Virus record (IMG/VR): IMGVR_UViG_3300037424_002166
Location: 1 to 24,842 of that record
Direction: 5' to 3' (one strand)
Source of the DNA: a virus
Lineage: Duplodnaviria > Caudoviricetes
DNA: 24,842 nucleotides
The notes under the pieces are model-generated. The model made no database searches. It saw only the letters and a program-made list of their open reading frames with translations, and was not told the origin of the DNA. The stretch's first letter is position 1. Each line of letters opens with the position of its first letter. Both the position numbers and the translations under genes were made by a program. Shown piece after piece: positions 1-24,842 of this stretch.

Positions 1-56
1 ACTTCGCTCTCATCAACTTCGAGCACTTGACCATTGCGGCGTACTTTTACTTTCAT
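1..56 (-). CDS. Nested in-frame start (scaffold or capsid protein), truncated
   Basis: AAGGAGTAAACACC-ATG at 56, in frame with 752 (696 nt apart); MKVKVRRNGQVLEVDESE. Confidence 0.6.
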   Translation of the reverse strand, partial: MKVKVRRNGQVLEVDESE

Positions 57-752
57 GGTGTTTACTCCTTGTGGGTTGGGTTGGGGTAACGCTTGGAGAG
101 CGTTTTGATTCCGCACCGTAGGTGCGGAATGGTCATCGGCGGGCGAAGACTCGCCGTTGATTTCAGATTTATAGGCCGATAGCGCGGCCAGGACTTCTGT
201 GCCCTCGGATGCGGGGACACTGACGGCTGCGGTGTGGCGGCCGGTGCAGTTAACGAAAATAGGGTGCATGACTTGCTGCTGTCCGTTTACTTCGTATTTC
301 ACTCCAGGCCAGTGTTGGCAATCTCTTGAGCGGAAGTCATTGCGACAGATGGAACACTTGATCATTTCGTAAAACCACATGATCGAGAATCGCCTTACTT
401 TGCCTTCGGCGTAAGCAGTCATGGCTTCGCGGGTGGTCAGGCGGATGGTGTGTTTGAACAATCCGCTGTCGAGCCATGAGTTTTCGATGGAGCCGAAAAG
501 CGCATCCAGGTCCTCGTTGTGATCCTTGACAAACGCCTGTCCTTTGAAGCTGGCTGCGAACTTGTTCCAGTCCGTTTCGAACAGGTAGCCGTTATGGTTG
601 GGCTTGTCCGATTGGAAGACTGCCGCGTCGAACTCGATGAATTCTAGTTCGCCGCTCTCGATCTTGCGCAAGGTTTCGGCGCGGTCGGTTACGGCTAGTT
701 CGAAGGCGTAGGCGGAGCTAAAAATTGGGGGTGGGGCTTTCTTTACTTTCAT
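1..752 (-). CDS. Prohead protease / scaffold(-capsid) precursor, 3' truncated by window edge (absent from ORF track)
   Basis: Own translation: ATG at 752 after AGGAG; MKVKKAPPPIFSS...FVKDHNED...RRFSIMWF...CSICRNDFRSRDCQHWPGVKY...AAVSVPA, open to position 1; DH, FSI, CSIC..C.H and V.VPA motifs typical of phage head-maturation proteases; downstream of portal. Confidence 0.8.
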   Translation of the reverse strand, partial: MKVKKAPPPIFSSAYAFELAVTDRAETLRKIESGELEFIEFDAAVFQSDKPNHNGYLFETDWNKFAASFKGQAFVKDHNEDLDALFGSIENSWLDSGLFKHTIRLTTREAMTAYAEGKVRRFSIMWFYEMIKCSICRNDFRSRDCQHWPGVKYEVNGQQQVMHPIFVNCTGRHTAAVSVPASEGTEVLAALSAYKSEINGESSPADDHSAPTVRNQNALQALPQPNPQGVNTMKVKVRRNGQVLEVDESE

Positions 753-755
753 GGG

Positions 756-1148
756 TTACTCCTGTTGTCCTGGGCCTTGCGGCTCCGTGGGAAGTGGGCT
801 GCCTGGGTTATAAGGGAAGCCGTAGAATGGCGGGGGCGGGGCTGTGGGGGCTGTGCTTGGTAATAGGATTGCGAACGGGTCGGGGCAGTCCAGGAATTCA
901 GCTTCGTTGAATTCACCTGGTGCGGTCTCTGTTTGCATTTCATTTGGCTTCGCTGCAAAGGTGGTGTAGGTGGAGAACTCGGCCATGTAGTCGGCGCACC
1001 CGCGTGTTGCGCCGAGATCACGGAATCCAACTTCTTCGCTGATAAATACGGTGTGGCGGCCACGAACGCGGGTTTCACGCTCGACCGGATGTATCGTGAA
1101 AAGCCTGCCGATCAATCCGCCTTTTGGGTCGAAGGGTCCTTTAGGCAT
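756..1148 (-). CDS. Hypothetical protein, Pro-rich C-terminus
   Basis: Overlaps upstream stop; its own stop sits in the RBS of the next gene. Confidence 0.7.
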   Translation of the reverse strand: MPKGPFDPKGGLIGRLFTIHPVERETRVRGRHTVFISEEVGFRDLGATRGCADYMAEFSTYTTFAAKPNEMQTETAPGEFNEAEFLDCPDPFAILLPSTAPTAPPPPFYGFPYNPGSPLPTEPQGPGQQE

Positions 1149-2025
1149 TTGACATCCCCCTTGTCCAGTTGCACCATTCGGGCGGCCAGGTCGTAATCCA
1201 CGGCTTGATGTAGACGCGCCGGTCGGCGTCCGACCCGGCGCGCGGCCAGCCGGGGATGTGGTCGATGATGAGCATTTCTTCGAGTAGTTTCCAAGCGCCT
1301 TCGATCAAGCCGAAGACGCGCGGGCCGGTGAAGCCGTAGGCTTCTACTAAGACCGGCTTCCCGTGTAATGTGCCTTTGTGTGGGAGTTCGGGAAAGAATT
1401 CGAGTTTGTTAAGTTCGATGGCTGTTTCGAGTTTGCTCACGAACGGCCATTCCAGATGGCCGTGTTTTGGGTGGCGCTTCCAGTAATCACGCTCTTTGGT
1501 GTGACCGACCAGGCCCTGCACTGAGACGATATCTGGACGGTTCCAGGCGTTGATAGTGGGGTCTGGCTCGCTGTGGAAGTCCTGGTACGTGAGAAGCGCG
1601 AATCCGCCTTGTGTTCTGTTGACCCTGAACAGGTCGCCGCCATTGCGAAGCACGGTATGGATCTCGCCGGTCAATCCGTGATTGCCGTCGAAGTAGCCGA
1701 ACTTGGGTTGGTGGAATAGGTCCCACATGAACGGTCCGAGCATGCGCTTGAACTGTTCGACCCATTCCGGGCGCTGGGCCAGGCTAACGACGATCTGGCT
1801 GGTGCGGCGTGGTTTGCCGTCGACCACCGGCCGGATGACAATCGTCTCGTTGGTCTCGCCGAGCTTGATCTTCTCGGTATGGGTGCGTGATGGGTTGTCA
1901 TGTCGCGCTCGCGCGAAGCGATGCGCGCTGCCGATGTATTGGGTCACGCCGTAGTCCGGGTCGAATTCGGGCATCCGTCCGACGTTGATATACCGTTGCC
2001 CGTTGTAGTAGATCGACTCTGTCAT
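1141..2025 (-). CDS. Hypothetical phage protein (294 aa)
   Basis: Long ORF, ATGA overlap with upstream gene; no family recognised. Confidence 0.8.
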   Translation of the reverse strand: MTESIYYNGQRYINVGRMPEFDPDYGVTQYIGSAHRFARARHDNPSRTHTEKIKLGETNETIVIRPVVDGKPRRTSQIVVSLAQRPEWVEQFKRMLGPFMWDLFHQPKFGYFDGNHGLTGEIHTVLRNGGDLFRVNRTQGGFALLTYQDFHSEPDPTINAWNRPDIVSVQGLVGHTKERDYWKRHPKHGHLEWPFVSKLETAIELNKLEFFPELPHKGTLHGKPVLVEAYGFTGPRVFGLIEGAWKLLEEMLIIDHIPGWPRAGSDADRRVYIKPWITTWPPEWCNWTRGMSNA

Positions 2026-2378
2026 TTGAGTATGGATTCGAAGAACAGGCCGAAGCGTTCGAGTATGGTCGGCTGCAATTCAGCCGGGGCTAGTGCGTAT
2101 TGGTAGCGTTCGCCAGTGGGCCGCTCGACGACCAGAAAAGGGTCGGGTTCGAAGGTTGGCTCCGGCTCTGGTTCTGGCTGTTCGCCCTCGACCACTTCTT
2201 CTAGGTAGAACGTCCGCAGCCATTTCCCCCTCCAGGGGTTCGGGTCTTGCCCGGAGATCTGCGACCATTCCCCTGAAGTACCGACGATTTCGACGGTGCT
2301 GCCGGCGCGGATGTCTCCCCGGTTGGACTCGCCTGGGCTGGCGTAGTAAGGGGCTGTGTGGATTACGCGGTAAGTCAT
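2022..2378 (-). CDS. Bacterial SH3-like domain protein
   Basis: IRAGSTVEIVGTSGEWSQI...GKWLRTFYLE SH3b-like pattern followed by a PEPEPEP linker. Confidence 0.65.
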   Translation of the reverse strand: MTYRVIHTAPYYASPGESNRGDIRAGSTVEIVGTSGEWSQISGQDPNPWRGKWLRTFYLEEVVEGEQPEPEPEPTFEPDPFLVVERPTGERYQYALAPAELQPTILERFGLFFESILK

Positions 2379-2382
2379 ATGC

Positions 2383-2625
2383 TCACTCTTTCGAAACGAT
2401 CTGGATCTGTGGGATGTTGCCGCGCGCGGAGACGATCACAACCGCGTCCAGCGTGCAGTTTTCTTCGGTAAGGACCTGCTCGATGCGCTTCGAGCAGCGT
2501 TCGATACGCTCTTTGCGTTCCTGCTCGATGAGCGCTTTCAGGTTCGGTTTCTCGACGGTTTTCTTGGTCCCATTACCCTGCCCTACGGTCGCGGGGTTGG
2601 GGGGCGCGATGGTTTTTGTTTTCAT
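2383..2625 (-). CDS. Hypothetical protein
   Basis: Tightly packed in operon. Confidence 0.7.
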   Translation of the reverse strand: MKTKTIAPPNPATVGQGNGTKKTVEKPNLKALIEQERKERIERCSKRIEQVLTEENCTLDAVVIVSARGNIPQIQIVSKE

Positions 2626-2928
2626 CTATAAATCGCTGCGGATTGTGTCGGTCACAGAACGGCCAGCCACTACGCCGGAAACAGTCTGCCCGCTCATCAA
2701 AGAGACAAAACGCGTCCGCAGCGTGGACAGGAATGAATTGAGCTGCGCGGCGGTGATGTTCGTACTGGCTATATCTTCATCGGTGATCGGATCATCTCCG
2801 CCTGGATCCCATTCGCGCGCGGTCTGCACGTTGAAGGCGTCTGTCCACCTGTCCTGAAACGATGCCAATTCGTTGGCTAAGTTTTGGACGTGTTGCGTAA
2901 ATGCTAGTTTTTGTTCTTGATCTGCCAT
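2626..2928 (-). CDS. Hypothetical protein
   Basis: AAGGAG RBS, packed in operon after fibre gene. Confidence 0.75.
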   Translation of the reverse strand: MADQEQKLAFTQHVQNLANELASFQDRWTDAFNVQTAREWDPGGDDPITDEDIASTNITAAQLNSFLSTLRTRFVSLMSGQTVSGVVAGRSVTDTIRSDL

Positions 2929-2939
2929 GTCAAATCTCC

Positions 2940-4412
2940 TTATGTCAGCAGGCCGAGCGCCTGCAATTTGGTTTCCAGTTCGTCCACCCTGGTTTGAAGG
3001 TTTGCGATAACGGATAATGTTGTATTGGCTTCGTCATGACTTGCAAACGCCCAGCCCGCGCCGAGCGAAACATCTACAAAATCCTGAATGGCATAATCCG
3101 GGGTTGGGGCTGTATGGGTGATGGTGGTTAGCTGGGTTGTCAGCGCCGTGGGACGCACAACAGTTGCGACTCCATAAAATCCCAGTTTCGCCACGCTTCC
3201 ATCCGCTTCTATCTCGATACCAATCCGCGCCGCCGTGTCGTATGCTCTCAGACTCATCTTTGCTTTGCGTGTTGCATTCGTAGCATCGACCCAACTGGTG
3301 CTAATTAGCCCCTGCTGCTGATTCGTGCCGTCTGTGGCGGTTTCAGCCCAAAACGGCAAGCCAACACCAAATCCAGCCGCGCCGCCTGCGGACGCGGTTG
3401 ACACCTGTGCCTGCAATCGCTCTACTTCCAAAACAGCATTTGTTATAGTGGTGGTATTAACAATATGTAATTTTGTAGCTGGTGTGGCGATGCCAATTCC
3501 TACATAGCTAGTCGCAGAAACAAATGATACATACGTTGTGCCGTTGGTGGCATTCCTAAAAAACACCCCATAATTGCTATCAAAATAATATGCCCCATTG
3601 CTGGCCGAGCCGGAGCTACACGTCACAATCATCTGTGCTACAAGTGCAGGTGATTCGTCATAAAATCCATATGTGATGTTAGTAGCGACTGTTGGCCGAA
3701 CTGTTATGTCAGGGTCGGTTCCTCCTATCTGTAATTCCCCATCAGTGGCAATAGTCAATCCTGTTCCATTAGCGTTGAATAATTTCAGAGTACTGGTAAA
3801 TGCCTGAATTTGATTAAATCCTAAAACTCCCGCCCCTGCTACGATACTAACATTTCCAATTGCAACGCCTGTGCTTCTTTCCCATGTTTGCAAATTGCTG
3901 GTCTGTGTGCTATGTCCCTGCACTCGCAATTGTATCTGGTCACTCGCACCGTCTACCATTTGTTGAGTGGTAAACACATTCGCCGTCGCCAGTAGCGCCG
4001 CCGTCCCCGTAGCCGGTACGGTCAGCGTAAAGCCGCCAAGCGCAAGCGTGCCCCCGCCTGTGATGCTGGTTGCCGCGTCCAGCGTGAGCGTCGAGCCTGC
4101 TAGATTGGCAACGCCAGTTCCGCCCAAGTTCGCAGCAAGCGGGAACGTGAGCGTTTCCTGGAAGCCGGTGTGTGCGGCGCTGGCATAGTCCAGGTTGGAA
4201 AGAAGTGCGTGGTCTGTGACACCTTCCGGTACGATTGTCCAGACTCCATCCTGTCGGCCATACAGCGAGCCGTTGCTCGGCGCATCTTGCAGGCCGCCTC
4301 CCCCGCCGCCGAGCGGCACATCTCGCAGCACGTCCATGACTACGGCGCGGATCTCTTTCGTGTCCGTGACCATTTCGAACTGGTTGGAGAGTGGGTTGAA
4401 GATGACTTTCAT
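2940..4412 (-). CDS. Virion fibre-like protein (head or tail fibre)
   Basis: DAPSNGSLYGRQDGVW, TDHALLSNL, VGIGIATPATKLHI fibre-type motifs; Gly/Ala/Thr rich; C-terminal LETKLQALGLL coiled end. Confidence 0.75.
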   Translation of the reverse strand: MKVIFNPLSNQFEMVTDTKEIRAVVMDVLRDVPLGGGGGGLQDAPSNGSLYGRQDGVWTIVPEGVTDHALLSNLDYASAAHTGFQETLTFPLAANLGGTGVANLAGSTLTLDAATSITGGGTLALGGFTLTVPATGTAALLATANVFTTQQMVDGASDQIQLRVQGHSTQTSNLQTWERSTGVAIGNVSIVAGAGVLGFNQIQAFTSTLKLFNANGTGLTIATDGELQIGGTDPDITVRPTVATNITYGFYDESPALVAQMIVTCSSGSASNGAYYFDSNYGVFFRNATNGTTYVSFVSATSYVGIGIATPATKLHIVNTTTITNAVLEVERLQAQVSTASAGGAAGFGVGLPFWAETATDGTNQQQGLISTSWVDATNATRKAKMSLRAYDTAARIGIEIEADGSVAKLGFYGVATVVRPTALTTQLTTITHTAPTPDYAIQDFVDVSLGAGWAFASHDEANTTLSVIANLQTRVDELETKLQALGLLT

Positions 4413-4678
4413 CAGGTTCTGGTGACACTCGTCAGCCGGTTGGCTGTGTAGGTCAGGATCAAGGTGGCGACTACCTGGCCGTTGGGTCCGCCCGCTTTGA
4501 AGGTGGCTTGTGTGAGGTGGTCGCCGGTGTAGGATAGGGTTACGTGGTCGTAGGCCACGGGAATCAGCCCGTTCATAGCGTCAAGTTTGGAAACGATCTC
4601 ATGTTCGTTTTCCAGTTTGACGACGAGTGGAGTCTCGTCTTCGGGGTTGCGGACGGCTACGACTTCACGGAGCGGCAT
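4412..4678 (-). CDS. Small virion-associated protein with YD-like beta repeats
   Basis: LSYTGDHLTQ...LTYTANRLTSVTRT; translationally coupled to portal and fibre genes. Confidence 0.7.
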   Translation of the reverse strand: MPLREVVAVRNPEDETPLVVKLENEHEIVSKLDAMNGLIPVAYDHVTLSYTGDHLTQATFKAGGPNGQVVATLILTYTANRLTSVTRT

Positions 4679-6486
4679 TATTTCTTGGCCTTCCTTTTCG
4701 GCTTGACGTACTCAACGTCGAGCGCTTGCGGCGGTGCTGGCTCGACCTGGTTGGTGACGTTCACGACAGGCGCAGCCTGCTCGGGGAGTTGGTTCTCGAT
4801 GTTGACCGTGGGGGTCTCGACCTGGTTAGTCATGTTGACTTGTGGCGTTTCGACCTGGTTGGTGACATTCACGACAGGCGCAGCCTGCTCGGGGACCTGG
4901 TTCGTGACATGCACGTCCGGTGCTTTGACCTGGACGTTGATGTCTGGCGCGGCTTGCTCCGGGATCTGGTTCGTGACATTCACGACCGGTGCGGCTTGCT
5001 CTGGGATCTGGTTTTTGATGTTGATAACCGGTGCGGCCTGCTCGGGCATGTGGACCTGGATCGCCGGTTGTGTGATGTTGATGACCGGCGCGGCGTTCTG
5101 GCTTTCCTCCGTTGTGGTCTCATCCGGCTCACCTGGATCTGGTTCGCCGGTTGTACCTTCCGGTTCTTTTACTTTGCGCCGGATGCCTTTAGGTTGCTTG
5201 CCGTCCGTGTCGTAGTCTTTGCCCAGCATCTCGTAGAATAGGAGCAGGTAGGTCGGCTCGTCGATCATCTCTCTGTCGAACAGGTCGGCCAGGACCGGCT
5301 CGATCCGCGCGGCGGCCAGGGCCAGCGTGGAGTTGTCCCGTTCGGTCACGTCATCGGCGCGGATGGCGATACCGGCCGCCTGCAAGCGTTTCTTGCTGAA
5401 GTGGTTGCGCTTGACCACGGCGATCGTGCACAGGTAGGCCAGCGCGCGTTTCATGCTGTTTTGGCGCATTTTGAACTTGCGGAATGTGGGCGTTCCTGCC
5501 GCCTCCGCAGTGGTGCGCGTGGAGCTCTCCGGCTCGGCGATGTAGTGCAAGGGTAGCCCGATGCCTGCGGCAATGTGTTTCTTGATTGCGATGATGTCCA
5601 TATTGGCGTCGAAGGATTGCATATTCGGGGAGAGCGTGCCCCATACTTCGCTCTCGTTGTTTACGACGATTGCGCCTGGTTGCGGTGGGTTGGCGTTGAG
5701 TTCGGCTTCGCGCTGCTCGCGTTGTTTCTTTTCCAGTCCCTTGACCTTCACGATGTAAACGATCAGGTTGCGCAGGTGGTTCATAATGACCCGGTCGTTG
5801 AGCAATGTAGATAGCCGTCCCAGCCATTTCAGGACGGGTGTGAGGTCTGCTTCGCCGAAGGTGGAGCCGACCGGCCGGTTGATTGGGAAGTGCAACATGA
5901 ACTGGGTCTGCTCGGGGTCGAGCGGGTCGTAAGCTACGTATGGCGATGCGCTGTTGTCCTGCTGGATGTAGGCTGTTTCCTGGCGGTAGTCGTTATCGAA
6001 GGTCTGTATCTCGCTGATCTGTTCGGATGGCACGGCGCGCGCGAAGGTTGAGCCGTCGTTGGCGTCTACGCTGCATAGTAGGAACAGGTCGCCGGTTCGT
6101 GATTGCTCTGCCACCCATTCCGGGATTTGCTCATCTAGGTTATTGAGTGGGTGCTCCCAGAATTCTTTAACATAAGCCGCGGTAGGCTTGTGCAGGATAG
6201 CCGGGGCCATGCCGTCGCCAACCACGAATTCGACTATGGCATCAGTGATCCGGCGCGCGATGGGGTTGGTGCGCCAGGCGAGCAAGGTCTCGCTGATAAT
6301 GGTGGCACGGTCCCAATTGTTGCGGTCGCGGAAGATGTCCCGCCCGGTGCGTGTGCCGATGATGATGGTATCGTCAGTTTCAGCCATGCTCGAGAGCCGT
6401 GCCTTTACGCGCTCTTCGACGGCCTGGTCGATGGCTGCGCGGAAGGGGTTGCGGACTCGGATTTCTCGCCCGAAGATTTTTGCCAT
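4678..6486 (-). CDS. Portal protein with repetitive C-terminal extension
   Basis: Directly after terL; NPIARRITD..VEFVVGDG, GDLFL, FGEADL, IAAGIGLPLHYI portal-like motifs. Confidence 0.85.
   Translation of the reverse strand: MAKIFGREIRVRNPFRAAIDQAVEERVKARLSSMAETDDTIIIGTRTGRDIFRDRNNWDRATIISETLLAWRTNPIARRITDAIVEFVVGDGMAPAILHKPTAAYVKEFWEHPLNNLDEQIPEWVAEQSRTGDLFLLCSVDANDGSTFARAVPSEQISEIQTFDNDYRQETAYIQQDNSASPYVAYDPLDPEQTQFMLHFPINRPVGSTFGEADLTPVLKWLGRLSTLLNDRVIMNHLRNLIVYIVKVKGLEKKQREQREAELNANPPQPGAIVVNNESEVWGTLSPNMQSFDANMDIIAIKKHIAAGIGLPLHYIAEPESSTRTTAEAAGTPTFRKFKMRQNSMKRALAYLCTIAVVKRNHFSKKRLQAAGIAIRADDVTERDNSTLALAAARIEPVLADLFDREMIDEPTYLLLFYEMLGKDYDTDGKQPKGIRRKVKEPEGTTGEPDPGEPDETTTEESQNAAPVINITQPAIQVHMPEQAAPVINIKNQIPEQAAPVVNVTNQIPEQAAPDINVQVKAPDVHVTNQVPEQAAPVVNVTNQVETPQVNMTNQVETPTVNIENQLPEQAAPVVNVTNQVEPAPPQALDVEYVKPKRKAKK
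4740..5100 (-). repeat. Coding tandem repeat PEQAAP-V-V-N-V-T-N-Q in portal tail
   Basis: Five PEQAAP copies plus shorter ETPxVN variants. Confidence 0.9.
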
Positions 6487-7983
6487 TTAATAACCTCCGT
6501 CAATTTCTTTCTGCATGTCCCGTTGCAGGATGGTCGACTCCTGGCTGATGGTCCATTCGAGCTTGTCGAGAATGGCTACTAAGGAATCGGACATGACGAA
6601 GTCATCGTGGATGAGTTCGCCGGTCGTGTCGTTGCGCGTGCCTTCGGGCACGGACCAGCGCATGGTTTTGGCCGGGCCGGGCAGGATCTCGCTTTTGATG
6701 TTGAGATACTGCAAGTCGACAAGCGCTTGCGGCGCGCAGTCGCGGAACCGTCCGGTTTCGATCACGGCGATGTAGCCGTATCCGATCTCGGACTTGGCCT
6801 GCTGGGTAAACTTGATGGGAATCACGCGGCCTTGGAAGGCGCGGTCGAGCATGGCCCACAGTCCCTCCCCTACTCCGGTGGCGTCGATCACGAAGTAGAG
6901 CGGTCGCCAGATTTCACCCAGTGCCTTGAGTTTTCCGAACATGACCACGTGGTTCTGCCCGGTCCACGCCTGGCGGTGTACGGCCCGGTAGGTTGGGAAG
7001 GAAAGCAATTCAAGCGAAGACAGGTCGATGTCGATCACGGAAAGCGCGAGCGCATCGCGTCCGGGATTGGTGAGCGGCGCGTCCTCGTCCAGGTTCATGC
7101 GTGCTTCGTCCTGCCCGGCTACGTCGATCTGGAAGGCGTAGGCGTGACCGGGTTCGGGTAGGTCTGTGCCCGGGCGGTCACCGACCATGAGCGCCCGGCG
7201 CGCCGCGTTGAACATGCCGATCTCGGCGTCGATCTCTTCGTTGAAGTACTGTGTTTTGACAAGCGGGTGCCCCCGCCCGAGGCGCTGGATCTCGCCGTCC
7301 ACGAAGCGGCCATAGGCCGGGTTGTGTTTGCGGACTTCGTCCGCGTTGTATTGGAATACTCGCCGGATGCCGTCCTGTTTCTCGGCGGCTTCCGCCGCGC
7401 GGCGTTCGCGGGAGAGCAGGCTGCCGGATGTCCAGACTGTACCCACGATCACGCGTGTGGCGTTGGTACTGGCGGCCATGGGCGAAGCCTTCTTGTCGTA
7501 TACGGTTGGCGAGATGTCCTGGGCTTCGTTGACGATGAGTAGGAGTGACGCAGTCGCTCCTACGACATTGGCTTGTCCGTCACCTGACAGGAAACTAACC
7601 TTTGCCTGGCCGATCATGCGCATGAAGTCCGAGCGCTTCTTCCAGCGGTTGCGCGTGAGCACGTTGGTATTCATCCGGCTTTCCAAGCGGAAGATAGCGC
7701 GGATGGTCTGGGGTTTGTAGGTGGGATTGAATTCGACGATCTCCACGTCCTTGTTTTGGAAGCGGTGTAGCAGGTACGCCTTGAGATGGCACAGGAGTTC
7801 GTCCTTGCCTGACTGGCGTGAGATGATAACGACGATGGTCAGCCCGAGATTGTGTTTAACTGAATTCCAGATCGCCTCGATGGGTTCGACTTGGTACGGC
7901 CTGAGTTCCATTCCCCCGCCGTGCAGTGAGAAGTTGTACGGGTTGCGCTGGATGGTCTTGGCGCGTTCGGTGAGTGTGCTCAT
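6487..7983 (-). CDS. terL: Terminase large subunit
   Basis: LRPYQ Q-motif, ISRQSGKDE Walker A, LLIVNEAQD Walker B variant, VGT coupling motif, nuclease IDVAG / IDATGVG / HDDFVMS. Confidence 0.93.
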   Translation of the reverse strand: MSTLTERAKTIQRNPYNFSLHGGGMELRPYQVEPIEAIWNSVKHNLGLTIVVIISRQSGKDELLCHLKAYLLHRFQNKDVEIVEFNPTYKPQTIRAIFRLESRMNTNVLTRNRWKKRSDFMRMIGQAKVSFLSGDGQANVVGATASLLLIVNEAQDISPTVYDKKASPMAASTNATRVIVGTVWTSGSLLSRERRAAEAAEKQDGIRRVFQYNADEVRKHNPAYGRFVDGEIQRLGRGHPLVKTQYFNEEIDAEIGMFNAARRALMVGDRPGTDLPEPGHAYAFQIDVAGQDEARMNLDEDAPLTNPGRDALALSVIDIDLSSLELLSFPTYRAVHRQAWTGQNHVVMFGKLKALGEIWRPLYFVIDATGVGEGLWAMLDRAFQGRVIPIKFTQQAKSEIGYGYIAVIETGRFRDCAPQALVDLQYLNIKSEILPGPAKTMRWSVPEGTRNDTTGELIHDDFVMSDSLVAILDKLEWTISQESTILQRDMQKEIDGGY

Positions 7984-8351
7984 CTGATCCCGTCTTCGTC
8001 GTTGAGTTCGGCTAGCGCGTCCATGATAGCGGTCTCGACCGGCAGGTACTTGCCGATGATGAGCTGGTGCGAGCGAGCGAGAGTGGATATGGTCAGCATC
8101 ACATTAGCCAGGGTGTTGACTGTCTTGAGCGCGTTTTCACTGAGTTGGGTTGTAGTCTCATCGGCTTCGATGGGCTTGAGCCCATTCTCTCCCAGCCGTT
8201 GCATGATCCGGTCGGCCACGATCCGTAAAGCGTTGATCTCGCTTTCGAGGTCGTCGTCGCCTTTTGCCAGGCGGTTCCGCTCTTTGAGTGTGAAGCGTTT
8301 GGAGTAGAAGCCGTGTTTGACTGCGTTGGTATTGCCTTTAGGCGCGGGCAT
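7980..8351 (-). CDS. terS: Terminase small subunit
   Basis: N-terminal APKGNTNAVKHGFYS motif, helical body, ATGA overlap with terL. Confidence 0.8.
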   Translation of the reverse strand: MPAPKGNTNAVKHGFYSKRFTLKERNRLAKGDDDLESEINALRIVADRIMQRLGENGLKPIEADETTTQLSENALKTVNTLANVMLTISTLARSHQLIIGKYLPVETAIMDALAELNDEDGIR

Positions 8352-8355
8352 GTGC

Positions 8356-8670
8356 TCATGGGTCCTTCGGCTTCAATTGCCCGGTTGCGCGTCCCTGTTC
8401 TGCCCGGACCTGGCTGCGCGCATCGTGCGCGGTGATGATCCCGCTCATGCGTGAGACTTCTTGCGAGACTGATTTGATCTCTTCTGCTAGTCGCCTGGCG
8501 TTCTCTGAACGTTGCTCTCGTTCTTCTCTTAGAAACTCCCTCCATTTTGTCTCGCGGTCTTCCTGGCTCTTCTCCATGCGCTTCGACCATTCCAGGATGA
8601 AGAAGACGAAGATACCGACGATGGGCAGTTGCAGAAGAAGTTGTATGGCGCTTTCGGGCATGGGACTCAT
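8356..8670 (-). CDS. Holin-like single-TM plus coiled-coil protein (BhlA/UviB-like architecture)
   Basis: LLLQLPIVGIFVFFILEW followed by charged helix; start re-assigned to ATG 8670 or 8661. Confidence 0.55.
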   Translation of the reverse strand: MSPMPESAIQLLLQLPIVGIFVFFILEWSKRMEKSQEDRETKWREFLREEREQRSENARRLAEEIKSVSQEVSRMSGIITAHDARSQVRAEQGRATGQLKPKDP

Positions 8671-8687
8671 CCGCCGCTTATACAGAT

Positions 8688-8714
8688 AAAAAAAAACAGC
8701 CGGCTGCCGGCTGT
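8688..8714 (-). terminator. Intrinsic terminator in late-operon leader
   Basis: ACAGCCGG-cag-CCGGCTGT stem running into a 9-nt T run on minus strand. Confidence 0.75.
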
Positions 8715-8773
8715 CGCTCGCTCCCCTTAAAAAAGCGGCTAGACTCTCAAGGGGAGCGAGTCTAGCCAATTCG

Positions 8774-8802
8774 ATTTTTGCACACTTGTTCTAGGCTGTC
8801 AA
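8774..8802 (-). promoter_or_regulatory. Putative late promoter with LexA-like box in spacer
   Basis: TTGACA-17-AAAAAT (weak -10); GAAC-AAGT-GTGC at 8791-8780. Confidence 0.5.
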
Positions 8803-8924
8803 TGTAGGTGCGCAAGGGGGGGTACGTTTGTCCTACGAATGTTTGAACGTCCGGCCCGCGTTCTTGGCGGGGGCGGGCCGGTGCTCGAACGGGAGCGGCG
8901 GGGGTTGGCCGCCGCTGTGAGAGG

Positions 8925-9073
8925 GCTGAGCGCGCCCTACGCGCGAAGGATCTGAGTGCGAGCGGCCACGCGAGCGCGAACTAATTGGGGGCCTGGGGTG
9001 GCTGTGCCCCCCAGCGGGGTGCAGGGGCGGAGCCCTTGCGGTCTTTCGCTGAGCGCGCCCTCGCGCGCGAAGG
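8925..9073 (+). repeat. Dispersed hairpin repeat GCTGAGCGCGCCCTACGCGCGAAGG (2 copies here, third at 24335-24359)
   Basis: 8925-8949 identical to 24335-24359; variant at 9048-9073. Confidence 0.85.
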
Positions 9074-9337
9074 ATCTGCGCGGCCTGCCAATGGGCGGCC
9101 TGGGCGACTGAGGGAAGGTGTCGCCGGTGCTCGTCCGGCCACCTGACCGAAGGTAGCCAGCCGAAGCCCCCCTGAGAACGCCTGCCCCCCACTTCTAGAT
9201 GGGTACATTATTGGGGGGTGTGCCTGGGTGGGGGGTGTGGGGGGCGGGGTGGCAGGGGGGACTGAGGGCAGCCGCACCATTGGCGTTCTTGGCCGCGCAT
9301 GATGTTGGGTGTAGAATTTTCGAAAAGGAGTCCTGCT

Positions 9338-9544
9338 ATGAACCGAGAAGATTTAGAAAAGGGTCCGGTTGTTCGTGTCAAGGTGTGGAAGGATTTCACG
9401 GCTGCGGTTATTCGCTATTCCTTGTTTTATGAGAAAGTACTGAAAGAGTATCTATCCCCTTCTGGTGAGTGGGTGGTTATGAAGGAAGGTGAGCTACCTG
9501 GTAAAGTCCCCGAAGTGTTCCGGGAAGGGAATGAACTGTGGTGA
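9338..9544 (+). CDS. Hypothetical 68-aa protein, counter-oriented (moron-like)
   Basis: AAAAGGAG RBS before ATG 9338; TAGAAT -10-like hexamer upstream. Confidence 0.7.
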   Translation: MNREDLEKGPVVRVKVWKDFTAAVIRYSLFYEKVLKEYLSPSGEWVVMKEGELPGKVPEVFREGNELW

Positions 9545-9549
9545 TCCTG

Positions 9550-9930
9550 GGGGTTCGGGGGGTACTCCCCCCGGAAGCAGAAAGGCCCGCGAGTACGCGG
9601 GCCGATGGAGCCGGCCTGTCCGCCTGAGCAAGAGTGACGGAGCTGGCTGCGCTGTTCCTGGACCGGTCACGGTGTTCCAGATCCGGTCACGCTGTTTCTA
9701 ACGATGGGCGCCGGAATCGTTGATATACTTTGCTCATCCTGGCGTAGCCAGGCGCTGACCGTTGTGTCTTGCCCATCGGTCAGTTTATTTAAATGCGAAC
9801 CGCCCGGGTTCGCCGGGCGGTCCTGTCTCAATGCGGGGAGCTTGACCGTTGACCGGGTCAACTCCCCTAAAATAATGTATCGATCTAAGGGGCGGGTTTC
9901 GGGCTGAGGGGGGCAGCCAGTCCCCCGCCG
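9550..9930 (-). ncRNA. Candidate structured non-coding RNA
   Basis: At least five clear hairpins downstream of a good promoter, no credible ORF. Confidence 0.35.
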
Positions 9931-9936
9931 TGGGGA

Positions 9937-9965
9937 AGTGTAGCACGGGTGTTTGGGTTTGGCAA
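9937..9965 (-). promoter_or_regulatory. Sigma70-type promoter
   Basis: TTGCCA-17-TACACT with extended -10 TG. Confidence 0.6.
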
Positions 9966-10116
9966 TGGCGAGCCGCAAGAAAGGCATGTTGTCCTTACGT
10001 GGATGCCGTCCTGATACTCGCTCTCAAAACAGGTGTGAGCGCAGTTTTCGGGAGATTGGCAGTAGGTTGGGAGAGCTGTGGATATAGCCATAGGCGGCCA
10101 ACTGGTGTTGGGCGGC

Positions 10117-10308
10117 TCATTTGCGTTTCTTGTTCCGATCATATGGAACTCTATTACTCAATGGCTTCTCGCAATGCGGACATGTTCGCCAAACAAAATT
10201 ATTGTTGGTCTTGTGACTGTATTCGTTGAAATCTCGTTTGCAATGTTTGCAGCTATGCTTACCAGCAGACCGCAGCAGTTTGAAGGGTTCACCGTACCAA
10301 TTCATCAT
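10117..10308 (-). CDS. Small zinc-ribbon protein (cassette-like)
   Basis: AGGAGG RBS before ATG 10308; CKHC...CPHC. Confidence 0.7.
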   Translation of the reverse strand: MMNWYGEPFKLLRSAGKHSCKHCKRDFNEYSHKTNNNFVWRTCPHCEKPLSNRVPYDRNKKRK

Positions 10309-10326
10309 GTCCTCCTGGGCAAGTCC

Positions 10327-10476
10327 CCCCAACGGTTTGCGTTACCCGCTTGGGGCAACATCGACATTATCATTTTTCGGCACGCCTGCCCCAAGTCGGG
10401 TGCACCCACGCAAGATGGCGGGCCATCATTTTTCCCGAAAGGACATGTGCCATGTCCTGAGAACGCTGTGTTAGAT
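10327..10476 (-). other. attC-like site interrupted by a 59-bp insert
   Basis: R'' ATCTAAC overlapping stop of upstream gene, imperfect stem with extrahelical bases, R' GTTGGGG. Confidence 0.6.
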
Positions 10477-10692
10477 TTCGTGACGGATAAGCATAAGTAA
10501 TTCTTCTCTGCCAAATCCGCCGCGTTCAGCCAATCTCTCTAGACTCTGGCTTTTGCCATATTGTTTCGAATACCACTCATAAGCGACTTCAGCCAACCAC
10601 CAGGGAATAGTACATTCGGCGTGGCGCTCCATCTCACCGCGTTCATTGCGACGGTAATCGTGCTGGATAGGAAAAGGGCGATTATCATTCAT
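10471..10692 (-). CDS. Hypothetical protein (cassette-like)
   Basis: IPWWLAEVAYEWY...QSLERLAERGGFG; bounded by GTTAGAT and ATCTAAC. Confidence 0.75.
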   Translation of the reverse strand: MNDNRPFPIQHDYRRNERGEMERHAECTIPWWLAEVAYEWYSKQYGKSQSLERLAERGGFGREELLMLIRHEI

Positions 10693-10697
10693 AAGAA

Positions 10698-10755
10698 ATC
10701 TAACTTTTAGAAATCAGCGGCGGGTTCTGTCCGTCCGCTGGATTGGCCGCTGGCC
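10698..10755 (-). other. attC-like site (58 bp), degenerate R''
   Basis: ATCCAGCGGACGG...CCGCCGCTGATT...GTTAGAT; bottom-strand extrahelical G and T. Confidence 0.7.
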
Positions 10756-11090
10756 GGGGTCATCTCGCTTGTCTTCGGGTGAGCCGGGATGATCCCCTGC
10801 AAATACTTTCGGCCTTCGAAGCTGCCCTCGTGTGGGTTCGGCCAGCCTGTATTGTAGGGCCATTTTGCACAGATGGTGTTCCACTCTTTAAAGGATGGAT
10901 AGACGCCGTTGCGCCAGATGATCAGCCGGTAAATGCTGCCGTCCCGGCGCAGGTTGAGATTGAGCCTGCCTGAGAGTGTAATCTTTGCCTGGTTGGGGGT
11001 GGCCGCGTCCGCGGCGGCAATCAGGTCCAGTAGGGCATCTTCGAGCGCGACCGGTTTGTATGCGTACCTGGTGTTTTTAGGTTTTGGCAT
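10707..11090 (-). CDS. Hypothetical protein
   Basis: AAGGAG RBS; operon-packed; C-terminus reads through the attC-like site. Confidence 0.7.
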   Translation of the reverse strand: MPKPKNTRYAYKPVALEDALLDLIAAADAATPNQAKITLSGRLNLNLRRDGSIYRLIIWRNGVYPSFKEWNTICAKWPYNTGWPNPHEGSFEGRKYLQGIIPAHPKTSEMTPASGQSSGRTEPAADF

Positions 11091-11292
11091 CGGGTTGCTC
11101 CTTGATTTGCTGTTCGCAGATTTGCGGTGGATCTGCTGGCATGAGCAGGATCAGTTGCAGGTAGAAGCCCAGCGCGTGAGCGATGCGGGCCATCTCTCGC
11201 CCGTGTGCGTAGCATGCGCGGCTTTCGTCCTGTCCGGGCCAGGTATAGCGGTAATCGGCGGGTTGGCCGCAGGACTTGGTTTTCTCAGGCAT
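11077..11292 (-). CDS. Hypothetical Cys-containing protein
   Basis: CGQPA.YRYTWPG..ESRAC..H; AAAGGA RBS. Confidence 0.65.
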   Translation of the reverse strand: MPEKTKSCGQPADYRYTWPGQDESRACYAHGREMARIAHALGFYLQLILLMPADPPQICEQQIKEQPDAKT

Positions 11293-11590
11293 GGTTAGTT
11301 CCTTTCTTATGTTGCTTGACCGGCTGGTCGTGCTCTCTCAACCCGCCGCGCCGGATGACCTCGGCCGTGAACGGTGCACGGCCTTTGAATTCATTGCTCA
11401 ACATGCGGATGAAGTTAAACACAATTACGCTGACCGGGCCTTTGAAGCCTGGATGCCGGAGCGCCAATTGGAGCGCGCCGATAATGGAGACGGCTTGCAC
11501 GGGCTTAAGTGAGATGTGGATTTGGAAGCCGACTTCTTCAAGTTGCTTGAGTTCGGCGGTGTATTGCGCTATAAATTCGGATTGGGACAT
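11285..11590 (-). CDS. Hypothetical protein
   Basis: Operon-packed, AGGTGA RBS. Confidence 0.7.
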   Translation of the reverse strand: MSQSEFIAQYTAELKQLEEVGFQIHISLKPVQAVSIIGALQLALRHPGFKGPVSVIVFNFIRMLSNEFKGRAPFTAEVIRRGGLREHDQPVKQHKKGTNHA

Positions 11591-11597
11591 GGGTCAC

Positions 11598-12020
11598 CTA
11601 CTTTCGGTTTCTTGGCTCCCGGTGTGCCGGGCAGAAATCCTGCCACGGCACGACTGGGACGAAAAATACGAGGCAAGGTGCATACTTGCATTGCTTGGAC
11701 TGTCCGAGTATCAGGCTCCCGGCCTGCACTCTGGCTGGGTCGGCCAGGACCTGGACTTCGCGGGCCTCGGTGAATTCGGGCGGTTCCCCGTCCATGGCTG
11801 CGGCCAGGAGTTCTACGGCGTGGGCCAGGTGCTTGCTGGGCTGGATGGTTCCGGTCATGACTCCCTGGATGTAGCGCCAGGACCATGGTCGGTTTTGATC
11901 TGCGATCCTGGACAGCCTGCGCGCCAGGCGTTCGAAGATCATCACTTTCCCCGCGCGCGGCTGTAGGGCTTCCAGGATGTCGAAAAGGGCTTGCAGGTCT
12001 TCTGATATGGCTTTGCTCAT
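11598..12020 (-). CDS. Hypothetical, possible HTH plus C-terminal zinc finger
   Basis: LARRLSRIA..WSWRYIQGV helical segment; CKYAPC..F.P...WQDFC..H. Confidence 0.65.
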   Translation of the reverse strand: MSKAISEDLQALFDILEALQPRAGKVMIFERLARRLSRIADQNRPWSWRYIQGVMTGTIQPSKHLAHAVELLAAAMDGEPPEFTEAREVQVLADPARVQAGSLILGQSKQCKYAPCLVFFVPVVPWQDFCPAHREPRNRK

Positions 12021-12060
12021 TGCGCGATTTCTGACATACTTCTGACATCGTACAGGGCAC

Positions 12061-12378
12061 TTAGAACGGGGGTTCCATAAGCTGCGGGATGACCTTTTTT
12101 AGTTTCTCGACTTCATCCGTAAAATCCTGTATCCACTGTCGGGATTTGTCTTTCAGGAACAAGCCCGCATCCGCGTTCATTCGGTCGATGGTCATCTTTG
12201 CCAGCCGTACTAGTTTGATGAGCTGTGTATTCTCGATCCGGTAGCGGTCGTAGTTTTCGTTCAGATCCTTGATGAGTTCGTGCTCGTCCTCCCATTGGTC
12301 GAGGGCTTCGCTGAGGTCGGCGGTGTGGCCGGTGAGTGCGAGCAAGCGCTCTTGGATGTCATCGGGTAAGTCGGCCAT
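12061..12378 (-). CDS. Hypothetical coiled-coil protein
   Basis: Helical acidic ORF ending PPF; overlaps upstream gene. Confidence 0.7.
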   Translation of the reverse strand: MADLPDDIQERLLALTGHTADLSEALDQWEDEHELIKDLNENYDRYRIENTQLIKLVRLAKMTIDRMNADAGLFLKDKSRQWIQDFTDEVEKLKKVIPQLMEPPF

Positions 12379-12745
12379 GGTGGCCCTCGCTTTCCGGTTC
12401 CCATTGGATCAAGTCGCCCTCGAACGGTAGGCCGTATTGCTTGCGGAAGAAGCCAAAGAAATCTTTCCACTTTTCGAAGCCGTCATTCTCGGCCAGGCGC
12501 ATGATCTGGAAAAGGGTCAGGTTCTGGCCGTCCAGGATCACGCGGCCTGTCCTGATATGGATGGTCCTTGTCTTGGTGCAAGTTGCGCGGCCCAGCTTCC
12601 GGCACTGCTTGGTCCGCATGCCTGTGTACAGGTGCAATGTATCGCCTGGCTTGATCGGGATCTTTCTCTTGGGCTGGATGCTCTGGCGCTTTTCGCCGCT
12701 CTCGACTGCCGGGGCAAATTGGGATTTGAAGTTCAGGTTTGGCAT
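12359..12745 (-). CDS. ASCH/PUA-like domain protein
   Basis: LNFK..FA..V.SG.K.QSI, KPGD.LHLYTGMRTK, LAENDGF. Confidence 0.8.
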   Translation of the reverse strand: MPNLNFKSQFAPAVESGEKRQSIQPKRKIPIKPGDTLHLYTGMRTKQCRKLGRATCTKTRTIHIRTGRVILDGQNLTLFQIMRLAENDGFEKWKDFFGFFRKQYGLPFEGDLIQWEPESEGHHGRLTR

Positions 12746-12747
12746 GG

Positions 12748-12978
12748 CTATAACCTGCTTTCGACTTCCGTCCGGTCGTCGTTATAGAATCGGTCTTTGA
12801 GTGGCTCCGGGTTTTGGCGGAGCTCTCTCTTTTTCTGGTCGTAGGTCTTTTTGTCGGTGTACAGCCAGCCTTGACTTTCCAGGCTGTAGACTTCCGCGTG
12901 GACGTCCTGCCGGGTGCCGGAGATCCTGAGAATGGCGTTCATGCCGGGTTTGTGCATGTGGATGGTGACGGTGATCAT
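12748..12978 (-). CDS. Hypothetical protein
   Basis: GAGG RBS; operon-packed. Confidence 0.65.
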   Translation of the reverse strand: MITVTIHMHKPGMNAILRISGTRQDVHAEVYSLESQGWLYTDKKTYDQKKRELRQNPEPLKDRFYNDDRTEVESRL

Positions 12979-12981
12979 TGG

Positions 12982-13317
12982 TTACCTCATCACTCTGGCG
13001 CAGAGCCATAGATTGAGTTCGAGTTTGTGACTATCTGCGCCGCGCATGCTCGCGCCACCGATCTGGATGACTTCGGATAGTTTGGTTAGGTCGTAGAACT
13101 GATCGATTGAGAAGTAATCGCAGACGATACGTGCTCCCCAGTTTGCTTCTGTCCATCGTTCACCCTTTTGGTTGGAAACGTCCGATGTGGCTGGATCGCA
13201 TAAGTAAAATTGTTCGAGTTTTGCATAGTCGCTGATTGCTGGCAGTAGCTTGGTTTTGACGAATCTCTCTACCTTTGGGGTGGCGAGTTCGGCTGTAGGT
13301 GCAAGTGCAGTTTTCAC
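12982..13317 (-). CDS. Hypothetical protein
   Basis: GTGA overlap, AAGGAG upstream. Confidence 0.65.
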   Translation of the reverse strand: MKTALAPTAELATPKVERFVKTKLLPAISDYAKLEQFYLCDPATSDVSNQKGERWTEANWGARIVCDYFSIDQFYDLTKLSEVIQIGGASMRGADSHKLELNLWLCARVMR

Positions 13318-13700
13318 GGTTCACACTCCTTGAGAAAATCCGAATTGACGTAGCCGGTCATCCGCGCCTGGCGTCCCTGATCGTCGATGCCGGCGCCGTT
13401 GATCTTCCACCAGTCGCCCGAATCATCCAGGATCTTGACCACCGTTCCCTCGGTCACCCACCCTATTGCCTGGGCGTGCTCGTTGGGTTCGTAGCGGACG
13501 TGCAGGGAGTCGGTGTTGACGGTGGCGCAGGCGGGGTCCGGGATTGCTGTCGATGGTGGCACCACCATCCTTGTCGGTGGTGTCGGTGGGATCGCTGTTT
13601 TGGTCCGTGCCGGACCGGCTGACGGCGTGAAACCTGCGTAGCCGGTGGAGAGACAGGCAAGTGACAGGATGGGCAGGATGAGCAAGATTAGCTTTTTCAT
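13314..13700 (-). CDS. SH3b-domain lipoprotein
   Basis: AGGAGG RBS; MKKLILLILPILSLAC lipobox; Pro/Thr linker; DSLHVRYEP...GDWWKI...TGYVNSDFL SH3b. Confidence 0.85.
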   Translation of the reverse strand: MKKLILLILPILSLACLSTGYAGFTPSAGPARTKTAIPPTPPTRMVVPPSTAIPDPACATVNTDSLHVRYEPNEHAQAIGWVTEGTVVKILDDSGDWWKINGAGIDDQGRQARMTGYVNSDFLKECEP

Positions 13701-14236
13701 GTAGTAGCCTCCTGAATTGGGTTGAGCGACTCCAGTAGTTTCATTCCTGCATGCTGGCAGGCGTGGTCGCACCAAACGTTATGGATGCTGACGGGGTGTC
13801 CGCGTTTTCCTATTCCCTTTATGAGTTGGTCTTTAGTGGGATGGCCGTCGAGCAAGATGTATTTGATCTCATTCCAGTACTTCAGCCGGTCGCGCTGGTC
13901 TCGGTAGAGTCTGTGCATCCAGGCTGGGATATTGTTCCACTTCCATGCCAGGAAGATGCGCCCTAGTGATACGTGGCTGTCACTGTAAACAGTTCCTTTG
14001 AAGTCATCCGGGAGCTGTGCGAAGCCGCGCAGCAGGGCTAGCATTTCGGTCTGGTTGTTTGTGATCAGCCCGCCCATTTGCAAGGTTGTGATGGTTCCGC
14101 TTCTATCGATGGTTAGTCTATCCGTCTTGATTAATCGGTAGGCGTATGTTCCGCCGATGGCTGAGGGGTTTGATCCGATCACTCCCCCATCGGCATAGAG
14201 TTCGATAATCTTGTTGCTTGAATTCCTTGAATTCAT
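13697..14236 (-). CDS. RNase HI-like nuclease
   Basis: LYADGG, TNNQTEM, VYSDS, DGHP, HNVWCD: full D-E-D-D set of RNase HI. Confidence 0.85.
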   Translation of the reverse strand: MNSRNSSNKIIELYADGGVIGSNPSAIGGTYAYRLIKTDRLTIDRSGTITTLQMGGLITNNQTEMLALLRGFAQLPDDFKGTVYSDSHVSLGRIFLAWKWNNIPAWMHRLYRDQRDRLKYWNEIKYILLDGHPTKDQLIKGIGKRGHPVSIHNVWCDHACQHAGMKLLESLNPIQEATT

Positions 14237-14239
14237 TGA

Positions 14240-14500
14240 GATCCTTTCTTTATAGAGATAACTCTATTTAGTCTGTAGTAAGTAGGCCCTGTGGATAAGT
14301 GGAACAACTTCCAAAAATCTACCTAAACCTACCTATTCATAGTCTAAAGTTATCCACATCTACCTGGGTACAACTTTGTCAAGTTGTACCCACCCCCTGT
14401 GGATAACTTTCTCATTTCGCATAAACCTGGGTACAACTTTGCCAAAATGGGTACAACTTTCCAACCTGGGTACAACTTTACCGGCGTGATGGAACAACTT
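14240..14500. other. Putative replication origin: 3 DnaA boxes, iterons, AT-rich flank
   Basis: TTATCCACA at 14290, 14350, 14398; GGGTACAACTT at 14366, 14381 (inverted), 14429, 14449, 14468. Confidence 0.75.
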
Positions 14501-14891
14501 TTTCACGTTGGCTCTTGCTCGCCTTCTTGATCACATCGGCGATCGGTATACAGGGGCTGGAGACCAATTCTGGCAATTGCTGCCATTGCTTCTGGAAGTC
14601 ACTCCAGCCTGCGTCTGTGCAATACCAGGGATTGAGATACCAGATATCCAGGTCAAGCTGACGATTGACACTAAAGATAAAGCGCTCCTGCTCGCGTTCG
14701 AACTCTCCTACTCCCCATATATTCAGCTTTGGGCAGGGGATCAGCTCACCAGCTCGCTGGTACATCTTGCGCACGTTCTCAGGTAGTGCCTGGACATAGG
14801 CGTGCTTCTCGAAGTGCATCATGTAGTTGTGCCCGCGCCAGTCGTTCACATTCCACTTTTCCCGCTTCTTGTTCCTTGGCTTTCTTGTCAT
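14478..14891 (-). CDS. Hypothetical protein abutting iterons
   Basis: AGGAG RBS; basic N-terminus; stop overlaps an iteron. Confidence 0.7.
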   Translation of the reverse strand: MTRKPRNKKREKWNVNDWRGHNYMMHFEKHAYVQALPENVRKMYQRAGELIPCPKLNIWGVGEFEREQERFIFSVNRQLDLDIWYLNPWYCTDAGWSDFQKQWQQLPELVSSPCIPIADVIKKASKSQREKVVPSRR

Positions 14892-14903
14892 AGGGACTCC
14901 TGT

Positions 14904-14999
14904 TTAGTGGCCGCTGTTTGCCAGGATGGTGATGAATATCAGGCAAGCCAGGCTAAAGAATAAGATGGCTGCTGTAAGTTGTTCTTTTTTGATTTCCAC
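14904..14999 (-). CDS. 31-aa single-TM peptide (not in ORF track)
   Basis: AAAGGAG RBS, GTG start; MEIKKEQLTAAILFFSLACLIFITILANSGH. Confidence 0.6.
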   Translation of the reverse strand: MEIKKEQLTAAILFFSLACLIFITILANSGH

Positions 15000-15093
15000 G
15001 CTGTCTCCTTTGGGGCCATGGAGGGCGGCCACGGAACCGCCCTCCAGAGGGCCTACATGCGATTCTGTGTTCACGGTCAAAGCGTGAACACGA

Positions 15094-15264
15094 TCACTCT
15101 AATTCGACCTGCGCTGCGCGTTCGGCCTTTCGCAGCCTGTAGGCCATGGTTTTGTGGCTTGGGGTGCAGTAGCGTTGTGCATAGATTTCAGTCTCGAAAG
15201 GCATCATGCAGTATTGGCAGGTCCAGGTGTAAATCCGGTTACCCCTTCGCTTCGGGGTCGGGAC
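15094..15264 (-). CDS. Startless zinc-finger ORF, probable +1 frameshift extension of 15239-15970
   Basis: CQYC..PF......RYCTPSHKTMAYRLRK; no ATG/GTG/TTG upstream of first Cys in frame. Confidence 0.55.
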   Translation of the reverse strand, partial: VPTPKRRGNRIYTWTCQYCMMPFETEIYAQRYCTPSHKTMAYRLRKAERAAQVELE

Positions 15265-15970
15265 GAAAGGGGGCTTCAGCCGTGAGTTTCTTCTGGCTGA
15301 ACAAGCTATCGGCTAGCTCATCTTCTTCACGTGCTTTTCCGAAGTGCCCGCGTACCTTTCTTAGGTTGGCCGGATTGAAGCGCTTGGCGATGTCGATTTC
15401 TGAGGCCTGCCGGATGGCTTCTTCGCCTTCGATGGAATCGAGAAATTCCATGCGTTTGTCGCCAATGCGCTTGAGATATGTCTGGTCAGCTTTTAACTCG
15501 TTTGCCTTGGCCTGCGCCATAGGGTCGGTGAGAAAAACCGTGCCCCAGGCTGCGAGTGTGTAGACAATCGACACGATGGAGAAGGGTTCGTACCAGGTGA
15601 TCCAGGCGGGCAGGGGGGTGTTCGAGTATTCGAAGAGTAGGGCTGCAAAGGACACGACGGTGTTCAGGGCGATGATGATCATTTCGCCGTAGTACAGTCC
15701 GGTGGTGATGTTGCGGTGCAGGCCGCTGATAGCCCAATTGTGCAGGGATACGGGAAAGGCCAGCATCGAGCCGCCAATCATCAGGCCAGCCACGATCATG
15801 ACGAGGCGCGAGAAATAGGCATCATTGGGAAAAGCCGTGAGCACGAAGCTGATAAACAGGGTGGTGGCGGCCAGCACGACGCCGACGTAGACGAAACCGG
15901 CCATGAACATGGCGGTGGAGCGGCCTCGCTGGAATTCGTTATTCTGTGGGTTCAAGTCTTGTTGTGACAT
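15239..15970 (-). CDS. Multi-pass (about 4 TM) membrane protein with cytoplasmic helical tail
   Basis: Four hydrophobic stretches; strong RBS. Confidence 0.85.
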   Translation of the reverse strand: MSQQDLNPQNNEFQRGRSTAMFMAGFVYVGVVLAATTLFISFVLTAFPNDAYFSRLVMIVAGLMIGGSMLAFPVSLHNWAISGLHRNITTGLYYGEMIIIALNTVVSFAALLFEYSNTPLPAWITWYEPFSIVSIVYTLAAWGTVFLTDPMAQAKANELKADQTYLKRIGDKRMEFLDSIEGEEAIRQASEIDIAKRFNPANLRKVRGHFGKAREEDELADSLFSQKKLTAEAPFRPDPEAKG

Positions 15971-16214
15971 TGGGTAGGGTCTCCTTTTGGGTAATCAGAT
16001 TGAATATGGATATGGGAACCGGCTTGCGCTGGGAGCCGGGACTCCCGGCGAGCACGATCTCTTTCGCCTGGACCAGTTTTTTGTAGTAATAAAAAACCGT
16101 GTCCGAACTGGGGATATTGGTCCGCCGCATGATGTAGCGGATTGTGGGGGGCACGCCGTAGCGGGCGTAGTGTCGTTGGACTGCTGCGAGCACGGCGGTT
16201 TCACGGGGGTTCAT
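15939..16214 (-). CDS. Stand-alone LexA-type winged-helix DNA-binding domain
   Basis: PRETAVL..V......GVPPTIR.I.....I.S...V....KKL LexA N-domain pattern; no peptidase domain. Confidence 0.75.
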   Translation of the reverse strand: MNPRETAVLAAVQRHYARYGVPPTIRYIMRRTNIPSSDTVFYYYKKLVQAKEIVLAGSPGSQRKPVPISIFNLITQKETLPNVTTRLEPTE

Positions 16215-16438
16215 TCGGGCCTATATGACTCCTTTCTCCCGGCGTGGTAAGCCAGGAGTGTTACTTTGGGTTCCTGTAGTTCAAGCAGGCGTTTGGCTGC
16301 GTGTAGCGCGGCCAGCCTGGCCGGGTGGGTAGTTTTGGCGATCATGGCTGCCAGTTCTTCCGGGGTATATTGCTGGGTCTGATAGCCTGGCTGCTTGATC
16401 TGTGCCTTGTTGCGTATGATTTGAATGTGGTGGAGCAT
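16211..16438 (-). CDS. Hypothetical protein (start re-assigned)
   Basis: AAGGA RBS before ATG 16438. Confidence 0.6.
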   Translation of the reverse strand: MLHHIQIIRNKAQIKQPGYQTQQYTPEELAAMIAKTTHPARLAALHAAKRLLELQEPKVTLLAYHAGRKESYRPE

Positions 16439-16449
16439 GGTGTCAGTCC

Positions 16450-16587
16450 TTATTTGAGTATGTTGGAAATAGCCAGGATACGAACCACTGCAAGGATCAG
16501 TACTACGATCATGAAGCCAATTACCACTGCTTCGCATCCTGGTCCGCTTGCCTTGAAATGAAGGATTGGTTTTTTTTCGTTACTCAT
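16450..16587 (-). CDS. 45-aa single-TM peptide (not in ORF track)
   Basis: MSNEKKPILHFKASGPGCEAVVIGFMIVVLILAVVRILAISNILK; fills operon gap exactly. Confidence 0.6.
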   Translation of the reverse strand: MSNEKKPILHFKASGPGCEAVVIGFMIVVLILAVVRILAISNILK

Positions 16588-16591
16588 GGCA

Positions 16592-16774
16592 TCACCTGAC
16601 GATCTGTGCGATGACGGCGATTACTGAACTTCCTGCCAGAATGAGCTTGACCACTTTGCCGATGTTGATCGACTCTTGGGTTTTGCTGTCGCCGATTTCG
16701 ATTTCCTCGCCAATCTTGCGGTTGTGATTGGTCGATACCTTGACTTCGGTACCGATGGGAAGGGATTTAGACAT
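16592..16774 (-). CDS. Hypothetical protein, first gene of early operon
   Basis: AAAAGGAGACCCTACCA RBS. Confidence 0.65.
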   Translation of the reverse strand: MSKSLPIGTEVKVSTNHNRKIGEEIEIGDSKTQESINIGKVVKLILAGSSVIAVIAQIVR

Positions 16775-16986
16775 TGGTAGGGTCTCCTTTTCCCGCCGTG
16801 GCGGGACTTTGAAATAGTGTAGAATTGAGATGCAGTCGCCCGCTGGTCTCCTGTGGTAGGGTCTCTTAGCGGGTGACTGCGCGTTATGTCCCGCTGGTGC
16901 GGGACTTTGGCCGCGTTCCCGGCGCGGCTTTCTGTTATCAGGCTTGGGGGTCGTCCGAGCCTGGGATAACCTATGGAGATAAAAAA

Positions 16987-17811
16987 ATGGAAAAGGATGT
17001 AGGTGAGTTTCTGGCTTCGCACGCTTACAGCGAAGCCACGAAGGACTCTTATCGAAGAGTCTTTGCCCGGTTATTGGCCGGTCGAGACCTGCAAGGTCTG
17101 ACGGCGTCGGGGCTTGTGGAATTGGTTCAATCTCAGGGGTGGGGGAATAGTCAGCAGTGTCTTGCGGTGGCGGCTTGCCGGAAGTTTCTGCGATGGCGCT
17201 ATGGCCAGAGTCATCCGGCTTTATCGGCTAAGATCAAATCCCAGCGACCGAAGCCCCAGCGGGTGCTTACTCCTGAAAAGGCGCTCGACCTTCTAATGTG
17301 GTTTGATGCGTCGAACCCGAAGGGGGCGCGTGATCTGGCTCTTGCGGCTACGCTGTTGGATACAGGCCTGCGTGTGTCTGAGGTCTGCCGGTTACAGTTG
17401 GCCGATACGGATCTCGATCGGCATGTGCTTCAAGTGGTTGTCAAAGGTGGTCAGTGGGGGATTGGGATATTCTCGGACCAGACTACTGAATACATATTGG
17501 CTTGGCTCGCGCTTCGCCGGGCGAAGCCGGGCGAAGGGGCTTTGTTCGTGAGTACGCGCTCTGGCCGTAAGTTGACAAGGGAAGGGTTGCAGAGTATTGT
17601 TAAACAGTGGGGTCGGGCTATAGGTATCAAGCTCTCTCCTCACGATTTCCGACGTTCCTATGCTACTATTGCAACGGTGTTTGGTGCTCCTAGCCGGTTG
17701 ATCCAGCTTGGAGGGCGTTGGTCGTCGATAGGAATGGTTGAGCGTTATACACAGTCAGTTAGCCTGGAAGCTATCCGGCCCTACTTGCCGGTCAAAAACT
17801 TGACTGCATAA
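16987..17811 (+). CDS. int: Tyrosine recombinase / integrase (XerC-like, 274 aa)
   Basis: TGLRVSE, VKGG, PHDFRRSYAT, GRWSS, ERYT catalytic set; GGAG RBS before ATG 16987. Confidence 0.93.
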   Translation: MEKDVGEFLASHAYSEATKDSYRRVFARLLAGRDLQGLTASGLVELVQSQGWGNSQQCLAVAACRKFLRWRYGQSHPALSAKIKSQRPKPQRVLTPEKALDLLMWFDASNPKGARDLALAATLLDTGLRVSEVCRLQLADTDLDRHVLQVVVKGGQWGIGIFSDQTTEYILAWLALRRAKPGEGALFVSTRSGRKLTREGLQSIVKQWGRAIGIKLSPHDFRRSYATIATVFGAPSRLIQLGGRWSSIGMVERYTQSVSLEAIRPYLPVKNLTA

Positions 17812-17846
17812 GAAGATGTTGAGGGTTCGAAACCCTTCGCCCACCC
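17812..17846 (+). other. attP-like core: 3' part of a tRNA (His-like)
   Basis: GAGGG-TTCGAAA-CCCTT T-arm, CGCCCAC acceptor strand, C discriminator; no 5' half. Confidence 0.7.
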
Positions 17847-17952
17847 TGTACCCCTGAGAATGGGGCACTAGCTAGATTGTTAAGGTGCTACGATCACCTT
17901 TACGTCTGGCCGTACTGGAGCGGGCCGCTGGCTAGAGTGGCCCGCTTCGCGT

Positions 17953-18096
17953 TTAATGCCAGAATAGACTTAGGATAATGGCTGCCACGGCTGTGGCGAG
18001 TAGCCAGTCGGCCCACGAAGTGGGGCGGCTGGTCCCTTTCAAAAGGGACTTCCAAATGTTGGTTTTAATTGCTCTACGGGAGTGTATCGGGATCAA
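17953..18096 (-). CDS. Possible 47-aa TM peptide
   Basis: TTG start overlapping HTH gene end; WADWLLATAVAAIILSLFWH. Confidence 0.4.
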   Translation of the reverse strand: MIPIHSRRAIKTNIWKSLLKGTSRPTSWADWLLATAVAAIILSLFWH

Positions 18097-18292
18097 GGGG
18101 GCCTGTCTTTCGTTTCTCTTTGATGGCTTCGACGTCGGGGCGGGGGATGCGATAGGGGGAGTTCAGGGCGTCGGGGTCGAGCTTGTACGCGTTGGGGAAC
18201 TTCCCTTGCTTGACCCATAGTTGGAGTGTGCGATAGGATACCCCCAGTTCTTCGGCGGCTTCTAAGGTGGATAAATGTTCTACTTGGTTCAT
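18074..18292 (-). CDS. Excisionase-like / MerR-type HTH protein
   Basis: LSTLEAAEELGVSYRTLQLWVKQGKFP..YRIP..DVE. Confidence 0.85.
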   Translation of the reverse strand: MNQVEHLSTLEAAEELGVSYRTLQLWVKQGKFPNAYKLDPDALNSPYRIPRPDVEAIKEKRKTGPLDPDTLP

Positions 18293-18298
18293 GCCCGT

Positions 18299-18371
18299 AT
18301 TATACGCAATGTGCGCAATGTGTCAAGGTTTTTCTAGATGCCTTGACAGTACCGTTAGTTTGTGCGATACT
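18299..18371. promoter_or_regulatory. Back-to-back promoters
   Basis: Minus: TTGACA-16-TATAAT (18326-18299); plus: TTGACA-17-GATACT (18343-18371); CGCAATGTG x2 at 18305-18322. Confidence 0.8.
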
Positions 18372-18392
18372 GCCGGCAGGAGAACCTACCAC

Positions 18393-19106
18393 ATGACAGA
18401 TAAAATTCATTATCCTGGCGGCAAGGCTGGGGACGGCGTCTATCAGACGATCATCAACCAGATCCCGCCTCATGACTTATATATCGAGCCGTTTGCCGGT
18501 GGCTTTGCGATTGGCCGTCACAAGCGGCCAGCGGTCTCGAGCATCGCTATCGATGCCGATGGGCGCGCCTGTGAGACTCTGCGCGGGCTTGGCTTACCTG
18601 GTCTTACCGTCATCCATGGCGATGCGATATCACTTTTGCGGGACTCTGTTGCTCGGACCGGGAAGCAGTCAACGTTCGTCTACGCGGACCCTCCATACCT
18701 GCGGTCTGTGCGGTCGGACAAAAGCCGGATCTATGCACACGAGTTCTGGACCGATGTGCAGCACCGGGAGCTTTTGAACTTGCTCAAGTCCTTGGGCTGC
18801 ATGGTCATGATCTCTGGCTATTGGTCGGAGTTGTATGCTCAAGAGCTTTCGTCCTGGCGGACCGTATCATTCAATTCGGTGGTACGGTCCGGGGCGGTTC
18901 GCCGGGAGTGGCTCTGGATGAACTATCCCGAGCCGGTTGCGTTGCATGATTACGCCTTCATGGGGGATAATTATCGGGAGCGGGAGCGGATTAAGCGTAA
19001 GATGGTCCGTTGGCGGGAACGGCTGCGGAAGATGGATGTACTGGAGAGGCGCGCGATTTTGTGGGGGTTGCAAGAAGCGGGTATAATTGAATCAGTCCCC
19101 CGGTAG
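18393..19106 (+). CDS. DNA N6-adenine methyltransferase (Dam/D12 class), orphan
   Basis: YPGGK, YIEPFAGG, YADPPY, MISGY, EWLWMNY. Confidence 0.92.
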   Translation: MTDKIHYPGGKAGDGVYQTIINQIPPHDLYIEPFAGGFAIGRHKRPAVSSIAIDADGRACETLRGLGLPGLTVIHGDAISLLRDSVARTGKQSTFVYADPPYLRSVRSDKSRIYAHEFWTDVQHRELLNLLKSLGCMVMISGYWSELYAQELSSWRTVSFNSVVRSGAVRREWLWMNYPEPVALHDYAFMGDNYRERERIKRKMVRWRERLRKMDVLERRAILWGLQEAGIIESVPR

Positions 19107-19127
19107 TAGTTTCGACCAACCCGGTGC

Positions 19128-19158
19128 GCCGCCGCCTTCGGGCGGCGGCTGTGTTTTT
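19128..19158 (+). terminator. Intrinsic terminator
   Basis: GCCGCCGCC-TTCG-GGCGGCGGC then TGTGTTTTT. Confidence 0.75.
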
Positions 19159-19506
19159 GGGGTGGCCAGCACCGTCATTTTTGTTGGTGTCGGCGATCGT
19201 GTCATGTAGGTTGTTCCGCCGCCCGCCGCAAGGCTAGGGGCGGTGCGGCGCTGCCCATGTTCTGCCGCCTAGGGGTGGGGCGGCAATGGGCAGGCTTGAC
19301 GGGACTCTCTGGCTCTAAACAGGACTGGTCACTTAAGTGGCGCGTGCCTGCTGGTGTTGCCCAGCCAATCCCGAACCCGTCAGCCAGGCCAAGACCATCC
19401 GCATGACTGTACCCACTTCCAGCCTCGACCGCGAAAGCGAAGCCCGATAGGGCTTAACGAAATATTTTGGGCATGTCGCCCTCGCCGGTTCTGGCGGTAC
19501 GGTCCT

Positions 19507-19539
19507 AAAAAAATCCCCCGCCCATATCGGCGGGGGATT
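19507..19539 (-). terminator. Intrinsic terminator
   Basis: AATCCCCCGCC/GGCGGGGGATT stem with T run on minus strand, right after stop at 19544. Confidence 0.8.
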
Positions 19540-19543
19540 GTCT

Positions 19544-19708
19544 TTATTCTTGGCTCGGCTGCGGTTCCTTAGCCGGAATTGTAAGTGGGCCGATTCTCGC
19601 GCCTGGCTGGGCCTTTGCTGCGATGTCTGCGAGGATCTCGTCCTGCTGGGCCTCGGGGACTCCCTTGCGGGTCCATAGTTCGCGGAGTGCTTTCTCTGCG
19701 TCGGTCAC
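19544..19708 (-). CDS. 54-aa hypothetical (not in ORF track)
   Basis: AGGAG RBS, GTG start; MTDAEKALRELWTRKGVPEAQQDEILADIAAKAQPGARIGP. Confidence 0.7.
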   Translation of the reverse strand: MTDAEKALRELWTRKGVPEAQQDEILADIAAKAQPGARIGPLTIPAKEPQPSQE

Positions 19709-19713
19709 GGCTG

Positions 19714-20151
19714 CTACTCCTGGACTTTCTGGTCGGTTACGTATCCTTCCAGGTGCGGATGTTCTGGTGCTGTTGGCGATATTCTGAGCACAGCCTTTCC
19801 CTTGTGCTCTCCGACCTGGATCTTGATCTTCTTTCCGACCAGCTCGCCGACCGTCTGCGCTCCGGTGGATGCTTTGAGACTCTCCACGTCCACAGCGGCG
19901 GATAGCAGGTACCCGCGCGGGAATTCTGCGCCGCTCTTGGTCTTGAAGTAAAGAACGGGCTGAACCTTGATTGCTGGCTTGTGTGTGTGCGGGTCGATGT
20001 CACGGGGATTGGGGATGGTCTCCTCCTGGGTCATGCGTGAAATTTCTACGGTTACGCTTTGGACCTTCCAGCGTTCCAGCAGGTCGGCCACTTTGAGAAA
20101 GCGGGCCGGGTGCAGGTCGTCAAGTAGGGTATTGGCGGGGATGGTGGTCAT
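19714..20151 (-). CDS. Putative OB-fold ssDNA-binding protein
   Basis: P.RFLK.ADL, VTVEI, PVLYF, VGKKI pattern seen in phage replication/recombination proteins; function inferred. Confidence 0.55.
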   Translation of the reverse strand: MTTIPANTLLDDLHPARFLKVADLLERWKVQSVTVEISRMTQEETIPNPRDIDPHTHKPAIKVQPVLYFKTKSGAEFPRGYLLSAAVDVESLKASTGAQTVGELVGKKIKIQVGEHKGKAVLRISPTAPEHPHLEGYVTDQKVQE

Positions 20152-20154
20152 GGG

Positions 20155-20229
20155 TTACTCCTCTGTGATTGATTTCAAATAAGCTTCTTCCGCTGTGGTC
20201 GGGGTGGGGGTGAAGTATTGGTAATTCAT
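20155..20229 (-). CDS. 24-aa peptide or gene remnant
   Basis: AAAAGGACACCCTACC-ATG; MNYQYFTPTPTTAEEAYLKSITEE. Confidence 0.45.
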   Translation of the reverse strand: MNYQYFTPTPTTAEEAYLKSITEE

Positions 20230-20411
20230 GGTAGGGTGTCCTTTTTATCTTCCGGTTGCATCCGGGCATTTAAATCATCTTCTTTGATTTGTTGGAAACG
20301 GTCGCGGGCCATGTCGATCGTGGTGAAAAGACTGGCGAGCGCTTCGCGCAATTCGGCGCGTGCCTTTCGGCTGGCTTCGATCAGTTCGTCGGTGGTGAGT
20401 TGTTTAGGCAT
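20226..20411 (-). CDS. Hypothetical helical protein
   Basis: Overlapping start/stop coupling on both sides. Confidence 0.65.
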   Translation of the reverse strand: MPKQLTTDELIEASRKARAELREALASLFTTIDMARDRFQQIKEDDLNARMQPEDKKDTLP

Positions 20412-20742
20412 AACCGAGTTCCCCCATAATTACGGCTGTATCTACTCTGCGGGCTTGTGCTGCCGGGCGGGTGCGGGCCTCGACAAACAGCCAGACGGCC
20501 AGCCGGTGCTTGCACACGTGCCCGCTCTTGGAATCGGGGCAGGTGCAGGTCCGGGCTTTTGTGTTGACGTGGTACCATCCGGCGCCATTGCTCGCGCGAA
20601 CATCGAATTCTCCCGCATTGCATCGGGCGTTATAAATCATACCGGGCTTGCTGGCAATCTCTACCGCTCGCTCTAAGCGGGCAGGATCTAGGGCGGGCCA
20701 TTTGGTAAGGGCTTCTTGGGCTAAGGTTTTGAAGGTGCTCAC
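20404..20742 (-). CDS. SWIM zinc-finger protein
   Basis: Y.V.....TCTCPD.....VCKHRLAV. Confidence 0.85.
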   Translation of the reverse strand: MSTFKTLAQEALTKWPALDPARLERAVEIASKPGMIYNARCNAGEFDVRASNGAGWYHVNTKARTCTCPDSKSGHVCKHRLAVWLFVEARTRPAAQARRVDTAVIMGELGYA

Positions 20743-21032
20743 AATTGCACCTCGCTGTAAACCGAAGCAGGCAGGCTCTCAAGTAACCAGGGTGTAGCGG
20801 TGCGGGGACTGCCGAAACTCTCGAGCACCTCGCCGGTGAAGCCGTATTGCAGGCTTACATTTCGAATGTGTTTGAAATCAACGACCAGTGACGCAAGAGA
20901 ATTACGGGGTGTGATTATGGCCGTTTGGCTGGCTGCATAGGCTTCCTCGATTCGGCCTTCGTGCCAGCCGTTTGACCAAAACCAGCAAGATAGGATGATA
21001 GGGGCGGATGTGGGGTTATCGGGGGGGAACAT
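20739..21032 (-). CDS. Hypothetical protein
   Basis: AAAAGGAGACCCTACCA RBS. Confidence 0.65.
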   Translation of the reverse strand: MFPPDNPTSAPIILSCWFWSNGWHEGRIEEAYAASQTAIITPRNSLASLVVDFKHIRNVSLQYGFTGEVLESFGSPRTATPWLLESLPASVYSEVQL

Positions 21033-21090
21033 TGGTAGGGTCTCCTTTTTTGTTTCCCTGCCCTAAGCGGGCAGGGGCTAGGGTGGGGGA

Positions 21091-21330
21091 TTACTTGTTA
21101 GGAAAAGACAATCTAGGCAGCCAAATAACTAAAGGGCAAGGCGGATGAGATGTGACAACATAGCCAGCATGGCGGACCAGGCGCCTGGCGGCTGCGAGGC
21201 GTGCGAGGTGCTCGCGGCTTGTGCTTTGTGCTTGCATTGTGGCAATTCCACCGTAATAACTGGGCGTGACGATTACGCCAAGAATGGCAAGTGATTGATT
21301 GAGAGATGGCGAGAAATAAGTAATTGACAT
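21091..21330 (-). CDS. Hypothetical protein
   Basis: GGAGG RBS. Confidence 0.6.
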   Translation of the reverse strand: MSITYFSPSLNQSLAILGVIVTPSYYGGIATMQAQSTSREHLARLAAARRLVRHAGYVVTSHPPCPLVIWLPRLSFPNK

Positions 21331-21345
21331 GGGACCTCCAAAGGA

Positions 21346-21876
21346 TTAGATTAAGCCAGCCTGCTCGGGCTGGAACTGCCAACAACCAAAGCCAGCGAAT
21401 GAGGAACGGACCCACTGGCCGGGGGTGGAAGGGATGGGAGCGGGGGGATAGGCTTGCACCCAAAAAGCAAAGACAGGGATGCCAGCCTTGACGGCCTCGC
21501 GCGCGACGGCTAAAGAGCCAGCACCAGGGGCAAAGAACACAGCAGCAGAACAACCAGCAAAGGCAGCTTTGGACCTGAGCAAATAACGGGCCTTGATGGG
21601 GACGGAAGGACCACCACCAGCAGCAACGCGAACACGAGCACCAGCGGAGCTGGCTGCTTGCACATGGCCAGGAGCCTGGGCTAATGCGGGCGCAACTGCG
21701 AAAACAACGAGAGACAATGGATAAAAACAGGCTGAAAAAGTGGCGACTTGCTGATCTGCCCCGAACTGGCAACCAACATGGATTGACGCGCCGGAAGAAA
21801 TAACGGCCTGTACCACCTGGGGCACCAGCTTGGACAGGGGGAGATTGCGGGAACCACCGAAATAAACGCTTGACAT
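21346..21876 (-). CDS. SLOG / DprA-like Rossmannoid protein
   Basis: VYFGGSR, HVGCQFGADQ, RYLLRS, FFAPGAGSLAVAREA..AGIPVF; start re-assigned to ATG 21876. Confidence 0.7.
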   Translation of the reverse strand: MSSVYFGGSRNLPLSKLVPQVVQAVISSGASIHVGCQFGADQQVATFSACFYPLSLVVFAVAPALAQAPGHVQAASSAGARVRVAAGGGPSVPIKARYLLRSKAAFAGCSAAVFFAPGAGSLAVAREAVKAGIPVFAFWVQAYPPAPIPSTPGQWVRSSFAGFGCWQFQPEQAGLI

Positions 21877-22952
21877 GATGACCTTGACCTTTGCCCGCTT
21901 GCGGGCTTGCTTAGATTGGCGGGGCTGAAAAACGCGCAGCCCAGTTTCCACTAAGCATGGCAAAAAGGCACAAGGCGGCGCTCTTGTTCGTTGCCGCCTG
22001 GCAAGGGGCAAGCGCGTTCTCACAAAACGGCGCGGGGAGTGAACCCCATGTTCTTAGGGGTGAACGGGCACAAGCCCCCCGTGCGCGTTTTTTGTGGCGC
22101 TTGCCCCGACTGCCTGCCATGCCCGGCCCCGCCCCGGTGTGCGAGTGGTGGGCTGACTAGGAATTGCCGCGCTCTTGTTCTTTGCGGCAAGGGCACGGAG
22201 GCCGCACCCCGCGCACCCGGATACCATGTAAGGCTTGTAGCTTTAAATGCTCTTATGCCGGACGCTCGTCCGGCTTCCTTTTTTGGCGCTCGTGCGCTTG
22301 TGGCTTTTGATCTTTATCGGTTGTGGCCGGGCGCACTTAATACAAGCCCGGCCACCTGTCGGGGAGAAGTGTGGGGGCGCTTTAAATACCAGCCCCCGCA
22401 TTTGTCGAAACGGTGATACTTTAGGGATGCCGTGGCGAGCCGATATGGGCGAGCCCTCCCGGCGTGTTTGCCGCCGTGCTGCGTAGTGAGTGTGGAGCCG
22501 AAGGGAGAGTAAGGAAGGCTGAATGTTCTGTTTCAGCCTGACTGAAATGACCGAAGGTGGAACACGAATGGAGCATTGGAGAGCTGCTTTAGGAAATGGG
22601 TAAAGGTATATCGAGCGGAGTTCGTATCTTCAAATCCCTTCCATACCGGCGTTGTTTTCGGGATTTCGCAGGCGTAGGCAACGCGCGCACGCGCGCGGGT
22701 GGCCGGTGCTCGTCCGGCCATGCCGGAGAACCCCGCCCCCCTGAGAGCGTTTCGACACACATTGCTAAACCCAAAGCCAGCCCCCCCGCTAGTGGGGGGC
22801 ATGGCTTGGGTTTTGGGGTGGGGGGTGTGCCACGCGGCAGGGGGGCGGGGTGGGCCTGCGAAATCCCGGCGCCGGTTGTTGGGGGGCGCAGGGGAGTACT
22901 CTCCCCGCTTGTTTGAGAGGCGCGTACTCGCGCTGGCGGAGCCGGCTAGATC

Positions 22953-22981
22953 TTGACAAGTAAGATCTGGTCTGTTAAATT
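22953..22981 (+). promoter_or_regulatory. Promoter for leaderless radical SAM mRNA
   Basis: TTGACA-17-TAAATT with extended TG, ATG 7 nt downstream. Confidence 0.75.
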
Positions 22982-22988
22982 TTCAGTT

Positions 22989-23975
22989 ATGAGAGTTTTG
23001 GTTGTTAATTGCTCGCCTGGTTACAATCTTGGTGCGAACAAGATCGCTAATTGGCATAGAGAATCGGGGAATGAAGTGGATTTCTATACAGGTGATCCTG
23101 GGATATTCTCTTATGGCTACGATCTGGTTTGTCTCTCTGTTATATTTTCTTGGCACGCCACAACTGCGCGTGACATTGCTTTGCGTGTAAAGGGGATTAG
23201 TGATGTTTGGTGTGGTGGGCCTGGTATGTTTGCTTTAGCGAACTGGTGGAAGAAAGAGACGGGTTTGGATTGCGTGCTTGGTTTAGATCAACGATTTGAA
23301 CACCAGGGCGGGAATTATAAAATGACTTTTGCTAGTCGGGGTTGTCCTGTGGGTTGCTGGTTTTGTATCGTTCCGAAATTAGAAGGCAAGGAATTTACTT
23401 TAAATTGGGATTTTCAGCCTGCTCCATTTTTGTGCGATAACAATCTGAGCGCTTTACCTGTTAAATTTCAAGAGCACGTCATTAGGCGTTTTCAAGAGAC
23501 TGGTACAAGGTTGCTTGATGCTAACTCTGGATTTGAGCCACGAACATTTGATGAGGGCACATATAGACGGTGGAAACCGATTATGCGCGGTCCCTGGCGT
23601 TTTGCCTTGGACATGATGAATGAGTTAGATGTTGTCTATCGAATGATGGCAATATTAAAAAATGAGCCGCGAAGTAAAAAGCGTGTGTATGTCTTGATTG
23701 GTAATGAGCCGATACAACAATGCTACGAGAGAATTGTTAAGGTGATTGAATGGGGTGGTGAGCCGCATTGTCAGCCTGTGATGTCCTTGCGAGCTTTAGA
23801 CAAAAGACCAATGGTTAAATATGATTGGACTGAGCAAAAACTCTTAGATATGGCGCGTTGGGCGACTCGTTGGCTTTGGCGGAAAGTTCCGTTATCTGAG
23901 TATAGCAATCGAAAGAATGAATTGTCGTTGTTTCGGGGGGATGGGTATTGTTCTTCCCTTCCTGGTGTTTTGTAA
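22989..23975 (+). CDS. Radical SAM protein with short B12-binding-like N-terminal domain
   Basis: SRGCPVGCWFCIVP CxxxCxxC; YNLGANKIANWH..GNEV, SVIFSW, GGPG, DNN, YVLIG. Confidence 0.88.
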   Translation: MRVLVVNCSPGYNLGANKIANWHRESGNEVDFYTGDPGIFSYGYDLVCLSVIFSWHATTARDIALRVKGISDVWCGGPGMFALANWWKKETGLDCVLGLDQRFEHQGGNYKMTFASRGCPVGCWFCIVPKLEGKEFTLNWDFQPAPFLCDNNLSALPVKFQEHVIRRFQETGTRLLDANSGFEPRTFDEGTYRRWKPIMRGPWRFALDMMNELDVVYRMMAILKNEPRSKKRVYVLIGNEPIQQCYERIVKVIEWGGEPHCQPVMSLRALDKRPMVKYDWTEQKLLDMARWATRWLWRKVPLSEYSNRKNELSLFRGDGYCSSLPGVL

Positions 23976-24470
23976 GTAGCTTGGTTGGTGGGATGTAGTG
24001 CCGGTGAGCGGGTGATTGGCCGCTGTCCAGGCTTGGGCTTTTAGTGGTGCTTGTCCACGGTGCGCGAGAGTGGAGGGAGCGTAGGGAAACAAGGCGCGGG
24101 CCTTAGCGCGTGGGTGTTCGCGCGGCCTGCCTGTTCGTTGGGCAGGCAAGGACCTGCGCCGCAGTTGACCGGAGCGGAAGGAACGGAAGCGCAAAAAGCC
24201 GATGCCTGCGGCCTTCGCTTTCCGTGCGCTGGCGGGCCGTAGGCCGCGCACGCGCTTGGCTGTTTTATAGATCTGCGAGCCTTTATGGCGAGCTTTGCTG
24301 TTTAGGGGATCGCCCGCGCTTCACGCGCGGTTTCGCTGAGCGCGCCCTACGCGCGAAGGGACTCGGCGGGCTTTGCCGAAACGAAGTTTGCTTGCGCCGT
24401 TCGCGGTGGGCGTACCGCGGCGCAAGCCAGTCGGATGTGCGGCGCGAGCCGGGATGTTGTGAGCGACGTC

Positions 24471-24842
24471 CGGAGCGAATAGGCGGCGAACGGTCCGTGA
24501 GCCGGTGAGCCGACAGGCGAACTTGAGCGGAGCTCGTCGGAGCGAATAGGCGGCGAACGGTCCGTGAGCCGGTGAGCCGGTAGGCGAACTTGAGCGGAGC
24601 TCGTCGGAGCGAATAGGCGGCGAACGGTCCGTGAGCCGGTGAGCCGACAGGCGAACTTGAGCGGAGCTCGTCGGAGCGAACAGGCGGCGAACGGTCCGTG
24701 AGCCGGTGAGCCGGTAGGCGAACTTGAGCGGAGCTCGTCGGAGCGAATAGGCGGCGAACGGTCCGTGAGCCGGTGAGCCGGTAGGCGAACTTGAGCGGAG
24801 CTCGTCGGAGCGAATAGGCGGCGAACGGTCCGTGAGCCGGTG
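24471..24842 (+). repeat. 67-bp tandem repeat array, at least 5.5 copies, runs off window
   Basis: Units start 24471, 24538, 24605, 24672, 24739, 24806; no spacers. Confidence 0.97.

Follow-up and report, generated by a model that had tools for sequence, protein, structure and literature searches.

An integrase-less, integron-type cassette array in a temperate phage, likely of Anaerolineae, with three attC sites predicted to be inactive, one of them by a 59-nt miniature IS110 element

Phage genomes are known from Qi et al. 2023 (PMC9892861) to contain CALINs, i.e. attC clusters without an integron integrase, and five of the six phage attC sites tested there recombined with IntI1. Published phage attC arrays are mostly predictions or E. 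coli assays. The IS1111-attC group of insertion sequences includes ISKpn4, ISPst6 and ISPa25 (Tetu and Holmes 2008, Post and Hall 2009; both as cited in PMC11187229), and in the same source IS1111 is described with inverted repeats of 11-13 bp and extensions of 7 and 3 nt. The pair MITEPpu9/ISPpu9 of Pseudomonas putida is of IS110 type and targets REP sequences, MITEPpu9 carrying a small RNA gene according to the description in PMC12288879.

The window analysed here, i.e. the whole stretch of 24,842 nucleotides, is an entire linear virus record of 24.8 kb with a completeness rating of 100%. We consider it quite probable that it contains an integrase-less, integron-type cassette array in a temperate phage, likely of Anaerolineae, into which the cassettes were likely inserted by IntI acting in trans, and that the three attC sites, predicted to be inactive, include one interrupted by a 59-nt miniature of an IS110 element. 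The features of the locus are collected in Table 1.

Table 1. Features of the cassette locus and phage genes of the window (positions in the window)
Feature	Position	Strand	Remarks
Upstream phage gene, 127 aa	10707..11090	-	last codons and stop inside attC-1
attC-1, 58 nt, short type	10698..10755	-	R'' GGCCAGC, R' GTTAGAT; extra G and T on bottom strand
Cassette A gene, 73 aa	10471..10692	-	no Pfam, PHROG or NCBIfam family
attC-2, 150 nt with insert, 91 nt without	10327..10476	-	R'' ATCTAAC, R' GTTGGGG
59-nt IS110-type miniature inside attC-2	10406..10464	-	GT at each junction, two hairpins
Cassette B gene, 63 aa	10117..10308	-	two CxxC pairs (zinc-ribbon-like)
attC-3, collapsed	10096..10113	-	R'' GCCCAAC, 4 nt, R' GTTGGCC
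Downstream gene, 68 aa, cysteine-rich	9885..10091	-	begins 4 nt past R' GTTGGCC
Phage tyrosine integrase (not integron integrase)	16873..17811	+	28 bits on TIGR02249
Terminase, portal, excisionase-like gene, DNA methyltransferase			encoded in the window

The record is that of a temperate phage, likely of Anaerolineae. Relatives of the terminase were found in 70 of 401 genomes of the class containing an Anaerolineae bin and in none of the 201 genomes of the phylum of the Roseibium control, and one Anaerolinea contig carries a terminase relative together with a homologue of cassette gene A; on the strength of this distribution and of the shared contig, the host is likely an Anaerolineae bacterium. 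The cassette locus lies near the end of a long minus-strand run of small genes, upstream of the packaging genes, and it is from this operon position only that the cassette genes would be taken for early genes. Elsewhere in the window, a GC-rich non-coding record end (24404-24842) carries a 67-bp tandem repeat in at least five copies, short repeats at 4741-5099 code for a repetitive C-terminal extension of the portal protein, and a 26-nt repeat occurs three times in an AT-rich gap (14357-14484), possibly as origin iterons or operators. An AT-rich B12-binding/radical SAM-like gene on the plus strand (22953-23975) is missing from the alignment with the sister phage described below, and two strong hairpins 3' of the array (9788-9870), without an Rfam match, are kept in it. 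The Rfam search of the window as a whole gave no match either.

Three attC sites in normal orientation were observed around the two small genes, with one gene per cassette and the genes on the top strand. All the motifs named in an earlier sequence-only reading of this DNA were located where it had placed them, on the minus (gene, top) strand: the R' of attC-1 (10704-10698); the R'' at the 3' end of gene A (10476-10470), which overlaps the stop codon and is complementary to that R' at 7/7 positions; the terminal R' of attC-2 (10333-10327); and the R'' 3' of gene B (10113-10107), complementary to the R' of attC-2 at 6/7 positions. The R' of attC-3 (10102-10096), sitting 4 nt past its R'', had not been reported there. 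The cores RYYYAAC and GTTRRRY are present in attC-2, in attC-3 and in the R' of attC-1, whereas the R'' of attC-1 ends in AGC in the window and keeps its AAC in the sister phage. The attC-1 fold with extrahelical T and G was recovered as well, both bases being in the 3' arm of the window's + strand (the bottom strand), which makes the strand of the genes the top strand, as is normal for cassettes. This fold has a predicted energy of -15 kcal/mol (z -3.8; one of 200 shuffles was equally good). A strict arm pattern, consisting of four pairs, an extra base, five pairs, an extra base, three pairs and then a GTTRRRY core, had attC-1 as its single match in the window, and 60 simulated windows gave none. 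Both attC-1 and attC-2 have the two extrahelical bases on the R''-L'' arm, which are absent from the collapsed attC-3. The two genes had also been called AT-richer than their flanks; the GC fractions of 0.47 and 0.43 versus 0.58 for the flanking genes bear this out, but the difference is modest, with 8% and 3% of 200-nt windows, respectively, equally low in GC.

A covariance model was built from 28 attC sites of other records, with the sister phage excluded. Among its eight matches in the window the places of attC-2, attC-1 and attC-3 rank as the top three, with 47.4 bits (E 2e-9) for attC-2, a score favoured by the model seeds having been found with the attC-2 pattern, 12.5 bits (E 0.26) for attC-1 and 9.5 bits (E 1.3) for attC-3. 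By itself attC-2 alone is significant in the window, and attC-1 and attC-3 are not. Above 20 bits the model finds this one window site and both sites of the sister phage (40.1 bits and, for its copy of attC-1, 20.6 bits). The same scan of the window detected no attC 3' of the downstream gene. The family of attC-2 also comprises attC sites of other phage records and of Anaerolineae genomes, and a comparison of attC-1 with plasmids gave chance matches only. Each attC of the window is damaged in a different way, by a base change in the R'' of attC-1, by the collapse of attC-3 and by the 59-nt insert in attC-2, and all three are predicted to be inactive. The decay of the sites that had been proposed thus holds in part: all three window sites are damaged and the two of the sister look intact, but attC-2 is an intact site with an IS110-derived insert.

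A comparison was offered by the sister phage, a single viral record (L049/L050) found with the attC-1 pattern and collinear with the window in blocks of 75-97% identity. The two phages share the upstream gene, attC-1 (with an intact R'' GGCCAAC in the sister) and the downstream gene (82%). In the sister phage, between these shared flanks, one unrelated cassette was observed, with its own 128-nt attC and cores complementary at 7/7 positions. The homology of the two phages stops 2 nt past the GTT of attC-1 and restarts at the last GTT core. A G|TT-bounded difference between related phages had been set beforehand as a check, and it was found here in the form of a replacement bounded by two GTT cores; both G|TT boundaries were seen in this one sister phage, and no empty site was seen. 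Indel boundaries unrelated to the GTT sites, which were to count against the cassette interpretation, do not occur at the replacement, but they do occur at a 302-nt deletion in the window upstream of attC-1 relative to the sister phage. This deletion took out a phage gene, which matches PHROG families of unknown function, and fused the upstream gene to its tail. In both phages the last codons of the upstream gene are encoded by attC-1. For the intact attC-1 of the sister a low R-box pairing (0.0016) was predicted. That two sister phages hold different cassettes at one and the same pair of crossover points is direct genomic evidence of integron recombination editing phage operons.

The searches gave a single sister phage, and it occurs together with the phage of the window in run X1, possibly the sample from which the record derives. 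No empty site was found in the viral contigs, the metagenome contigs or the 401 class genomes, and runs X2-X4 contained short pieces of the phage locus only, with no further allele. The upstream gene had no match in the viral contigs; for the downstream gene the sister phage was the sole match in the viral contigs, and the metagenome contigs gave nothing. A neighbouring gene of the locus had no match in the 401 class genomes, and therefore neither a prophage copy nor an empty site was seen in them.

Complementarity between the cores follows the cassettes rather than the sites. When the four variable core positions were compared in viral arrays of related attC sites, the R' of one site was complementary to the next R'' at 4/4 positions in 22 of 30 close neighbouring pairs, versus 4 of 40 cases within one site and 8.5% of random pairs. 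Moreover, the first R'' of the sister phage (GGCCAAC) is the exact complement of the terminal R' (GTTGGCC) of both phages, each of the two sequences being absent among 40 other sites. The simplest reading of these sequences would be that one ancestral, self-complementary attC lay between two phage genes and that the cassettes were inserted at its G|TT; the match may also be due to chance or to two related cassettes.

The insert in attC-2 is a recurrent element, which the sequence-only reading had not reported. Many unrelated contigs among the public ones aligned to the locus cover positions 10394-10474 and diverge on both sides, and in X1 the summed contig depth over the insert is about 860-900 versus about 45 for the phage, which is a lead only. 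The insert was searched for by 22-nt and 19-nt patterns from its interior, free of attC sequence, and 8 metagenome loci, 13 genome loci and no viral loci were obtained. Nine of the 13 genome loci of the conserved 19-nt pattern belong to Anaerolineae or Chloroflexi, and the other four (L075, L081, L082 and L084) were rejected as insert copies, about four matches being expected by chance. A 17-nt pattern taken from the variable hairpin was likewise rejected, its 13 genome matches proving unrelated on inspection and viral matches numbering zero. Further copies of the insert were obtained from five of the matching genomes. In total, 32 distinct matches to the conserved end were collected, and in 25 of them the attC L'' motif follows directly: 13 are miniatures of 57-59 nt (that of the window included), seven are long forms and five have the right end only. 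No L'' motif follows the remaining seven, of which at least two (L075 and L082) look like chance.

In metagenome contigs and Anaerolineae genomes, attC sites were found to carry twelve further copies of 57-59 nt and two full-length IS110-family elements, always at this same GT. The two long forms that are complete (L072 and L079; 1814 and 1886 nt) encode transposases with the domains PF01548 and PF02371 on the bottom strand, have the same terminal sequences as the miniature and are likewise inserted at the GT that separates the R'' spacer from L''. This GT is present at both junctions in 10 of the 13 miniatures and in both complete elements. The miniature consists of both IS110 ends around a loop of 2-5 nt, and it has no transposase and no long non-coding region; with both ends in common with an autonomous element and many independent sites, it resembles a MITE in these two respects. 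From its sequence the insert is identified as a gene-less miniature of an attC-targeting IS110-family element, not as a result of random decay. The inner hairpin differs between lineages and covaries, 4 of its 8 pairs being changed on both sides, a number that related sequences can inflate, and 92% of the cells of the miniature alignment pair across both hairpins. Without the insert, attC-2 is identical at 71 of 91 positions, gapless, to an intact site in L044, and its predicted R-box pairing rises from 0.007 to 0.18, compared with 0.16-0.94 in six intact members of the family.

The upstream non-coding region of the full elements contains short matches of 4 and 7 nt to the two target strands, overlapping at the core, which in two related copies lie on opposite sides of a predicted loop. 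These matches resemble the seekRNA as described in PMC11187229 but are too short to prove a guide function. The distribution of the miniature is patchy, with 2 of 301 class genomes positive by BLAST. Two long IS110 forms (L080 and L086) keep part of the upstream non-coding region and have lost the transposase, being joined to unrelated sequence. The 59-nt insert displaces R'' and thereby hides attC sites from model-based annotation. Among natural derivatives of IS110 (bridge/seekRNA) elements it would be about the smallest, and it shows which of the IS110 end sequences are kept.

How such an element spreads allows two interpretations. There is about an even chance that the insert does not move by itself and that a one-off internal deletion of an IS110 copy was spread by the copying of attC sites as new cassettes arose. 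A double-stranded circle of 59 bp is probably too small to form, which favours passive copying, as do several identical insert copies in similar attC sites (L068, L069 and L070); on the other hand, the same type of miniature precedes differing variable arms and R'' cores, and several distinct inner hairpins are found with a near-constant length and compensatory changes. It is tempting to speculate, although we regard it as rather unlikely, that the 57-59-nt element is still mobile as a minimal substrate of an RNA-guided IS110 recombinase and acts as a reversible lock of attC sites, and that the array grew inside one self-complementary attC between ordinary phage genes. If so, the full element would supply the enzyme and the guide RNA, and the miniature, moving in and out at the GT core, would freeze or free cassettes in hosts and phages, phage operons being a place where plain genes turn into integron cassettes.

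The two cassette genes differ in their relatives. Gene A, found at 35 viral and 7 genome loci, encodes a widespread phage protein and is an ordinary, non-cassette gene at most of them: an attC adjoins it in 1 of the 35 viral loci (L012, where the attC is of another type, with matching cores) and in none of the 7 genome loci. The assumption that the phage had imported its genes as cassettes is therefore not borne out by gene A. The relative closest to it (77%) belongs to a related phage (L002:4975-5250), where it is not a cassette; this copy, without an attC, lies just upstream of a replication-type gene and between the arms of a perfect 14-bp inverted repeat in which TTGACA occurs. L002 also has a lone attC, at 8145-8235. 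For gene B, a near-orphan, there were eight weak matches, the best of which has 48% identity over 52 aa; a word search found no homologue, and its two weak viral loci are without attC. Recurrence of the same genes in cassette arrays elsewhere, which had been proposed as a check, was seen for gene A in L012 only. Members of the gene A family are plain phage genes in some places and cassettes in others, the latter with two unrelated types of attC, and this is of relevance to the origin of integron cassettes. In another record (L001:3087-3218) a tRNA-like non-coding stretch, which was not called by ARAGORN, makes up part of a cassette flanked by two attC sites.

As had been stated from the sequence, the window encodes no IntI. 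Its tyrosine recombinase was considered and rejected as such, reaching 28 bits on TIGR02249 with a cut-off of 265, and the best scores on this profile in the whole record are 22-28 bits; with no intI in the record, the locus is not a complete integron. IntI is also absent from the sister phage, L002 and L012. The integrase may be that of the host, as had been proposed, or have another source: a full IntI was detected in one of the five Anaerolineae genomes checked, and an IntI-like gene occurs in another phage record as well. The former genome (G002) has two full copies of IntI at contig ends; no attC match was found in the fetched stretches around them, and no IntI-linked host array was seen. 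The latter gene (L045:752-1908; 257 bits, cut-off 265) lies on the cassette strand and starts directly at an attC R'. The phage record containing it encodes a terminase and is one of five viral records with arrays of the attC-2 family, the other four having no IntI-like gene. A DNA methyltransferase cassette is located further along in L045.

The integron-type identity of the cassettes, as put forward in the sequence-only reading, is supported by the cores, the hairpins, the complementarity and the boundaries in the sister phage. That the hairpins are instead terminators or chance palindromes of the phage operon is hardly credible: the weak model scores of attC-1 and attC-3 would agree with it, and terminator-like matches in the region are at chance level, but the failure of the strict arm pattern to appear in any of the 60 simulations, the score of attC-2, the GTT-bounded replacement in the sister and the confinement of the extra bases to one arm all speak against it. 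The array could also have been taken over whole from a host array, through homologous or illegitimate recombination, in which case the phages would differ by later block swaps and not through an integrase. This would be in line with neither phage encoding IntI and with the miniature being seen only in bacterial and metagenome contigs (no exact-pattern matches in viral contigs), from which attC-2 probably passed through a host array; it is nevertheless improbable, because a GTT core marks the boundary on either side of what are unrelated genes in the two phages, because the neighbours on both flanks are part of the phage operon and because the family of cassette A is one of phage genes. It is a serious possibility, if one we would on balance not expect to hold, that cassettes are made and shuffled among phages, ordinary genes becoming cassettes by means of an IntI from a co-infecting phage and not from the host. 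The plain state of gene A in 34 of 35 viral loci and its association in L012 with unrelated attC sites point in this direction, together with the five viral array records, one with the IntI-like gene and a terminase; the lack of IntI in the other four, in the sister phages and in L002 and L012, the two full IntI copies in a host-class genome and the IS110 miniature, which indicates passage through a host, point away from it.

If the cassettes were inserted by IntI in trans, as is preferred here, a single resident attC with the R'' GGCCAAC and the R' GTTGGCC would have been the landing site, and circular cassettes would have been recombined into its G|TT by IntI, attC x attC, with a gain of one cassette in the sister lineage and of two in that of the window. 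The gene-less miniature in attC-2 would have been left by an RNA-guided IS110 lineage whose target is the GT that separates the R'' spacer from the L'' box, an event placed either in the prophage or, prior to capture, in the host, while a point change would have disabled attC-1 and a deletion attC-3. As a result of the base change, the deletion and the miniature, both genes are predicted to be locked in, and the cassette genes would then be read within the phage operon.

In comparison with known systems, the array is a real phage cassette array of an already known kind, predicted to be immobilised, for which the evidence of cassette exchange is unusually direct. Like the phage CALINs as described in PMC9892861, it has at least two attC sites and single-gene, unidirectional cassettes, no intI and a location inside a phage genome. 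It differs from those described there in that its three sites are all damaged and the sister phage shows a replacement at exact cores, and in that attC-2 holds a miniature IS110 and the likely host class is Anaerolineae. In the literature surveyed, which comprised titles and the beginnings of abstracts with incomplete coverage and no supplements, no description of an attC-targeting 59-nt IS110 miniature was found, nor, in titles and abstract beginnings of similarly incomplete coverage, one of Chloroflexi phage arrays or of cassette neoformation; the miniature IS110 parasite of attC sites is apparently previously undescribed. The full elements share with the IS1111-attC group, by its description in PMC11187229, a DEDD transposase of the IS110/IS1111 family, one fixed position near the attC end and one orientation, and the phage copy differs from that group in having no transposase. 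Compared with IS1111, the full elements have inner inverted repeats of 7-8 bp, end extensions of about 35 and 4 nt and a core dinucleotide that is duplicated, and their longer non-coding region precedes the transposase, that of IS1111 being downstream; by these ends they fall outside IS1111 and look IS110-type, also when set against the account in PMC11208160. With MITEPpu9/ISPpu9, as described in PMC12288879, they have in common the core dinucleotide at both ends and a palindrome in the left end box, and the miniature is, like MITEPpu9, a transposase-less derivative, MITEPpu9 being thought there to move in trans. Unlike MITEPpu9 as characterized in that source, the element found here targets attC and consists of two ends around a loop of 2-5 nt, 57-59 nt in total.
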